Below are positions 1 through 64,000 of a DNA stretch of 64,000 nt, piece by piece. Origin of the DNA: an uncultured Acidobacteriaceae bacterium (GTDB lineage Bacteria > Acidobacteriota > Terriglobia > Terriglobales > Acidobacteriaceae); NCBI GenBank assembly GCA_963782105.1, contig CAWAII010000013.1, positions 139,042 to 203,041 of the forward strand, given 5' to 3'. Positions within the stretch are counted from its first letter, which is position 1. Every line of letters begins with the position of its first letter. A program made the position numbers and the translations under genes. The notes beneath the pieces are model-generated. The model searched no databases, had not been told where the DNA came from, and was given only the letters and a program-made list of their open reading frames with translations.

Positions 1-216
1 GCCGGTTTGGCGATGGCGAGATGCTAGTCGAGGAGTCCGATCAAGGTCAACAAACTGCTCTTGGTAAGGAGCGTCCTCAACCGTAAGGCGAGGGACAGTC
101 GCAGGCGCCGCGCATCGACAGCCTATTGCCGCGACTCTTGACTTACATATCCCAGGCTTGCGGAGTGGCCACCACCTCTGCATAATTGGGTCGACCCGGA
201 TAAAGGAGCAGCTATT

Positions 217-1098
217 GTGGCTAAATTTTGCGGCAATTGCGGAAACCCCTTGAATGAGACGTCGACATTCTGTGGCGCGTGCGGCGCGAGAGTGCAGCCG
301 ACAAATGTTCCGCTCCAGGCGTCACCGGTCTCTTCGCTCCCTCCTTTATCTCCGCTCCCACCAGTGAGGCAGGGATCCAGCCCCGTCGTCAAGATCATCC
401 TGGTCGTGATTGTGCTGCTGGTCGTTGGCGGGACCGTGTCCCTGGTTGGCATCTTCTATGCGTTTCACCTCGCAAGCCATAAGGCTCACGAGTTTTCCAG
501 ACAAGTGCTGGAGAGTGGCGGAATCCTTCCAACTGACAGCGCGAGCGCGGGGAGACAAGATGGCTCGACCGGGACGGTTGGGCCTGGTGACTGCCGCTTC
601 CTCAGCAAGGAGGACGTTAGCCGCGCAATCGGTGTGCCCATCGTGGCGACGAAAACAACAGACGCCGGTTGCGAATATCTGGCAAAAGGCACGTCCGCCG
701 ACATGACAGCCAGGCATTTGTCCGCCATGATGGCGAGTAGGGGAGCCACCGCACAGCAGCAGCAGATGATCCAGAACCTCTCCCGCGGGCTCCTCGGCAA
801 CAGCCAAAACCAGCCGGGGGCAAATGGCCAAAGCCCGAATGTGAATTCCGTGGTAATGGCCTTCACGATCGATCCGAACGCTGCCAAGACCCAGATGAGT
901 ATGAACGAGAACGTACTTGGGGGAATAAGCCCTGGCGGAAAGCCCATCAAGGGAATCGGGGATGAAGCATTTGACGCTTCCGGCGCGGTCATGATGGTCC
1001 GCAAGGGGGACAAGTTGATTCGCATTACGTATTCGACCTGCCCCTGCACGGTCGATGCGATCAAACCTCTCGCCCAGGAACTCGCCGGGGAACTTTAA
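217..1098 (+). CDS. zinc-ribbon domain membrane protein (function unknown)
   Basis: Uninterrupted 293-codon ORF. GTG start with AAGGAG at 203-208. N-terminus FCGNCGNPL..FCGACG is a double CxxC zinc ribbon, followed by a P/S-rich linker and one TM helix (IILVVIVLLVVGGTVSLVGIFYAF). Confidence 0.6.
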   Translation: MAKFCGNCGNPLNETSTFCGACGARVQPTNVPLQASPVSSLPPLSPLPPVRQGSSPVVKIILVVIVLLVVGGTVSLVGIFYAFHLASHKAHEFSRQVLESGGILPTDSASAGRQDGSTGTVGPGDCRFLSKEDVSRAIGVPIVATKTTDAGCEYLAKGTSADMTARHLSAMMASRGATAQQQQMIQNLSRGLLGNSQNQPGANGQSPNVNSVVMAFTIDPNAAKTQMSMNENVLGGISPGGKPIKGIGDEAFDASGAVMMVRKGDKLIRITYSTCPCTVDAIKPLAQELAGEL

Positions 1099-1129
1099 GA
1101 GCATTCTTGTGGCAAAGGGGGAAAGCGCT

Positions 1130-1938
1130 ATGCCCGACCGGGTTGAACTCTACGACGGCGCATACGAGAACTATGATTCGGATGTTTATCGGCAAGTACG
1201 AATCGAGACGTACGGGGTAGATTTCGGTCAGACGAGCTGGGTCACAACCGAGGAGTCAGAGGAGATTCCGCGAACGCTCAAACTCACGCGCGATTCGTCG
1301 GTGTTGGAGATTGGCTGCGGGTCTGGCATGTATGCCTTGCATATCGCGCAAGAGTTCGGCTGCCAGCGTTACAGGTTTGGACATCAACGCTTTGGGAATT
1401 CGCAACGCGAACCAATTGGCCTTGAGCGGCGGTATGGTTGGACAGGTGCGTTTCGAAGTGTGCGATGTTTCCAAGCCGCTGCCTTTCGCAGATGAGACCT
1501 TCGACGCAGTTTTCTCCAACGACGTAGTGTGCCACATCCAGGGAAGGCCTTCCCTCCTCGCCGAAATGTACCGGGTCCTGAAGCCTGGCGTGGGGCGGAT
1601 GTTATTCAGTGACGCCCTGGTAATTGGAGGAGTGATTTCGCACAATGAAATCGCTACCCGTAGCTCGATCGGGTTCTACTTGTTCAGTCCACCTGGGGAG
1701 AATGAACGATTGATCCTGGGTGCCGGATTTTCGGATATCAAGGTGGTGGATACGACGGAGAATGCTGCCCGGATCGCCGCCAGGTGGCACCAGGCACGGC
1801 AAAAATACAAAGACAGGCTGATGGCCGCAGAAGGCGATACCTGAATGGGAAGGGCTGCAACGATTCCTTTCCTGCGTGCACTCACTGACCGAAGAAAGGC
1901 GTCTGCTCAGGCTTCTCTACCAGGCGCAGAAAGCCTGA
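1130..1938 (+). pseudogene. class I SAM-dependent methyltransferase, frame-disrupted (about 1365-1370 and about 1840)
   Basis: SAM motif I VLEIGCGSGMYA lies in the 1055 frame. It continues as VTGLDINALGIRNAN..LKPGVGRMLFSD in the 1311 frame. A third frame gives a protein-like tail WEGLQRFLSCVHSLTEERRLLRLLYQAQKA ending at 1938. Confidence 0.7.
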
Positions 1939-1951
1939 GCTGTAAAGCCCT

Positions 1952-3114
1952 CTAGTGCTCAAAGATCAGCATCAGGTAGGCGAGAAAAAGCAGAAGATGC
2001 ACTGCGCCCATGAGAACGTTGGTTCGATTGCTTGGTGAAGGTGAGGGCGCTACCGCCAGGGTAAGAACCAGCAAGAGCGAATCCGCCGGAGCCAGCCCCA
2101 GGACTACGGTCTTACCGGTGACCAGGCCAATGGTCAGCACAGCGGGAATCGTCAGCCCGATGGATGCAAGCACCGAACCCAACAGGATGTTGATGGAGCG
2201 CTGCAGATCGTTTGCCAGCGCCGCGCGCGTTGCGCTCAGCGACTCGGGAGACAAGATCAACGCGGCCACCAGGAAACCTCCCAGCGCCACGGGTGCATGG
2301 AGGACATCGAATCCCGTGGTCGATGGGAAGCGCAATCTCCTCAGCCAGCACCACCAGGGGCAGCAGATACATCACCAGCAACACAGCATGATACGTTGAT
2401 GAATTTGTTTCGCTATGAGCTGCTTCGACTGGATGGGCCGCCACGCTCTGGCGCTCGATTGCTCCGCCAGTGGCCGGGCCCACGAAAGTATTCGCGGTGC
2501 CGCCAGTTCTGGATGATCAGAAAGAGACCATAAATCGCAATGGACATGACCGCGAGAAAGATGGATTGAAAGGTCGACAGTGTCGGGCCGGCGGAGGCTT
2601 CGGTGAAGTTCGGGAGCACCAGGCCGAGCACCGTCAAAGGCACGATCAGGGACAAAAAGGCGTTCGCGCCCTGCAGATTGTATTCCTGCTCGTGGTGGCG
2701 TAAACCGCCCAGCAGCAATGCGAGCCCAACCATGCCATTGAGCACGATCATCACGATGCCGAACATGGTGTCGCGCGCCAAAGTGGGCTTGCCATCGCCG
2801 GTGAGCATGACCGCTGAAATCATCATCACTTCAATGCCAATGACGGAAAGCGTGAGCACTAACGTTCCCAAAGGCTCACCGAGCCGCACCGCCAGACTCT
2901 CCGCCTGGTGCACCACGGCAAAAGCGGAGCCCATGATGACAGCGAAGAGCCAAACCAGCATCAAGGCGAACCAGAGCGGATTGGACAGGTCTGCGAGCCA
3001 GCCTTTGCCAAACAGCAGAAACAACGCCGTGGTTGCGAAGGCCACCGCCAGAAGCCACTCCCGCCGCAGACTTGAAACGTAGCTGGTTTTTACCAGCGTT
3101 GCTTCAGCACTCAT
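1952..3114 (-). pseudogene. chaA: Ca2+/H+ antiporter (ChaA/CaCA family), frame-disrupted (about 2485 and about 2300)
   Basis: Three consecutive minus-strand frames (2413..3114, 2112..2483, 1952..2335) join into one polytopic membrane protein. Alpha-repeat-like segments are GEPLGTLVLTLSVIGIEVMMI and SINILLGSVLASIGLTIPAV. Confidence 0.65.
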
Positions 3115-3207
3115 CCAGAACTCCTCTTAAAAATGGGCAGCTTTGCCTTCGCTTGCAAAACAATTGTCCCATGGGGCGCGGGTTCCATGAGGACCTGGGC
3201 GGGCGTA

Positions 3208-4257
3208 CTAGCTATGGGGCAGCATTTTCACCGTGACGTTGAACAGACGGTACTTGGTATAGAGGTGCATTTCGCCCAGCAACTGGTCTTCCTGCCGCCA
3301 AGTCAACTCCACTTGCTTAGGCAGCCACAAAGGCTGGGTCAGTTCCGATATCCGCACTTCGCTGAAGAGCAGAACCGACCTCATCCGCTGCAGCGAAATG
3401 CTGGGCAGCGGTGCCAGCAAATCAGTCTCCAAGCGCATAATGCGAAAGGTCGCCTCATCGATCCACGCGATGCCCTGGTAAAGCAGTGGGTAAGCGTTTG
3501 CGCCAAGAGTAATCTCAGCAGGAACTTTCACGCGGCCGGGCAGCTGCGCGAAAGCCACCACGTAGGCGTCATGCCCGTTCATCTTCTGGTGGCCCAGAAA
3601 ACGATAGCGCGACTGAGGAATGTTTTCCGGGAGAAACAACAACCACAAGTATCCAAACCCTATGCCGTGCACAATCGTTGGCTCTCGCTTCGACCGCCCG
3701 CCATTCAGCGCCTTGATGTCGGATCGCGACTCCTCCAGCATCGGAGTACCCTCCGGTGATTGACGAGACAGCATCAAGTAATCGAAATCCTTCCACGGCG
3801 CTCCCGCTAACAGAGTGGTGTGCAGCTTCTCCTCAAGCTGTCTTTCGTCCATGGTGTATTGGGCGGTGGACCTGCTTCGGCCCAGGAAGGTAACGCCGTC
3901 TTGATTGCCATCCTTGGGCACGGGCGGCACCGTAAATTGCACCTGCGATACACTCTCCCGCGCCGCAAGGGAAGGCATCTTCGGCAGCAGAGCCCCCATC
4001 ACCTCACCCGTCCGGCTGAGGACCGATTCGAGACTCGATTGGCTCGCATCGGCCCTCAGTCCATCGAGCGCAGGCACTGCGTGTTTCAATTCAGGCAGCG
4101 GAGCATCCATATAAGGCTTGGCATGCGCGTAGATCTCGTCAATGGCCTCCGCGCTCTTGTTTCCAGCAATCCCGGGGCTCTCCGTCTGCGCACCGGCACT
4201 GGTGAACGTGAGCACAACGCCTAGCAGCAAAGCGAAGCCAGTTCGAGGCAGCCTCAT
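3208..4257 (-). CDS. hypothetical secreted protein
   Basis: Intact 349-codon ORF with signal peptide MRLPRTGFALLLGVVLTFTSAGAQ. Composition is protein-like. I recognise no domain. Confidence 0.5.
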   Translation of the reverse strand: MRLPRTGFALLLGVVLTFTSAGAQTESPGIAGNKSAEAIDEIYAHAKPYMDAPLPELKHAVPALDGLRADASQSSLESVLSRTGEVMGALLPKMPSLAARESVSQVQFTVPPVPKDGNQDGVTFLGRSRSTAQYTMDERQLEEKLHTTLLAGAPWKDFDYLMLSRQSPEGTPMLEESRSDIKALNGGRSKREPTIVHGIGFGYLWLLFLPENIPQSRYRFLGHQKMNGHDAYVVAFAQLPGRVKVPAEITLGANAYPLLYQGIAWIDEATFRIMRLETDLLAPLPSISLQRMRSVLLFSEVRISELTQPLWLPKQVELTWRQEDQLLGEMHLYTKYRLFNVTVKMLPHS

Positions 4258-4369
4258 TGGGGGACAATGATAGCAACTTGCCTGATTCAGGCGATACGGA
4301 GCGCGGACACACGTACTGCTCGTTCACCGGCTGAGCGGTGGGGACCGCCGATCCTCGAAGCCATTTGGA

Positions 4370-4663
4370 TCAGGAGACGCCGGAAATGATCTTCCGATAT
4401 TCGTCCTCGGTGAAGGCGCGGAGCGTTTCGGAGCGAACACCACCTTTCGAGGCGAGAGAAAGGTTGATGCGTGCGAGCGTCGCGTCATCGGGAGCCTCGA
4501 CGATAATCGCCATATCGTATTGACCCATCAACAGGTAGAAGCCCTTAAGCTTTCCGCCGGCAGACTCGATGGCTTTCTTGCCGGCGTCCAGGCGGGCCGG
4601 GCTTTCCTTGATCTTTTCCAGACCTTCTTTTGTCCAACTGAGAAGGGAAAGGTATGTGGGCAT
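4370..4663 (-). CDS. GYD domain-containing protein
   Basis: MPTYLSLLSWTKEG..GKLKGFYLLMGQYDMAIIVEAPDD matches the GYD-family pattern. The likely start is the internal ATG at 4663 of ORF 4370..4714. Confidence 0.7.
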   Translation of the reverse strand: MPTYLSLLSWTKEGLEKIKESPARLDAGKKAIESAGGKLKGFYLLMGQYDMAIIVEAPDDATLARINLSLASKGGVRSETLRAFTEDEYRKIISGVS

Positions 4664-4889
4664 GCGTACACCTCGGCGCGAATTATAGGCCCTCGCGGCA
4701 CTGTCGTTTTGCACAGATTATCTGTTCCCATAAAGGCCATCCGAAAAGTTCAGGCAGGCTCCTTCTCCCTCAGTCGAAACTTTTTTGTCGCGAGCTGTAA
4801 CCCCTGAAGCGATACCCACTCTCACAGAGGGGACGCCTCTGCCTAATGGGAGAGGACGTATCCACTAATCCTCTCTGGAGAGCCAAACC

Positions 4890-6131
4890 ATGCGAAAGAA
4901 CTTTCTGAATCTCAGCGTCGCGGCAGCCTGTGTAGCCGGTTCGTGCTCCATCCTTCATGCCAGTGATTTAAGCCAATACGTCTACGTCGAAAGCAACCTG
5001 CCCGCAGCCAACAGCAATTCCATCTACGCATTCAGCCGTGGAAGCGATGGCAATCTGAAGCCAATCCCTGGCTCGCCATTTCTTACGGGAGGCGCAGGAG
5101 TACAGTACAGCGGACCTAACCTTGGCCCTCTAGACTCCGACCAGGAGATCATCACCAATCCGCAACAGACCCTTCTTTTCGCCGTAAACGCCGGGAGTGA
5201 CAGCATAGCCGTCTTTCATATCGGCGAGAATGGCGCGCTCAAACCGGTTGATGGTTCGCCCTTTCCATCCGGAGGTAACGATCCGGTCAGCCTTGCGCTC
5301 GCTGGCAGCACCCTTTTCATCGCCAATCAGAGTGGTGACTTCGCCCGGCCCTCGACGATTCTTCCCAACTACACCACCATGCGCGTCGAGGAGGATGGCA
5401 ACCTCGTCCCCATAAGCAATGACACCAACGACACCTCACGTCCTTTCCAATCAACAGTGAGCGTGGCGGCGGGTAGCTCACCTTCGCAGGCATACCTCGC
5501 TTCCGGCACAAATCTGTTATTCGGTGCGGACTTCCTTGGCGGGCTGCTGCAGCAGTTCCAACTTGATGGGCAGGGCCAACTTCACCCGTTGCCACCGATC
5601 GCGTTGCCTGCCTCGGAGTTCGGTTCAACCACCCCACGTCTGCCACTCGGCTTGTGGAGCAGCCCCAAACAGCCCATCCTCTATGTTGGCTATGTCACGG
5701 CGAACAAGATGGGTGTCTACCGCTACAACGAAGAGGGGGCATTAGACTTCCTCCGCACCGTTCCCAATGCCGGGCAGGGTATCTGCTGGATACGCGTGAA
5801 TAAGAGCGGTACCAGGATCTATACCAGCGATACCGCCACCAACCAAATCAGCGTTTACGACAGCACCGATCCTGAAGAACCTGTTGAAACACAGACGCTG
5901 ACACTTGCAGGCGTTGGTAACGCTTTCCAAATCTCACTGTCTGCAGACGGGAAATCCCTCTTCGCCCTCTCTCAGCAAGCCGCAGCGACAGTTCCTGCAG
6001 GTCAGGGAAATGTTCTGCACACACTTACCATCAAGAGCGACGGCACGATAGCGGAAACCGGCTCACCGATCATCTTTAGCCTTCCTGCCGGCGTGCGGGC
6101 GCAGGGTCTGGCCGTCGTGGATCTGTACTGA
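4890..6131 (+). CDS. secreted beta-propeller lactonase-family protein
   Basis: Intact 413-codon ORF with an N-terminal signal sequence. It carries repeated blades of the form DGxLxPxxGSPF, as in 7-bladed lactonase (6-phosphogluconolactonase-like) propellers. Confidence 0.6.
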   Translation: MRKNFLNLSVAAACVAGSCSILHASDLSQYVYVESNLPAANSNSIYAFSRGSDGNLKPIPGSPFLTGGAGVQYSGPNLGPLDSDQEIITNPQQTLLFAVNAGSDSIAVFHIGENGALKPVDGSPFPSGGNDPVSLALAGSTLFIANQSGDFARPSTILPNYTTMRVEEDGNLVPISNDTNDTSRPFQSTVSVAAGSSPSQAYLASGTNLLFGADFLGGLLQQFQLDGQGQLHPLPPIALPASEFGSTTPRLPLGLWSSPKQPILYVGYVTANKMGVYRYNEEGALDFLRTVPNAGQGICWIRVNKSGTRIYTSDTATNQISVYDSTDPEEPVETQTLTLAGVGNAFQISLSADGKSLFALSQQAAATVPAGQGNVLHTLTIKSDGTIAETGSPIIFSLPAGVRAQGLAVVDLY

Positions 6132-6164
6132 TCGAAGGTAGAAAACTGGGTTGTTCATCTTGCT

Positions 6165-6195
6165 GCGATTCCCCAGACAATGTCTGGGGAATCGC
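6165..6195 (+). terminator. long perfect hairpin downstream of the lactonase gene (terminator-like, no U tract)
   Basis: GCGATTCCCCAGACA-A-TGTCTGGGGAATCGC has 15-nt perfectly complementary arms and lies 34 nt after the stop at 6131. There is no T run after it. Confidence 0.4.
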
Positions 6196-6325
6196 GGGCT
6201 CTGAGGGTAAGGCTCCGGGGGGAGGGTGATCCGTGCGCCTAGCCTCCTAGGAGGTTTCGTGTTTATGGATGGTATAATATTCCTTTCCGTATAAAATACG
6301 CTGAAGAATAATATACTATTCCACC

Positions 6326-6583
6326 ATGCTCACACTAGAGGAGATTAGTAGCCAAGTCGTCTCAAAACGGAAGGCGATGGGGCTTCGCCAAGCCGAGCTT
6401 GCATTGGCCTCTCGGGTCAGTTTACCCACGCTCAAAGCACTGGAACAGGGCCGGACGACTGAACTCGGATTCTCGAAGGTAGTCCGCATCCTGGCTGCTC
6501 TGGGATTGGAGTTAGAACTCCAAGAAGGGAATCTGGGTAGGCCTACGCTCGATGATTTACGAAATGAGACCAGGGATGATTAA
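6326..6583 (+). CDS. hipB: XRE-family HTH antitoxin (HipB-like)
   Basis: 85-aa ORF with a Cro/C1-type HTH (MGLRQAELALASRVSLPTLKALEQG). Its stop overlaps the downstream HipA-like start. Confidence 0.75.
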   Translation: MLTLEEISSQVVSKRKAMGLRQAELALASRVSLPTLKALEQGRTTELGFSKVVRILAALGLELELQEGNLGRPTLDDLRNETRDD

Positions 6584-7802
6584 GGTGTGGGCTGATGACG
6601 GGGAAGCTGGATACCTCGATCGCCTAAAAGACCGCGGAAGCACCTTCGCCTACTTACCGAAAACCCCTCAAAGGCGCGCCGTATCTGTAACTATGCCTGT
6701 CAGACTCCAATCGTGGGATGCTGCTACCAGCCTAACCCCCATCTTCGAGATGAATTTGCCGGAAGGCGCATTGCGGGAACGGCTGCGTCTGGCATTTGCC
6801 AAGGCGACCGGCAGCTTCGATGACTATGATCTGCTATCGATTGTCGGACGGTCCCAGGTGGGGCGCCTTCGCTACACCGGAGAGGAGGATCAGCTCGACG
6901 AGAACGTCCCTTTCCAGTCAGTCGATGAAATTCTCGCCAACCGGCGCGGCGGCGATCTCTTCCGCTACTTGCTGGAGAAGTTCGCAGCTGTCTCCGGCAT
7001 CAGCGGCGTCCAGCCGAAAGTCCTGGTCCGCGATGAGTCTGCGTTTCACGTCTCCGATTCGAAGCAACGGCTCTCCCAGAGCTACAGGGGTGCGACGCAT
7101 ATTGTGAAGTTCTGGGAACCGAACGAATTCCCCCAGCTCGCTGCAAATGAATACTTTTGCCTGAGGGCCGCAGAACGTTGTGGACTGGAAGCGCCACCGT
7201 ATCGGCTGGCAGACGATGGAATGGCTCTGGTAATCGACCGCTTCGATCTCCGCGTAGATGGTACGTACCGCGGCTTTGAAGATTTCTGCGTGCTCAATGC
7301 GCGGCGAACCGATGAGAAGTACCGAGGCAGTTACGAAACCTCGGTCATGAAGCGGTTTCAGCAATTTGCAAACTCGCCGCATGTCTTCGCCGATCTGGAA
7401 AAACTCTTCACCCTGATTGCGCTCAACTGCGCCCTCCGCAATGGGGACGCCCACCTGAAGAACTTCGGAATCGTCTATGACGATGTGCTGGGCGAGGCGC
7501 GCTTAGCTCCTGTTTACGACCTGGTCACAACGACTGTATATCTGCCCAACGACCGCATTGCGCTCACGCTGAACGGCGCCGCGCGGTGGCCCAGCGCGAA
7601 GGAGTTACGCCGGTTGGGCGAGACGCGCATGTCCGGTACGCCCGCGCAGATTCGACAGATTTTGGAACGCATCTCTGACGCACTGGCGCAAACCGCCGAA
7701 GAGCTCCGCAGCTACGCTGTTGAGCACACGAAGGCTGCGGAGATCGCGCAGCGCATGCTAAAGGAGTGGGAAACCGGCCGACAGCACTCGCTCGGCACGT
7801 GA
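6576..7802 (+). CDS. hipA: type II toxin HipA-family serine/threonine kinase
   Basis: HipA N-domain motif GISGVQPKVLV, plus HipA_C catalytic motifs NGDAHLKNFGIVY and LAPVYDLVTT. The ORF opens at 6552. The ATG at 6576 (MIKVWADD) overlaps the hipB stop by 8 nt. Confidence 0.85.
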   Translation: MIKVWADDGEAGYLDRLKDRGSTFAYLPKTPQRRAVSVTMPVRLQSWDAATSLTPIFEMNLPEGALRERLRLAFAKATGSFDDYDLLSIVGRSQVGRLRYTGEEDQLDENVPFQSVDEILANRRGGDLFRYLLEKFAAVSGISGVQPKVLVRDESAFHVSDSKQRLSQSYRGATHIVKFWEPNEFPQLAANEYFCLRAAERCGLEAPPYRLADDGMALVIDRFDLRVDGTYRGFEDFCVLNARRTDEKYRGSYETSVMKRFQQFANSPHVFADLEKLFTLIALNCALRNGDAHLKNFGIVYDDVLGEARLAPVYDLVTTTVYLPNDRIALTLNGAARWPSAKELRRLGETRMSGTPAQIRQILERISDALAQTAEELRSYAVEHTKAAEIAQRMLKEWETGRQHSLGT

Positions 7803-7848
7803 GCAAAAAGTCCACTCCAAAGTTTGTTCAAGGTGTCCAATCGGACTG

Positions 7849-9237
7849 CTACTTCCCAATGCAGAAGGTGGAGAAGATCAGGTTCAGGATGTCGTCGCTG
7901 GTCGTCTCGCCGGTGAGTGAGTCAAGATGACGGAGCGCTCCGTATAGATCCAGCAGGACCATCTCGTGTGGAATGTTTTGTCCGGCCGCCGCACCCGCGG
8001 CTGCCAGCGCTTCCAGCGTTGCCGTTACCGCCTGGTATTGGCGCAGGCTGGTCAGCATACCGCTCTCCGTCTCCACCGTGCGGTCGCCCACCATCGCCAA
8101 CATCGTCTGCTTCAGCTCACCCACTCCTTCTCCGCTGAGAGCTGAGGTGTGAACCACTGGAAGGCCCAAGTCGCTCAGTGCCTCCTCCATCGCAGCCGAT
8201 GGGTGAGCAAGGTCACTCTTGTTCACCACCACAATCGCCCGCCGCTGCGCCAGCGCCGCCAGCAGTTCCATCTCGTCCTGCCCAGGCCCGGCAGTCGCAT
8301 CCAGTACCAGCAGTACCATGTCCGCATCCGCCAACGTCTCGCGCGATTTGCGAATGCCAATGCGCTCCGCTTCGTCGCTGGGCTCACGCATGCCCGCCGT
8401 ATCCACCAGCTCAACCGGGATTCCGCCGAGCGAAACGCGCTCGGTTACCAAGTCGCGCGTCGTCCCCGGCGTAGCCGTCACAATCGCGCGCTCCCGCTGC
8501 ACAATGCGATTGAAGAGAGAAGATTTTCCCGCGTTCGGCCGGCCCACAATCGCTAGCATCAACCCCGCGTGCACAATGCGTCCGTGCGCGAAGCTGTCCG
8601 CTACCGGCTGCAGCAGTCCGCAAATCTCCTCGATCCGGCTTAGGATCTCGCCGCCCGGCAGCACATCCACATCGTCTTCCGCGAAATCGATTCCCGCTTC
8701 CAGCAGAGCAATCAGCGCGACCAGCCCCTCTTTGATGGGCTTGATCCGCCGCGAAAGAGAGCCTTGCATTTGTTGCGCCGCAACCCGCGCCTGGTAGAGC
8801 GTCTGCGCTTCGATCAGGTCGCGCACCGCTTCGGCTTGGGTCAGATCGATGCGGCCGCTCAAGAATGCCCGCTGGGTAAACTCGCCCGGAGCAGCCAGGC
8901 GCGCCCCACCCCTCAGCGCCTGCCGCACCAGCGTCTCCAGAATCACCGGCGAGCCGTGCGCGGCCACTTCCACTACATCCTCGCCAGTATAGGAATGGGG
9001 CGCCGCAAAAAACGTCACCACTCCCTCGTCGAGTTTTTCCTGGGTCTCCAGATCAAGCAGATCCGCAAAGCGAGCTCGCGCAGGGGCCAGAGGATTGCGT
9101 AAGCGCAACATCGGTTCGGCGATCCGGGTCGCCTCGGCGCCCGAGAGGCGCACGATCCCAATACCACCGCGGCCTGGCGGCGTCGCAATGGCAACGATGG
9201 TCTCGTTCTCGAAAACGACGTGTGGATCGGGCTGCAT
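7849..9237 (-). CDS. mnmE: tRNA uridine-5-carboxymethylaminomethyl modification GTPase MnmE
   Basis: IVAIATPPGRGGIGIVRLSG at the N-terminus, G-domain motifs GRPNAGKSSLFN / DTAGMRE / NKSD, and the C-terminal CIGK motif. The likely start is MQPDPHVVF, inside ORF 7849..9408. Confidence 0.9.
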   Translation of the reverse strand: MQPDPHVVFENETIVAIATPPGRGGIGIVRLSGAEATRIAEPMLRLRNPLAPARARFADLLDLETQEKLDEGVVTFFAAPHSYTGEDVVEVAAHGSPVILETLVRQALRGGARLAAPGEFTQRAFLSGRIDLTQAEAVRDLIEAQTLYQARVAAQQMQGSLSRRIKPIKEGLVALIALLEAGIDFAEDDVDVLPGGEILSRIEEICGLLQPVADSFAHGRIVHAGLMLAIVGRPNAGKSSLFNRIVQRERAIVTATPGTTRDLVTERVSLGGIPVELVDTAGMREPSDEAERIGIRKSRETLADADMVLLVLDATAGPGQDEMELLAALAQRRAIVVVNKSDLAHPSAAMEEALSDLGLPVVHTSALSGEGVGELKQTMLAMVGDRTVETESGMLTSLRQYQAVTATLEALAAAGAAAGQNIPHEMVLLDLYGALRHLDSLTGETTSDDILNLIFSTFCIGK

Positions 9238-9256
9238 GGAGCCTCTCGGTCTCTGC

Positions 9257-9829
9257 TTAGAGAGGCGAGTTGCGCCGCGGAGGGCGTGACCCAGAGTTCC
9301 CAACTTCAGAAGCTCGAGGCCGAGGCCGCACCGCACCCTTGGGATAGACGACCACGTAACGGCGCAGTCCTTCGCCGCTGCTCTCCGTCTCGAGATCAGC
9401 ATAGTCACGGAAGGCCAGGTGCAGCATGCGGCGCTCGCGCGAGCTCATGGGAGCAAAGCTGTAGGGCTGGGATGTGCCGCGGACCCGCTCGGCGGCCGTC
9501 TCCGCGGCCAGCTTAAGCTCCCGCGCGCGGATCGCCTTGAAGGAGTTGGCGTCAAACGAGATCGTGTCGTGCTCTTCCGCTTCGAGGCGCACGATCTTGG
9601 CCGCGATATGTTCCAACGCCCGCAGCAACTCGCCTCCGCGTTGCGTCAGAAGCACGGCATCCGGCCCGGACATTTCCACGTAAATCTCGCGGGCTTCCAG
9701 GCCATCGGGGTCGTGGGCTCCGGCGCCGGCGGTGATCCGGTACTTCAATCGCAGGCCGCCGGTGCTGGTAAGTGTCTTGAGGAACGCTGCAATCTTCTGA
9801 GCTGCAGCCGCGTGATCGACAATCGGCAT
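9257..9829 (-). CDS. jag: Jag-family RNA-binding protein (KH + R3H)
   Basis: C-terminal R3H-type motif (MSSRERRMLHLAFRDY..). It holds the conserved position between yidC and mnmE. The likely start is MPIVDHAAAAQ. Confidence 0.8.
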   Translation of the reverse strand: MPIVDHAAAAQKIAAFLKTLTSTGGLRLKYRITAGAGAHDPDGLEAREIYVEMSGPDAVLLTQRGGELLRALEHIAAKIVRLEAEEHDTISFDANSFKAIRARELKLAAETAAERVRGTSQPYSFAPMSSRERRMLHLAFRDYADLETESSGEGLRRYVVVYPKGAVRPRPRASEVGNSGSRPPRRNSPL

Positions 9830-9882
9830 CGGTTTAGTATCGCATTTGTGTGAAGGGAAGTCAGCCCTGTGGGGAACCCGGA

Positions 9883-11667
9883 TCAACGGCGGACCATCTG
9901 CCGGCCGCCGCCCTTCTTAGCCGCCCGCTTCGCGGCGATTTCCCGCATTTGCTTCCCCATGCCGGTGCGGTTCATCACCGCCTGCTGGATCACGTTGATC
10001 ACGTTGCCGAAGGCCCAGTAAAGCGCCAGCCCGGAACTCAGATTCCAGGTCATGAAACCGAAGAAGACCGGCATGGTATAGGCCATCATCTTCTGCTGCG
10101 CAGGGTCCATGCCCGGCGATGGCGTCAGGTATTGCACCAGGAACATGGTCACGATGAAAAAGATGGGCAATATGTGCAACGGGTCGGGAGCGGCCAGGTT
10201 GTGCAGCCACAGCCAAGGCGCCTGGCGCAGTTCGATGGTGTTCAGCAGCATGCGATAGAACGCGTACAGCAATGGCCACTGCACCAGCATCGGCAGGCAG
10301 CCGCCAAACATGTTCACGCCCTCACGCTTCTGCAGATCGAACATCTCTTTGTTCATGTCCGCGCGGCGCGGGTCGGTGGTCTTGTACTTCTTGAACTTCT
10401 CCTTGATCGCGTTCATCTCCGGCTGGATGCGCTGCATCTTCAGCGCGGACTTCATCATCTGGATGCGTGTCGGCAGCATAGCCAGGTTAATCACCAGGGT
10501 CAGAACCAGAATGGCCCAGCCCCAGTTGGAAACAATATGCTCATGGATCCAGCGCAGCGCCAGGAAAAGCGGCTTGGCAATAATGCCCAGATAGCTGCCG
10601 AAGTTCACCACCGCTTCGAGATTGGGCCCGGTCTGTCCCCCATTCTCCGTGGCACGTACGGAAGCCAACACGTCCAGCACCTTGGGACCGACGAACATGC
10701 GCAAGCTGGTGTACCCCGAGGTACTTCCCATGGCAGCGCCCAATACCGAGGCCGAGTCGGTCTGGTCCGTCTTGCCATGACGCGGTATGTCGATCGCATC
10801 ATGCAGACCCACAAGTAGCGTCTGCGGCGGCGCGTCGGGAAGAAAAATCGCGGCAAAGTACAGATCGCTCACACCAGCCCATTCAAAAGGCCCGGGCAGA
10901 GTGCCGCCGCCTGCAATCTTCTTCGCCGCCTGGCGATCGTCCTTGCCGCCCTGCATGGTGTCGAACTGCGACTGCGCATAATCCGGCAGCGTCTCCTGGT
11001 CGCCGAATCCGCCGGGCCATGACACCAGCGCCGTGACCGGGCTGCCGTTTTGGCTGGCCGTCAGCTCCACATGGAGCACGTAGCTGGAATCGAAGGTAAA
11101 GACCTTCTTCACCTCGAGGCCGCCATTGGAGTAGGTAAAGGTAAGCGTGGCAGGAGCATTCAACCTGCCTGTTGCCGATGGCACGTACAACGCCTGCGCC
11201 AGCCGGCTGCGCAGATCCGCATCATAGGTCCAAAGCGACAGCGGAAACCCGAACTTTGCCGCTGCCTTCTGGTTGACCAGGTCCAGCGGTTTACCAGCGT
11301 CGTCCTTGTACTTCTTCAGAATCCAGGAGACGGCCTGGCCCCCGCGATTGGAAAATGTAATCCGATACAGCTCGTTCTCCACCACCGTGGTACTCTCGCC
11401 CGCGGCTACCACCGCGGCCGCAGCAGCCTTGGCGGAAACCGGGCCCGGAGCCACAGCGGCCGCAGGAGTAACAGGCGCAGGAGTAACAGCCGCCTTAGGC
11501 GCCGACTGCGATGCCACCTCGGCTGGGGTCTCCGGTTGCGTCTTTTTCTTTGGCCCAAAGTACTGTAAGCCGAGAAAGATCAGAACAAAGACGACGGAGA
11601 AGATCAGAAGCGTGCGTGAGTCCTGCCCACCACCACCCGGCTGATTAGGGTTTTTTATTTCGGCCAA
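9883..11667 (-). CDS. yidC: membrane protein insertase YidC
   Basis: Intact 594-codon ORF with an N-terminal TM segment, a large periplasmic domain and a C-terminal 60-kDa-IMP core (KMQRIQPEMNAIKEKFKKYK, GCLPMLVQWPLLYAFY). Confidence 0.9.
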   Translation of the reverse strand: MAEIKNPNQPGGGGQDSRTLLIFSVVFVLIFLGLQYFGPKKKTQPETPAEVASQSAPKAAVTPAPVTPAAAVAPGPVSAKAAAAAVVAAGESTTVVENELYRITFSNRGGQAVSWILKKYKDDAGKPLDLVNQKAAAKFGFPLSLWTYDADLRSRLAQALYVPSATGRLNAPATLTFTYSNGGLEVKKVFTFDSSYVLHVELTASQNGSPVTALVSWPGGFGDQETLPDYAQSQFDTMQGGKDDRQAAKKIAGGGTLPGPFEWAGVSDLYFAAIFLPDAPPQTLLVGLHDAIDIPRHGKTDQTDSASVLGAAMGSTSGYTSLRMFVGPKVLDVLASVRATENGGQTGPNLEAVVNFGSYLGIIAKPLFLALRWIHEHIVSNWGWAILVLTLVINLAMLPTRIQMMKSALKMQRIQPEMNAIKEKFKKYKTTDPRRADMNKEMFDLQKREGVNMFGGCLPMLVQWPLLYAFYRMLLNTIELRQAPWLWLHNLAAPDPLHILPIFFIVTMFLVQYLTPSPGMDPAQQKMMAYTMPVFFGFMTWNLSSGLALYWAFGNVINVIQQAVMNRTGMGKQMREIAAKRAAKKGGGRQMVRR

Positions 11668-11732
11668 GAAGAGTTCCTGTCGATCGGACGGTCTTGCAGC
11701 TCCCGGCGCCCGATGCGCCTATAGCCACAATT

Positions 11733-12014
11733 CTATGGTAAATGGCGGGGGTCATCTGTGCGGAGGCGATGGCGGGAGCGGCTGCGTGGCGGGGGCCGGC
11801 CCGGAACCGGATCGAAACCGCCCCGGCCAAGGGGGTTACAGCGCAGCAGCCGCCAAAACGCGAGAGCGCTGCCATAAAGCACCCCGTGGCGGGCCACGGC
11901 TACCATGGCGTATTCCGAACAGGTCGGCTGAAAGCGGCACGCACCCGAGACCCCGCTGACGGAATGCAACAGCGGCGAGATCCAGCGCCGGTAGGCGTTA
12001 GGGATTTGAGCCAT
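11733..12014 (-). CDS. yidD: membrane protein insertion efficiency factor YidD
   Basis: Hallmark sequence [39 protein letters not shown]. It overlaps the rnpA 3' end, as is typical. Confidence 0.8.
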
Positions 12015-12372
12015 CAGCACCCACGCTCCGGCTTTCCGCCGGCCTTCTCGACGACAGCAAAGATCCTGCGAAACCTCGCTCTGCAATCCGCGCGAAATCC
12101 GCCGTCAGCACCGTGCGCCGGGGATGCAGCACCACGTCGACGTCTCGCGTCAGCAAGGCCAGGTTTAGCCGTACGGCTTCGCGCATGCGCCGTTTAATGC
12201 GGTTGCGCTCGACCGCCTTACCCAGAACGCGGCCAGCGGTCAGGCCCACCCGCGGACCGGTGGGAGGATTCGACGTCCGCTCGGCGAAGAAATATGTCAT
12301 GGAAGCGGAGAAATGTTTGCGGCTCCGCTGGTAGACGCGTTGATAGTCAGCGTGTTTGCGCAGCCGCGGGCG
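11998..12372 (-). CDS. rnpA: ribonuclease P protein component (5' end uncertain)
   Basis: Core sequence [26 protein letters not shown]. The conserved N-terminal [11 protein letters not shown] lies upstream of the first ATG (12300), in the same frame. That frame is closed by TAG at 12373-12375, and GTG 12411 lies in frame beyond it. No canonical start covers the conserved N-terminus. Confidence 0.7.
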
Positions 12373-12423
12373 CTATCGGGTGCGCGTCGCACCGGAGAAT
12401 TCCCGGGTCACCCGAAACTGCTT

Positions 12424-12579
12424 CTAGTCGCGGTAGCCGGCGCTTACCGAAACGCGTTTGCGCCCTTTGGCGCGGCGGCGGGAAAGAACCGCGGCCCCCG
12501 CCTTAGTTTTCATACGCGTAAAAAAGCCGTGCGTCTTCGCGCGATGACGGCGGTTGGGTTGGAATGTGCGCTTGGGCAT
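12424..12579 (-). CDS. rpmH: 50S ribosomal protein L34
   Basis: Absent from the ORF track because it is under 60 aa. The reverse strand reads [51 protein letters not shown], directly upstream of rnpA. Confidence 0.9.
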
Positions 12580-12620
12580 AAAACTGCGCTCCTGATCTCA
12601 TTCAAAAATATCTGCTTTAA

Positions 12621-12710
12621 GCGGTTTCAATTACCGTGGCCTGATAAATATCGCGCGGTATGTTTTCCCGGAGAACCACGAAAGCCACCGTCACATCTAT
12701 GTAGAACGCT
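12621..12710 (+). repeat. intergenic repeat family, copy A (5' two-thirds; 3' block diverged)
   Basis: GCGGTTTCAATTACCGTGGCCTGATAAATATCGCGCGGTATGTTTTCCCGGAGAACCACGAAAGCCAC aligns base for base with copy D (61686..). The internal hairpin is GTTTT/AGAAC. Confidence 0.6.
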
Positions 12711-13068
12711 CAGGGCAGCCTTGAGTATACCGGATTCAAAGCAAGCGCAAAGTACGTAACCAGTCACAGCCCCGGAATTGCCACCTTTCACTACGCATGG
12801 TGCAACTCCGCGAAAGAAAGAAATGTTTGCCTGGAATGAGCAGTTGCACGGCCTTGCAACTGTGCTAGTATCGGCTCCGATCAAGAATGATTTTCTGCAC
12901 GTCAACACTACCTGAACTTTCGATCAGGATACTTTCGCGAAGGGGCTCGTTTCCCCCAAAGCAGTTCCTAAGCAAGGAGCGACAACGGCGCGCAAATTTC
13001 ATCTTGCGAGCCGGCTCTTTTGCATTTTGCGGAAAGTATCAGGCAGTCGGCGTTGAACGAAGGAAGCT

Positions 13069-14486
13069 ATGTCTTTTGTCGCCACCGCCCCCGCCGTACC
13101 CAATCCCTGGGTGCGGATCCTGGGTGCTCTAGAAAAGAAGGTCAACCGGCAATCCTTCGATACCTGGCTAAAGCCCACGCGCTTCAGCCACGTGACCGGC
13201 CGGATGCTCTTCGTGCGGGTTCCTACACCGGAGTTCCAGCACATCGGCGATCGCTATGGCGACCTGATTCAAGAAGCGATCGATGCTTTCCATCTGGAGT
13301 TCGATGACGTCTCCTTCGTCATCCCGCAGGAAGACCCAGCCGCCGTCCGGGTCCGCCAGGATGGAGGGTTTGCGCCCATGCCCTCGCACGGCTCCGGGGC
13401 CCCGCGCCCCGGCAGCCGCCCGGCGCCAACACGCCCCCGCAACAGGCCAAGTTTGACTGGACCACAGCCGCGCAACTCAACCCCCGCTACACTTTTGAGG
13501 CCTTCGTCATCGGCAACGGCAATCAGTTCGCCCGCGCTGCCTCGGAAGCAGTCGCCGAACACCCCTCAAAAGCCTACAACCCGCTCTTCATCTATGGTGG
13601 TGTGGGTATGGGTAAGACCCATCTCATGCACGCCATCGGCCATGAGGTAAAAAAGCGCCAGCCGCAATGCTCCGTCTGCTATGTCTCCAGCGAGAAATTC
13701 ACCAACGAAATGATCAACTCGCTGCGCTATGACAAGATGACCAGCTTTCGCGACAAGTTTCGCTGCGTCGATCTGCTGCTTATCGACGACATCCAGTTCC
13801 TGGCGCAAAAGGAGCGCACCCAGGAAGAGTTCTTCCACACCTTCAACGCGCTCCACGAGAGCATGAAGCAGATTGTCATCGCCTCCGATCGTCCACCTAA
13901 GGAGCTGCCTGAGATCGAGGACCGCCTGCGCAGCCGGTTCGAGTGGGGCTTGATCGCGGATATTCAGCCGCCCGACCTGGAGACCAAGGTCGCTATTCTG
14001 CAGAAGAAGGCTGAGAGCGAGCACGTCCTGCTGCCCACCGACATTGCCCTCTTCATCGCCTCCAACGTCCGCACCAATGTGCGCGAACTGGAGGGCGCCA
14101 TGGTGCGCCTGCTGGCCTGGTGCCGCCTCAATGGCGCCGAGCTAACCCTGGCCACCACTCAGCTCTGCCTCAAGCAGTTCATCGATACCCAGGTGCGCAA
14201 GATCACCATCGAAGCGATTCAGCGCATCGTCTCCGAGCAGTTCGGCATGCGGGTCGCCGAGCTCAAGCAGAAAAACAATTCGCGCTCGGTGGTCGTCCCG
14301 CGCCAGATTGCCATGTATCTGGCCAAGCAGATGACCGAGGCTTCTCTCCCTGAGATCGGACGGCAGTTCGGCGGCAAGCACCATACCACCGTCATGCATT
14401 CCATTGCCAAGATCGATGAGCAACGCCGAGCCGACAAAGATCTGAACCGGACCATCAATAAGCTCCTGGAGACCCTCAACGGCTGA
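13069..14486 (+). pseudogene. dnaA: chromosomal replication initiator DnaA, one frameshift (about 13390-13440)
   Basis: Domain I lies in the 13069 frame. [23 protein letters not shown], Walker [11 protein letters not shown], Walker [10 protein letters not shown] and the C-terminal DNA-binding domain ([11 protein letters not shown]) lie in the 13602..14486 frame. The junction falls in a stretch of G/C runs. Confidence 0.9.
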
Positions 14487-14560
14487 GCGAAGCGCCGCCG
14501 GACTCTCTGTTACATCCGACGCGGATCCTTTCCTCGGTTGCCGCTCCCGGTATGCTCTAG

Positions 14561-15751
14561 TTGTCTATGTCTTGTTTTGGGTCGCGGCCCCGCGTGTCTT
14601 GGTTGGCTGGTTGTTTGCTCGGCAGCGCGCTCCTGGCGGCAGTGCTGGCGCCGCTCGCCCACGCCCGGCAGCAAGACACCGGATTTCTCAACCGCAGCAT
14701 CACCGTCAATGGAATCGTCTACCACTACGACGTCTATCTTCCGATGGACTGGTCCCCCAAGCAGAAGTGGCCCGTCATTCTGTTTCTGCACGGTTCCGGG
14801 GAGCGTGGCTCCGACGGTCTGGATGAGACCCAGGTAGGCTTACCCAACGCTCTGCGTTCCCACAATGAGCGCTGGCCCTTCGTGGTGGTGATGCCCCAGG
14901 TCCCATACAGCCACCATCATTGGACCGACCCGGACATTATGGCTATGGCCATGGCTGCATTGAACGCCGAGGTAAAGGAGTTTCACGGCGATCCCGAGCG
15001 CCTCTATCTCACCGGCTTGTCACTGGGCGGCTACGGGGTGTGGGAGATCGCGAAGGACTATCCTGGCCGCTTTGCCGCGATTGCTCCAGTCAGTGGAGGC
15101 ATATTCTGGTCTTACGCGCCCGGCCGCTGGCACCAACCGGAACTTGTCCAGGAATACGTCAAAGCTATTGGCCGCACGCCAGTCTGGATCTTCCATGGCG
15201 CCGACGACCCCGTCGTCTCTCCCGCACAGTCGCAGATCATGTACTCAGCGATCAGCAGCGCGGGAGGAAACGTCCGCTTTTGGGAATACGCCAACTATCA
15301 TCACAATGCCTGGGACCGGGCCTACACAGACCCGCAGCTGCCGCAGTGGTTTCTTGCCCATCGCCTCTCCGATCTGGCGACCACCAAGCCGTATGCGGAA
15401 AAGCGCCTCATCCCTCTCCATCCCCCGCCCATTCACGTGGATCCCAGTGTGTACGACGCATATCAGGGCGAGTATGTCGACGCTGGCGTGACCCAGATGA
15501 CCATCTTTCGTCAGGGCGACAAGCTGATGTCCAAGAATCGGACAGGCGATCAGATCGAGTTGCTACCTGAACTTGTCAATCGGTTTTTCTTTCCCAGCGG
15601 CAGCTCCACTCGCATCACCTTCCAGCGCGGCCCCAACGGACGCGTCACTGGACTCGTCTTCTCGGATGATCGTCATCAGGAACTCTGGGAAAGGTCCCAG
15701 TCTGTCACCAGGTCAAGCGAATATGGCCTCTGTAGGCGGGACGCACCATGA
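14561..15751 (+). CDS. secreted alpha/beta hydrolase (esterase/peptidase-like)
   Basis: Signal peptide, then FLHGSGERGSDG, the nucleophile elbow GLSLGGYG and FHGADDPVV. The C-terminal domain is about 100 aa. TTG at 14561 or ATG at 14567 could be the start. Confidence 0.7.
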   Translation: MSMSCFGSRPRVSWLAGCLLGSALLAAVLAPLAHARQQDTGFLNRSITVNGIVYHYDVYLPMDWSPKQKWPVILFLHGSGERGSDGLDETQVGLPNALRSHNERWPFVVVMPQVPYSHHHWTDPDIMAMAMAALNAEVKEFHGDPERLYLTGLSLGGYGVWEIAKDYPGRFAAIAPVSGGIFWSYAPGRWHQPELVQEYVKAIGRTPVWIFHGADDPVVSPAQSQIMYSAISSAGGNVRFWEYANYHHNAWDRAYTDPQLPQWFLAHRLSDLATTKPYAEKRLIPLHPPPIHVDPSVYDAYQGEYVDAGVTQMTIFRQGDKLMSKNRTGDQIELLPELVNRFFFPSGSSTRITFQRGPNGRVTGLVFSDDRHQELWERSQSVTRSSEYGLCRRDAP

Positions 15752-15760
15752 TGGATGCTA

Positions 15761-16136
15761 TGTGCAAAGTCCGGCGCTTGCCGACACGCACCACGGTTGC
15801 TTCGGACCGCGCTTTGCACTCGTGGCTACAAGCTTTCCACAGCCTCCTTTTGGTTCGCTGTGCAGACCGAGGGGAACGCGGGACCCAACTCGGCCCAATT
15901 TGCTGCTCTTCCTGCTTTTCATTTTGTAGGCGCCCTGTTTTCTAAAACGGGGGTGGCTGCCATCCACGCCAACCGCTTGGTTTTAGCCCTTCTTTCCACT
16001 TTTCCGGCGCAAACGACTGCTGCTACTAAGAAAAATCTAATGCTTTAAAATCTTTATTCGTAGCCGCAGGGTTATTCCGGTCCCCTTACCGTGCATTGCA
16101 CGCCCAGCGTTTCCACATTACGATCGGGAATCCACA
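15761..16136. other. candidate oriC (DnaA-box-like cluster plus AT-rich tract)
   Basis: The boxes deviate from the relaxed consensus TTWTNCACA as follows:
- TGTGCAAAG at 15761-15769, reverse orientation, 1 mismatch
- CTTTCCACA at 15833-15841, 1 mismatch
- GTTTCCACA at 16109-16117, 1 mismatch
- GAATCCACA at 16128-16136, 2 mismatches
An AT-rich tract, AAGAAAAATCTAATGCTTTAAAATCTTTATT, lies at about 16027-16060. The whole region is a 517-bp non-coding gap directly upstream of dnaN. Confidence 0.4.
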
Positions 16137-16267
16137 GGAAACAACACGGTCGAGATTCTCATGCAGCTTCGGGGTGGTGTAGAGTGAGTCAAATCGACAA
16201 GGGGGGAAATGCCATGCCTAGCGCAGGCGTTGAGCAGGAGAGACCGGTCGCACAGGGAGCAGCAACC

Positions 16268-17413
16268 ATGGAGATTACCGTGAGCCGTCAGGATCTTTTG
16301 CGTGAGCTCAGCGCAACGCAAAGCGTCGTCGAGCGGAAGACGACCATTCCTATTCTCTCCAATTTTCTTCTCGAGGCCGGGCAGGGCGACGGCAACGCGA
16401 ACAGTGCCGACCGCCTCACCATCACGGCCACCGACCTGGACCAGAGCATCCGGACATCCTGCGCCGCCAAAGTAAAGAAGCCTGGCGCCTGCACCATCCC
16501 CGCGCGCAAACTCTTCGATTACGTCAAGCTGCTTCCCGACGGCGATATCTCCATCAAGCTGATGGAGAACCACTGGGTGCAGATCCGCTCCGGCCGCTCC
16601 AATACCAAGATGGTGGGCATGGCCCGCGCCAATTTTCCCCAAGTGCCGGAGTTTCCTGAGAACGGTCTGACCCAGCTTGCCACCGCCTCAGTCAAGGGGA
16701 TGATCTCCAAGACCATTTTCGCCATCTCCAATGAGGAATCGCGCTACACACTCAATGGCGCATTGCTTATTTTGAAGGCGGAGTCGCTGGCCATGGTGGC
16801 CACCGATGGCCACCGGCTGGCCCACCTCGAAAAGACCGGCGAATCGCTCAAGAACATCAGCGGGGAAAAGAAGACCCTGATCCCGCGCAAGGCGCTGGCC
16901 GAGCTGCAATCACTGCTCGCCAATACTGAAGAGGAAGTTCTCGACTTCTTCGACGATGAGCATACTCTGTTCTTCCGCCTTGGCCACCGCGTGCTTACGA
17001 CACGCAAGCTTACCGGCCAGTTTCCCAACTACGAAGCGGTGCTGCCCCGGGACAACAACAAATTCGTGGTCGTCCGCAGCGAAGAATTGATGGGGTCGAT
17101 CCAGCGGGTAGCGCAATTCGCCGACGAGCGCTCAGGGGCGATCAAGATCCGGCTGGAACAGAACGAGATGAAGATCTCCTCCTCCTCGACCGAATCCGGC
17201 GAGTCGGAAGACACCATCGAAACTCCCTACAGCTTTGACCCGATTGTGGTCGGCTTCAATTCCGCCTATCTCATCGACTTTCTCAAGGCTGTTGGATCGA
17301 GCGGCGAAGTCCGTCTCGAATTCAAAGATGCTCAGTCTGCCGGTCAGATGCGCCCGGAAGATGCCGCTGATGATTTCAAGTACCGTTACGTGATCATGCC
17401 GATGCGCATTTGA
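16268..17413 (+). CDS. dnaN: DNA polymerase III subunit beta (sliding clamp)
   Basis: MEITVSRQDLLRELSATQSVVERKTTIPILSNFLLEA is a typical DnaN N-terminus, and the C-terminus is YVIMPMRI. The start at ATG 16268 lies inside ORF 16091..17413. Confidence 0.9.
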   Translation: MEITVSRQDLLRELSATQSVVERKTTIPILSNFLLEAGQGDGNANSADRLTITATDLDQSIRTSCAAKVKKPGACTIPARKLFDYVKLLPDGDISIKLMENHWVQIRSGRSNTKMVGMARANFPQVPEFPENGLTQLATASVKGMISKTIFAISNEESRYTLNGALLILKAESLAMVATDGHRLAHLEKTGESLKNISGEKKTLIPRKALAELQSLLANTEEEVLDFFDDEHTLFFRLGHRVLTTRKLTGQFPNYEAVLPRDNNKFVVVRSEELMGSIQRVAQFADERSGAIKIRLEQNEMKISSSSTESGESEDTIETPYSFDPIVVGFNSAYLIDFLKAVGSSGEVRLEFKDAQSAGQMRPEDAADDFKYRYVIMPMRI

Positions 17414-17419
17414 AGTCTG

Positions 17420-17986
17420 CTATTCGAGCGTTTTGCCGGCCTTCCTGGCAGCAGACTTCCGGCGGACAACAACGGTCTTTGCAGTGATTTCCGGGCCGGC
17501 CTTCACGGATGTCTTTTTGACTGCGGCTTTCTTCGCTATCGTTTTGCCGGCAACCGCCTTCCTGGCCACGGCTTTTTTGGCTGGCCCGTTGCGCGCCGCC
17601 ACTGTTTTTTCCACCAGCATCGCCTTCAACTGCTCCAGATCGACGACCCGAGCCGATTTTCTAAGCCGCTCAATGTCGTAGTACATCCGCTTTTCCGCAA
17701 GAAAGATGTGGACAACGAAATCCACATAATCCATCAATATCCATTCGCCCTGCCGCCGGCCCTCCACCGAATTGGGGTAGGTTTGAAAATCTCGTTTCAG
17801 GCGCGCCTCGATCTCGTCGGCGATCGCCTGGGTCTGGCGTTCGTTCGAACCGCTGGCGATTAGAAAAAAGTCAGTGAAACCGGCATCCACCGGATCGAGC
17901 TCGAGGATACGGGTATCCTCGGCCTTCTTGTCTTCGCAGGCCTCCGCGGCGGCCAAAACCATGCGGCGCGTTTCCGTCATTGCCAT
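17420..17986 (-). CDS. rsfS: ribosome silencing factor RsfS with Lys/Ala-rich C-terminal extension
   Basis: RsfS/iojap core (DFFLIASGSNERQTQAIADEIE..WILMDYVDFVVHIFLAEKRMYYDIERL) followed by an additional K/A-rich tail of about 60 aa. Confidence 0.8.
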   Translation of the reverse strand: MAMTETRRMVLAAAEACEDKKAEDTRILELDPVDAGFTDFFLIASGSNERQTQAIADEIEARLKRDFQTYPNSVEGRRQGEWILMDYVDFVVHIFLAEKRMYYDIERLRKSARVVDLEQLKAMLVEKTVAARNGPAKKAVARKAVAGKTIAKKAAVKKTSVKAGPEITAKTVVVRRKSAARKAGKTLE

Positions 17987-18048
17987 TCGGTCGAGTTGAA
18001 TCTCCTTGGGTGAAGCTTACCTATGGTATCCCGCTAGGTTGTGAAGGA

Positions 18049-18727
18049 TCACGAGGCTTCGGGCCGGTAGAGGGCATGGGAGCGAATATACTCCGGCAAC
18101 CGCGGGGGCGAGCACGGTTTGCTGCTCCGAACCTTCGGCCAGCGCAGCGCGAATCTCCGTGGCAGAGATGTCCTGGTCCAGGTCGGGCAACAGAAAGAGC
18201 TCTGCGCTCTGGCCCGAACGGCTGGCGAGGGAAAAGCGGGTGAATGCGGCTTCGCGGCGCTCGCCCCGGTTCTCTACCCCTCTGGGCAGCGCCGAGGTGA
18301 TCTGCTGGAGCGAGAACCCTGGCCGGCCGGCCACGATAAAGTCGCAAAAAAGCAGCAGTTCGGCAGATTGATGCCATCGCTTGATAGTGAGGAAAGAATC
18401 GGCGCCGAGCAGACAAAAAAGCACATCCGTGGGCGCGAGAACGCGCCGCAATCGCTGCAGGGTATCGAAGGTGTAGTTGGGCTGCCCGCCGGGCAAAGGC
18501 GCGTCCACGCTGCTAGCCGTGAGACCGGGCTCTCCTGCCACGGCCAGCTGGACCATGGCTAGCCGGTCGGCAAAGCTGGAATGGCCGGAGCCGCCTTTGA
18601 GCGGCTGGGTGGCTACGGGCGCGACCAGCACCTGATCGAGCGCCAGCCGCGTGATGGCCGCGCGGGCAATCGCGATGTGGCCACGATGCGGCGGATCGAA
18701 AGTGCCGCCGAAGAAGGCGATGCGCAT
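18049..18727 (-). pseudogene. nadD: nicotinate-nucleotide adenylyltransferase NadD, frameshift near 3' end (about 18093)
   Basis: MRIAFFGGTFDPPHRGHIAIA carries the (H/T)xGH motif. Removing one G from the coding-strand CCGGAG restores the conserved C-terminus VAEYIRSHALYRPEAS*. Confidence 0.85.
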
Positions 18728-18824
18728 AGGGGAATCGTATCGCGACGACAAACGTTTTCCGGGTGCATGGCAACTGTATGCTAGGGCTTATTGCCCCCAT
18801 CAAGACCGAGGGGCCTCGCCTTCG

Positions 18825-19363
18825 ATGGTTACAGCTCCGCCCACCCGAACCGCCTACATTGCGCTTGGCTCCAATCTTGATTCCGAGCACGGCAGCCGGG
18901 CCGAGACCCTGTGCGCGGCCAGCGAACGCCTGGGTCGTCTGGGCCGTGTGACGGCCCGATCCTCTCTCTATGAAACCGAGCCTGTGGGATACCACGATCA
19001 GCCCGCCTTCCTGAATGCGGCCGTGGCTCTGGAGACGCAACTGGAGCCGCTGCCGCTGCTGCGAGCATTGCTGGCCATCGAGCGGGAGCTGGGGCGCGAT
19101 CGCAGCCGCGATGTCTTGAAGGGTCCACGGACCCTGGATCTCGATCTGCTGGTGATGGAAGATTGCATCGTCGCCGGGGAGGAGCTGACGTTGCCGCACC
19201 CGGGCTTGGCCCAGCGGCGCTTTGTGCTGGCGCCGCTGGTGGAGATCGCACCGCAACTCCAGCACCCCCTGCTTAATCAACAATGGCGGAGCTGCTGGCC
19301 CTGCTGCCCGATGAGGGCGAGAACCGCGTCTCCGCGGCACGCCGGCTGCCCGCGACGAGATAG
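18825..19363 (+). pseudogene. folK: 2-amino-4-hydroxy-6-hydroxymethyldihydropteridine diphosphokinase FolK, frameshift (about 19278-19283)
   Basis: AYIALGSNL..SSLYETEPVGY..QPAFLNAAV..RTLDLDLL..LTLPHPGLAQRRFVLAPL. The natural tail MAELLALLPDEGENRVSAARRLPATR* is in a neighbouring frame. Confidence 0.8.
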
Positions 19364-19388
19364 GAAATGGAGGCTTAGAATCGCTTGA

Positions 19389-20612
19389 GTGTCTCTCGCT
19401 TTCCAGATAGAAGCCCTCAGTGGGCAGGCGAGGCGGGCGACCATGACGCTGCCTCACGGGCTGGTCCAGACGCCGGCCTTCATGCCGGTCGGCACGGCCG
19501 GTTCGGTCAAGGCGGTCCCCCAGCATCTGCTCGAAGAGCTGGACGCCCAGATCATTCTGGCCAATACCTACCACCTCTATCTGCGGCCAGGTCACGAGCT
19601 GGTCCGGCGCATGGGGGGACTGCACCGCTTCATCGGCTGGCCGCGGCCCATGCTGACCGATTCCGGCGGCTTTCAGGTCTTCAGCCTGAACCAGTTGCGC
19701 AAGGTCAGCGAAGAAGGCGTGCACTTCCGGTCGCACCTGGATGGATCCACCCATTTCTTCTCGCCCGAGCACTCCATGGACGTGCAAATGGCGCTCGGCG
19801 CGGACATCGTCATGGCCTTCGACGAATGCACCGAGTACCCGGCCGACCGCGCGCGCGCCCGGCAATCCCTCGAGCTGACCCTGCGCTGGGCCAGGCGCAG
19901 CCAGCAGCACTTCAACGCCACTGCGAAGATACCTCCCGTCCGAATGGCCCGGGGAACGGGCAGACCTTCGCCACCCAATCGCTATTTGGCATCGTGCAGG
20001 GCGGCATGTATCCGGATCTGCGGCGCGATTCGGCCGAGCGGTTGGTCGACATGGATTTTCCCGGCTATGCCATCGGGGGCCTGAGCGTGGGCGAGCCGCG
20101 GGCTTTGACCCGGGAGATCATCGAAAGCACACTGCCCTTGCTGCCCCCGGACAAGCCGCGATACGTGATGGGCGTTGGCTACCCGGAAGAGATTGTGGAG
20201 TACGCCGCGCTGGGCGTGGACATGATGGACTGCGCGATGCCCACGCGCGCGGCGCGGCACGGACTGCTGTTTACCTCCGAGGGGCGGCTCAATATCAAGA
20301 ACCGGCGCTTTGCCGAGGATCCGGAACCACCCGACCCGGAGTGCGGCTGCATGGTTTGCCGCCGCTACAGCCGGGCGTACCTGCGCCACCTGATGGCGGC
20401 CCAGGAGCCGCTCGGCGGCGGTGCTCAACACCCTGCACAATCTGGCCTTCTACCTTGACACGATGCGATCGGTACGAAATGCTATTGCGACGGATACTCT
20501 TCCTGTGCTGCTGGCCCGCGTGCGTGCGCGGGCCGACCGTGTTGAGCCGGATGAGTCCTCTCGGCGTGCATCCGGCCGCTCCAGTAGACAAACCGGCGCA
20601 GATAGGCTGTAG
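19389..20612 (+). pseudogene. tgt: queuine tRNA-ribosyltransferase Tgt, at least 2 frameshifts (about 19920-19960 and about 20410-20425)
   Basis: TPAFMPVGT and TDSGGFQVFSL lie in frame 1. LFGIVQGGMYPDLR..YAIGGLSVGEP..MGVGYPEEIVEYAALGVDMMDCAMPTR..CGCMVCRRYSRAYLRHL lies in frame 2. LNTLHNLAFYLDTMRSVRNAI lies in frame 3. Confidence 0.85.
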
Positions 20613-20670
20613 TAGAAAGCTGGATAAGAAATACGTGACGCGAGAGATCGAGAAAGGCGGTATCGACGTC

Positions 20671-20990
20671 GTGTCTTTGAACTTCACTTCGTTGTTATTG
20701 GCTCCCGTCATTCCGCCCGGCCTGGTGACCTTTCTCCCGTTTATGCTGATCATTGCCGTTTTTTACTTGATGCTGGTGCGTCCCAACCAGAAGAAGCAGA
20801 AGCAATGGCAGGAGATGCTGGAAGTCTGAAGCCCGGAGACCGCATCACCACCACCGGTGGCATGCGCGGAACCATCATGTCGATCAAGGAGGACGCGGTC
20901 CAGCTGCGCGTCCCCCCGGACAATATCAAGATGGAAGTCGTCAAGAGCGCTATCGCCTCCGTGACAGCCAACCAAGAGGAAGCTAAATAA
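20671..20990 (+). pseudogene. yajC: preprotein translocase subunit YajC, frameshift (about 20815)
   Basis: The TM segment plus LMLVRPNQKKQKQWQEML is in one frame, and SLKPGDRITTTGGMRGTIMSIKEDAVQL is in the next. It sits between tgt and secD, as in many bacteria. Confidence 0.75.
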
Positions 20991-21045
20991 CCGTATCTCG
21001 CGGGGCAGACAGTAAGCCCGGCGGGAAACCCTGATTGCGAATCCC

Positions 21046-22654
21046 ATGCGTAAGAAATTACTCGGCAAAACAGTCCTGATCCTTGCGATTCTTCTCGTCT
21101 TCGTCTACGGCATCTTCGGGATTCCGAAGGGAATTGGCCTCAATGCCTGGAAGACGGCGTTGACCGACCGCATTCATCTTGGTCTTGACCTCAAGGGCGG
21201 CACCCACCTGGTGCTGCAGGTGATGGTGGAGGAAGCGGTGGGCGCGGAGACGGATAATGCGGTGGCCCGGGTACAAGCCGATTTGCAGCAGGGCGGCTTC
21301 GCTGCGCGCTCGGTCTTCAAGCCCGATCCCAAGCAGCCCGAAGTAATTCAGATTCAGGGCACGCCGCCGGACCGTAGCGGCGATGTGCGCAACCTGCTCG
21401 ACTCGCGCTACGGCAACCAGTACACCGTGAGCTCCGGCGCCGAACAATACCTGGACGCTCACCATGAAGCAGACCGAGGTGCAGTCGACCGAGCAGCAAG
21501 CGCTGCAGCAGGCGATCGACACCATCAGCGCCCGCGTGAACAGCCTGGGGGTGACCGAGCCCACCATCCAGGAATACAACCTGGGCACTAACCAGATCCT
21601 GGTGGAGTTGCCCGGCGTGGACGACCTCAGCCGCGTCCGCGAGATCATCCAGTCCACCGCCCGGCTGGAGATTCACCAGGTCGTGGGCGGACCCTTTCCC
21701 ACCGAGCAGGCGGCGGCGCAGAGCCTGGGCGGAACGGTTCCGCCGGAAGATGTGGTGATGCCCTACGGGGGCACCGAGCCGGAACTGATGGGCCAGTACT
21801 ACGTTCTGCAGCGGTTGGCCGTGGTGGCCGGCAACGACTTCCGCGATGCTCAGCCTTCGGTGGACGAAAATGGCCGGCCGGATGCCACCTTCATTCTCAC
21901 CCGCAACGCGGGTGATCGTTTCTACCAGTTCACCAGCACCAACATCGGCAAATCGCTGGCCGTGGTTCTGGAAAACCGGGTGCAGGAGGTCGCGAATATC
22001 CAGCAGGCCATCCGCGACCAGGGCCGCATTACCGGTCTAGGCAAGGAGAAGGCGGAGAACCTTTCCCTGATGCTGCGCACCGGCGCGCTGCCGGCCTCGA
22101 TCCACTATCTGCAGGAGAGCGTTGTCGGACCGTCGCTGGGCGCCGATTCCATTCGCAAAGGCGTGCTCGCCTCGGTCGTCGGCATGCTGGCGGTTTTGAT
22201 CTTCATGCTCATCTATTATCACGGCGCGGGCATCAATGCGGACTTGGCGCTGATTTTGAACCTGGTCATCTTGCTCGGCTTCATGGGCTTCTCCAGCGCC
22301 ACCTTGACCTTGCCGGGAATCGCCGGCGTGATTCTGACGATCGGCATGGGCGTGGATTCGAATGTGCTGATCTTCGAGCGCATCCGGGAAGAACTGCGTG
22401 CCGGCAAGGCCCCCGCGGCGGCGGTCGACCAGGGATTCGCGCATGCCTGGACCACCATCGTCGACACCCACGTCACGACCATCGTCTCGGCCCTCATTCT
22501 GTTTCTCTTCGGAACCGGACCGGTCAAGGGATTTGCCATCACCTTGAGTTTCGGTTTGCTCGCGAACCTGTTCACCGCGGTCTTTGTCTCGCGCGTCATT
22601 TTTGATGCGATCCTCAAGCACAAGCAGCGCGGAGAGGCGCTTTCCATCGGGTAG
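21046..22654 (+). pseudogene. secD: protein translocase subunit SecD, frameshift (about 21440-21465)
   Basis: N-terminal TM segment plus LGLDLKGGTHLVLQV in the 21046 frame. The remainder, including the C-terminal 6-TM domain (GIAGVILTIGMGVDSNVLIFERIREE), is in the 21464..22654 frame. Confidence 0.9.
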
Positions 22655-22736
22655 CGCCGGCTACCGGTCCGGTGAGAATAATTTCTGACGCGCAGGAGCC
22701 CCGGCGGCTCGCGCACGAGCAAGGCGGAGTCTTCGA

Positions 22737-23941
22737 GTGGAACTGTTTCATGGCATTAACGTCGATTGGCTGGGGAAGAAGTGGTACTTCCTCGCCTTTT
22801 CGCTGGTCTTCAGCGTGTCGGGCGTCCTCTCGATTCTGTTCTGGCACCACATCAATCTGGGCGTCGATTTCCGCGGCGGCACGCTGGTCTATGTCCAGTT
22901 TGAGCAGCCGCCGAACGCGGACAGAATTCGCCAGGCGACCGACCGTGCCGGCATCCACGATGCCCGCATCCAGACCTACGGCACCGTCGAACCACCAGGT
23001 GATGATCTCGCTGGCGCAGAAGGAGACCCAGGAATCGGCCCTCGACGCGGGGCGGCAAACCATCGTCGATGCGCTGAATGCGAACTACTCGCGGCAGCGG
23101 CGGCGGAAACCAGGGCAAGCTGGATCTGGACAACGCCAGCCAGGACGGCCTGACGCAGTTTCTTGAGCAGAGTGATCCCGAGCACCTGGCGAGCACGGGC
23201 GGCGGCTCACAGCGATATGCCCAGCAGGCGGCAGCCATTCTGAATCATCGCGACCGCGACCTTGGCGGCATGTTCAGCAGCCTCGACCAGCTGAATGGCG
23301 TGGCCGATCCGGCCGTGGTGACTCTGCTGAAGCAGGGCGCCTATCTCTCCGGCTTCCACGTCTTCGAGTAGGAGATCATCGGGCCGCAGGTGGGCGCGCA
23401 GTTGCGCAAGCAGGCCTTCCTGGCCACGCTTTACTCGCTGGCCGGCATGCTGGTCTATCTCTGGTTCCGCTTCGAGCTGATCTACGGCGTGGCCGCCGTG
23501 GTCGCGGTCTTCCATGACACCTTGATCACGGTCGGCGCCTTCAGCCTGACCAACCAGGAGATCACCCTGACGGTCATCGCGGCCATTCTGACCCTGATCG
23601 GTTATTCGATGAACGATACGATCGTCGTCTTCGACCGTATTCGCGAGAATCTGCGCATCTCCCGCCGGGAGAATCTGACCAGCGTGGTGAATCGCAGCAT
23701 CAATCAGACCTTGAGCCGGACGGTTCTTACCTCGGGGCTGACTTTCCTCACCGTGCTTTCTCTTTATGTCTTTGGCGGCGAGGTATTGCACGGCTTTTCC
23801 TTTGCCCTGGTGATCGGCATTCTGATCGGCACCTATTCTTCGATCGCGGTGGCCGCGCCGATGCTGGTGGCCTATCAGGACTGGCGCGCGAAGCGGGGCA
23901 AGCGGGCCGTTTTGCCGGCGGCCAAGCGGGCCAAGGTATGA
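22737..23941 (+). pseudogene. secF: protein translocase subunit SecF, at least 2 frameshifts plus in-frame TAG at 23369-23371
   Basis: INLGVDFRGGTLVYVQF in frame 1, with middle segments in two other frames. The membrane domain (LIGYSMNDTIVVFDRIREN) is in 23390..23941, the same frame as 23078..23371, separated only by a TAG. Confidence 0.85.
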
Positions 23942-24097
23942 GCCGAAGACGCTCCGTAGCCGCTGAAGCATATACATGCGGGCCACTCCAGACCGGTGTA
24001 GGATCATTTGCGCCTTCATCCATTGTCCTTCGCCGGGATCAAAAAATCGTCCGGCGGTGTCTAAATTGGTACAGCTTACGAATTCCGAGGTTAGGCC

Positions 24098-24815
24098 ATG
24101 TTTGAAGATTCGCTGATGGAGTCCGGCGGCAAGATCAAGACCAAGAGCAAGTATTGGTCGATCCTTACGCTGTGTCTCAATGCGCGCGGTACTGATCGTG
24201 CTCATCATCTGGCCGTTGCTCCATCCCGAAGCTCTCCCCACCCAGATGATGGCGACATTGCTGGTGGCCCCGCCGCCACCACCGCCACCTCCCCCGCCAC
24301 CGCCGCCCAGGCGCCGATTCAAGGTTGAGATCATTCGGAGATGTTGAACAACGAGCTGCAGGCGCCAAGCAAGATCCCGAAAACAATCAAGGACGTGAAG
24401 GAATCGGCTGCCGCCGCCGATGGCCGGTGTTGCCGGCATGGAGGGCATGGGCGGCGGCGCGGCGGCGTGATGGGCGGTATTCTCGGCGGTATCGGGACAG
24501 GGCCGGCAGTCAAGGCGGCGCCCCCCAAGAAGCTGACCATCTCCTCCGGCGTCATGCCCGGAAACCTGATCCAGAAGACGGTGCCGCAGTACCCGGCGAT
24601 TGCCAAGGCGGCGCGCATTCAGGGTACTGTCGTTCTGCAGGCCACGATTTCCAAGGCCGGCGAGATCACCAACCTCAGAGTCGTCAGTGGTCCGCCCATG
24701 CTGCAGCAGCGGCATGGATGCGGTCCGCACCTGGCGCTACAGGCCTTATCTGCTCAATGACGAGCCGGTCGAGGTCGAAACGACCGTGAACGTAATCTTC
24801 AACCTTGATGGATAA
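24098..24815 (+). pseudogene. tonB: TonB-family energy transducer, at least 4 frameshifts
   Basis: The N-terminal anchor (LIVLIIWPLL), a run of about 13 Pro codons (about 24280-24320) and the C-terminal TonB domain (YPAIAKAARIQGTVVLQATISKAGEITNLRVVSGPPML..AAMDAVRTWRYRPY..VETTVNVIFNL) are spread over all three frames. Confidence 0.75.
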
Positions 24816-25016
24816 CGCTGCGTGCTGGCGCAGTCTTCAACCAAGGTGGTAGTCGGCAATCTCAACCTTCTGGCCTCTTCGGGTCATTTCCTACCAAGAG
24901 GCCCGGTGCTAGCATCTGGATGTTTCAGAGCTCTAAAAGAAGCCATTCCCTAGGAGGAAAGATTCAGTGATTCTCGCTCACCTCATCCCATCGCTGCCCA
25001 TCAGGCCGCTCTCGGC

Positions 25017-25717
25017 ATGTACTTCTTCCAGGATCAGGGCAGACCGTCGGCTTTAGCCCGATGGACCTCTGGCACAACATGGGCAACGTGGCTAGGGCGT
25101 CGTCATCGTTCTCTTCATCATGTCCATCTGGTCGCTGGCTGTGATCATCGACCGCGCCCTCTATTTCAGCGCGGCCCGCAAGCAGTCGCGCGAGTTTGCT
25201 CCCCGCGTCGCGGGCGCTCTCAAAGAGGGCAAGTTGGATGAAGCGGTCAAGGTTGCCGACCGCAACAAGAAATCGCATCTGGCCGAGGTTGTCACCGCCG
25301 GCCTGCAGGAGTTCCGCAACTATGGCGGCGGCGGCGCCAGTGACCGACGAGCAGATCGAGTCCAGCAAGCGCGCTCTCGAGCGCTCCGAAGCGATCGTCC
25401 ACGCCAAGCTGAAGAGGGGTCTCGGCGGCCTGGCCACGATCGGTTCGACGGCGCCCTTTATCGGGCTCTTCGGAACGGTCGTCGGTATCTTGAACGCCTT
25501 CCAGCAGATCGCGACCCAGAAGACCTCCGGTATCGGCGCAGTCGCCGGCGGTATCTCTGAAGCCCTGGTCACCACGGCTTTCGGTCTGCTCGTCGCCATC
25601 CCGGCCGTGATGACCTTCAACTACTTCACCGGCAAGGTGGAAGCCTTCGACGTGGAGATGGACAACTCCTCGAGCGAACTGATCGATTACTTCATCAAGC
25701 AGAGCCACCGCCGCTAA
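25017..25717 (+). pseudogene. exbB: MotA/TolQ/ExbB proton channel protein, at least 3 frameshifts
   Basis: Successive frames read MDLWHNMGNVA, then VVIVLFIMSIWSLAVIIDRALYF, then LATIGSTAPFIGLFGTVVGILNAFQ..GGISEALVTTAFGLLVAIPAVMTFNYF. Confidence 0.8.
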
Positions 25718-25760
25718 AACGTGCGCGCTGCATTGCAGGCACTCTTCAGCGAGAATCCTG

Positions 25761-25801
25761 CACCGGTTGGAACGGACTAAAGAATCCGTTCCAACCCGGT
25801 G
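25761..25801 (+). terminator. long hairpin 44 nt after exbB stop (terminator/processing-site candidate)
   Basis: CACCGGTTGGAACGGA-CTAAAGAA-TCCGTTCCAACCCGGTG forms 16 bp with one bulged G, followed by GTTTCTC (a weak U tract). Confidence 0.3.
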
Positions 25802-26014
25802 GTTTCTCAGAGCCCGCAGCGGTCCCAGATCAGAATCGATCAAGGAGCGAGTGCCAGAAAGGTACGGTTCGACAGTCACCTCTGTACTGCGAGTATAGTG
25901 ATGCGGCTTCAGCGCGAGTCCTGTATCGGGATGCCAGCGCAGCTCTCAGGAGCATCGTTCGATCGCCGAAGATGGAGCTTGAAGCTGAGCAGCTCGACCC
26001 ACGGAGCACAAACA

Positions 26015-26476
<462 letters not shown>

Positions 26477-26553
26477 GCTGGCGGACTAATCGCTACAGCG
26501 TTTAAGGAACACAGCCTGGCCTAAGAGCTGAGCCAAAGAAAACGAGGGACAAT

Positions 26554-26993
26554 ATGTCATTGCGATGGGTGGTGGCGGGGCTCTCCCACGACATCAATGT
26601 GACTCCGCTGATCGATGTGTTGCTGGTGCTGTTGATCATCTTCATGGTCATCGTGCCGGTGACGCCGAAAGGGCTGGATGCTCTGGTGCCGCAGCCGCCG
26701 AAGAATCCGCAAAAGCAACAGGAGAACGACCGCACCATCGTCGTGCAGATCTCGCATCGTGCTGGCGGGGGCGTGCCGGGCTACAAGATCAACGAGCAGG
26801 ACATGTTACCCACGCCGACCTGTTGAACAAGCTGGCGGGCATCTTTGCCACGCGCGCGGAAAAGGTGATGTTCATCAAGGGGGATACAGGATCTTGAACT
26901 TCGCCGGTAGTGGCGGACGTCATCGATATCGGCCATGAGGCCGGCGTGGATCACATTGGTCTGATCACGCCGAAGGTCGAGGCGGGACAGTAG
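26554..26993 (+). pseudogene. exbD: second ExbD/TolR paralogue, at least 3 frameshifts
   Basis: HDINVTPLIDVLLVLLIIFMVIVPV in frame 1. ADLLNKLAGIFATRAEKVMFIKGD and VADVIDIGHEAGVDHIGLITPKVEAGQ* are in other frames. Confidence 0.75.
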
Positions 26994-27215
26994 GAATCGC
27001 GTGCTGGTTGTGCAGGCTCGGGCCATGGCTGAGCTCGTCCTTCAACCTCGGGAGCTGAAAGGCTCCTCGAAGGCTTGGACCAGACGAGTCGATCCGGCAA
27101 GCTGCGAGTAGTGAGCTCGCTGGAATCGAAGGAAAGGTTGCCTGGCGCCTGCTGCCATGAGCCACAACGACAGCAAGCAGACGATCGAGGTCCACACGCA
27201 CTCTTGCAGTTCGGT

Positions 27216-27254
27216 CCGCGGCTGCTCATGGGCAGCCGCGGGCTTCGTTTTTTC
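27216..27254 (+). terminator. rho-independent terminator (orphan: 220 nt after exbD2, no convincing ORF in between)
   Basis: CCGCGGCTGC-TCATGG-GCAGCCGCGG is a 10-bp GC-rich stem, followed by GCTTCGTTTTTTC. Confidence 0.55.
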
Positions 27255-27263
27255 TGTCTGGAC

Positions 27264-27291
27264 TTGCCAGTAGGCTGAAACCAATTACAAT
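27264..27291 (+). promoter_or_regulatory. sigma-70-like promoter candidate for the TPR gene
   Basis: TTGCCA (27264-27269), a 16-nt spacer, then TACAAT (27286-27291). It lies about 95 nt upstream of ATG 27386, which has AAGGAG at 27368-27373. Confidence 0.3.
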
Positions 27292-27385
27292 CACAGCGCA
27301 GAGTTTTTTCCTCTCGCGTTCCCGGCCGCGTAAGCTGTACGATGTCAGGCGCGAGCCTGGCGATCAGAAGGAGATAAGAAGCGGA

Positions 27386-28220
27386 ATGAAGCGAAGCGCA
27401 TATTTTCCGGTGCTGGCAGCCGCCTACCCTGTCGCTGCTCCCATGGTTGACCGGCTGCAGCAAGCTGCAGGCCCGCGACCAACTCAATAAGGGTGTCGAA
27501 GCGTATAAGAATGCGAGGTTCGAGGAAGCGATCGACCACTTCCAAAGAGCCGAACGGCTCGATCCCACGCTTCAGATGGCGCCCTCTCTATCTCGCGACG
27601 GCATATGCGCAGCAAGTCGTGCCCGATGCACAAACTCCTGAAAATATCAAGAATGCGGAGTTTGCGATCGAATGCATATCAGCAGGTGCTCGACAAGGAT
27701 CCAAACGACCTGACCGCGCTTCAAGGGAATCGCCGCGGTCTATCTGAATACGGGCAAGACCGACGAGGCGAAGGAATGGCAGACAAAGGTTACTGGCGGT
27801 CGATCCGAAAGACCCGGTTGCCCATCTACACGATCGGCGTCATCGATTGGCGGCTTGCCTACAGGAATGCGATCCAAACGCGCACCAGCCTCGGCCTGCA
27901 GGACAACGGCGACCCGATCAAGGACAAGACTGCATGCCAGAAGCTGGCAGAGCAAAACGGACCGATCTGGTGAACCAGGGCATCGAAGCCTTGCAACAAG
28001 CCATCGAGCTGCGTCCCGGCATATGACGATGCGATGTCGTATCTGAGCCTTTTGTATCGGCGCAAGGCCGATCTGGATTGCGGCGACGACGCGGCACGCA
28101 AGGCAGGATATGGCCATGTTCGATCAATGGCGCGACAAAACCATGGCGACGCGTAAGGCGAACGAAGCGAAGAAGAACCAGCAAACGCCTGGCGGCATCA
28201 CGATGGGCAACCCCAAGTAG
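27386..28220 (+). pseudogene. TPR-repeat lipoprotein downstream of the TonB system, at least 6 frameshifts
   Basis: A lipobox-like LTGCSKLQ and TPR-like segments are scattered over three frames. The segments are GVEAYKNARFEEAIDHFQRAERLDP, LYLATAYAQQ, YQQVLDKDPNDLTAL and AMSYLSLLYRRKADL. Confidence 0.6.
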
Positions 28221-28243
28221 TAGCCGCGATGAAGCACCTTCAA

Positions 28244-28271
28244 CGAGCCCCCGGCTAGCGCCGGGGGCTCG
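28244..28271. terminator. rho-independent terminator between convergent TPR and oxidoreductase genes
   Basis: CGAGCCCCCGGC-TAGC-GCCGGGGGCTCG is a 12-bp perfect stem, followed by TTGCTTTTG on the plus strand. Confidence 0.6.
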
Positions 28272-28323
28272 TTGCTTTTGCAGGAGCTGGTAACGATCGG
28301 GTTGGCGAGATAAACCGAAAGAT

Positions 28324-29337
28324 CTAGGGGACGAGTTGCTGTCTTTTTCCCTGGCGCAAGCTGGTGTAGGCGGCGTCAAGGACGCGCTGGTTGCGCAGGC
28401 CGTCTTGCCCCGATGCGGAATAGCTTTCCGTTCCATGAAAGGCGGCGGAGAAGGCATCGAGCATCATGCCATAGGCATCGTTATTTGATACCTGATGCTG
28501 TTCCGCAACCTTGCCGCCGCGTAACCAGACCACATCCACGGGATGATCCACACTGAGGCCGTTCTCGCATTTCACGACGCCGTCGTCTCCCACAACTTCA
28601 ATGAAGGTATAACGGAATGGCGCGCGTGCCGTCACTGTCACCGAGCCCACGGTCCCTTTGGAGAACGCGAGACCGATCGAGGCATTGCTCTCCACCCGCC
28701 CCGATTGCGGGTCGCCCGTCGCCATCGTGGCGACCGAGACAACGTCGTCGGCGAGCACGAATCGCAGTGCGTCGAGGCAATGAATACCTACATCGCCGAT
28801 AGGGCCTCCGCAAGCGACCTCCGGATTGTAGATCCAGGCACGCGGCACCTGGGCGGCGTCATAACAGAACTGCGCGCGGGCCAGCGCAGGCTTGCCAATC
28901 CGGCCCTCCGCAATCCACTCGCGAGTGAGCCTTAGGCTGCGGTTGAAGCGGAAATTCTGCGCCACACCGAAGAGCGCCCTCGCGTCTTGCGCTGCAGCCA
29001 GCATCTCTTCGACCTCGCCAGCATTCATCCCCAGGGGCTTTTCGCAGAGCACAGCTTTGCCGGCCCTGAGCGCCAGCAGCACGTGGGGCCGATGCAGGGC
29101 GTCAGGCGAGGTAACGAAGACAGCATCGATTTCAGGAGATGCACAGAGTGCTTCCGCGCTGGCGAAACGGCAAGGGAGGTTTAAGGCGCGTGCATTGGCG
29201 TCTGCCTTATCCGCGTCACGGCGCCATATCCCGCGCAACACCGAAGCCCTGGCCAAGGCAAATCCAGGTACCAGCCGTCGCAGTCCATGGTTGCCGAACC
29301 CGAGAATGGCGTAACGGACCGGAGACCCCCTCGTCAT
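28324..29337 (-). CDS. Gfo/Idh/MocA family oxidoreductase
   Basis: Intact 337-codon ORF. The N-terminal Rossmann fold is RYAILGFGNHG, with a C-terminal alpha/beta domain. Its start overlaps the upstream PPIase stop (ATGA). Confidence 0.85.
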   Translation of the reverse strand: MTRGSPVRYAILGFGNHGLRRLVPGFALARASVLRGIWRRDADKADANARALNLPCRFASAEALCASPEIDAVFVTSPDALHRPHVLLALRAGKAVLCEKPLGMNAGEVEEMLAAAQDARALFGVAQNFRFNRSLRLTREWIAEGRIGKPALARAQFCYDAAQVPRAWIYNPEVACGGPIGDVGIHCLDALRFVLADDVVSVATMATGDPQSGRVESNASIGLAFSKGTVGSVTVTARAPFRYTFIEVVGDDGVVKCENGLSVDHPVDVVWLRGGKVAEQHQVSNNDAYGMMLDAFSAAFHGTESYSASGQDGLRNQRVLDAAYTSLRQGKRQQLVP

Positions 29338-30365
29338 TGAGCGCCGTTCTTGAAAATCTGTTCTGCCAGGCGGTTCTCCACGTGCGCCTGATTGCGCACA
29401 ATTTCGTAATAGGCGGCTCTCAACAGTTGGGAGCGGCTGTCGCGTAGTTGCTGCCGAATATCCTGTTGCACGCGCGGGATCGTTCAGCTCGCGCTGGCCG
29501 GCCGGCTCCTTTTCAATGAGCTTGTAGATCGCATAACCTGCGGGGGACTTGGCGCCCGGCGCGTGTCAACGGAATGACGTCCGTTATCTGCCCCGGCTGG
29601 AGCTTGGAGATCGCGGCGAAGACGGCCGCATCGCTACGCAGGCTCGATTCCGGGATAAAGCCCATATTCCCGCCGTTGTTGGCGTCATTGGGGTTCTCCG
29701 AGAGGTTCATGGCCAAAGTGGCAAAGTCTTCTCCGCTTTCCAGGCGGTTGTGCAGCATATCGATTTTTCTGCGCGCCTCGGCGTCGTTGCCTGCTTTGCT
29801 GTTCTGCAGATTGGCCCCTGCTGCATCGGGGTGGGCTGCGAAGTCACGACGATGTCAGCGATGTTGTACTTCGGCTCAATGAAGTTGAATTGCGCTTTGT
29901 TCGCGTTGTAGAAGTTGGAGATGTCTGCGTCCGTGATGTTGATCCGCGAGGTCACTTCCTTGTTCATCAGTTTGTCTGAAGTGAGCGAGCGCCGGATCTG
30001 GAGGCGCAGGTCGCCCAGTGACATGCTGGCGGCCTGCAGCCGCTTGTCGAACTCCTCCTGGGTGTATGGCGCCTTCATCTCCGCCAGCTTTGCGTCCACC
30101 TCTTCATCGCTGGCCACCAGGTTCATTTTCTTCGCTTCCTGCTGCAGGATCTCGTCGTCGATCAACAGGCGCAAGATGCTTAGGCGCGTTGCCTCGGCTT
30201 GTTCCTTGGTGGGTTGTTCCTTGTTGTTGCCCAGGTTGTCGCGGTAGAGACTTCTCCACTTCAGAGCGCTGGATCGGTTGTCCGTTCACGATGGCCACAA
30301 CATCCGGCCCATAGCCAGCGTTTGCAACCGGAAATAAAAACTCCGCTCAGCAGAGCGATGCTCAT
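29334..30365 (-). pseudogene. SurA/PpiD-like peptidyl-prolyl isomerase lipoprotein, at least 4 frameshifts
   Basis: All of the following are minus-strand segments in alternating frames:
- lipobox MSIALLSGVFISGC
- VAIVNGQPIQRSEV
- LLIDDEILQQEAKKMNL
- parvulin-like GEDFATLAMNLSENPNDANNGGNMGFI
- tail LRAAYYEIVRNQAHVENRLAEQIFKNGAQ*. Confidence 0.7.
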
Positions 30366-30451
30366 CGAAGCGCAGGCAACAGTCGTGCGCACTTTTGACG
30401 CAGGGCGCGCCGCGGCGAAGTTGCATGGTAGTGCGCACTCTTCGAATTCTC

Positions 30452-31468
30452 TCAACGGTCTTTCTCCTCGCGCTTGCATGTTATTAGTTTGGAGGTGCGG
30501 AGAGGTTTCTTTGCCGCTTCCGCCACTTGGGGAGGGGGCTGCACCCCCGCCTCTCTCAGAGCCCGGTCGATGGCCATCCAAATCTCTGCTTCCGGCAGCG
30601 CGCCCGAGATGCGCTCGCCGTTAATGAATAATGTCGGCGTACCACTCACGCCCAGGCTGTCTCCCTGCTTCATCGAAGCACGTACCGCGGTTTCGTCCTG
30701 CTTGGCGATGCACGCGTCGAGCTTGGCCAAATCCAACTTTGAGCGCTCGCCCTCGTCGTGCGCGAGCTTATCCAGCGTCTTGCAAGGCCTCATGCAGATC
30801 ATGCGCCGTTCCGGTGATCTCCTCCGCGTGCGAATGCACATAATCCACAAAGCTCCAGTAGGCGTCGCCACTCTGGTCCGCAAGGCAGTGCGCGTTAACC
30901 GCCGCGTGCATCGCCCAAGGGTGGATTTCCACCAGAGGGTAGTCCTTGTAGAAGAACTTGACCAGCCCTTTGTAGCGATCCCCGTGGCCGGGAAAAGTTG
31001 CTCGTGCATGCGCGCGCAGTAAGGGCACTCCAGGTCGTCGAAGTTCACAATGGTGACCTTGGCGTCGGGCGTCCCCCGCAAAGGACGATTCTGGGTCGAG
31101 ATCATGTCTGCGGGATTATGGCTGATGTCAAACTTCTCCAGCCGCGCTACCGTGTTGCCATCGCTGGAGAGAAGAAAATTCACTGTCGTCTGTTTGCCAT
31201 TGCTGGAAAAAGTGATCGGCAGGTTTTGAAATCCCGGAAAGTCGCTCTTGCTGGTCGCTCCGATGGTGACGTCGACATTCGGGGGAACCTCGAATTGCGA
31301 ACGGACCAGCACTTCAATTCTCCGGTTCAGCTGAGAGGTGGGGGCGGGAGAAGCGCTATTCGATGCGGTGTTGGGGGGACTCTGCGCCTTGCAGCCTGCG
31401 GACAAGAGAACGAGCAGGCACCAAACAAGGGTACGGCGTAGAGACAAGAAACCACCTTTCCAGACCAT
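30452..31468 (-). pseudogene. DsbA-family thiol:disulfide oxidoreductase lipoprotein with two compensating frameshifts
   Basis: Lipobox LLSAGC and thioredoxin motif CPYC. The central stretch of the long ORF is R/T/S-rich nonsense. The overlapping frame 30768..31028 reads DRYKGLVKFFYKDYPLVEIHPWAMHAAVNAHCLADQ. The C-terminus VSGTPTLFINGERISG is back in the first frame. Confidence 0.7.
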
Positions 31469-31708
31469 ATCTCCATTAGAGCATTTCCCCGTTGCTGTGT
31501 CGCTTGCAGGGAGCCTACGTGCATCTTTTCTTAACGAATAGGCTGCGTTCTCCCGGATTTCCTGTCGAAGCTGGTGACTCAGCGTACTTCATACCGCTTT
31601 CTTCAAGGGAAGCCGCGCCAGCTTACTCGTGGTGGGCGCCACGCAGCAAATGCCCGGTTTTTCCATTCCGTGTCCAGCGACGCAATCTTCGGAAACGCCG
31701 GAACGGGA

Positions 31709-34253
31709 TCAAAAGATTCGCTCCGAATGTTTCAGGTTTCCGGCGGCTCCCACTCCGGCCAGGGTGAAGTTGAAGCTGTATTGATTCTCATTACGTACCG
31801 AGCCCAGAGCCAGGCGCCGGTATTCGACGCTGAAGCCACAGCAGTCCCAGTTATAGGAGGACTGGATGCCCCCATACTGCAGGGCATTCTGGATAAAGTC
31901 GTAGCCGGCATTGACGGCCGCGCTCAGCCCACGCTTGGTCGGATCTCCATACCCCAGCAATAGACGCAGCAGGTTGTACTTCGTTACCTGGCTGGCAAGG
32001 TGGCGGTAAACGTGGCATTCAGTGCCTGAAGCGTGGAATACCCACGCTCCCGAAGACGCTATCCCGGCGGTAGTCGGCAAAGACATTGCTGGCGTCCATC
32101 GTTTGGTCTTGGCGTCGTAGTCCGCATCCCATTCAAAGTCCATGTGTTCAGCCGTGCGGACCTTCAAGCGCGAAATCACCGGGGAGTAGTTGCGCGGCCC
32201 ATTCAGAAAAGCTACGCCGCTGAGGTCGAGCGTCGAGGTAAGCACGTTGCGCCGGAACGGAGAGGCGGCGCCCCCAAAAGACGGGTCGAAGAAGTATTTC
32301 GCGGCCAGCTTCCAGGTAATCCACTCGTTGGTATCGCCACCGCATTCGGTGTAAGTTGGCGGCACATTGATGATCCCGTTACTGGGCGCAAGGAGAGCGC
32401 CGCTGGTGCAGGGCTTGGGATGCAAATGCTTGAGGAAGAGCCTCTGGGTCAGCGAGTATTCCAACTCATTGGTATCGCTCACGACATCGGTGGGATCGAA
32501 ACGCGGAATAGAAGAGAAGTTATTGACTCCGGCAACGTAGCGGTACTGCACATCAGGCTCAATCGCATGGCGCAAGTCGCTACCAAAGAGCCGTTCCAGG
32601 GCGGGCGCCTTGAAATCCCGAACCAGCGCCGGCGGTCGCAGGTCAAGACCAGCCTCCACATCGAAGCGATTGACCGCAGCGTTTCCCAGGAGGGGGGTCG
32701 TGCTGCTGGGGATCTGGCTCTGCGTGTAGAACGTCTCGCGAGCGCCCACTTCCGGCCGCAAGGTCCAGCCATCCAGGTGCAGAGGCAAGGAGAGGTGGGG
32801 GTAAAGATCGAAGCGCCCAACCCCGCCAGTCTTGAAGCCCGGCTCACTGCGGTTTAGCCCGGCAGCCGAACCGTCTACGCTCCATCGCAAGGGCGTGGCC
32901 TGCAATGGCTGATCGACAGTGTCGAAATCGAGGCTAGGCACATGGAGGATGCGGATCTGGGGTGTTTGGTAGGTGTTCCCCACCTGGGTGATGCCTTCGA
33001 AGTTCTGATAGCGGTCGAAACGAATGCTCTGCGAAAGGCCGCCCTCATTGTGAGTCACGAACGCCGAAGACGTCACCTGAGAGGCGACTGCGAGCGCGAA
33101 GGATTCAGCGAATGCCTCGCGATAGACATACGAGCTGAGATATTCGCCGGTGGCCACGGCACGGGTGTGCTCGTCCAGGTCAAAATCGCGCCGGCCGCTA
33201 AAAAGAATGTCCTGGCCGCCCTGGTTGATATAGGTCGGGCGCCAATCCCCGGTCGAACAGCGCAGTAAAGTGTGCCGAGACAAAATCCTCTCCACGTCCG
33301 CGATAGCGGAACTCGCCGCTGGGCGACCAGCCGCGCTTGGAGAAGTATTGCGTGCCGAAGGTGGCATCCATGCTGCGATTGAGGACTAAGTAGATCGACT
33401 CGCCGACGATGGTCCCTTTGGTGGACGACGTACCGAAGACGGGGATCAGCAAGCCGCTCGCCCGGCTCGTGGTGTCCACCGGGTGGGTGACATAGGGGAG
33501 GAAGAGAATGGGCACGCCAAGGATGGTGAAGTAGCTGTTCTTCGCCCGCGCCATTCCGTCGGCCACCCGGATCAGGGAAGAATGGATCAGCCAGTCCGGG
33601 TCAGGCAGGAGACATGAGGTCATGGTGCCGTCGACTACCTGGTAGCGGTCCGGCCCTTCTTTGATGAGCAAACGGCCGGTGAAGAGAAACGGGTTCGAGG
33701 TGGTGTAGACCAGCTTGCGCTTGCTCGTGGAGGGCTGCCGGCCGACGCTGCCCGTCACGTTATAAAAACGGCCAGTCTCCAGGTCAAGATTGAGGTTGCC
33801 GTGGTCGGCGATAATGAGTTCGTTGTTCCGTCCGCCCTGGAGCCGCACATGGCCATCCGCCTCAGCGTCCTTGGTGTCCTTATTGTAGGAAACCTTATCC
33901 GCGGTGAGGGTGTAGTCCTTGTAGTCGATTCTGACTTCGCCGGTCAGCATATAGACACTGCCATGAATTTCCTGCTGATTGGATTGGAGGCCCACGGGAA
34001 CACCTGTGGGCGGCGCGGCAACCACTTCAGCAATCGGGTAGCCAGGGGCGTCGGGGAGTGTTCCTGAGCCGGTAGCAGGCGCCTCCGGGCTCTGCGCCGC
34101 AGGGCTAATCGTTGCAACGCTTGGCCCCGCTTTGCCGGCGGCGGAACTCCCGGGAGCTGCCGAGGGAAGCTGCCTGGTCAACGTCTGCGGCCAAAGCTGC
34201 GGATGACAGAGCGTTAACGCTGTGATAAACAAAAAGGGGCGGGCTCTCATCAC
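31709..34253 (-). pseudogene. lptD: LPS-assembly protein LptD (OstA family), at least 1 frameshift (about 33240)
   Basis: Signal peptide and an OstA-like N-domain (YTLTADKVSYNKDTKDAEADGHVRLQGG) in 33198..34253. The beta-barrel portion in 31709..33367 ends in ..SERIF (aromatic C-terminus). Confidence 0.75.
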
Positions 34254-34393
34254 CGGGGGCGAAGCCAGAATAGCAAAAGGGTCGCGCCAAGAGCACCTGA
34301 CGGTTCCGTCATTGTGACCATTTTGAGTTGGTTTGTTGCTCTCTTTGCGCTTGCCAATGAAGATAGAAACGTATTACCGTCGCCTCCACTCTA

Positions 34394-35653
34394 TTGTCGC
34401 CCAAACGGGATCCCCACGACCACGGGTGCGGTTTACTCCATACTTCTTTTTCCCGGGCCAGGGACCGCGCATCTCAAGAGAGGGGGACAGAATTGAGTAC
34501 TTCTTCGCCGAATCTGGGAGAAAAACTCACCCGTGAAGGTACTGCTGGAGCTGTGCCGCCATGGAAGCAGGAACTGAACGAGCGCCTTGCCGCGACGCGC
34601 TCGCGCCGGCTGCGCAACAAGGAAGAGAAGGCTGGCCTTTCCGGCCTTGAGCGCAAGGAGGGCAAAGTTGAATCTCGCGCCTCCCGGCTCGCCGCCAAGG
34701 TAGCTCAGCGGTACGCAAACGCCCCGTCCTACAGTGAAGTCTTCGCGGCTGAGGCTCGCGCTCGTGCCCGGGCAGCGGCGTCAAGTCCGGCGTTGCCGGC
34801 CGTCGACGGTACTCGCACCTTGCCGGACCGGTCCTACAAGTCTCCCGAAAGCTCGAATGGTTCGCTGGGCAGCGAAGCGGGCCTGACCGCCGCAGTGGGC
34901 TTGGAGCCACGAGAGGCCGTGTTTGTCTCCCCCGAGGAACCCGGCGAAGAGGCGGTGGTCGCGCCGGTGGAACCCTTGGCGGCGAATCTCATCGAGTTTC
35001 CGCGGGAACTGGTGGCGGCACGCAAAATCCGCCCTCGGCTCGCCGAAGGTCCGTTGCGTGAGAGCTTGCAGGAGGCAGAGCACGATCAGGCACAGCTCAA
35101 GATCTTCGAAGTGGCCGCGGAGAGTATTTCGCAGACCGTAACCATCGCGGCGCCCGCCGTGGATTGGTCTCCGATCCGGCTGGATACAGATCCTATTTCC
35201 GCGGTCCATCCTGAGGGGCTGTCGTCCTCCGAGGAGACTCTACTCAGCACCGCGCCGCTGGAAGACCGGTTGATGGCCGGGATCTTCGATTTTGCGTTGG
35301 TGCTGGCTGCCTTCGCGCTCTTCGTCCTGGTTTTCGCTGCTTGTACGACCCATCCGCCCACAGGAAAGCCGGCGCTGCTGGGAGCCGGTTTGGTGCTGGC
35401 GGGGTTCTTCCTGCTCTACCAATACCTGTTCTTCAAGTTTGCTGACGGCACGCCGGGGATGCGCTACGCGAAAATCGCACTGTGCACCTTTGAGGACGAG
35501 AATCCAACTCGACAGGCGATGTGCCGGCGGGTTTTCTTTCTGTTTCTCTCCGCAGCTCCGCTGGGGTTGGGCTTTGCCTGGGCATGGTTCGACCCGGATC
35601 GTCTGGGATGGCATGACCGGCTGTCAGGAATCTACCCGCGAAGCTATTCCTAA
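34394..35653 (+). CDS. RDD-family membrane protein with long low-complexity N-terminal region
   Basis: C-terminal RDD domain (RLMAGIFDFALVLAAF..GTPGMRYAKIAL..GWHDRLSGIY). The start codon is uncertain, so the true start may be downstream of 34394. Confidence 0.65.
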   Translation: MSPKRDPHDHGCGLLHTSFSRARDRASQERGTELSTSSPNLGEKLTREGTAGAVPPWKQELNERLAATRSRRLRNKEEKAGLSGLERKEGKVESRASRLAAKVAQRYANAPSYSEVFAAEARARARAAASSPALPAVDGTRTLPDRSYKSPESSNGSLGSEAGLTAAVGLEPREAVFVSPEEPGEEAVVAPVEPLAANLIEFPRELVAARKIRPRLAEGPLRESLQEAEHDQAQLKIFEVAAESISQTVTIAAPAVDWSPIRLDTDPISAVHPEGLSSSEETLLSTAPLEDRLMAGIFDFALVLAAFALFVLVFAACTTHPPTGKPALLGAGLVLAGFFLLYQYLFFKFADGTPGMRYAKIALCTFEDENPTRQAMCRRVFFLFLSAAPLGLGFAWAWFDPDRLGWHDRLSGIYPRSYS

Positions 35654-35751
35654 CGCCTGCTACGGGCTTTCAAGGAACCTGGGGCATCCGTCCGTCGTCT
35701 CTACCCTTTGTTTGTTTGTACCCTTCGCCGTCTAATTACGACAGAAAATTG

Positions 35752-36645
35752 CTAGGGGGCGGGAGCCAAGAGGGCCGATGCCGCAGAGCCGATGACCCCG
35801 ATCTCGCTGTTCTCCGGTACAATCTCCAACCCGTAGCTCTGCAGGGGGCTCATCTTGACCATCTGCCACAAGTACTCCTTGAGCAGATTCAGATCGAGGA
35901 ACCGGACGTTGATGCCGGTGTAGTAGAAGCGGCCCGGCCCGCCCAAATGGATCGAGGTGGCGGTAGCGGCGCCCAGGCCGCGATGCCAGAGCCTCACGAA
36001 GTCCATGCAGCGGGCGTCGCCTTTCTTGGCCGCGGCAAAAATCTCCTCCGGTTCCATGTCGAGGAAGCGCAGGCGCATCGCACGGTGCCCCATGATTCCT
36101 TCCAGGTGTCCTCGCCCGCCGCATCCGCAGTAGGTTTCTTTGTGATCGAGCGTGACCACCATGTGACCGCCCTCCCACACGCCTTCGACGTAAGGATAGC
36201 GGCCGAATCCAATCCCGTTGCCCAGCGTCCAAACCCGCACCAGGCGATCCGTGCGGCCATGGGTCACCGCTAGCCCTGCCGCCACGGCATCGGCGTCATT
36301 CATGGTCTTGATCGGTGCGTGGATGCCCTGCGACTGGAAGATGGCAGCCAGCGATTCTGCGATGTTCCCACCCTTCAGTTGAGCCAGGTTAGGCGAGTCC
36401 TGCACGATGCCGCCGCGAATAATGCCGGGGATGGCGACGCCGATGGCATCGATTTTGCCCTGCGGGTGAATCGCCATCACCTGATCGCAGATCAGGCGGC
36501 AAAGGCTGTCGAAGGGATGATCCAGCAGAGCTTCATGATCGTCCGGATTCTCTGGGAAAGTGTGCAGCGATCCGACCAGCTTGTGATCTTCGATGAGCCC
36601 CGCGACAATTCGTGAGGACACGACAACGCCAATGGTCCTATCCAT
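35752..36645 (-). CDS. ROK-family sugar kinase (glucokinase-like)
   Basis: Intact 297-codon ORF with ROK signatures NDADAVAAG and a CGCGGRGHLE zinc motif. Confidence 0.8.
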   Translation of the reverse strand: MDRTIGVVVSSRIVAGLIEDHKLVGSLHTFPENPDDHEALLDHPFDSLCRLICDQVMAIHPQGKIDAIGVAIPGIIRGGIVQDSPNLAQLKGGNIAESLAAIFQSQGIHAPIKTMNDADAVAAGLAVTHGRTDRLVRVWTLGNGIGFGRYPYVEGVWEGGHMVVTLDHKETYCGCGGRGHLEGIMGHRAMRLRFLDMEPEEIFAAAKKGDARCMDFVRLWHRGLGAATATSIHLGGPGRFYYTGINVRFLDLNLLKEYLWQMVKMSPLQSYGLEIVPENSEIGVIGSAASALLAPAP

Positions 36646-36662
36646 CAGACCCTTTCTTTAAA

Positions 36663-36771
36663 ACAGTTTCACAGTTACTGTTGCCTCATAAAGATCGCGA
36701 GGTGTGGTTTTCTTTGGGGGAAAACCACGTAAATCTCATTGCCTTCGGTCTACACCCTACTGTGAAACTGC
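36663..36771 (+). repeat. intergenic repeat family, copy B (complete)
   Basis: Terminal stem CAGTTTCACAGT (36664-36675) / ACTGTGAAACTG (36759-36770), 12 of 12 bp. Internal hairpin GTGGTTTTC (36704-36712) / GAAAACCAC (36720-36728). Core blocks are TCGCGAGGTGTG, CCACGTAA and GCCTTCGGTCTACACC. It fills the sthA-ROK spacer and abuts the sthA stop. Confidence 0.75.
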
Positions 36772-38169
36772 TTAATCCGCTGCCCGGGCCAGGCGGTTAA
36801 TGCCGTTGAAGGCTGCAGCCTTATAGCACTCGGCAAGGGTGGGGTAATTGAACACCGTATCGATGAAGTAGTCCAGTGTGCCGCCGAGCACCATGACCGC
36901 CTGCCCGATGTGCAGCAGTTCGCTGGCGCCTTCTCCGATGATGTGCACGCCCAGCAAATGGCGTGTTTCGCGGTGAAAGACGATCTTCAGGCGTCCCGTG
37001 GTATCGCCGCGGATCTGCCCGCGAGCAATCTCGCGGTAGTAGGCGACGCCCACCTCATAAGGCACATCTTCATCGGTGAGCTGCTCCTCGGTCTTGCCGA
37101 TAAACGAGATCTCCGGGATGGTATAGATGCCGTAGGGATAGTAGCTGGGATTGGACACCAGGTTCTCGTTGCCGAAGGCGCGCGCGACGGCGATACGGCC
37201 CTGCTCCATCGACACCGAGGCCAGGCTGGGAAAGCCGATCACGTCTCCCACCGCGAAGATGCCCGGCACCTTGGTGCGGAAGTCCTTGTCCACCGGGATG
37301 CGGCCGCGAGAATCCGCCTCGATGCCAACCCCAGCCAGGTTGAGTTCGTCGACATTGCCGGCGCGGCCGACCGCATACAACAAGGCCCCCCCGGAAATTC
37401 TTTTTTTGCTTTCCAGGTTGGCGACTACACTACAATCCGGCAGCTCTTCCACGCTTTCCACCTCTTCGTTCAGGCGCATGGTCACGCGGCTGTCGCGCAG
37501 GTGGTAGCTGAGCGCCTCGACGATCTCCTGATCGGCAAACTCCAGCAGCTTTGGCCGCTTTTCGATCAGAGTAACGCGAACGCCGAGCGCGGCGAACATG
37601 CAGGTGTACTCGACGCCGATGACGCCGCCGCCCACCACGATCAGCGTCTTGGGCAGTTTGGGCAGGTCCAGGATCTGGTCACTGTTGACAATGGTGCGGC
37701 CGTTGGTGGGCACCCTGGGAGAGTCGGCCGGCTTGGTGCCGGTGGCGATGATGATGTTCTTCGCCTCGTAGACTGTCGTGCCTGTCTCATTGGTCACTTT
37801 CACATGGGTGGCTGTCTTCAAAGCTGGCCACCCCGGCGAGCACGTCGATGCCATTGCGCGAAAGCTGGGCCTCGGTCACATCAATCTCGGTCTTGATCAC
37901 GTGCTGGACCCGGAACGCAAGGTCCGCCATCGTGATCTTTTCCTTCACCCGATAGTTCATGCCGTAGATCGAACGGTAGTTATAGCCGGAGAGATGCAGA
38001 ACGGCTTCGCGCATCGTCTTGCTGGGAATGGTGCCGGTATTGACCGAGACCCCACCAACGTTCGCATCTTCTCCACCACAGCGACTCGCTTGCCCAGCTT
38101 GTTGGCGTAGATCGCGGCTCGCTGTCCGGCCGGGCCGGAACCAATGATGATCAGATCGTAGGTAATCAT
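36772..38169 (-). pseudogene. sthA: soluble pyridine nucleotide transhydrogenase (SthA-like flavoprotein), at least 2 frameshifts (about 38060 and about 37810-37850)
   Basis: [15 protein letters not shown], then [19 protein letters not shown] (no redox Cys pair, as in SthA) in a second frame, then VVGGGVIGVEY..AVGDV and the dimerisation domain in 36772..37854. Confidence 0.8.
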
Positions 38170-38267
38170 GCCTTGTTGGAAGGTTACCGGAAGTACGAAT
38201 GGGAGAGATTAATTTCCCATTTCAGTGAGCTCGCCCAAAAACCACCCGCCAGAGATCTAACGGTGAA

Positions 38268-39017
38268 ATGCATGACCTACTTTTAGCATACGCGCCCGTT
38301 GTTTGGTTCAGCGAAGCGTGGCCAGCTACACTCCACAGGATGCAACTCTGTGCCATTACAGACCGGAGGCGCCTCCCGGGCCATGCCAATGGGCACGCCG
38401 CCGAGGCGAGTCTTCGCCAACGGCTCCTCGATCTTGTGGAGGGCTGGGCTACCGGGGGCGTGGATTTCATCCAACTGCGGGAGAAAGATCTCGCTGCGCC
38501 CGCGCTCGAGTCCCTGGCCAGGGAAATGATGGGGAAGATCGCCCGGAGCCACGCGAAGCTGCTGGTGAATGTCTCCACGCCGGGATCGGCGATGCTGGCG
38601 CTGGCCGCGGGCGCCGATGGAGTTCATCTTGCAGGTAAACCCGCGGCAGGTGCGGCCAGGGGCGTGCGCCAGGCCTTTCGCTCCAGCGGCCGCGCTGTGA
38701 TCGTCAGCATGCCCTGCCACAGCCTGGAAGACATCGATCTAGCCTGGAAAGAGCAGGCTGACCTGGTGCTCTTCTCTCCGGTTTTCGAGAAACTGTCCCA
38801 GCGGCTCGGGGCCCCGGAGGTTTCCGCGCCCCAGGGACTCGAAGCACTCCGCCGGGCTTGCGTGATGGCGCACGGCATCCCGGTCTTTGCCTTGGGCGGC
38901 GTCACCGGCGCCAATGCTCCAGATTGCGCTGCCGCTGGAGCCGCCGGAGTCGCCGGCATTCGTCTCTTTGTCGGAGACGATTGGCGGCAGCTAAGGGCGG
39001 GACCCCCGCCAAGCTGA
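38268..39017 (+). CDS. thiE: thiamine-phosphate synthase (ThiE-like)
   Basis: LCAITDRR, VDFIQLREKDL, GADGVHL, LVLFSPVFE and VFALGGV. The true start may be the internal MQLCAITD at about 38340. Confidence 0.7.
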   Translation: MHDLLLAYAPVVWFSEAWPATLHRMQLCAITDRRRLPGHANGHAAEASLRQRLLDLVEGWATGGVDFIQLREKDLAAPALESLAREMMGKIARSHAKLLVNVSTPGSAMLALAAGADGVHLAGKPAAGAARGVRQAFRSSGRAVIVSMPCHSLEDIDLAWKEQADLVLFSPVFEKLSQRLGAPEVSAPQGLEALRRACVMAHGIPVFALGGVTGANAPDCAAAGAAGVAGIRLFVGDDWRQLRAGPPPS

Positions 39018-39054
39018 GCCTTTGGAACCATATATAGTGGGATAAGACGCAACC

Positions 39055-39762
39055 ATGCAGAGTGTTAGTTTGAAAAAGCCGTTGACCTTTCTTCGATCGG
39101 CGCAAAGCCGGCAGTCTTCACAGTTCTTCTTAATCGCACTTCTGGTTGCGGTGGGCCTCCCGTGGGCAGTTCCCTCCCATGCGCAGGACACACAAACTGT
39201 GCCGGCCGTGACGCAGGCCAAAGAAAAATTCGATGTTGGAGTGGGCGGGTTTTATCAGGTGACCAACGCGTCCAATGGCAACTTCATTCGCGAGGACACG
39301 ACCGAGTCCTATGGACCCCTGGTCAGTTTTCGCCAGCCCTATCGCCCTTGGGTGGGCTACGAAGCAAACCTCGGGTTTACCAGCTTCTACGAGGCCTACA
39401 ACAAGGGCGTGGTCAAGCTCAAGAGCAACGACACCGACCTCAGCGTCTCTTATCTGCTCCAGTCGCCTCTCATTTACGGGTTTCAGCCGTTTCTGACGTT
39501 GGGCGGGGGGATTATCTATTTTTCCCCAACAGGGACGGTCACCAATACGAACACGGCGACGCCAAGCCACCTGCCGTCTCAGCTGCTGCCGGAATTCACC
39601 TACGGGATCGGCATCAACTACCCGTTCTTGGCGCACCTCGGTGCGAGGGTGCAACTTCGCGGCTTAAAATACAAGACGCCCGATTTTCACCAGTTTTTGC
39701 TGGATACCCATACGCTGCGAACAACCCTGGAACCGACCATCGGTGTCTATTATCGCTTTTGA
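39055..39762 (+). CDS. outer-membrane beta-barrel protein
   Basis: Signal peptide ending PSHAQD, alternating hydrophobic beta-strand pattern and a C-terminal ..GVYYRF. Intact 235 codons. Confidence 0.6.
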   Translation: MQSVSLKKPLTFLRSAQSRQSSQFFLIALLVAVGLPWAVPSHAQDTQTVPAVTQAKEKFDVGVGGFYQVTNASNGNFIREDTTESYGPLVSFRQPYRPWVGYEANLGFTSFYEAYNKGVVKLKSNDTDLSVSYLLQSPLIYGFQPFLTLGGGIIYFSPTGTVTNTNTATPSHLPSQLLPEFTYGIGINYPFLAHLGARVQLRGLKYKTPDFHQFLLDTHTLRTTLEPTIGVYYRF

Positions 39763-39786
39763 GGCGGCAAAAGAAGGTGCTATGGC

Positions 39787-40336
39787 ATGCTGATTACGGT
39801 GCTCGATCTCGAACGGGAGCCACTCGAATTCAATGAGACGATCCCGGCCGGCGCCATCGACTATGGCTCCGGGATTCGGCAAATCGACGGAATGCCGGTG
39901 AGCGGCCGCGCCGACCTCATCACCGAGCATCGCGGGCGCGCACAATCAGATCCAGGATATCCGTCTGCGCGCCGGCTACCGGGGCGATTCGAAATGCCCT
40001 GCGCCCGATGCCTCGATCCTGTGGCGCATCGGCTCGAAGAACACTTTGACTTGCTTTTCCGCCCGCCGGTGTCGATGCAGGCGCCTCGGAGCACGCCATC
40101 TCGACCTCCGAGACGGAAATCGGGTACTATCAAGGAGGCGGTCTTGCTCTCGAAGACGTGTTGCGGGAGCAGGTGTTGCTTTCCCTGCCGCCAGAACGCT
40201 CTGCCAGCAGGATTGCAAAGGTCTTTGCCCTGGTTGTGGACGAAATCTGAATACCGAGGTCTGCGCTTGCGATACAAGGCAAGTCGATCCGCGGTGGACA
40301 GCGTTGGCGGATCTCCGCAGCAGGATGAAAACGTAA
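39787..40336 (+). pseudogene. yceD: YceD/DUF177 family protein, at least 2 frameshifts
   Basis: The N-terminus is in the 39787 frame (..MPCARCLDPV..). The conserved C-terminus CREDCKGLCPGCGRNLN..CAC is in frame 40046..40336. It lies immediately upstream of rpmF, as usual. Confidence 0.7.
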
Positions 40337-40425
40337 AGTTGAAAGCGATCGCAGTCTGCAGCCGTTTTGGGCATCTCGTCACCGCGAGGCAGGTAGTCTG
40401 GGAGAACGCCTGAAAGGAATCTGCA

Positions 40426-40608
40426 ATGCCGAATCCAAAGCGGCGCCACTCCAAGGCCCGCACTTCCAAGCGCCGCTCGCACGACGCGCTGACTGCCATT
40501 ACCTTGTCGGAATGTCCCAATTGCCACGAGCGGAAACTACCCCATAGGGCTTGCCCCAAATGCGGCATTTACAAGGGCCGCGAAGTGCTCGAAGCCAAGG
40601 AAGCCTAG
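40426..40608 (+). CDS. rpmF: 50S ribosomal protein L32
   Basis: [43 protein letters not shown]. Confidence 0.9.
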
Positions 40609-40622
40609 TTCACTCCGTGCCC

Positions 40623-41682
40623 ATGCTGACGGATATTGCGCTCGACGCCATGGGCTCGGACAAGGCTCCGGAGCCGGAGATCAAGGGCGCGATACAAGCC
40701 TGCCGCCAGCTCCCGGTGCGGGTTCACCTGGTGGGGCCGGAGGCTCGCCTGCGCTCCGCGTTGCATGCCGCGACCGGCGGCGAAGAGCTGCCCATCGTCA
40801 TCGTTCCCGCCGCGGAATGGATCAGCATGGACGAAAAAGCCGCGACCGCGATCCGGAAAAAGCCGGAGAGCAGCATGCGCGTCGGTCTTCGCCTGGTGAA
40901 GGATAAGCAGGTCTCCGGCTTCCTTACGGCCGGCAATACCGGGGCCGCCATGGCGCTGGCCAAGATGGTGCTGGGGGCGCTGCCCGGCGTAGACCGTCCC
41001 TCGCTGGCGGCGATGCTGCCGACCTCCTCCGGCTCCCCTTGCGTGCTGCTTGATGTGGGCGCCAATGTCGACTGCAAGCCGCAAAATCTCGCGCAGTTTG
41101 CCGTGATGGGCGAAATGTATGCGCGCAGCGTGCTTAAGATTCCCCGTCCCCGCGTCGGCTTGCTCTCGATCGGCGAAGAAGAAGGCAAGGGCAACGATCT
41201 TACCCGCGAGGCTTCGCTCCTGCTCAAGCAGCTCTCGCTCAACTTCATCGGCAACGTGGAAGGCCGCGACATCTACAACGGCAACGCCGATGTGGTGGTC
41301 TGCGACGGGTTTGTCGGCAATGTCGCGCTGAAAACCTCAGAGGGACTGGCCCGCCTGGTGCGCGATCTGCTGCGCCAGTCGCTGAACTCCACCGTCACCG
41401 CCCAGGTGGGCGCGCTGCTGTCGCGCAAGGCATTCAACGATTTCAAGAAGCGCCTGGACTATTCCGAATATGGCGGCGCGCCGCTGCTCGGGAATCCGCG
41501 GCGTTTGCATCGTGAACCATGGCTCTTCCAACGACCGCGCCATCTATAACGGCATCCGCGTGACCGCAGAGTTCGCCCAGGCGGGTATCAACGAGCGCCT
41601 GGAGCAGGAGTTTGCCTGCCGGCGGCCGGCGGATCCGGCCTCCGAACCGGATATGGGCGTGCCCATCCAGCCAGTCCACTAA
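40623..41682 (+). pseudogene. plsX: phosphate acyltransferase PlsX, frameshift (about 41490)
   Basis: [45 protein letters not shown], then [13 protein letters not shown] in the next frame. ATG at 40623. Confidence 0.9.
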
Positions 41683-41704
41683 GTAGCTGTCCGCGTCACC
41701 CACA

Positions 41705-42645
41705 TGAGCAAGACAGCATTCCTATTCCCTGGTCAAGGTTCCCAAAGCGTCGGCATGGGCCGCGATCTCGCCGCAGCCTTCCCGATCGCGCGCCGGACTT
41801 CGAGGAAGCCAATGACGCTCTCGGCTTCGACCTGGCGGAGCTCTGTTTTCACGGACCCGAAGAGCAGCTGCGGCTGACTGAGTTCACCCAGCCGGCCATC
41901 TTTACCGCGTCCATCGCGGCGTTGCGCGTTCTGGCGAGGCTGGCGCAACCGCGGATTATTTTGCCGGCCATTCGCTCGGCGAGTACTCCGCCAACGTCGC
42001 CGCCGGCGCGATCGAGTTTGCCGAGCGGCGCGCACCGTGCGCCGCCGCGGGCAGTTGATGCAGCAGGCCGTGCCGGCGGGCCACGGGGCCATGGCGGCCA
42101 TTCTGGGCATGCACCCCGGGCCGTGATCGCCGTTTGCCAGGATGCCTCGCGGGAGGTGGGTGCGCCGGTCGAGCCAGCCAATATGAACGCTCCGGAACAG
42201 ACCGTGATCTCCGGAGCGACGGCGGCGGTCGAGCGGGCCATTGCGCTGGCCAAGGAACGTGGCGCCAAGCGGGCGGTGATGCTGCATGTCTCCGCGCCCT
42301 TCCATTGCAGCCTCATGCAGCCGGCCCAGGATGCGCCTTGCTCCTGTATTGCAGGGCATCGCCTTCTCGCCGCGCAAGACACCCGGTCGTCGTCAACGTG
42401 GATGCCGCGCTGGTCACCGAGGGCAGCGCTGCGCGAAGCTTTGATTCGTCAGGTCACCGGCGCGGTTCGCTGGACGGAGTCCATGCAGTTGCTGATAGCT
42501 CAGGGGGTCACAAGCTTTGTTGAGGTCGGTCCGGGCAAAGTGCTCAGCGGGCTTGTTACGGCAGATCGACCGCAGCCAGAAGTGCGCGCACGTGGAAGAT
42601 CCCGCGAGCCTCGGAAAATTCCTGGATGGTCCAGGTTCCTCGTAA
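41705..42645 (+). pseudogene. fabD: malonyl CoA-ACP transacylase FabD, several frameshifts
   Basis: These segments can only be joined by repeated frame changes: MSKTAFLFPGQGSQSVGMG, TEFTQPAIFTASIAAL, GHSLGEYSA, AMAAILG, PANMNAPEQTVISG, LHVSAPFHCSLMQPA and FVEVGPGKVLSGL. Confidence 0.85.
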
Positions 42646-42652
42646 CCGCTCC

Positions 42653-43103
42653 CTAGTCCGTCGAAAGCTGCACCGGGGAGAAGCCGATAGTTTTTGTCTT
42701 GCGCTCCACCCAAAGGAAGACGGGCGTTTTTTGTCCGTTCACTTCCACCCCGACGACCACTCCGGAGCCCAACCGTCTTAGCCATCAGGATCTTATGCGT
42801 CTTGATGTCGCCCCAATCGCTGGAGTGTCCCCAGTCTGTTTCAAAGCGGCCGTAGGGATACTGAGCATACTGCTGCGGATGCTGCTGCCAATCTGGGTCG
42901 TGGTTCCAGATGCCGAAGGCCTTAGGCAGGTCCTTGGCTTCCACGTGCGCAAAAAACTGGTTCACGCGATGTTCCTGGGGCCAGTCCCAGAACCACCAAA
43001 GAAAGCCAGCGAGCACCAGGCAGGCAACCAAGCCCGCAATCAGAAGATTCCTGCGCCTGCGTGCTTTGGCGGGATCATACGATGGTGCATCGAGCAGGGT
43101 CAT
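42653..43103 (-). pseudogene. hypothetical membrane-anchored protein, 1 frameshift near 3' end
   Basis: One TM helix (NLLIAGLVACLVLAGFLWWFW). The protein-like tail GSGVVVGVEVNGQKTPVFLWVERKTKTIGFSPVQLSTD* is in a neighbouring frame. Confidence 0.45.
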
Positions 43104-43143
43104 GGCGGCTCCTGCTTACGCGAAGTTTACCCTCATGACCATA

Positions 43144-44356
43144 TCAGCGCGAGTAAGAGATTTGTTCCTGTTCCGCCTTGCGTTCCAGGGCCAGCTCAAT
43201 CAGCCTCGAAATCAGATCGCGATACTTCATGCCCGAGGCCTCCCACAGCTTGGGATACATGCTGATGGAGGTAAAGCCCGGCATGGTGTTGATCTCGTTC
43301 AGGTAGAGCCGTCCGGAGTCGCCCGCCTCGAGGAGAAAGTCCACCCGCGCCAGCCCGGCGCAGTCACAGGCACGGAAGGCGGCGAGCGCCATTGCCTGCA
43401 CTTGCTGGCTCTGCTTTTTCGTCAGCCTGGCGGGAATGATGGCCTGCGAGCCTTCGCTGAGATACTTGGCCTCGTAGTCGTAAAACTCTTTGCCGGGGAC
43501 GATCTCGCCCACGACCGAGGCTTTAGGTTCATCGTTGCCCAGCACCGCGACTTCCAGCTCGCGCGCCTTGCCCATTTTCGCTCGGTTGCCGCGGCCGCCC
43601 ACGGCCTGCTCCACTACGATCTTGCGATCGAAGCTCGCTGCCAGGTCGATGGCCGGGCCGAGTTCCTTGCGGTCATGGGCCTTGCTGATGCCTACCGAGG
43701 AGCCCAGGTTTGCGGGCTTGACGAAGAGCGGATATTTGAGCGCGGCCTCCAGTTTGGCGATGATCTTCTTCGAGGCTTTGCTCCCATTCGTGGCGGAGGA
43801 AAGTCACGTGCTTGGTGATGGGCAGGCCGGCGGCCAGGAAGAGGCGCTTCATGACTTCTTTGTCCATGCCGGTTGCCGAGCCCAGTACTCCGGATCCAAC
43901 GTAGGCTAGCCCGGCGAGCTCGAACAGGCCCTGCATGGTGCCATCTTCGCCAAACGTACCGTGGAGCACGGGAAAGACGACATCCAACTGCAACACGTCG
44001 TGAGCCGGGGAGATGGACGATGCCTCTCGCTCGAAGGGCACGAGGGTGCCGCCCCGGCCGCCTTCCGCGGCGGGCATGGGGGGCACGATGACGCCTTGTC
44101 CCTTGGCAAGAGCGCCGCCGGGGCGGTGTGTTGCGGATCGCCCGCGCGCAGGGTGCCAGTGTCGGGAAAATCGCCGGCTAACAACCGCTCGGCATCGCCT
44201 GAGACGAGCCAGCGGCCCTGCTTGGTAATGCCGATCGGCACCACCTCATAACGAGTGCGATCGATTGCCTTGAGGACCGAGGCGGCCGAGAGCAGGGAGA
44301 CTTCATGCTCGCCGCTGCGCCCGCCAAAGAGTACGCCTACCCGGAGTTTTCTTCAT
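43144..44356 (-). pseudogene. ddl: D-alanine--D-alanine ligase, at least 4 frameshifts
   Basis: [19 protein letters not shown] is one base out of frame with its ATG. The break sits in an A4 run on the coding strand (T4 at 44347-44350). Further segments in different frames are [40 protein letters not shown] and [20 protein letters not shown]. Confidence 0.85.
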
Positions 44357-44437
44357 GCCCTTCTGATTTTATGGGTCGCGTGAACGTAGGTTGTCGCTTC
44401 TGGTGCGCTTGCTGGGATGGTAAGACCAAGCTGGCAA

Positions 44438-44615
44438 TCAGTCCCGAGAGAGACGGCTAAACGGCCCAGGACTTAGTCCTGGGTTGCGATCGGAATAGTA
44501 CGACAGGGAGGCTGAAAGCTGCCGAGGACGACGTCAGCCGTCCTGCGGGACTGATCGTCTCAAATCCACCCAGGACGACGTCCTGGGCTAAGTTCAGCCG
44601 TCCCTTCGGGACTGA
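44438..44615. repeat. REP-like palindromic repeat cluster (two inverted ~47-nt units plus a central partial unit)
   Basis: Unit 44438-44484 (TCAGTCCCGAGAGAGACGGCTAAACGGCCCAGGACTTAGTCCTGGGT) is the near reverse complement of 44568-44615. Each unit contains the hairpins CCCAGGAC-nnn-GTCCTGGG and GTCCC-nnn-GGGAC. A third half-unit lies at 44524-44555. Confidence 0.65.
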
Positions 44616-44642
44616 CTTTGGCCATTAACGGCACGAAAGCGC

Positions 44643-45820
44643 TTAGACCGACACCATCTGATTTTTTTCCGCGGCGCCGTTTTCGTTCCGCTCCACCCGC
44701 AATGCGACGAGCGCGACCAGCAGCGCGACGCTGGCGACTGCAGCGCTTCCCAAGCGAGAGATACTGATAGCCGATGCCCTCGGTCAGCATGATGCCGCCA
44801 AGGCTTGCGCCCAATGCGTTCCCCAGATTGAACGCGCCCTGATTCAGGGTCGAGGCCAGATTCGGAGCTCCTTTCGCCTGATCCACGATCCGCGCCTGCA
44901 AAGGAGCCCCAGCCGCAAAGTGGACGCAGCCCCAGACGAAGACCATGATCACGGCCGGCACCATGTGGGTTCCAGGAAAGGCATCGCCAGGAAGATCAGG
45001 ATCAACAGCATGACCCCGGCCACGATCACCGGCATCTGCTTCCAGTCCGCGAGTTTGCCGCCAAGCAGATTGCCGAGCGTGATGCCCACTCCAAACACCA
45101 CCAGGACCCTGGTTACCGCGCCCGGCGAGAGGTGCGTCACCTGCTCGAGAATCGGGGCGATGTAGGTGAAGACGCAGAACAGGGAAACGGAAGAAAGTGT
45201 ACTGAGCGCGAGCACAAGCTGTACCTGAGGGCGCACGACGGCCCGGAACTCATGCTTGAGGTGCATCTTCTCTGCCGGCTGTGAGGCACCATGCGAATCA
45301 GGCCGAGACCCGCAATCAAGCCGATGGGAACCAGCGCCCAAAAAGCGAACCGCCATCCAAACGCCTGGCCTAAGGCGGTTCCGGCAGGAACGCCAAGCAC
45401 ATTCGCCAGCGTCAAGCCGCTGAACATGATCGCAATTGCCTGGGCACGCTCGGAGCGCGGCACGAGATGGGAAGCCATGATGCTGCCGATGCCGAAGAAG
45501 GCTCCGTGGCAGAGCGCGGTGAGAATGCGCGCGCAGAGAAGCAGCAGAAACGTAGGGGCCATCGCGCACAAGGCATTGCCGACCAGGAACATGCCCATCA
45601 AAATGACCAGCGCGCGTTTGCGGTCCATGCGGGCGAGCGCAAGAGCCACCAGCGGCGACCCCAGGGTGACGCTGAGTGCATAGCCGGAAACGAGAATGCC
45701 TGTCTTGGGGATGCTCACCCGGAAGCTGTGGGCGAGGTCCGGCAACAGCCCCATGATGATGAATTCCGATGTGCCGATCCCGAACGCTGAAACGGCCAGT
45801 GCGAGCAGAGGTTTCCGCAT
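44643..45820 (-). pseudogene. MFS transporter (sugar/drug efflux-like), at least 3 frameshifts
   Basis: The N-terminal six TM helices lie in 45137..45820 (GIGTSEFIIMGLLPDLA, LGSPLVALALARMDRK). The C-terminal half is spread over two further frames and ends ..ALRVERNENGAAEKNQMVSV*. Confidence 0.75.
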
Positions 45821-45994
45821 AGCTTGTTTCTATTGTCCTCGATCCGGCCTGCAGGCCGGAAAAAGACTCGAAGACCCGGGACTATATATAGAAAACGCAC
45901 CCGGTCGCTGGCTTACGCCAACTGTTTCATTGTCTCAACGGGAGATTTTTCCATTGCGAGACTCCCGCGAGTACTTTCTCGCGCAGTTCTACCT

Positions 45995-46480
45995 TCACTC
46001 GGAGGTGGAGGGTTTCTGGCGTGGGGAAAGGTGCCTTCCCAACGAGCGGAGAAACCTGGTCATCAGACCGAGGGCACGCCGGGTCTCCTATAGCGCAATT
46101 GTTGAAGGATGGCAAAAAGTCCCGGTGGTTCGGCGTCGGGTTTATGGGCTGTCTCGACTGTTTCCCGTACTGCCGCGGCGGCGCCTTCGAGCAGCTCGGG
46201 ATCGATGGAGCCCAGAGTCTTGCCGAGGATGATAAGGTTCCTGAGACCGCGAATGGCGTCGGGCTCCTTCACCGCGTCGACGGCGAGCTCCACGATTTTG
46301 TCGCCCTCTGGAGAGTACGCCGTGGAGCACCTCAAATACGTGGGCATCGCGCAAGTGCTGAAGAAGTTCGTAGGCGTCCAGCAAAGCCTCGGCATGTTCG
46401 ACTGGAGCGCTTTCCAGACGTTCCCGCAGTTCTGCCCGCGGATCACGGGGAGGTAATTCGAGTGGTATCGGTCGTGCCAT
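45995..46480 (-). pseudogene. DUF1641 domain protein (formate dehydrogenase accessory-like), about 2 frameshifts
   Basis: AEALLDAYELLQHLRDA.., KIVELAVDAVKEPDAIRGLRNLIILGKTLG and RRALGLMTRFLRSLG lie in three frames. It is immediately downstream of fdhA, like yjgD after yjgC in Bacillus. Confidence 0.6.
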
Positions 46481-46513
46481 CGCGCCGAATCCTTTCGCAA
46501 TGCTTCTGCAGGT

Positions 46514-49488
46514 CTAAACCTTCGTCGTTTGCTGGATCTTGATCTGTACCAGTTTCTGGCTCCCTGGCTCGGTGTAGTCGCGCGCGCTTCCATTTGCGCT
46601 CCACTTCCACGCCGCGCTGCGGAGTGGGATGGCCGAAGCGGGAGTTGGTGCGGGGCAGCGGATTTTTGCCGACCTCCGGCAGCACCACCATCTGCACCGA
46701 TGTTTCCTTGTAGGCGGGCGTGTGCGTGGCCGTGTCCGTGTGACTGCTGGTGAGACGATTGACCGGGTTCTCTGTGGAGTTCATGGGCATGTAGAGCTCT
46801 TTGCCCTGCACTCTTTCGGTGACGACGGCGCGGACACGGACCTTGCCATAGCGTGAGATCAGTTGCACCCATGTGCCGCTCTCAATGCCGCGCTCCCGCG
46901 CCAGTTCCGTCGAGACTTCAACGAAGGTGTCCGGCGTCTTTTCCTGGATTCCCTCGGTGCGGTAGGTCATGTTGCCTTCGTGGAAATGCTCCAGGAGCCG
47001 TCCGTTGTTCAGGTGAAGGTCGTACTCCTCATTCTGCTGATCGGTGGGCTCGGTCCAGGCGACAGGATAAAGATTCGCCTTGCCGTCGGGGAATTTGAAT
47101 CCTTTGGTATAGAGCAACGGCTGGTCGCTTCCATCCTCGGCCACGGGCCATTGCAACGTCTTATAGCCTTCGAGGCGTTCGTACGTCACGCCCGCCATGA
47201 GCGGGGTGAGTGCGGCTATTTCCTTATAAATGTCGGCAGGGATGCTGGTAGTTCCAATGAGCGCCAAGCTGGTTGGCAACGTCCTGAATAATGCGCCAGT
47301 CGGGGCGGCTCTGCGCCAACGGCTCAAAGACCTCGTACAGCCTCTGGATGCGCCGCTCCGTGTTGGTGAAGGTGCCTTCCTTTTCCAGGCGATGGGGCTC
47401 GCAGGAAAAATGACATCGGCAAACCTGCAGGTCTCGCTGAAGAAGATATCCTGCACAACGAAAAACTCGAGCTTTTCCAAAGCCGCATCGACGAAGTTCG
47501 CGTTGGAATCGGCCAGGCTGATCTCTTCCCCAAACAGGTACATGGCCTTGAGAGAGCCGTTGTGAATCGCGTCGATCATCTCATGATTGTCGAGGCCGGC
47601 CTTGGGCGGCAGAGCGACGCCCCAGGCCTTTTCAAATTTCGCGCGAATCTCCGGGTCCTCCACCTTTTGATAGCCGGAGTAGTAGTTGGGCATCGCTCCA
47701 TGATCGCTTGCTCCCTGGACATTGTTATGCCCGCGGAGGGGATAGGCTCCGGTGCCCGGCCGCATATAGTTGCCGGTGACGAGGAGGAGATTGGAGATAG
47801 CGGTTGAGGTATCGGAACCCATGGAGTGCTGCGTGACGCCCATAGCCCACAAGATGCAGACACCATCGGCTTCGACGATCATGTGCGCGATCTTGCTTCA
47901 GCGTTTCGGCGGGGATGCCGCAACGCTCGCTCGGCAAATTCCAGAGTGAAGTGATCCAGGCTCTTGCGAAGTACTCGTCCAGTCCATTCACCCATTTGTT
48001 GAGGAACTCCGTCTTCGCCAGGCCGTTATCGAGAATGTAGCGGGTGACGGCGGAGAGCCAGACCAGGTCCGTGCTCGGATTGGGACGGATAAAGAGATCG
48101 GCGCGTTGCGCCATTTCATTGCTCGCGAAGATCGGAGACGATCAGCTTTTGCCCTTGAGCTTGTGCGCGCGTTTGACGCGCGTGGCCAGCACGGGATGGC
48201 TCTCCGCGGTATTGCTGCCGATAATCAGCACCAGCGCCGGCCTGCTCGATGTCGGTAATGGAGCCGGAGTCGCCGCCGTAGCCCACTGTGCGGAAGAGGC
48301 CCCTGGTTGCGGGCGCCTGGCAGTAGCGGGAGCAGTTGTCCATGTTATTGGTGCCGACCACGGCGCGCGCCAGCTTCTGCATCAGGTAGCTTTCTTCGTT
48401 CGTGCATTTCGAGGAGGAGATGAAGGCCAGCGAGTCCGGCCCGTGCGCCGCCTTGATCTCCGCGAGTCTGCGGCCGACCAGGCTGAGGGCCTCGTCCCAG
48501 CTGGCTTCGCGAAATTTATCGCCCTCGCGGATGAGCGGCTTGGTGAGGCGATCGGGGCTGTTGACATAGTCCCACCCAAACTTGCCCTTGATGCAGGTGG
48601 AGATGCCATTGACCGCGCCCTCTGCCGGCTCAACCTTCAGGATGTGCCGGTCCTTGGTCCAGATATCGAAGCTGCAACCGACTCCGCAGTACGTACACAC
48701 GGTTTTGGTCTTGCGGATGACCGCTTCGCGCATGTGCGCTTCCGCCTCTGAGAGTTGCATGATCGCTTCGTAGCCCACCTCCGGCTCGATGCCCTTGACG
48801 ACATCGATCATGCCGTCGAGCGCGGCGGCCGGCAAAGCGGTGAAGTAACCGGCATGCCCCAGCATCGATTTTTCCATCAGCGCATTGCAGGGACAGACGG
48901 TGATGCAATGGCCACATGAGACGCAACTGGACTCGCCGATGGCCGCCCCGCCATCCCACTGCACGCGGGGATGAGCATCTTCCCAGTTGATCGAGAGCGT
49001 CTCGTTGACCTGGACGTTTTGACAGGCCTCCACGCAGCGGCCGCACAGGATGCATTGATCCGGGTCATAGCGGTAGAAGGGATTGGTCATGTCCACTTCA
49101 TAGGGCTTGGGCGTGAAAGGAATCATCTGATGCTCGACGGCGAGAGCCCTGGCGGTGTTATGCACGGTGCAATTGCCGTTGCTGTTGTCGCAGACCGTGC
49201 AGTAGAGCATGTGATTGCCGAGGATGCGATCGAAGGCTTCGCGCTGCGCGGCATCGGCCCGCGGAGAGGTAGCGGAAATTGTCATGCCATCCGACCAATT
49301 CCGTAGCGCAGGCGCGGACAAGCTTCCCGTCGACCTCGACCATGCAGGTATCGCATGTTTGAATGGGGCCAAGCTGATGGTGGTAACACACCTGGGGAAG
49401 CGACGGTCCCGATCCGGTTGATCAGTTCGATCATCCGCTCTCCCACTACAAACTGCTGGGTAGTGCCATCGATGATTACGCTAGGCAT
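46514..49488 (-). pseudogene. fdhA: formate dehydrogenase alpha subunit (molybdopterin, YjgC/FdhA type, Cys variant), many frameshifts
   Basis: Segments assembled from at least 6 frame segments:
- N-terminal 2Fe-2S region ([21 protein letters not shown])
- 4Fe-4S ferredoxin motifs ([27 protein letters not shown])
- MopB domain ([33 protein letters not shown] with Cys at the active-site position)
- C-terminal molybdopterin-binding beta-barrel. Confidence 0.85.
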
Positions 49489-49582
49489 GAGACCTTGGAT
49501 GCTCCGCGCCGCCCGAGACTTGACGACAATCCTTCAATAGTAGACTCGAACTGGCAAAATTAGCTCTCCAATCCCGGCCAAG

Positions 49583-50158
49583 TTGGACGTGTCGAGGAGA
49601 GGAACTGCTCTCAAAGGAGATGATCGAGTGCAGGGGTCTCGCGAATACTTTCTAACCAGCGAACGCCTCGCATTCAGCCATTGGCAAGAAGATGATTTGG
49701 CTTTGGCCATGACGCTCTGGGGCGACCCCAAGGTCTCCGCGTTTCTCGGCGGCCCTTTTACTCCGGAGGAAGTCAGCGCACGGCTCAGTCGCGAAATTGC
49801 AACGATGATCGCCTGCAAGGTTCAATACTGGCCGGTATTCCTGCTGGAAAATAACGATCTCGTTGGGTGTGCCGGTCTGCGGCCCTACGCGAATGACGGA
49901 CATGTTTTTGAACTTGGATTTCACCTGAGGCCCGATTACTGGGGCAAGGGCCTCGCTCACGAGGCCGCACGCGCTGTTATCGACTTCGCGTTTGAAACAC
50001 TTGCCATCAAGAGTCTCTTCGCCGGACATCATCCGGCGAATGAAGCTTCGGAGCGACTCCTCAAGAGGCTGGGGTTCCTTTGGACTCACGAGGAGATCTA
50101 TCCACCCACTGGCCTGATGAACCCCGCTTATCGCTTGATAAACCCTAAAGCCACATGA
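49583..50158 (+). CDS. GNAT family N-acetyltransferase
   Basis: RimJ/RimL-like pattern: LVGCAGLRP..ELGFHLRPDYWGKGLAHEAARAVIDFAF..ANEASERLLKRLGF. The start is uncertain. Confidence 0.7.
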   Translation: MDVSRRGTALKGDDRVQGSREYFLTSERLAFSHWQEDDLALAMTLWGDPKVSAFLGGPFTPEEVSARLSREIATMIACKVQYWPVFLLENNDLVGCAGLRPYANDGHVFELGFHLRPDYWGKGLAHEAARAVIDFAFETLAIKSLFAGHHPANEASERLLKRLGFLWTHEEIYPPTGLMNPAYRLINPKAT

Positions 50159-50199
50159 AATGTTTCCACAGAAGCCGATTGGGTCGTCATAATAACGCC

Positions 50200-51873
50200 A
50201 TGTCCCGGCGAACTGCCTTTGCCGCAACCCTCGTGTTGTGCTGTCTGTGCCGCACTGCGACGGCACAGCAATACGATCTTGTGATTCGTAATGGCCATAT
50301 CGTGGACGGAACCGGATCGCCCTGGTATAGCGCGGATATCGCCATCCAGAATGGCCGCATCGTCAAGATCGGCACCATGGATGCGGCCTCCGCCGCAAAG
50401 ACAATTGACGCGCATGGGCTGACCGTGGCTCCAGGCTTTATCGATATGCTTGGCCAGTCAGAATTAACGATCCTGGTGAACCCTCATCTTCCGTCAAAAA
50501 TATTCCAGGGCATTACCACGGAGATTACTGGGGAGGGAAACTCAGTCGCGCCCACGAATGACCGCATGCTGGCCGAAGACCAGCCAGTCTTTGGCCACTA
50601 TCACATCACGCCTGACTGGCGCAGTTTCCAGGACTACTTCAAACGGCTCGAAACTCAGGGCATGGGTATCAATCTGGCAAGCTACGTGGGAGCAACGACA
50701 GTCCGGCGAATGGTGCTGGGAAACGAAGACCGCGCGCCGACCCCGGAGGAACTTGCGCAAATGCAGGCCCTCGTGCTGGATGCAATGCATCAAGGGGCCA
50801 TGGGTCTTTCGACAGCTCTGCAATACGCGCCCGCGCCTTACGCACACACTGAGGAACTGATCGCGCTGGCCTCGACCGCAGCCAGTGCCGGCGGTATTTA
50901 TGCCACCCATATGCGCTCCGAAGGAGACGACATATTCACCGCGCTCGATGAAACATTTCGCATTGGGCGCGAAGCGAAGATCCCGGTCGAAATCTGGCAT
51001 CTCAAAGCCGCGGGTAAGCCCAACTGGGGCAGAACACCTGAGATTGTCGATCGTATTAACGCCGCCCGTGCGTCTGGTCTTGATATCGCGGCGGATACGT
51101 ATGCATACACGGCGTGGTCCAATTCTTTTTCTGCGTTTGTTCCCCCGTGGGCCCACGTGGGCGGGAATAAGGCGATGGTCGCACGCCTCAAGGACCCCAG
51201 CCAACGTGCGCGGATACGCGACACGATGGAGCACGACAAGAATTGGGACAACGAATGGCTCGAGATCGCCGGTCCGGAGGGTGTGACGATTTCTTCGACC
51301 GTCGATCCAAAGCTGCAGCCATTGCAGGGAAAAAGTATCGCCGAAATTGCAAAGATGCAGGGGAAAGATCCCATCGACTGCATCCTCGACCTGATCGCGG
51401 CTGACCCGGCGATGGATGTGGTCGTGTCCGGCATGTCCGAGGCGGACGTCGCTTATGTGCTGAAACAGCCATGGGTCTCGATCGACAACGACTCTGCAGG
51501 TGCGTCGGTGGATGGAATTCTAGGCCAGGAGCATCCTCATCCCCGCGGTTACGGAACGTTCCCCCGCATTCTCAGAAAATATGTGCGCGAGGACCATTTG
51601 CTGACGTTGCCCGACGCCATCCGCAAGTTCTCCGCACTTCCTGCCCAGCGGATGCATCTGGCTGATCGCGGCGTCTTGAAAGCGGGCATGTGGGCCGATA
51701 TCGTCATATTCGACCCGGACACGATTCGCGATCTTGCGACCTACGAGAACCCCAACCAACTATCGGTGGGGATGCGGTTCGTACTTGTCAACGGAGTTCC
51801 TGTCATCAGCGAAGGCAAGATGACGCAGGCCTTGCCGGGCAAAGTTCTGCGCGGCCCAGGGTACGTTCAGTAG
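50200..51873 (+). CDS. N-acyl-D-amino-acid deacylase family amidohydrolase (D-aminoacylase)
   Basis: Signal peptide, then DLVIRNGHIVDGTGSPWYSADIAIQNGRIVKIG, GFIDMLGQSE and HMRSEGD. Intact. The likely start is MSRRTAF, inside ORF 50155..51873. Confidence 0.8.
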   Translation: MSRRTAFAATLVLCCLCRTATAQQYDLVIRNGHIVDGTGSPWYSADIAIQNGRIVKIGTMDAASAAKTIDAHGLTVAPGFIDMLGQSELTILVNPHLPSKIFQGITTEITGEGNSVAPTNDRMLAEDQPVFGHYHITPDWRSFQDYFKRLETQGMGINLASYVGATTVRRMVLGNEDRAPTPEELAQMQALVLDAMHQGAMGLSTALQYAPAPYAHTEELIALASTAASAGGIYATHMRSEGDDIFTALDETFRIGREAKIPVEIWHLKAAGKPNWGRTPEIVDRINAARASGLDIAADTYAYTAWSNSFSAFVPPWAHVGGNKAMVARLKDPSQRARIRDTMEHDKNWDNEWLEIAGPEGVTISSTVDPKLQPLQGKSIAEIAKMQGKDPIDCILDLIAADPAMDVVVSGMSEADVAYVLKQPWVSIDNDSAGASVDGILGQEHPHPRGYGTFPRILRKYVREDHLLTLPDAIRKFSALPAQRMHLADRGVLKAGMWADIVIFDPDTIRDLATYENPNQLSVGMRFVLVNGVPVISEGKMTQALPGKVLRGPGYVQ

Positions 51874-51882
51874 AAAAACACT

Positions 51883-52140
51883 TTACTCAATACCGGTGGG
51901 TTCAAAGGCGGCAAGGATCGTCACAATTTGACCGAAAGGAACGAAGAATGCAAGCCCCGGCGACGAAGGCTTTTTCGACAATCTCCCGATGACTTTGTCG
52001 ACCGCTTCCTGACTCTCGATCCAGATACCGGCTTCTTCAACGGCCAGGAGCTTTACGCTCTCGAGCTTCTCATTGTCGATAAAGCTGGGACCCATCACAA
52101 TCACCCGGTGACCAATCAGCTTGCGCAACTCGATTTCCAT
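51883..52140 (-). CDS. hypothetical small protein
   Basis: Intact 85-codon ORF with balanced, protein-like composition and somewhat lower GC than its surroundings. No recognisable domain. Confidence 0.4.
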   Translation of the reverse strand: MEIELRKLIGHRVIVMGPSFIDNEKLESVKLLAVEEAGIWIESQEAVDKVIGRLSKKPSSPGLAFFVPFGQIVTILAAFEPTGIE

Positions 52141-52268
52141 GGCTACCTAGACGCTTTCCTGAGCGATGGGGTTGCAGCTCTCAGCGTCTTACCCTGATTT
52201 CTCCGGAGCTCAGAGCCTTCGTAGGGTGGAGAAAAGAAAATGCAGAGCCGTCCCTTCACGGGACCGCA

Positions 52269-53246
52269 TCAGAGAATCTTCTTCCCGAAGGCGGAGCAGA
52301 TCAACTCCACGGCCAGCTCGGCGGTTCGGTTGTGCTCGTCGATGACCGGGTTGACCTCCACAATCTCAAAGCTCAGCAACCGTCCATGGTCGGCCAGGAT
52401 CTCCATCGCCAGATGCGCTTCGCGATAGGTGGCCCCGCCGCGCACCGGCGTGCCCACACCCGGCGCGTCTTCCGGATCGATCCAGTCCATGTCGAAGGAG
52501 ACGTGGTACCCCGCTGTGCCCCGGCCGGCGGCGCGCAAGGCTTCCTCCATCACCGTGCGCATCCCCCGCTCGTCGATGTCGCGCATGGTGTACACCTCGG
52601 TGATGCCCGCGCGCCGGATGTTTTCCTTCTCCGTCACGTCGATGTCGCGCACGCCAATCAGCACCGTGTTCTCCGGGTCGATTTTCGGCTGCCAGCCAAA
52701 GATGCCCGACAGCGCCTCCGGCCCCAGGCCAAGCAGCGCGGCCAACGGCATGCCATGCACGTTGCCGCTGGGGGAGGTCTCCGGGGTGTTGATGTCGGAG
52801 TGGGCGTCGATCCAGAGCAGCCCCACCTTCTGGTTCCGGCGCCGGTAGAACTCGGCCAACCCGGAGACCGAGCCCACGGCCACGGAATGATCGCCTCCCA
52901 GAATCAATGGGGTGATGCCTTCCTCGAGGGTCTGCAGCACCATGCCGGCGACCCGTTCGCAGGTTTCGCTGATCTCGTTAATGTACTTGGCGTTCGGCTC
53001 GCCGGCGTTTCGGGTTTCAGCAATCGCCACCGCGACATTGCCCCCATCAGCGACCACGTGACCCAACGCCTCGAGCCTGGCTTCGAGGCCGGCTACCCTG
53101 ACCGCGGATGGCCCCATATCGACTCCGCGGCGCGACTGGCCCAGATCGAGGGGCACGCCGAGAATGCGGATATGGCGCGGCGGAAGGGACTGCACTCCAC
53201 GCGGACGCGGCCTGTTGATTGGAATCGCATCCCGGTCTTTCGCCAT
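52269..53246 (-). CDS. rocF: arginase
   Basis: Ureohydrolase motifs [34 protein letters not shown] (arginase-type GNxHGMP), SFDMDWIDP and EIVEVNP. The start ATG at 53246 ([12 protein letters not shown]) lies within the longer ORF 52269..53726. Confidence 0.85.
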
Positions 53247-53269
53247 AGGTTTCGTCCAGTAGAAAAACG

Positions 53270-54643
53270 CTAGGGATAAATTCGATTGAGAGTTCGCGCA
53301 AAAGGAATCGTCTCTCGCACGTGTTCCAGACCTGCACACCCAGGCCACTACGCGCTCGATGCCCATGCCGAAGCCCGCGTGAGGAACCGATCCGTAGCGG
53401 CGCAAATCCAGATACCACTGAAAAGCATCGAGCGGCAGCTGGTGCTCCTCGATCCGCTTTTTCAGCAACTCGTAGGAAGCGAGACGCTGCGAGCCGCCGA
53501 TTATTTCCCCATAACCCTCCGGCGCCAATACGTCGACGCACAGGGCGAGCTTGGCGTTCTCCGGGTCAGGCTCCATGTAGAACGCCTTCACCGCGGCCGG
53601 GTAGCGGTGCACCATGACCGGGCGGTCGAACTGGGAGGAGAGATAGGTCTCGTCGGGCGAACCGAAGTCGTTTCCGTAAGTGAACTTCTGCTCGATCAGG
53701 CCGCGGGAAAAGGCATCGTCAAGCATTTGACCGCTTCGTCGTAGCTGATCCGCGGAAAGGGCGGCTGCACGGCCTCGAGCTTGGCCGTATCGCGCCCGAT
53801 CACCTTCAGGTCCAGCGCCCGTCGGCTCAGCACGCGCTGCACCAGAAAGCTCAGAAACTGCTCCGCCAGCGCCATCAGATCATCCAGCGTGGCATAGGCC
53901 ATCTCCGGCTCCACCATCCAGAACTCCGTCAGGTGGCGCCGCGTCTTCGACTTCTCGGCGCGAAAGGTGGGTCCGAACGAATACACCTTGCCCAACGCCA
54001 TCGCCGTGCTTTCGATATAGAGCTGGCCGCTCTGGGTGAGATACGCCTCGTCCCCGAAGTACTCGACAGGAAACAGCGTGCTGGTTCCTTCGCAAGCGGC
54101 AGGAGTGAGAATCGGCGGGTCGGTCAGGACAAAGCCGTTATCGTCGAGAAAATCCCGCGCCGCCTTGATGATTTCGGCGCGGATGCGCAGAATCGCTGAC
54201 TGCCGCGGCGTGCGAATCCACAGGTGCCGATGCTCCATCAGGAAATCGACACCGTGCTCCTTGAGCGTGATGGGGAAGGGTTCCTCCTCGCTCACTCGTT
54301 GCAGCACTTCAACATTATCGACATCCAGTTCGTAGCCGCCGGGCGCGCGCTTATCTGCTCTCACCCTGCCGGTCACGATGACGCTCGATTCCTGCGTCAG
54401 GCCGCGCACCCGCTCAAAAACCTCCGGCGTCACTGCGGCCTTGGGCACAATCCCCTGCACCGTGCCGGTTCCGTCGCGGAAGATGGGAAAGAGCAGCTTC
54501 CCGCTTGCGCGCAGGTTGTAGAGCCATCCCCTGAGCGTTACCTGTTGTCCTTCGTGCCGGTCCAGGGTCGCGATCGTGGCCAGTGGTGCGGCGCCAGGGG
54601 CATCGGCCACGGGCAAGCGTTCGTCTTTGTTCTCTTCTGCCAT
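53270..54643 (-). pseudogene. asnS: asparagine--tRNA ligase, 2 frameshifts (about 53700 and about 53320)
   Basis: OB-fold N-terminus and class II motifs ([21 protein letters not shown]) in 53696..54643. [34 protein letters not shown] is in the 52269..53726 frame. The natural tail [20 protein letters not shown] is in a third frame. Confidence 0.9.
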
Positions 54644-54657
54644 TTCCCGATCCGAAA

Positions 54658-55482
54658 TTAAAGCTCGAGTTTCTTGAAGGTTTCAGCGGCGCGGGTGGCG
54701 ACGTGCTCTGGTGCATCCTCGGGCAGGTAGTTGATCTCCAGCACGGCGGCAGACAACTGCGGCGCTGTGCGCAACTCCTGCATTGTCTCCGTCCAGGCAA
54801 TCGTCCCGTCACCCGGCCAAAGATGCTCGTCTTTCTGCCCATGGTTGTCATGGATATGCGTGGAACGGATGAGCGGTTTCAACTCGGCAATGGCTGCGGC
54901 AATGCCACTGCCAAGATGCGCATGCCCCAAGTCCAGACATACACCCACATCTTTGAAGTGGCCGATCCTGACGATCTCCACCAGGTTGGGCGACTCGGTG
55001 ACTTCGTTCTGGATGTTTTCCAGCAGAATCTTCATGCCCAATGGCCGGGAAAAGGCCTGCAGATGCTCGATGGCCGTCATGGCATGCTCCAGCGTCCGCG
55101 GGCTCCAGCGGTCTTCGCGCTCCCCCAAGTGCAGGATCACGTAGCGCAAGGGAATCTCTTCAGCGGCTTCGAGTGCTCGTTTCACCTCGTCCATGGCGTC
55201 GATCCGGCGTGCCTTTTCCGGGTGGACCACGTTTACCGCCGGAGCGCCGCCTCGCCCCATCTCGGTATCCCCAAAGAGCGGCATGTGCAGCGAAAAGGGT
55301 TCCACGGGGTTGGCCGCGAACCAGAGCGCGATCTCCTTCACATGACGCTTGCTGGTGTAGTCGAAATGTTGGCGCGCGGCGAAAATCTCGATTCCCTGCG
55401 CGCCTCCCTTGGCTAAAGTCTCCAGCAACCCCGGATGCAGCCGCTGGCGCAGAAAAACATGGGTCGAAATGGTTCTCAGCAT
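54658..55482 (-). CDS. sugar phosphate isomerase/epimerase (xylose isomerase-like TIM barrel)
   Basis: YVILHLG, ILLENI and [17 protein letters not shown] follow the pattern of the AP endonuclease 2/xylose isomerase-like fold. The likely start is MLRTISTH. Confidence 0.75.
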
Positions 55483-55707
55483 CGCGCCGTTTCCACGGAA
55501 CTCATCGGCTCCGTCGTTCTCTTTTAGTTCCGGTGCCGGTCTGTCACGCACTCGCTCTACTATCTTCTCACCGTGCACAGTAGCGCGTGAACTCTCCCGA
55601 GCCCCGTTGATCGAATTACGCATCAGGAGAAATACTCTATACGGCCGCCACCAGGCAAGCGACGGAGTTTTTGGTTTGGAGAAATGTCGCTGGGCGGGAG
55701 GGTCAGA

Positions 55708-56284
55708 CTACCTGGACTGATGGTTGCCGAGAATGGATGGCGGGCTCATTTCGTCCTTCAGCGAATAGTACGGAACCGGGCGCCACTGCAGCAGGCAGTC
55801 GAGCACGGCCTCGGAGTCATAAGCGATGTCGGCGACCACGAGCTGCTTCCCCCCGACGCCTTGGATCACGACCCCGCGGTCGTAGCGAATGCGGTATTCC
55901 CGCACATGCTTGAGCTCTTGCCAGCGGATGCGGCTGGAGGCGCAGCCGCCTTCGAGCAGACCTTGCCGATCGAGGATCAGCGGCTGCGGCCAGTCGGCCA
56001 GCACCACCGGAACCAGGAAGAAGCCGATGCCGAAGCTGGCCCAGCCTATCCAGCTGGAGCGTGCCGGAGGCAAGCAGTTGCCCTGCGCCGAAAGCGGCCG
56101 CACTGATTCCGCCGGCGAGGGCGAGATAGCAAAGGAGCAGATAGGTTGGTTTTACCCGGAACCGCCAACCATCGACAGTTGGTTTCGGCTTAACACCGAA
56201 GGTAGGGGCGATCAGGACCAGCAGGCCAATCGCACCCGCCACAATCATGCCGATCGCTATCATTTTGTCGGCCAAGGGCTGCAT
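55708..56284 (-). pseudogene. hypothetical membrane protein, 1 frameshift
   Basis: Two N-terminal TM helices lie in frame 55817..56347 (start MQPLADKM). A third TM helix and a soluble C-domain lie in frame 55708..56103. Confidence 0.4.
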
Positions 56285-56431
56285 CGAGGGAAGTGTCCTC
56301 TTCTGAACCGAGGTTGGCAATGGACAAATGGTGTGAGCGGCGCACACAAAGTACCCTGTCTGCTCGCGCCGGCGCAGGAGAAGGTGGGCAGCCAGATCCA
56401 GCGTGCAGCCTGCGGACTAAAATCGGATGGC

Positions 56432-57446
56432 ATGCCCACCAGCGTTCGATCGCATACCAAGATCAATTTGGGCCTGGCCATCGGCCCGCTGCGCCCGGAT
56501 GGCTTCCACCAGCTCACTACCGTTTATCAGACGCTCGCGCTTCATGACATGGTAACGGTGGAGGCGCGGATAGCCGCGGCGACCCGGATCACGCTCAGCA
56601 GCAGCCATCCGCGCGTGCCGACCGATGCCGGCAATACCGCGTGGCGGATGGTGGAGCGGTGCCTGGACATGCTCGAATCTCCGGGCCGAGGTTCACATCC
56701 ATATCGATAAGCAACTGCCGATGCAAGGCGGGCTGGGCGCCGGTTCGGCCAATGCCGTCGCTGCGCTCATTGGACTGGAGCACGAACTCGGGCGCCGGCT
56801 TCCCGCCGCCAGAGCGCCTGCGGGCTGGCTGCGGAGATCGGCTCCGATGTACCACTGTTCCTGCTGGGTGGCGCGGTGGCCGGGGTCGGGCGCGGGGAGG
56901 AGGTCTATCCCCTTCCGGATAGCCCATCCCTACCTTGCGTTATCGCGCTACCCGAAAGCCGGCGTTTCCACCCCGCAGGCCTTTCGCGACTGGGACAACC
57001 TGCACTCGCCGGCCGCATCCGCGTTGACCACGATCGCTCCCTCGGCTACAATCAAGGAGTTGAGTCGGTCGATCGCTGCTGCATTTGGCGAACCGCACTC
57101 CTCCGGTGTCTTCTCCCAGGGGAAGACCGGGCCGAGGATCCGCTTCTCGCGCTTGTCCGAACCGGGATCGAAAACGACTTTGAACAGGTCGTCTTTCCTC
57201 AGTATCCCTTTCTCGGTGAAATCAAGCGCATTCTTGCGGGCGGCTCCGAGCACGGAGGACGCGGCTGTCTATGCAGGCCTTTCCGGTTCCGGGTCCGCCC
57301 TTTTTGGGCTTTACCGTACCCCGCGAGCGGCAGAAGCGGCTCTCGAGCGGCTGGAGCAGCATGGTGTGACAGGCTTGCTTACCAGGACGTTGCCTCGGAG
57401 CGAGTACTGGCGCACTATGATGATGGCAGACGGGCTTAGCGCTTAA
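56432..57446 (+). pseudogene. ispE: 4-diphosphocytidyl-2-C-methyl-D-erythritol kinase IspE, at least 3 frameshifts
   Basis: SHTKINLGLAIGPLRPDGFHQLTTVYQTLALHD in one frame. The GHMP motif KQLPMQGGLGAGSANAVAAL and AGLSGSGSALFGLY are in the 56625..57446 frame, which has out-of-frame stretches in between. Confidence 0.8.
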
Positions 57447-57502
57447 TCCAGGCGCTGCCAGTCTGTTCTCGGCGGCATTGCCATTGTGAAGGCCGCACCA
57501 GT

Positions 57503-57576
57503 TGGGCGATCGACTAATGGTAGGTCAAGTGCCTTTGGAGCACTTTGTCTAGGTTCGAATCCTAGTCGCCCAGCCA
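57503..57576 (+). tRNA. tRNA-Gln (anticodon UUG), CCA encoded
   Basis: Hand-folded cloverleaf:
- acceptor TGGGCGA / TCGCCCA
- D arm GACT-AATGGTA-GGTC
- anticodon arm AGTGC-CTTTGGA-GCACT
- T arm CTAGG-TTCGAAT-CCTAG
- discriminator G, then CCA. Confidence 0.9.
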
Positions 57577-57819
57577 GCTTTCCGGCGCAGTCGGGACGTA
57601 GATTCCGCGACCGGTTACTGTCACGGCAAAGCATTCCGTGGCTCGACAATCAGGCGGAACAACCAAAGCAAACCAGCTTGGGAGGTTCGTGTGAAGGGGG
57701 AACTACCGTGATGACGGCTCCCGCCTCGCAACAAGAGGCGGCGAGCGTAGACCCAGGAGCTAGCGGCAGCCAGTCCGGCAAAGTCAAGACCGGCGGCCGA
57801 ACGCAAGCGCCCTGGGCGG

Positions 57820-58777
57820 TTGAGCGAAGACAAGCGCTTCAAGATCTTTGCCGGTTCGGCCAACCGCAAACTGGCCGAGGATATTTGTACCCATGTCGGT
57901 GTGCAGCTGGGCGAGAGCAGGCTGCAGCGCTTCGCCGATGGAGAGATTTATTTTCAGCTGCTCGAGAACGTCCGCGGCGTGGATGTCTTTGTCGTGCAGC
58001 CGACTTGTTATCCCGGTGGATCAGCACCTGGTGGAGCTGCTGATCATGATCGACGCGCTGAAGCGCGCATCGGCCGGGCGGATTACCGTGGTGGTGCCGT
58101 ATTACGGCTATGCCCGGCAGGACCGCAAGGACCGGCCGCGCGTGGCCATTTCGTCCAAGCTGGTGGCGGATCTGTTGACCACGGCCGGGGCCAACCGGGC
58201 GCTGTTCATGGATCTGCATGCGGCGCAGATTCAGGGGTTCTTCAATATCCCGGTGGATCACATGTTCGCCAGTCCGGTGATGGTGAGCTACTTCCGGGAG
58301 CTGAACCTGCCCGATCTGACGGTGGTTTCGCCGGATGCGGGCGGCGTGGAGCGGGCGCGGTTTTTCGCGACCAAGATGCAGGCTCCGCTGGCCATTGTCG
58401 ACAAGCGGCGCACGGACCTGAACGTGACCGAGGTGATGAACGTGATCGGCGATGTGCAGGGCAGAACGTGCCTGATCATCGACGACATCATCGACACCGC
58501 GGGCACGCTGGTGAAGACGGCGCAGGCGCTGCTCGATGAAGGCGCGGTCAAGGTGTATGCGGCGGCTTCGCATGCGGTGCTCTCCGGACCGGCGATCGAG
58601 CGCATCGCCAACTCGCGGCTGGAGGAGCTGGTCGTGACCGACTCGATCCCGCTGCGCGAAGAGGCGCAGAAGCTGGAGCGGCAGGGAAAGATCAAAGTGC
58701 TCTCGATCGCCGGCCTGTTGGGAGCGACGATCGAGAGCATTCACATGGAGACCAGCGTCAGCTCGCTGTTCAACTAG
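57820..58777 (+). pseudogene. prs: ribose-phosphate pyrophosphokinase, frameshift (about 58010)
   Basis: [32 protein letters not shown] is in the frame starting at TTG 57820. [49 protein letters not shown] is in the 57848..58777 frame. Confidence 0.9.
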
Positions 58778-58844
58778 TTTGAGTGGAACATAGGCAAGAG
58801 GATGGTGCGAGCGATGGCAACACCGGAAATGCAGGAGATAGAGT

Positions 58845-59545
58845 ATGGCTGAGCAGGAAGTTGTCGCGGCAAAGCCCCGCGAGGGCAAGTTCAACAAGAA
58901 TGCCGCCCGCCGGGTGCGCGTCGCCGGGCATGATTCCGGGCGTCGTCTATGGCGCCAAGGAAGCCGCGATGGCGGTCGAGCTCGATCCCAAGCAGATTAC
59001 CCGGATCCTGCACTCGGAGTCCGGCCACAACACGATTTTCGACCTGGAGATCGGTGGCGCAGCTCCGGCGCGCAGGACCAAGGCCATGATCGTGGATTGG
59101 CAGTACGAGCCCATCAAGGGCAAGCTGATGCACATCGACCTCAAGCGCATCGCCATGGACAAGGCGATGCGGGTCAAGGTGCCGGTCATTGCTCGATGGA
59201 ATTCCGGTCGGCGTCAAGACGCAGGGCGGCATTCTCGATCAGGTATTGCGCGAGGTGGAGATCGAGTGCCTGCCGGGCGATATCCCGAGCCACATTGACA
59301 TTGATGTCACCAGTCTGGGATTGGGCAGATTCCATCCGCGTGGCCGATCTGCCGCAGGGCGGCAAGCTCAAGTTCCTCACCGATGAGAACGCGACGGTGG
59401 CCCACGTTGTCGCGATCAAGGAAGAGGTTGCTCCGGTGGTGGATGCGGTTGCCGCCGCGGCTCCGGCGGAGCCCGAAGTCGCCAAGAAGGGCAAGCAGCG
59501 AGACCGCCGGAGCTGCCGGCTGCCGATAAGGGCGCGAAGAAGTAA
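58845..59545 (+). pseudogene. rplY: 50S ribosomal protein L25/general stress protein Ctc, at least 4 frameshifts
   Basis: These segments lie in alternating frames: KNAARRVR, GMIPGVVYGAKEAAMAVELDPKQITRILHSESGHNTIF, LDGIPVGVKTQGGILDQVLREVEIECLPGDIPSHIDIDV and IRVADLPQGGKLKFL. Confidence 0.8.
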
Positions 59546-59550
59546 GCGCT

Positions 59551-60207
59551 TTGGACCGAGGCTCTGAGCTTGGCTGCCGGGAAAGTGCGACGGGAACGAG
59601 AGCGGGGCTGGCTCTGGTGGTCGGCCTGGGGAACCCGGGCATCGAGTACCAGTTCACGCCGCACAATGCGGGCTTTCTGGCCATCGACCGCCTGGCGGAA
59701 CAGAGCGGGGTGGCGGTGGCAAACCGCCGCTGCCGCGCGCTGACGGCCACCGCCCGGATCGCCGGGAGAGAAGTGGTTCTGGCCAAGCCGGAGACGTACA
59801 TGAACCTGAGTGGCATCTCGGTTCAGGCGCTGGTCAAAGAGTTTGACGCGGACGCCGTCGCGCGATCTGATCGTGATCTATGACGAGATCGATCTTGCGC
59901 TGGGCACGCTGCGTATTCGGGAACGGGGCAGTTCGGGCGGCCACAACGGAGTCAAGTCGATCTCCGGCGCGTTGGGCAGCGAAGAGTGGCTGCGCATTCG
60001 TATCGGGGTCGCTCCCCCGGGGATGAGGCGGCCGAGAGCGCACGGCGCGGGCGGAAGGATTATTTGCTCACGCCCATGCGCAAGGCGCAGCTGGCGATCC
60101 TGGATGAGGTTCTGGATCGCACGGCGCGTGCAGTGGAAATGGTACTGGCCAAGGGCGCAGGCCCCGCGATGAATGAGTTCAACCGCCGCGAACCAGGCGG
60201 CGAATAG
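59551..60207 (+). pseudogene. pth: peptidyl-tRNA hydrolase, at least 2 frameshifts
   Basis: [32 protein letters not shown], then [32 protein letters not shown], then [21 protein letters not shown], in three frames. The start codon is uncertain. Confidence 0.8.
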
Positions 60208-60232
60208 AGAAGAATTGGAGAAAGAAACAGCT

Positions 60233-60661
60233 ATGCAACGCACTTACGAAGTCATGTTCATCGTCCGTCCTGACATTCTGGACGAAGATCTCGACAAGCT
60301 GATCGCCGGCCTCGAGGCCAACATCACCCAGGGTGGCGGCAGCATCAAGTCGATGGAAAAGCTCGGCCGCCGCAAGCTCGCCTACACGGTCAAGAAGTTC
60401 AACGACGGCAACTACGTGCTGCTGACGATCGACGCCGACGGCTCGCTGGTCGGTGAGATCGAGCGCCGTCTGCGCGTCTCCGAGCCGGTGATCAAGTTCA
60501 TCTCCGTCCGCATGGACGAAGAAGAGAAGCGACTGGCCAAGATCAAAGCCATCCGCGCCACCCGCAAGAAGCTCAGCGCCCAGCCGGCGGCGGCGCCTCC
60601 GGCTCCCGTCGAGCCCGCTGCGGCACCGGCCGTGCCGGCGGCAGAAGCGGCCAGCGCCTAA
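60233..60661 (+). CDS. rpsF: 30S ribosomal protein S6 (Ala/Pro-rich C-terminal tail)
   Basis: MQRTYEVMFIVRPD..GRRKLAYTVKKFNDGNYVLL. The start ATG at 60233 lies inside ORF 60173..60661. Confidence 0.9.
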   Translation: MQRTYEVMFIVRPDILDEDLDKLIAGLEANITQGGGSIKSMEKLGRRKLAYTVKKFNDGNYVLLTIDADGSLVGEIERRLRVSEPVIKFISVRMDEEEKRLAKIKAIRATRKKLSAQPAAAPPAPVEPAAAPAVPAAEAASA

Positions 60662-60758
60662 ACAGTTTTTGAGCAGTTGTCTTCAACCAAGCGATTGCGG
60701 TCCTGCCGGATGCAGCGGCCGTGCCGGGTCCATGGGACCCGAGAAGGAAAAGAAAATT

Positions 60759-61104
60759 ATGGCTGACGAAACCAGCACGCCCAGCGCACCAACACGTCCC
60801 GGCCCGAGGGTTCCGGGCCCTCCTCTTCAGGCCCCGGCGGACGCCCTCCGGCGGACGCCCCAGCGGTCCTGGCGGCGGCGGCCGCAAGTTCTTCCGCCGC
60901 AAGAAGGTCTGCAAGTTCTGTGTCGAGAAGATCGATGCCATTCACTATCGCGATGTGCGTCTGCTGCAGCAGTTTGTCGCCGAGCGCGGCAAGATTGTGC
61001 CCCGCCGCCTGACCGGCGTCTGCACCACGCATCAGCGTGGGCTGGCGCGTGCCATCAAGCAGGCCCGCAACATCGCTTTGCTGCCCTTCGCCGCCCGCTA
61101 TTAA
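60759..61104 (+). pseudogene. rpsR: 30S ribosomal protein S18, frameshift in the G/P/R-rich N-terminal extension
   Basis: ATG 60759 ([11 protein letters not shown]) is out of frame with the conserved body [62 protein letters not shown]. Confidence 0.85.
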
Positions 61105-61105
61105 A

Positions 61106-61207
61106 GCATTCGCATTCTGTGGCTATCAAGGTCGCGAGGTGCGTCTTCCGCGGAAGAAATGCCACGCAAGGCGAGTGGCTCTCGGTATACACCAGAGCGA
61201 AACTCGC
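61106..61207 (+). repeat. intergenic repeat family, copy C (complete, shorter arms)
   Basis: It starts 2 nt after the rpsR stop and ends 23 nt before the rplI ATG. Core blocks are TCGCGAGGTGCG, CCACGCAA and GGCTCTCGGTATACACC. Internal hairpin TCTTC-CGCG-GAAGA. Terminal stem TTCGC(AT)TCTG / CAGAGCGAA. Confidence 0.7.
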
Positions 61208-61229
61208 TACAGCGATCAGGAGATTGGTC

Positions 61230-61684
61230 ATGGAAGTCATTCTGAAGGAAGACGTCAACAACCTCGGCCATCGCGGCGATGTGGTGAAGGTGGCCGACGG
61301 CTACGGCCGGAATTTTCTGCTGCCGAAGAAGCTCGCCATGGAAGCCACGGCCGCCAACAAGGCGGTGATCGAGCAGATGAAGCAGTCCGCTGTCCGCCAT
61401 TCCGCGCGCGAGAAATCCGAGGCCGAGTCGCTGGTCGCCCAGCTCGATCAGGTCGAGCTTGCTTTCGAGCGCAAGGTGGGCGAGAACGATCATCTCTTCG
61501 GTTCGGTCACCTCGGGCGAGATCGCGCAGCAGCTCGAGCAGGAGGGCTTCACCATCGACCGCCGCAAGATCCAGTTGGACGAGCCGCTGCGCCAGCTGGG
61601 CGAATTTCACGTGCCGGTCAAGCTGCATCGCGAAGTGACCGCGCACGTCAAGGTCACGTCAAGGCGGAAGAAGCCGAGGCATAG
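61230..61684 (+). pseudogene. rplI: 50S ribosomal protein L9, frameshift near 3' end (about 61650)
   Basis: MEVILKEDVNNLGHRGDVVKVADGYGRNFLLPKKLA, with AGGAG at 61218-61222. The natural tail VKAEEAEA* is in the neighbouring frame. Confidence 0.85.
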
Positions 61685-61685
61685 A

Positions 61686-61796
61686 GCGGTTTCGCAATTA
61701 CAGTGGTCTCAGAAAAGGCTCGCGGGAGTGCGTTCTTCCGTTGGGGAGAACCACGAAAAGCCACTTGGCTTCGGTCTACACCAATTGCGGAACCGC
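61686..61796 (+). repeat. intergenic repeat family, copy D (complete)
   Basis: It starts 2 nt after the rplI stop. Terminal stem GCGGTTTCGCAATT (61686-61699) / AATTGCGGAACCGC (61783-61796), 14 bp including one G-U. Internal hairpin GTG(C)GTTCT / AGAACCAC. Core blocks are TCGCGGGAGTGCG, CCACGAAA and GGCTTCGGTCTACACC. Confidence 0.75.
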
Positions 61797-61806
61797 TATA
61801 GCGGCG

Positions 61807-62559
61807 TCAGCGTCCGTAGCTTAGCCGCATGGCCAACTGGTCGGGAAGCCCGGCACGCATGATGCGCATCTGCGCCAGGCGGAAGTCATAGGGCACGCGG
61901 TGGAATTCGACGATCATCCGCTGATCGTCATAAAGCGCAAAGGCGGCGCGGCGATCATGGTCCCGGGGCTGGCCCACCGAACCGGGATTGATCAGGTAGC
62001 GCGCGCCCGGGACCAGGACCAGTTCCGACACATCCCGCTCATCGTCATTCGAGTAGACCGGGTCCAGCTTGAACCAGTCTTCGCCATTGGTCGCAAAACC
62101 GCCCTGCAGATGCGTATGACCAAAGAAGTTGATCCGCGTTTCCGCCTGCTTCAGCGGTAGTTGCGCATCGCGCACGGAGAGCAGGTATTCATCTTCGTCG
62201 ACATACGATCCGTGCATGCAACTCACCTGGGGACCATCCGGCGTAATCGGTCCGCGCGCCATATGCTGCAGCCAGTCCACGTGCTCCGGAGTGAGCACCT
62301 GCCGGGTCCAGCGCGCGGCGCGGCTGGCCACCGGGTTGAAGTCCTCAAGTGAAAGCTGCCCGCTGCAAGCGCGGTCGTGATTTCCCCGGACAAAGATCTC
62401 GCCCAGGCCGCGCACGCATTCGATGACTTCGTTCGGCGCCGCCCCATAGCCCACCACGTCGCCCAGATTCCAGACCAGGTCGTGCTCCGGCGCGGCATCG
62501 AGCACGGCGTCGAGCGCATCGATGTTGGCGTGGATATCGGAAATGAGTAGAGCGCGCAT
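61807..62559 (-). CDS. metallophosphoesterase family protein
   Basis: MRALLISDIHAN, NLGDVVGYG, GNHD and FGHTH are calcineurin-like phosphoesterase motifs. Intact. Confidence 0.75.
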   Translation of the reverse strand: MRALLISDIHANIDALDAVLDAAPEHDLVWNLGDVVGYGAAPNEVIECVRGLGEIFVRGNHDRACSGQLSLEDFNPVASRAARWTRQVLTPEHVDWLQHMARGPITPDGPQVSCMHGSYVDEDEYLLSVRDAQLPLKQAETRINFFGHTHLQGGFATNGEDWFKLDPVYSNDDERDVSELVLVPGARYLINPGSVGQPRDHDRRAAFALYDDQRMIVEFHRVPYDFRLAQMRIMRAGLPDQLAMRLSYGR

Positions 62560-62632
62560 GGTCGCCGTGCCTTGCTGCGGCCGCTCTTTAGGGACCTGGC
62601 GCCCCACGAGACAGCTGCAAACGACCAGAGTA

Positions 62633-63519
62633 TCAGACGGATGGGCTGCAGCGTACCCAGTGGCCGGGGACCTGCTCGACCAAGCTCCCGGCCGCGCCGT
62701 CAGCGGCTGCCGCCAGAGTGGCCAGCGGTTGTTCGCGGTCGGTCGTCAGCGTTGGCACCGCCCCAAGCAGGCTTTTTGTGTAAGCATGTCCCGGATGAAG
62801 AAAAACCTGGTCGCGCGTGCCGGTCTCGAGCAACATGCCCTGGCGCATGACTGCCACCCGGTCTGCAATCTGCGCCACTACCGCCAAGATCATGGGAAAT
62901 GAAGAGCATACCGAGGCCATTGCGCTGTTGCAGCGCTTTGAGCAGAAGCAGAATCTGCGCCTGCACGGTGACGTCCAGGGCGGTCGTGGGCTCATCGGCG
63001 ATCAGCAGCAGCGGCCGGTTCACCAGCGCCATGGCGATCAGCATGCGCTGTCGCTGGCCTCCGGAAAACTGGTGGGGATAGTCGCGCGACCGCTGCTCCG
63101 GCTCGGCAATCGCCACTGCGGCCATGGCTTCCAGAACGGCTTCGCGTACCTGCTTGCGGCCCAGCTCCGGCTGGTGGGTTTCGATGGCTTCGGCAATCTG
63201 CCGCCCCACCGGCATCACCGGGATTGAGCGCCGTCATCGGCTCCTGAAAGATCATGGCGATCTTGCGGCCGCGATAGTGGCGCATCTGCTCCGGCTTCAG
63301 GGCCAACAGGTCCGTGCCCTCGAAACGGATCGCGCCTTCGACGCGCGCCGCGGCATCCAGCAGCCGCAGGATGGACAGTGAGGTCAGCGATTTGCCCGAT
63401 CCTGACTCGCCCACCAGCCCCAGCACCTCACCCTGGCCGACGGAGAAGCTCAGGTCGCGGACCACTGCCTGGTCGCGAAAATAAATAGAGAGATGGTCAA
63501 CTTCGAGCAGCGGGGCCAC
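62633..63519 (-). pseudogene. ABC transporter ATP-binding protein (oligopeptide/dipeptide DppD/OppD type), at least 2 frameshifts
   Basis: Walker A GESGSGKS in 62992..63519. Signature FSGGQRQR and Walker [13 protein letters not shown] in 62700..63218. [14 protein letters not shown] and HPYT-like HAYTKSLL in 62633..62995. Confidence 0.8.
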
Positions 63520-63860
63520 GGGCCAAGATTACAACACGACGGTCTCTTACCAGGCTCACAGAGGAAACCACAGATCTCTGCACTGCGCCCCTGTTCCAAA
63601 CATAATGCAGTCGATCCCGTCCCGCGCGCACGAACCTCGACTCTCCTCAAGCAGCGGTATGACCTTGGTCATCTCGACCGGAGCGGCATCTCGGCGATTC
63701 GCCTACTGCCGCGGCACCAGCCAACGCCGCGGGTGACCGGCGTTTCGCTTAAAGTCGCGATGACCACCGGCGTTGCCAAGACCCAGCGGGCATGGAAACG
63801 GGACATTCCTTGGCCTCGTGCAGAGAGTGGCAACCAATCCTCCGGGTGCCTCGCATCCTT

Positions 63861-63945
63861 GCGCGCTTTTAGCGCAAGGGTGGGATATCCACGTAATCTC
63901 GATACCGACGGTCGCGTATCCCACCCTTTGCAAAGAGCGCAAAGC
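63861..63945. repeat. REP-like imperfect palindrome
   Basis: GCAAGGGTGGGATA (63874-63887) pairs with TATCCCACCCTTTGC (63917-63931). Flanking GCGCTTT / AAAGCGC-type extensions are present. The ORFs called here (63669..63998, 63703..63969) read through it. Confidence 0.45.
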
Positions 63946-64000
63946 GATGCCAGCAGCACCTGCGCGCAATTTCGTGGTGCTTCCTGCCGTGTCAACACAC

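Follow-up and report, generated by a model that had tools for sequence, protein, structure and literature searches.

The question raised by this locus is whether a short intergenic sequence, whose two helices stay paired while their letters change, is a structured RNA or an element of some other kind. An earlier note on the window, by which we mean the whole 64,000-nucleotide stretch of Acidobacteriaceae DNA that was analyzed, listed four related copies (A to D), all on the plus strand, and left their nature between a transcribed repeat and a small structured RNA. The Acidobacteriaceae carry these elements in abundance, and our studies indicate that they are very probably MITEs (non-autonomous DNA transposons) of a family or superfamily not named before. 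All four copies were found at the listed places and on the listed strand, but their true extents run from TA to TA and so differ from the limits first drawn. Their positions and parts are as follows:

12620..12716, plus strand: copy A, in the rpmH-dnaA spacer, with a TA at 12618-12619; decayed. The 5′ arm (AGCGGTTTCAATTAC), TCGCGCGGTATG, a shortened internal palindrome and CCACGAAA remain, and the 3′ block and 3′ arm are eroded.
36659..36774, plus strand: copy B with its TA duplication (TA 36659-60 and 36773-74); the element itself is 36661-36772.
36661-36675 and 36759-36773: arms of copy B.
36704-36712 and 36720-36728: internal palindrome of copy B, GTGGTTTTC / GAAAACCAC.
36772-74, minus strand: stop codon (TTA) of an sthA-like gene neighboring copy B; the start of a ROK kinase, the other neighbor, is at 36645.
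61102..61209, plus strand: copy C with its TA duplication (TA 61102-03 and 61208-09); the element itself is 61104-61207, a divergent member with arms of its own (AAGCATTCGC / GCGAAACTCGC).
61144-49 and 61152-57: internal palindrome of copy C, TCTTCC / GGAAGA, again its own.
61102-03: left TA of copy C, inside the rpsR stop codon TAA.
61682..61800, plus strand: copy D, the one originally flagged, with its TA duplication (TA 61682-83 and 61799-800); the element itself is 61684-61798, 115 nt.
61684-61699 and 61783-61797: arms of copy D, GAGCGGTTTCGCAATT and AATTGCGGAACCGCT.
61732-39 and 61744-51: internal palindrome of copy D, GTTCTTCC / GGGAGAAC.
61682-83: left TA of copy D, within the ancestral rplI stop codon TAG.

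A covariance model built from 119 relatives was run on the window with filters off, and it scored copy B at 120.8 bits, D at 96.5, C at 42.1 and A at 30.4 (E-values from 2.6e-29 to 2.3e-5); copy C reached 55.3 bits in a second model run. Many positions of copy A (E 2.3e-5) are unpaired in the model. This copy had been taken for a partial one; it is instead a full insertion whose 3′ half has decayed, and it is not truncated. The three conserved blocks of the earlier note, written as one pattern (CGCGNG-N14-34-CCACGNAA-N8-20-TCGGTNTACACC), have B, C and D as their only matches in the 64 kb; shuffled sequence gives an expectation of 0.00. Both helices pair in the copies as the earlier note had described. 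When folding was compared with shuffles, strong z scores were obtained for B (-5.1) and D (-6.08, at -52.7 kcal/mol) and a moderate one for C (-2.9), while A (-0.31) folds no better than shuffled sequence. After A to D, the next-best model match was an unrelated plain hairpin at 6158-6202 (20.9 bits). This is a perfect 14-bp hairpin, GCGATTCCCCAGAC-AAT-GTCTGGGGAATCGC, which scores through its stem alone, without the element interior, and is probably an ordinary terminator-like hairpin. We also note that copy A lies in a region (9883-14486) with yidC, rnpA and rpmH on the minus strand and dnaA on the plus strand, which is likely the replication-origin region; the change in GC skew there is weak.

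Copies B, C and D measure 104-115 bp between their TAs, and the family consensus is ~115 bp. The element has no ORF of its own, only short ORFs that read out of it. Its ends are terminal inverted repeats of 16-19 bp with the consensus GAGCAGTTTCGCAATT ... AATTGCGAAACTGCTC, and one palindrome of 9-10 bp (GTGGTTTTC ... GAAAACCAC) lies inside; read from TA to TA, the consensus is TA GAGCAGTTTCGCAATT ACTGTGGCCTGATAAAGATCGCGAGGTGTGGTTTTCCTTGGGAGAAAACCACGAAAAGGCCTnTCGCTTCGGTCTACACC AATTGCGAAACTGCTC TA(G). The junctions carry fixed motifs: TAC follows the left arm, GT precedes the palindrome and TACACC precedes the right arm. At least four subfamilies with unrelated arm sequences share this one architecture of arms, palindrome with a YTTGRG-like loop and junction motifs, and they coexist within one genome, locus L028 alone carrying three. 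The subfamilies are distinguished as follows:

Subfamily 1: arms GCAGTTTCGCAATT, with the variants CGGAATT, TTAACAATT and CACAGTT; palindrome GTGGTTTTC or a GC-rich version, GTGGTCCCGG.
Subfamily 2: arms GCATTTTCACTTC; palindrome GCGGCTTTTC.
Subfamily 3: arms GCATTTTTGCTAAT; palindrome GCGGCCATTC.
Subfamily 4: arms CCCGGATTTCCTG; palindrome GCGGCTTTC.

Two of these features were counted against the MITE reading. Plain recognition of the ends by a transposase does not require an architecture that is shared across subfamilies, and the TA flanks of subfamily 4, with its GC-rich CCCGGATTTCCTG arms, are not obvious. Some copies are unusual in other ways. Those at L030:5135-5294 and L044:2386-2551 hold an extra GC-rich hairpin of ~40 nt inside the loop of the internal palindrome, which may be a nested small element. 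Clusters of copies occur at L030:7055-7289, L103:3118-3508, L028:439-740 and L085:2851-3265; in L030 two copies stand head to tail and appear to share one TA, and in L103 three copies of different subfamilies lie within 400 nt.

The family is by no means confined to the window. The block pattern was scanned over one genome per prokaryotic species and gave at least 119 loci. Among the matches listed, 114 came from Acidobacteriaceae metagenome-assembled genomes; the other five (Actinomycetota, Streptosporangiaceae, Clostridia, Latescibacteria and Thermoleophilia) do not align and were set aside as chance matches. Profile searches of the ~1 Mb of fetched loci found 142 non-overlapping copies, and then 174 with a broader profile, of which ~55 lie beyond those that the pattern had selected. 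The further copies that the earlier note proposed to look for in relatives are therefore plentiful. Density is ~60 copies per Mb by both estimates (four in the 64-kb window, and the ~55 additional copies in the ~1 Mb of fetched loci), which would amount to about a few hundred copies per genome, or roughly 0.7% of the genome. Searches of the PLSDB plasmids and of the IMG/VR viral contigs gave no match to the family. At gathering thresholds, Rfam models matched the whole window only at a tRNA and at Acido-Lenti-1, both away from the elements, and nothing matched the elements in the C-D region (61080-61830) even at E<=10. The earlier note could not place the elements in a named family and had mentioned Acido-Lenti-1 as a motif to check; the former agrees with the silence of Rfam, and the Acido-Lenti-1 motif lies elsewhere in the window, at 44569-44613 on the plus strand (49.7 bits, gathering score 37). 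A sequence similar to this match was seen by eye in an intergenic insert of L096 (~3560-3640), and the Acido-Lenti-1 motif may itself be repeat-borne. A full-text literature search found no description of this repeat family, which is apparently undescribed; the kind of selfish DNA to which it belongs is well known, and the family does not represent a new RNA gene.

The evidence that carries the MITE reading comes from comparing filled and empty sites. At L105:2118-2237 the filled site reads ...CCCT TA(element)TA GCGCGAGCC... and the orthologous site in L006 reads ...CCCT TA CCGCCCAGCC...; over a longer stretch, ...CTCTCCCT TA (CAGCGG...CCGCTT) TA GCGCGAGCCGGCCACCG in L105 corresponds to ...CTCTCCCT TA CCGCCCAGCCCCACCG in L006. 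The copy at L012:239-355 behaves in the same way, with a single TA at the empty site in L040. For the window copies, the rpsR-rplI and sthA-ROK regions of relatives were fetched by means of the L9 and SthA proteins. The site of copy D is gaggcaTA(element)TAgcggcgt in the window and empty in L123, where it reads gaggcg TA gcggcga (gaggcgTAgcggcga). The site of copy B is gat TA (element) TA aagaaagggtctg ATG in the window and empty in L129, as gac TA aaggaaaagacgc ATG. This empty spacer is 12 nt long in the relatives L129, L127 and L130 (gacTAaaggaaaagacgcATG in L129); in L127 and L130, both of which lack the element, sthA ends in TGA. L128 carries a copy at the same site as B. Copy C, which in the window is TA (104 nt) TA in the stop codon, is likewise missing from its site in L123 and L125 (rpsR TAG, 11 nt, rplI ATG) and in L124 and L126 (spacer of 26-27 nt). 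The check for target duplications and empty sites suggested by the earlier note has thus yielded single-TA empty sites for the B, D, L105 and L012 copies, together with an empty C site. The elements are mobile, and they duplicate TA when they insert.

Flank statistics on 86 copies anchored on their inner arms describe the target more fully. The 5′ flank has T in 77 of the 86 and A in 74, and is preceded by a pyrimidine in 80; the 3′ flank has T in 58 and A in 68, followed by a purine in 60. Longer target duplications (YTA, TAR or YTAR) were considered and rejected, as the relevant flank positions show no association. Taken together, the small size, the lack of an ORF, the inverted ends, the target duplication, the many copies and the insertion polymorphism identify these elements as MITEs. 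One comparison was not clean: in place of the element at L069:2073-2189, L011:4274-4300 has an unrelated 25-nt stretch (TGAAGAACCGTTATCATCAAGGG), which could be an excision footprint or plain divergence of the spacer.

The position of the copies relative to genes follows from the same target. Placement was judged from the coding frames in the element flanks. Next to the element's 5′ side a gene ends in 46 cases and begins in 22; for the 3′ side the numbers are 36 and 28. The flanking genes are convergent in 14 cases and divergent in one. An ORF of at least 80 codons ends in frame at the terminal TAR triplet for 24 of 57 5′ ends and 16 of 40 3′ ends, so that ~40% of these triplets end a flanking gene; in control frames the value is 9-11%. 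The element starts with a purine in 83 of 86 copies and ends with a pyrimidine in 62 of 86. When the TA of a TAA or TAG stop is the target, a TAR triplet is therefore restored, whichever strand the gene is on. Insertions into stop codons are harmless in this way, and copies pile up at the 3′ ends of genes. This also explains why complete copies begin 1-2 nt from a stop codon, as had been noticed in the window, although the TAG at copy D is out of frame there.

The single orientation that the earlier note reported, irrespective of gene direction, did not hold outside the window. Elsewhere both orientations occur, without bias relative to the genes (13 co-directional copies and 8 anti-directional), and at the orthologous sites L110/L035 and L060/L025 the two copies belong to different subfamilies and point in opposite directions. 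These are independent insertions at the same TA. Relative to GC skew the counts are 72 and 55 (p=0.16), a comparison of low power since the skew is weak. The uniform plus orientation in the window is a small-sample accident.

Covariation was measured on 30 diverse copies that were aligned without reference to structure. Within the helices 87% of cells are paired, and a shift of the partner by 1-3 columns lowers this to 37-50%. Of the 25 pairs, 20 vary at both of their positions, and the observed covariation score was reached by none of 500 shuffles. The terminal arms contribute 16 paired positions (86% paired), of which 13 change on both sides in the 30 copies. The compensatory changes reported from the four window copies are thus real and persist in a larger alignment. 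The earlier note had read them as selection on a folded RNA or DNA hairpin, and for an RNA no strand-specific signal emerged. Covariation lies mainly between subfamilies, and it therefore indicates that the ends must match each other and that the internal palindrome must stay a palindrome; it does not indicate selection on an RNA locus by locus. Mismatches in the arms comprise 59 G·U and 53 A·C, and those in the palindrome 7 G·U and 18 A·C. RNAalifold on 23 representatives gave the same consensus fold on both strands (-29.8 and -31.0 kcal/mol) and no shared helix beyond the arms and the palindrome; on a MAFFT alignment of 119 copies its consensus was poor owing to the placement of gaps. The earlier note's terminal stem consists of the inverted ends of a TA-duplicating DNA transposon, and its internal hairpin is the palindrome of that transposon; its option of a small structured RNA is not supported.

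Several additional pairings were tried and rejected. A hairpin GGYCU...AGRUC upstream of the CGCGAGG block, a long-range AGAUCG/CGGUCU pairing, a GGUGU/ACACC pseudoknot and a GCGA/UCGC pairing were each lost once divergent subfamilies were added, and mutual information was dominated by subfamily structure. A self-cleaving ribozyme, suggested by eye from a hammerhead-like CUGAUAA ... GAAA, has the wrong spacing, and Rfam is silent on it.

Comparison of relatives shows turnover alongside two well-conserved orthologous pairs. Most insertions are not common to genomes whose flanks are 80-90% identical. Relatives with an L9 that is 88-94% identical lack copies C and D. Copy B is shared with L128 alone, the closest relative, whose SthA is 97% identical over 93% of the query; in that genome the GC-rich version stands in place of the distal palindrome, and little of the 3′ block survives. 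This turnover, together with the half-eroded copy A, fits neutral decay of dead copies. Against the MITE reading we counted the orthologous pairs L090/L078 and L105/L006, which lie in the same orientation and are more conserved than neutral decay predicts: they differ at 3 of 238 element nucleotides (98-99% identical), and in their flanks identity is only 84-92%, even at the very edge of the element. This may be due to re-insertion, to conversion between copies or to selection on some copies that were retained.

The alternative that survives best keeps the elements mobile and gives the shared fold, which would then be more than a remnant of a parental insertion sequence, a function, either in an unrecognized, structure-guided route of mobilization or through domestication of long-retained copies, for example as an mRNA 3′-end or RNase III element. 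Domestication would explain why the two pairs are 98-99% identical between flanks of 84-92%, and these pairs are the main reason for keeping the reading, which we nevertheless regard as unlikely. A structured RNA family proper would comprise cis-acting 3′-UTR or intergenic elements, or small RNA genes, whose helices are kept by selection on the transcript and whose copies arise by duplication or by hitch-hiking on a mobile element. The compensatory changes in both helices, the strong folds of B and D, the single-stranded motifs fixed across subfamilies (GT before the hairpin and TACACC before the 3′ arm), the two well-conserved orthologous copies and the many copies in transcribed 3′ regions all speak for such a family. 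However, Rfam has no match for it even at E<=10, and orientation relative to the flanking genes is unbiased (46 and 36; 13 and 8) and reversed at two orthologous sites. G·U mismatches are not in excess over A·C, and the reverse strand folds equally well with no further conserved helix. Copies are also present in some close relatives and missing from others, with a clean TA duplication, the L128 ortholog of B has lost most of its 3′ block, and copy A is half decayed, all of which makes an RNA family quite improbable. Least probable of all, and only barely credible, is a hairpin mobilized as single-stranded DNA by an HUH (Y1) enzyme of the REPIN/RAYT or IS200/IS605 PATE type, which would recognize structure instead of sequence and would thereby explain arms that drift in both helices and stay paired, and which gains from the very high copy number, the preference for gene 3′ ends and the lack of a DDE partner in the fetched loci, but which is opposed by the TA duplication (HUH elements such as IS200/IS605 make no target duplication), by ends that pair with each other without separate subterminal hairpins, by an alignment with no GTAG or CGTC head, by the orientation relative to GC skew (72 and 55, p=0.16, at low power) and by the occurrence of both orientations at one site. 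REP/REPIN and IS200/IS605 PATEs themselves were ruled out by the TA duplication and the lack of strand bias.

For these MITEs we infer both the family of the transposase and the reason for which the palindrome is conserved. A transposase supplied in trans would bind both ends, cut the element out and paste it into a TA in a loose YTAR context, which would duplicate the TA. The candidate enzyme would be of the IS630/Tc1-mariner type or of the IS5/IS427 group; these assignments are suggested by the TA duplication, the YTAR context and general traits of those families. IS630 prefers CTAG, which the YTAR context resembles, and the leading GAG of the element ends would presumably also fit the IS5 family (IS427/IS1031 groups). 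Searches of the ~1 Mb of fetched loci turned up no autonomous element whose ends match, a fuzzy search for solo or widely spaced ends returned only more small copies, and the partial copies in L105 and L093 have no adjoining transposase. When the 1,418 ORFs with 180 aa or more were compared all against all by blastp, no repeated transposase-like protein was recovered. A hint of the parent comes from subfamily 4 (e.g., L036:6492-6611, L035:6100-6217 and L065:120-238), in which the palindrome is followed directly by GAGGAAA-N-ATG, the GAGGAAA being Shine-Dalgarno-like, and by an ORF that starts with MKF(A/I)NATKLHRKSG and leaves through the right arm into the flank (8-102 codons). Based on this outward ORF, the interior may be the left end of a parental insertion sequence, with a translation-control hairpin and the start of the transposase gene. 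Such an origin may explain the shared architecture without any function in the MITE.

Among known systems, the closest are the Correia elements and RUP, both TA-duplicating MITEs of ~100-150 bp near genes. The earlier note had likened the window copies to ERIC, BOX and Correia repeats, and a dispersed intergenic repeat family is indeed what we find. The Correia elements of Neisseria (CREE/NEMIS) are ~100-155 bp long, without an ORF, with inverted ends and a duplicated TA; hundreds of copies lie near or abut genes and are co-transcribed into a long double-stranded RNA stem, and their transposase partner is not clearly known. Their sequence is unrelated, their host belongs to another phylum and their ends are ~26 bp with promoter-like boxes and a central IHF site, whereas the Acidobacteriaceae family has ends of 16-19 bp, a conserved internal palindrome and several subfamilies with unrelated arms. 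RUP of Streptococcus pneumoniae and other MITEs of the IS630/Tc1-mariner group are similar in length (~107 bp), inverted ends, TA target and duplication, multiple subtypes and mobilization in trans. RUP, however, has a parent with matching ends, IS630-Spn1, and no such parent was found for the Acidobacteriaceae family in the ~1 Mb of loci. ERIC/IRU and BOX are looser analogues, being short imperfect palindromes in transcribed intergenic DNA with many copies in both orientations. Their sequences are unrelated, BOX is modular (boxA, boxB, boxC), and the TA duplication and empty sites demonstrated here set the Acidobacteriaceae family apart from them. REP/REPIN-RAYT systems also consist of high-copy extragenic hairpins at gene 3′ ends, a population that evolves as a hairpin. 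In contrast to the Acidobacteriaceae family, which duplicates TA and has a non-palindromic interior of ~80 nt, REPs span 20-40 bp, have a GTAG or CGTC head and insert without duplicating their target.

The family does not change the understanding of how MITEs work and is only modestly surprising; its use lies in annotation and strain typing. Hardly any non-coding DNA has been annotated in the Acidobacteriaceae, which rank among the most abundant bacteria of soil. Repeats that sit in stop codons at ~60 copies per Mb will confuse gene callers, create false conserved intergenic motifs in screens for RNAs and may contribute to assembly breaks. A model of the family makes masking possible, and the turnover of insertions between close relatives offers strain-level markers. 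The ends that regenerate a stop codon also illustrate how an element that targets TA can build up a high copy number in a GC-rich genome without doing harm.

The genes beside the window copies show some irregularities of their own. Near 61657 the window rplI is one base short (GTCACGTCAAGG, against GTCACCGTCAAGG in all relatives). The missing base places the TAG at 61682-84 out of frame, so that the rplI ORF (61230-61862) reads through copy D and ends at 61862, giving a protein of 210 aa (P0001) where relatives have 148-151 aa. The missing base is probably an indel of the long-read assembly; if the frameshift were real, the MITE would encode a 59-aa tail on L9. The sthA-like gene (36772-38169, minus strand) is split as well, into a 360-aa ORF and a 70-aa N-terminal ORF, where homologues have ~465 aa, and this second frameshift suggests indel errors in the assembly.

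The spacers around rplI carry further inserts in relatives. In L120:1399-1500, L121:1392-1500 and L122:1399-1500 the rpsR-rplI spacer holds a different conserved insert of ~100 nt (gcattgatgccg...gagcagcctcgccggcggtt), which has no match to the MITE models and represents either a leader or a further repeat family. Downstream of rplI, where the window carries copy D, lies an insertion hotspot: long, unrelated perfect palindromes occur there in L124:1954-2275 and L126:1954-2122, and L123 has a copy of subfamily 4 on the opposite strand in this region (L123:2004-2122).
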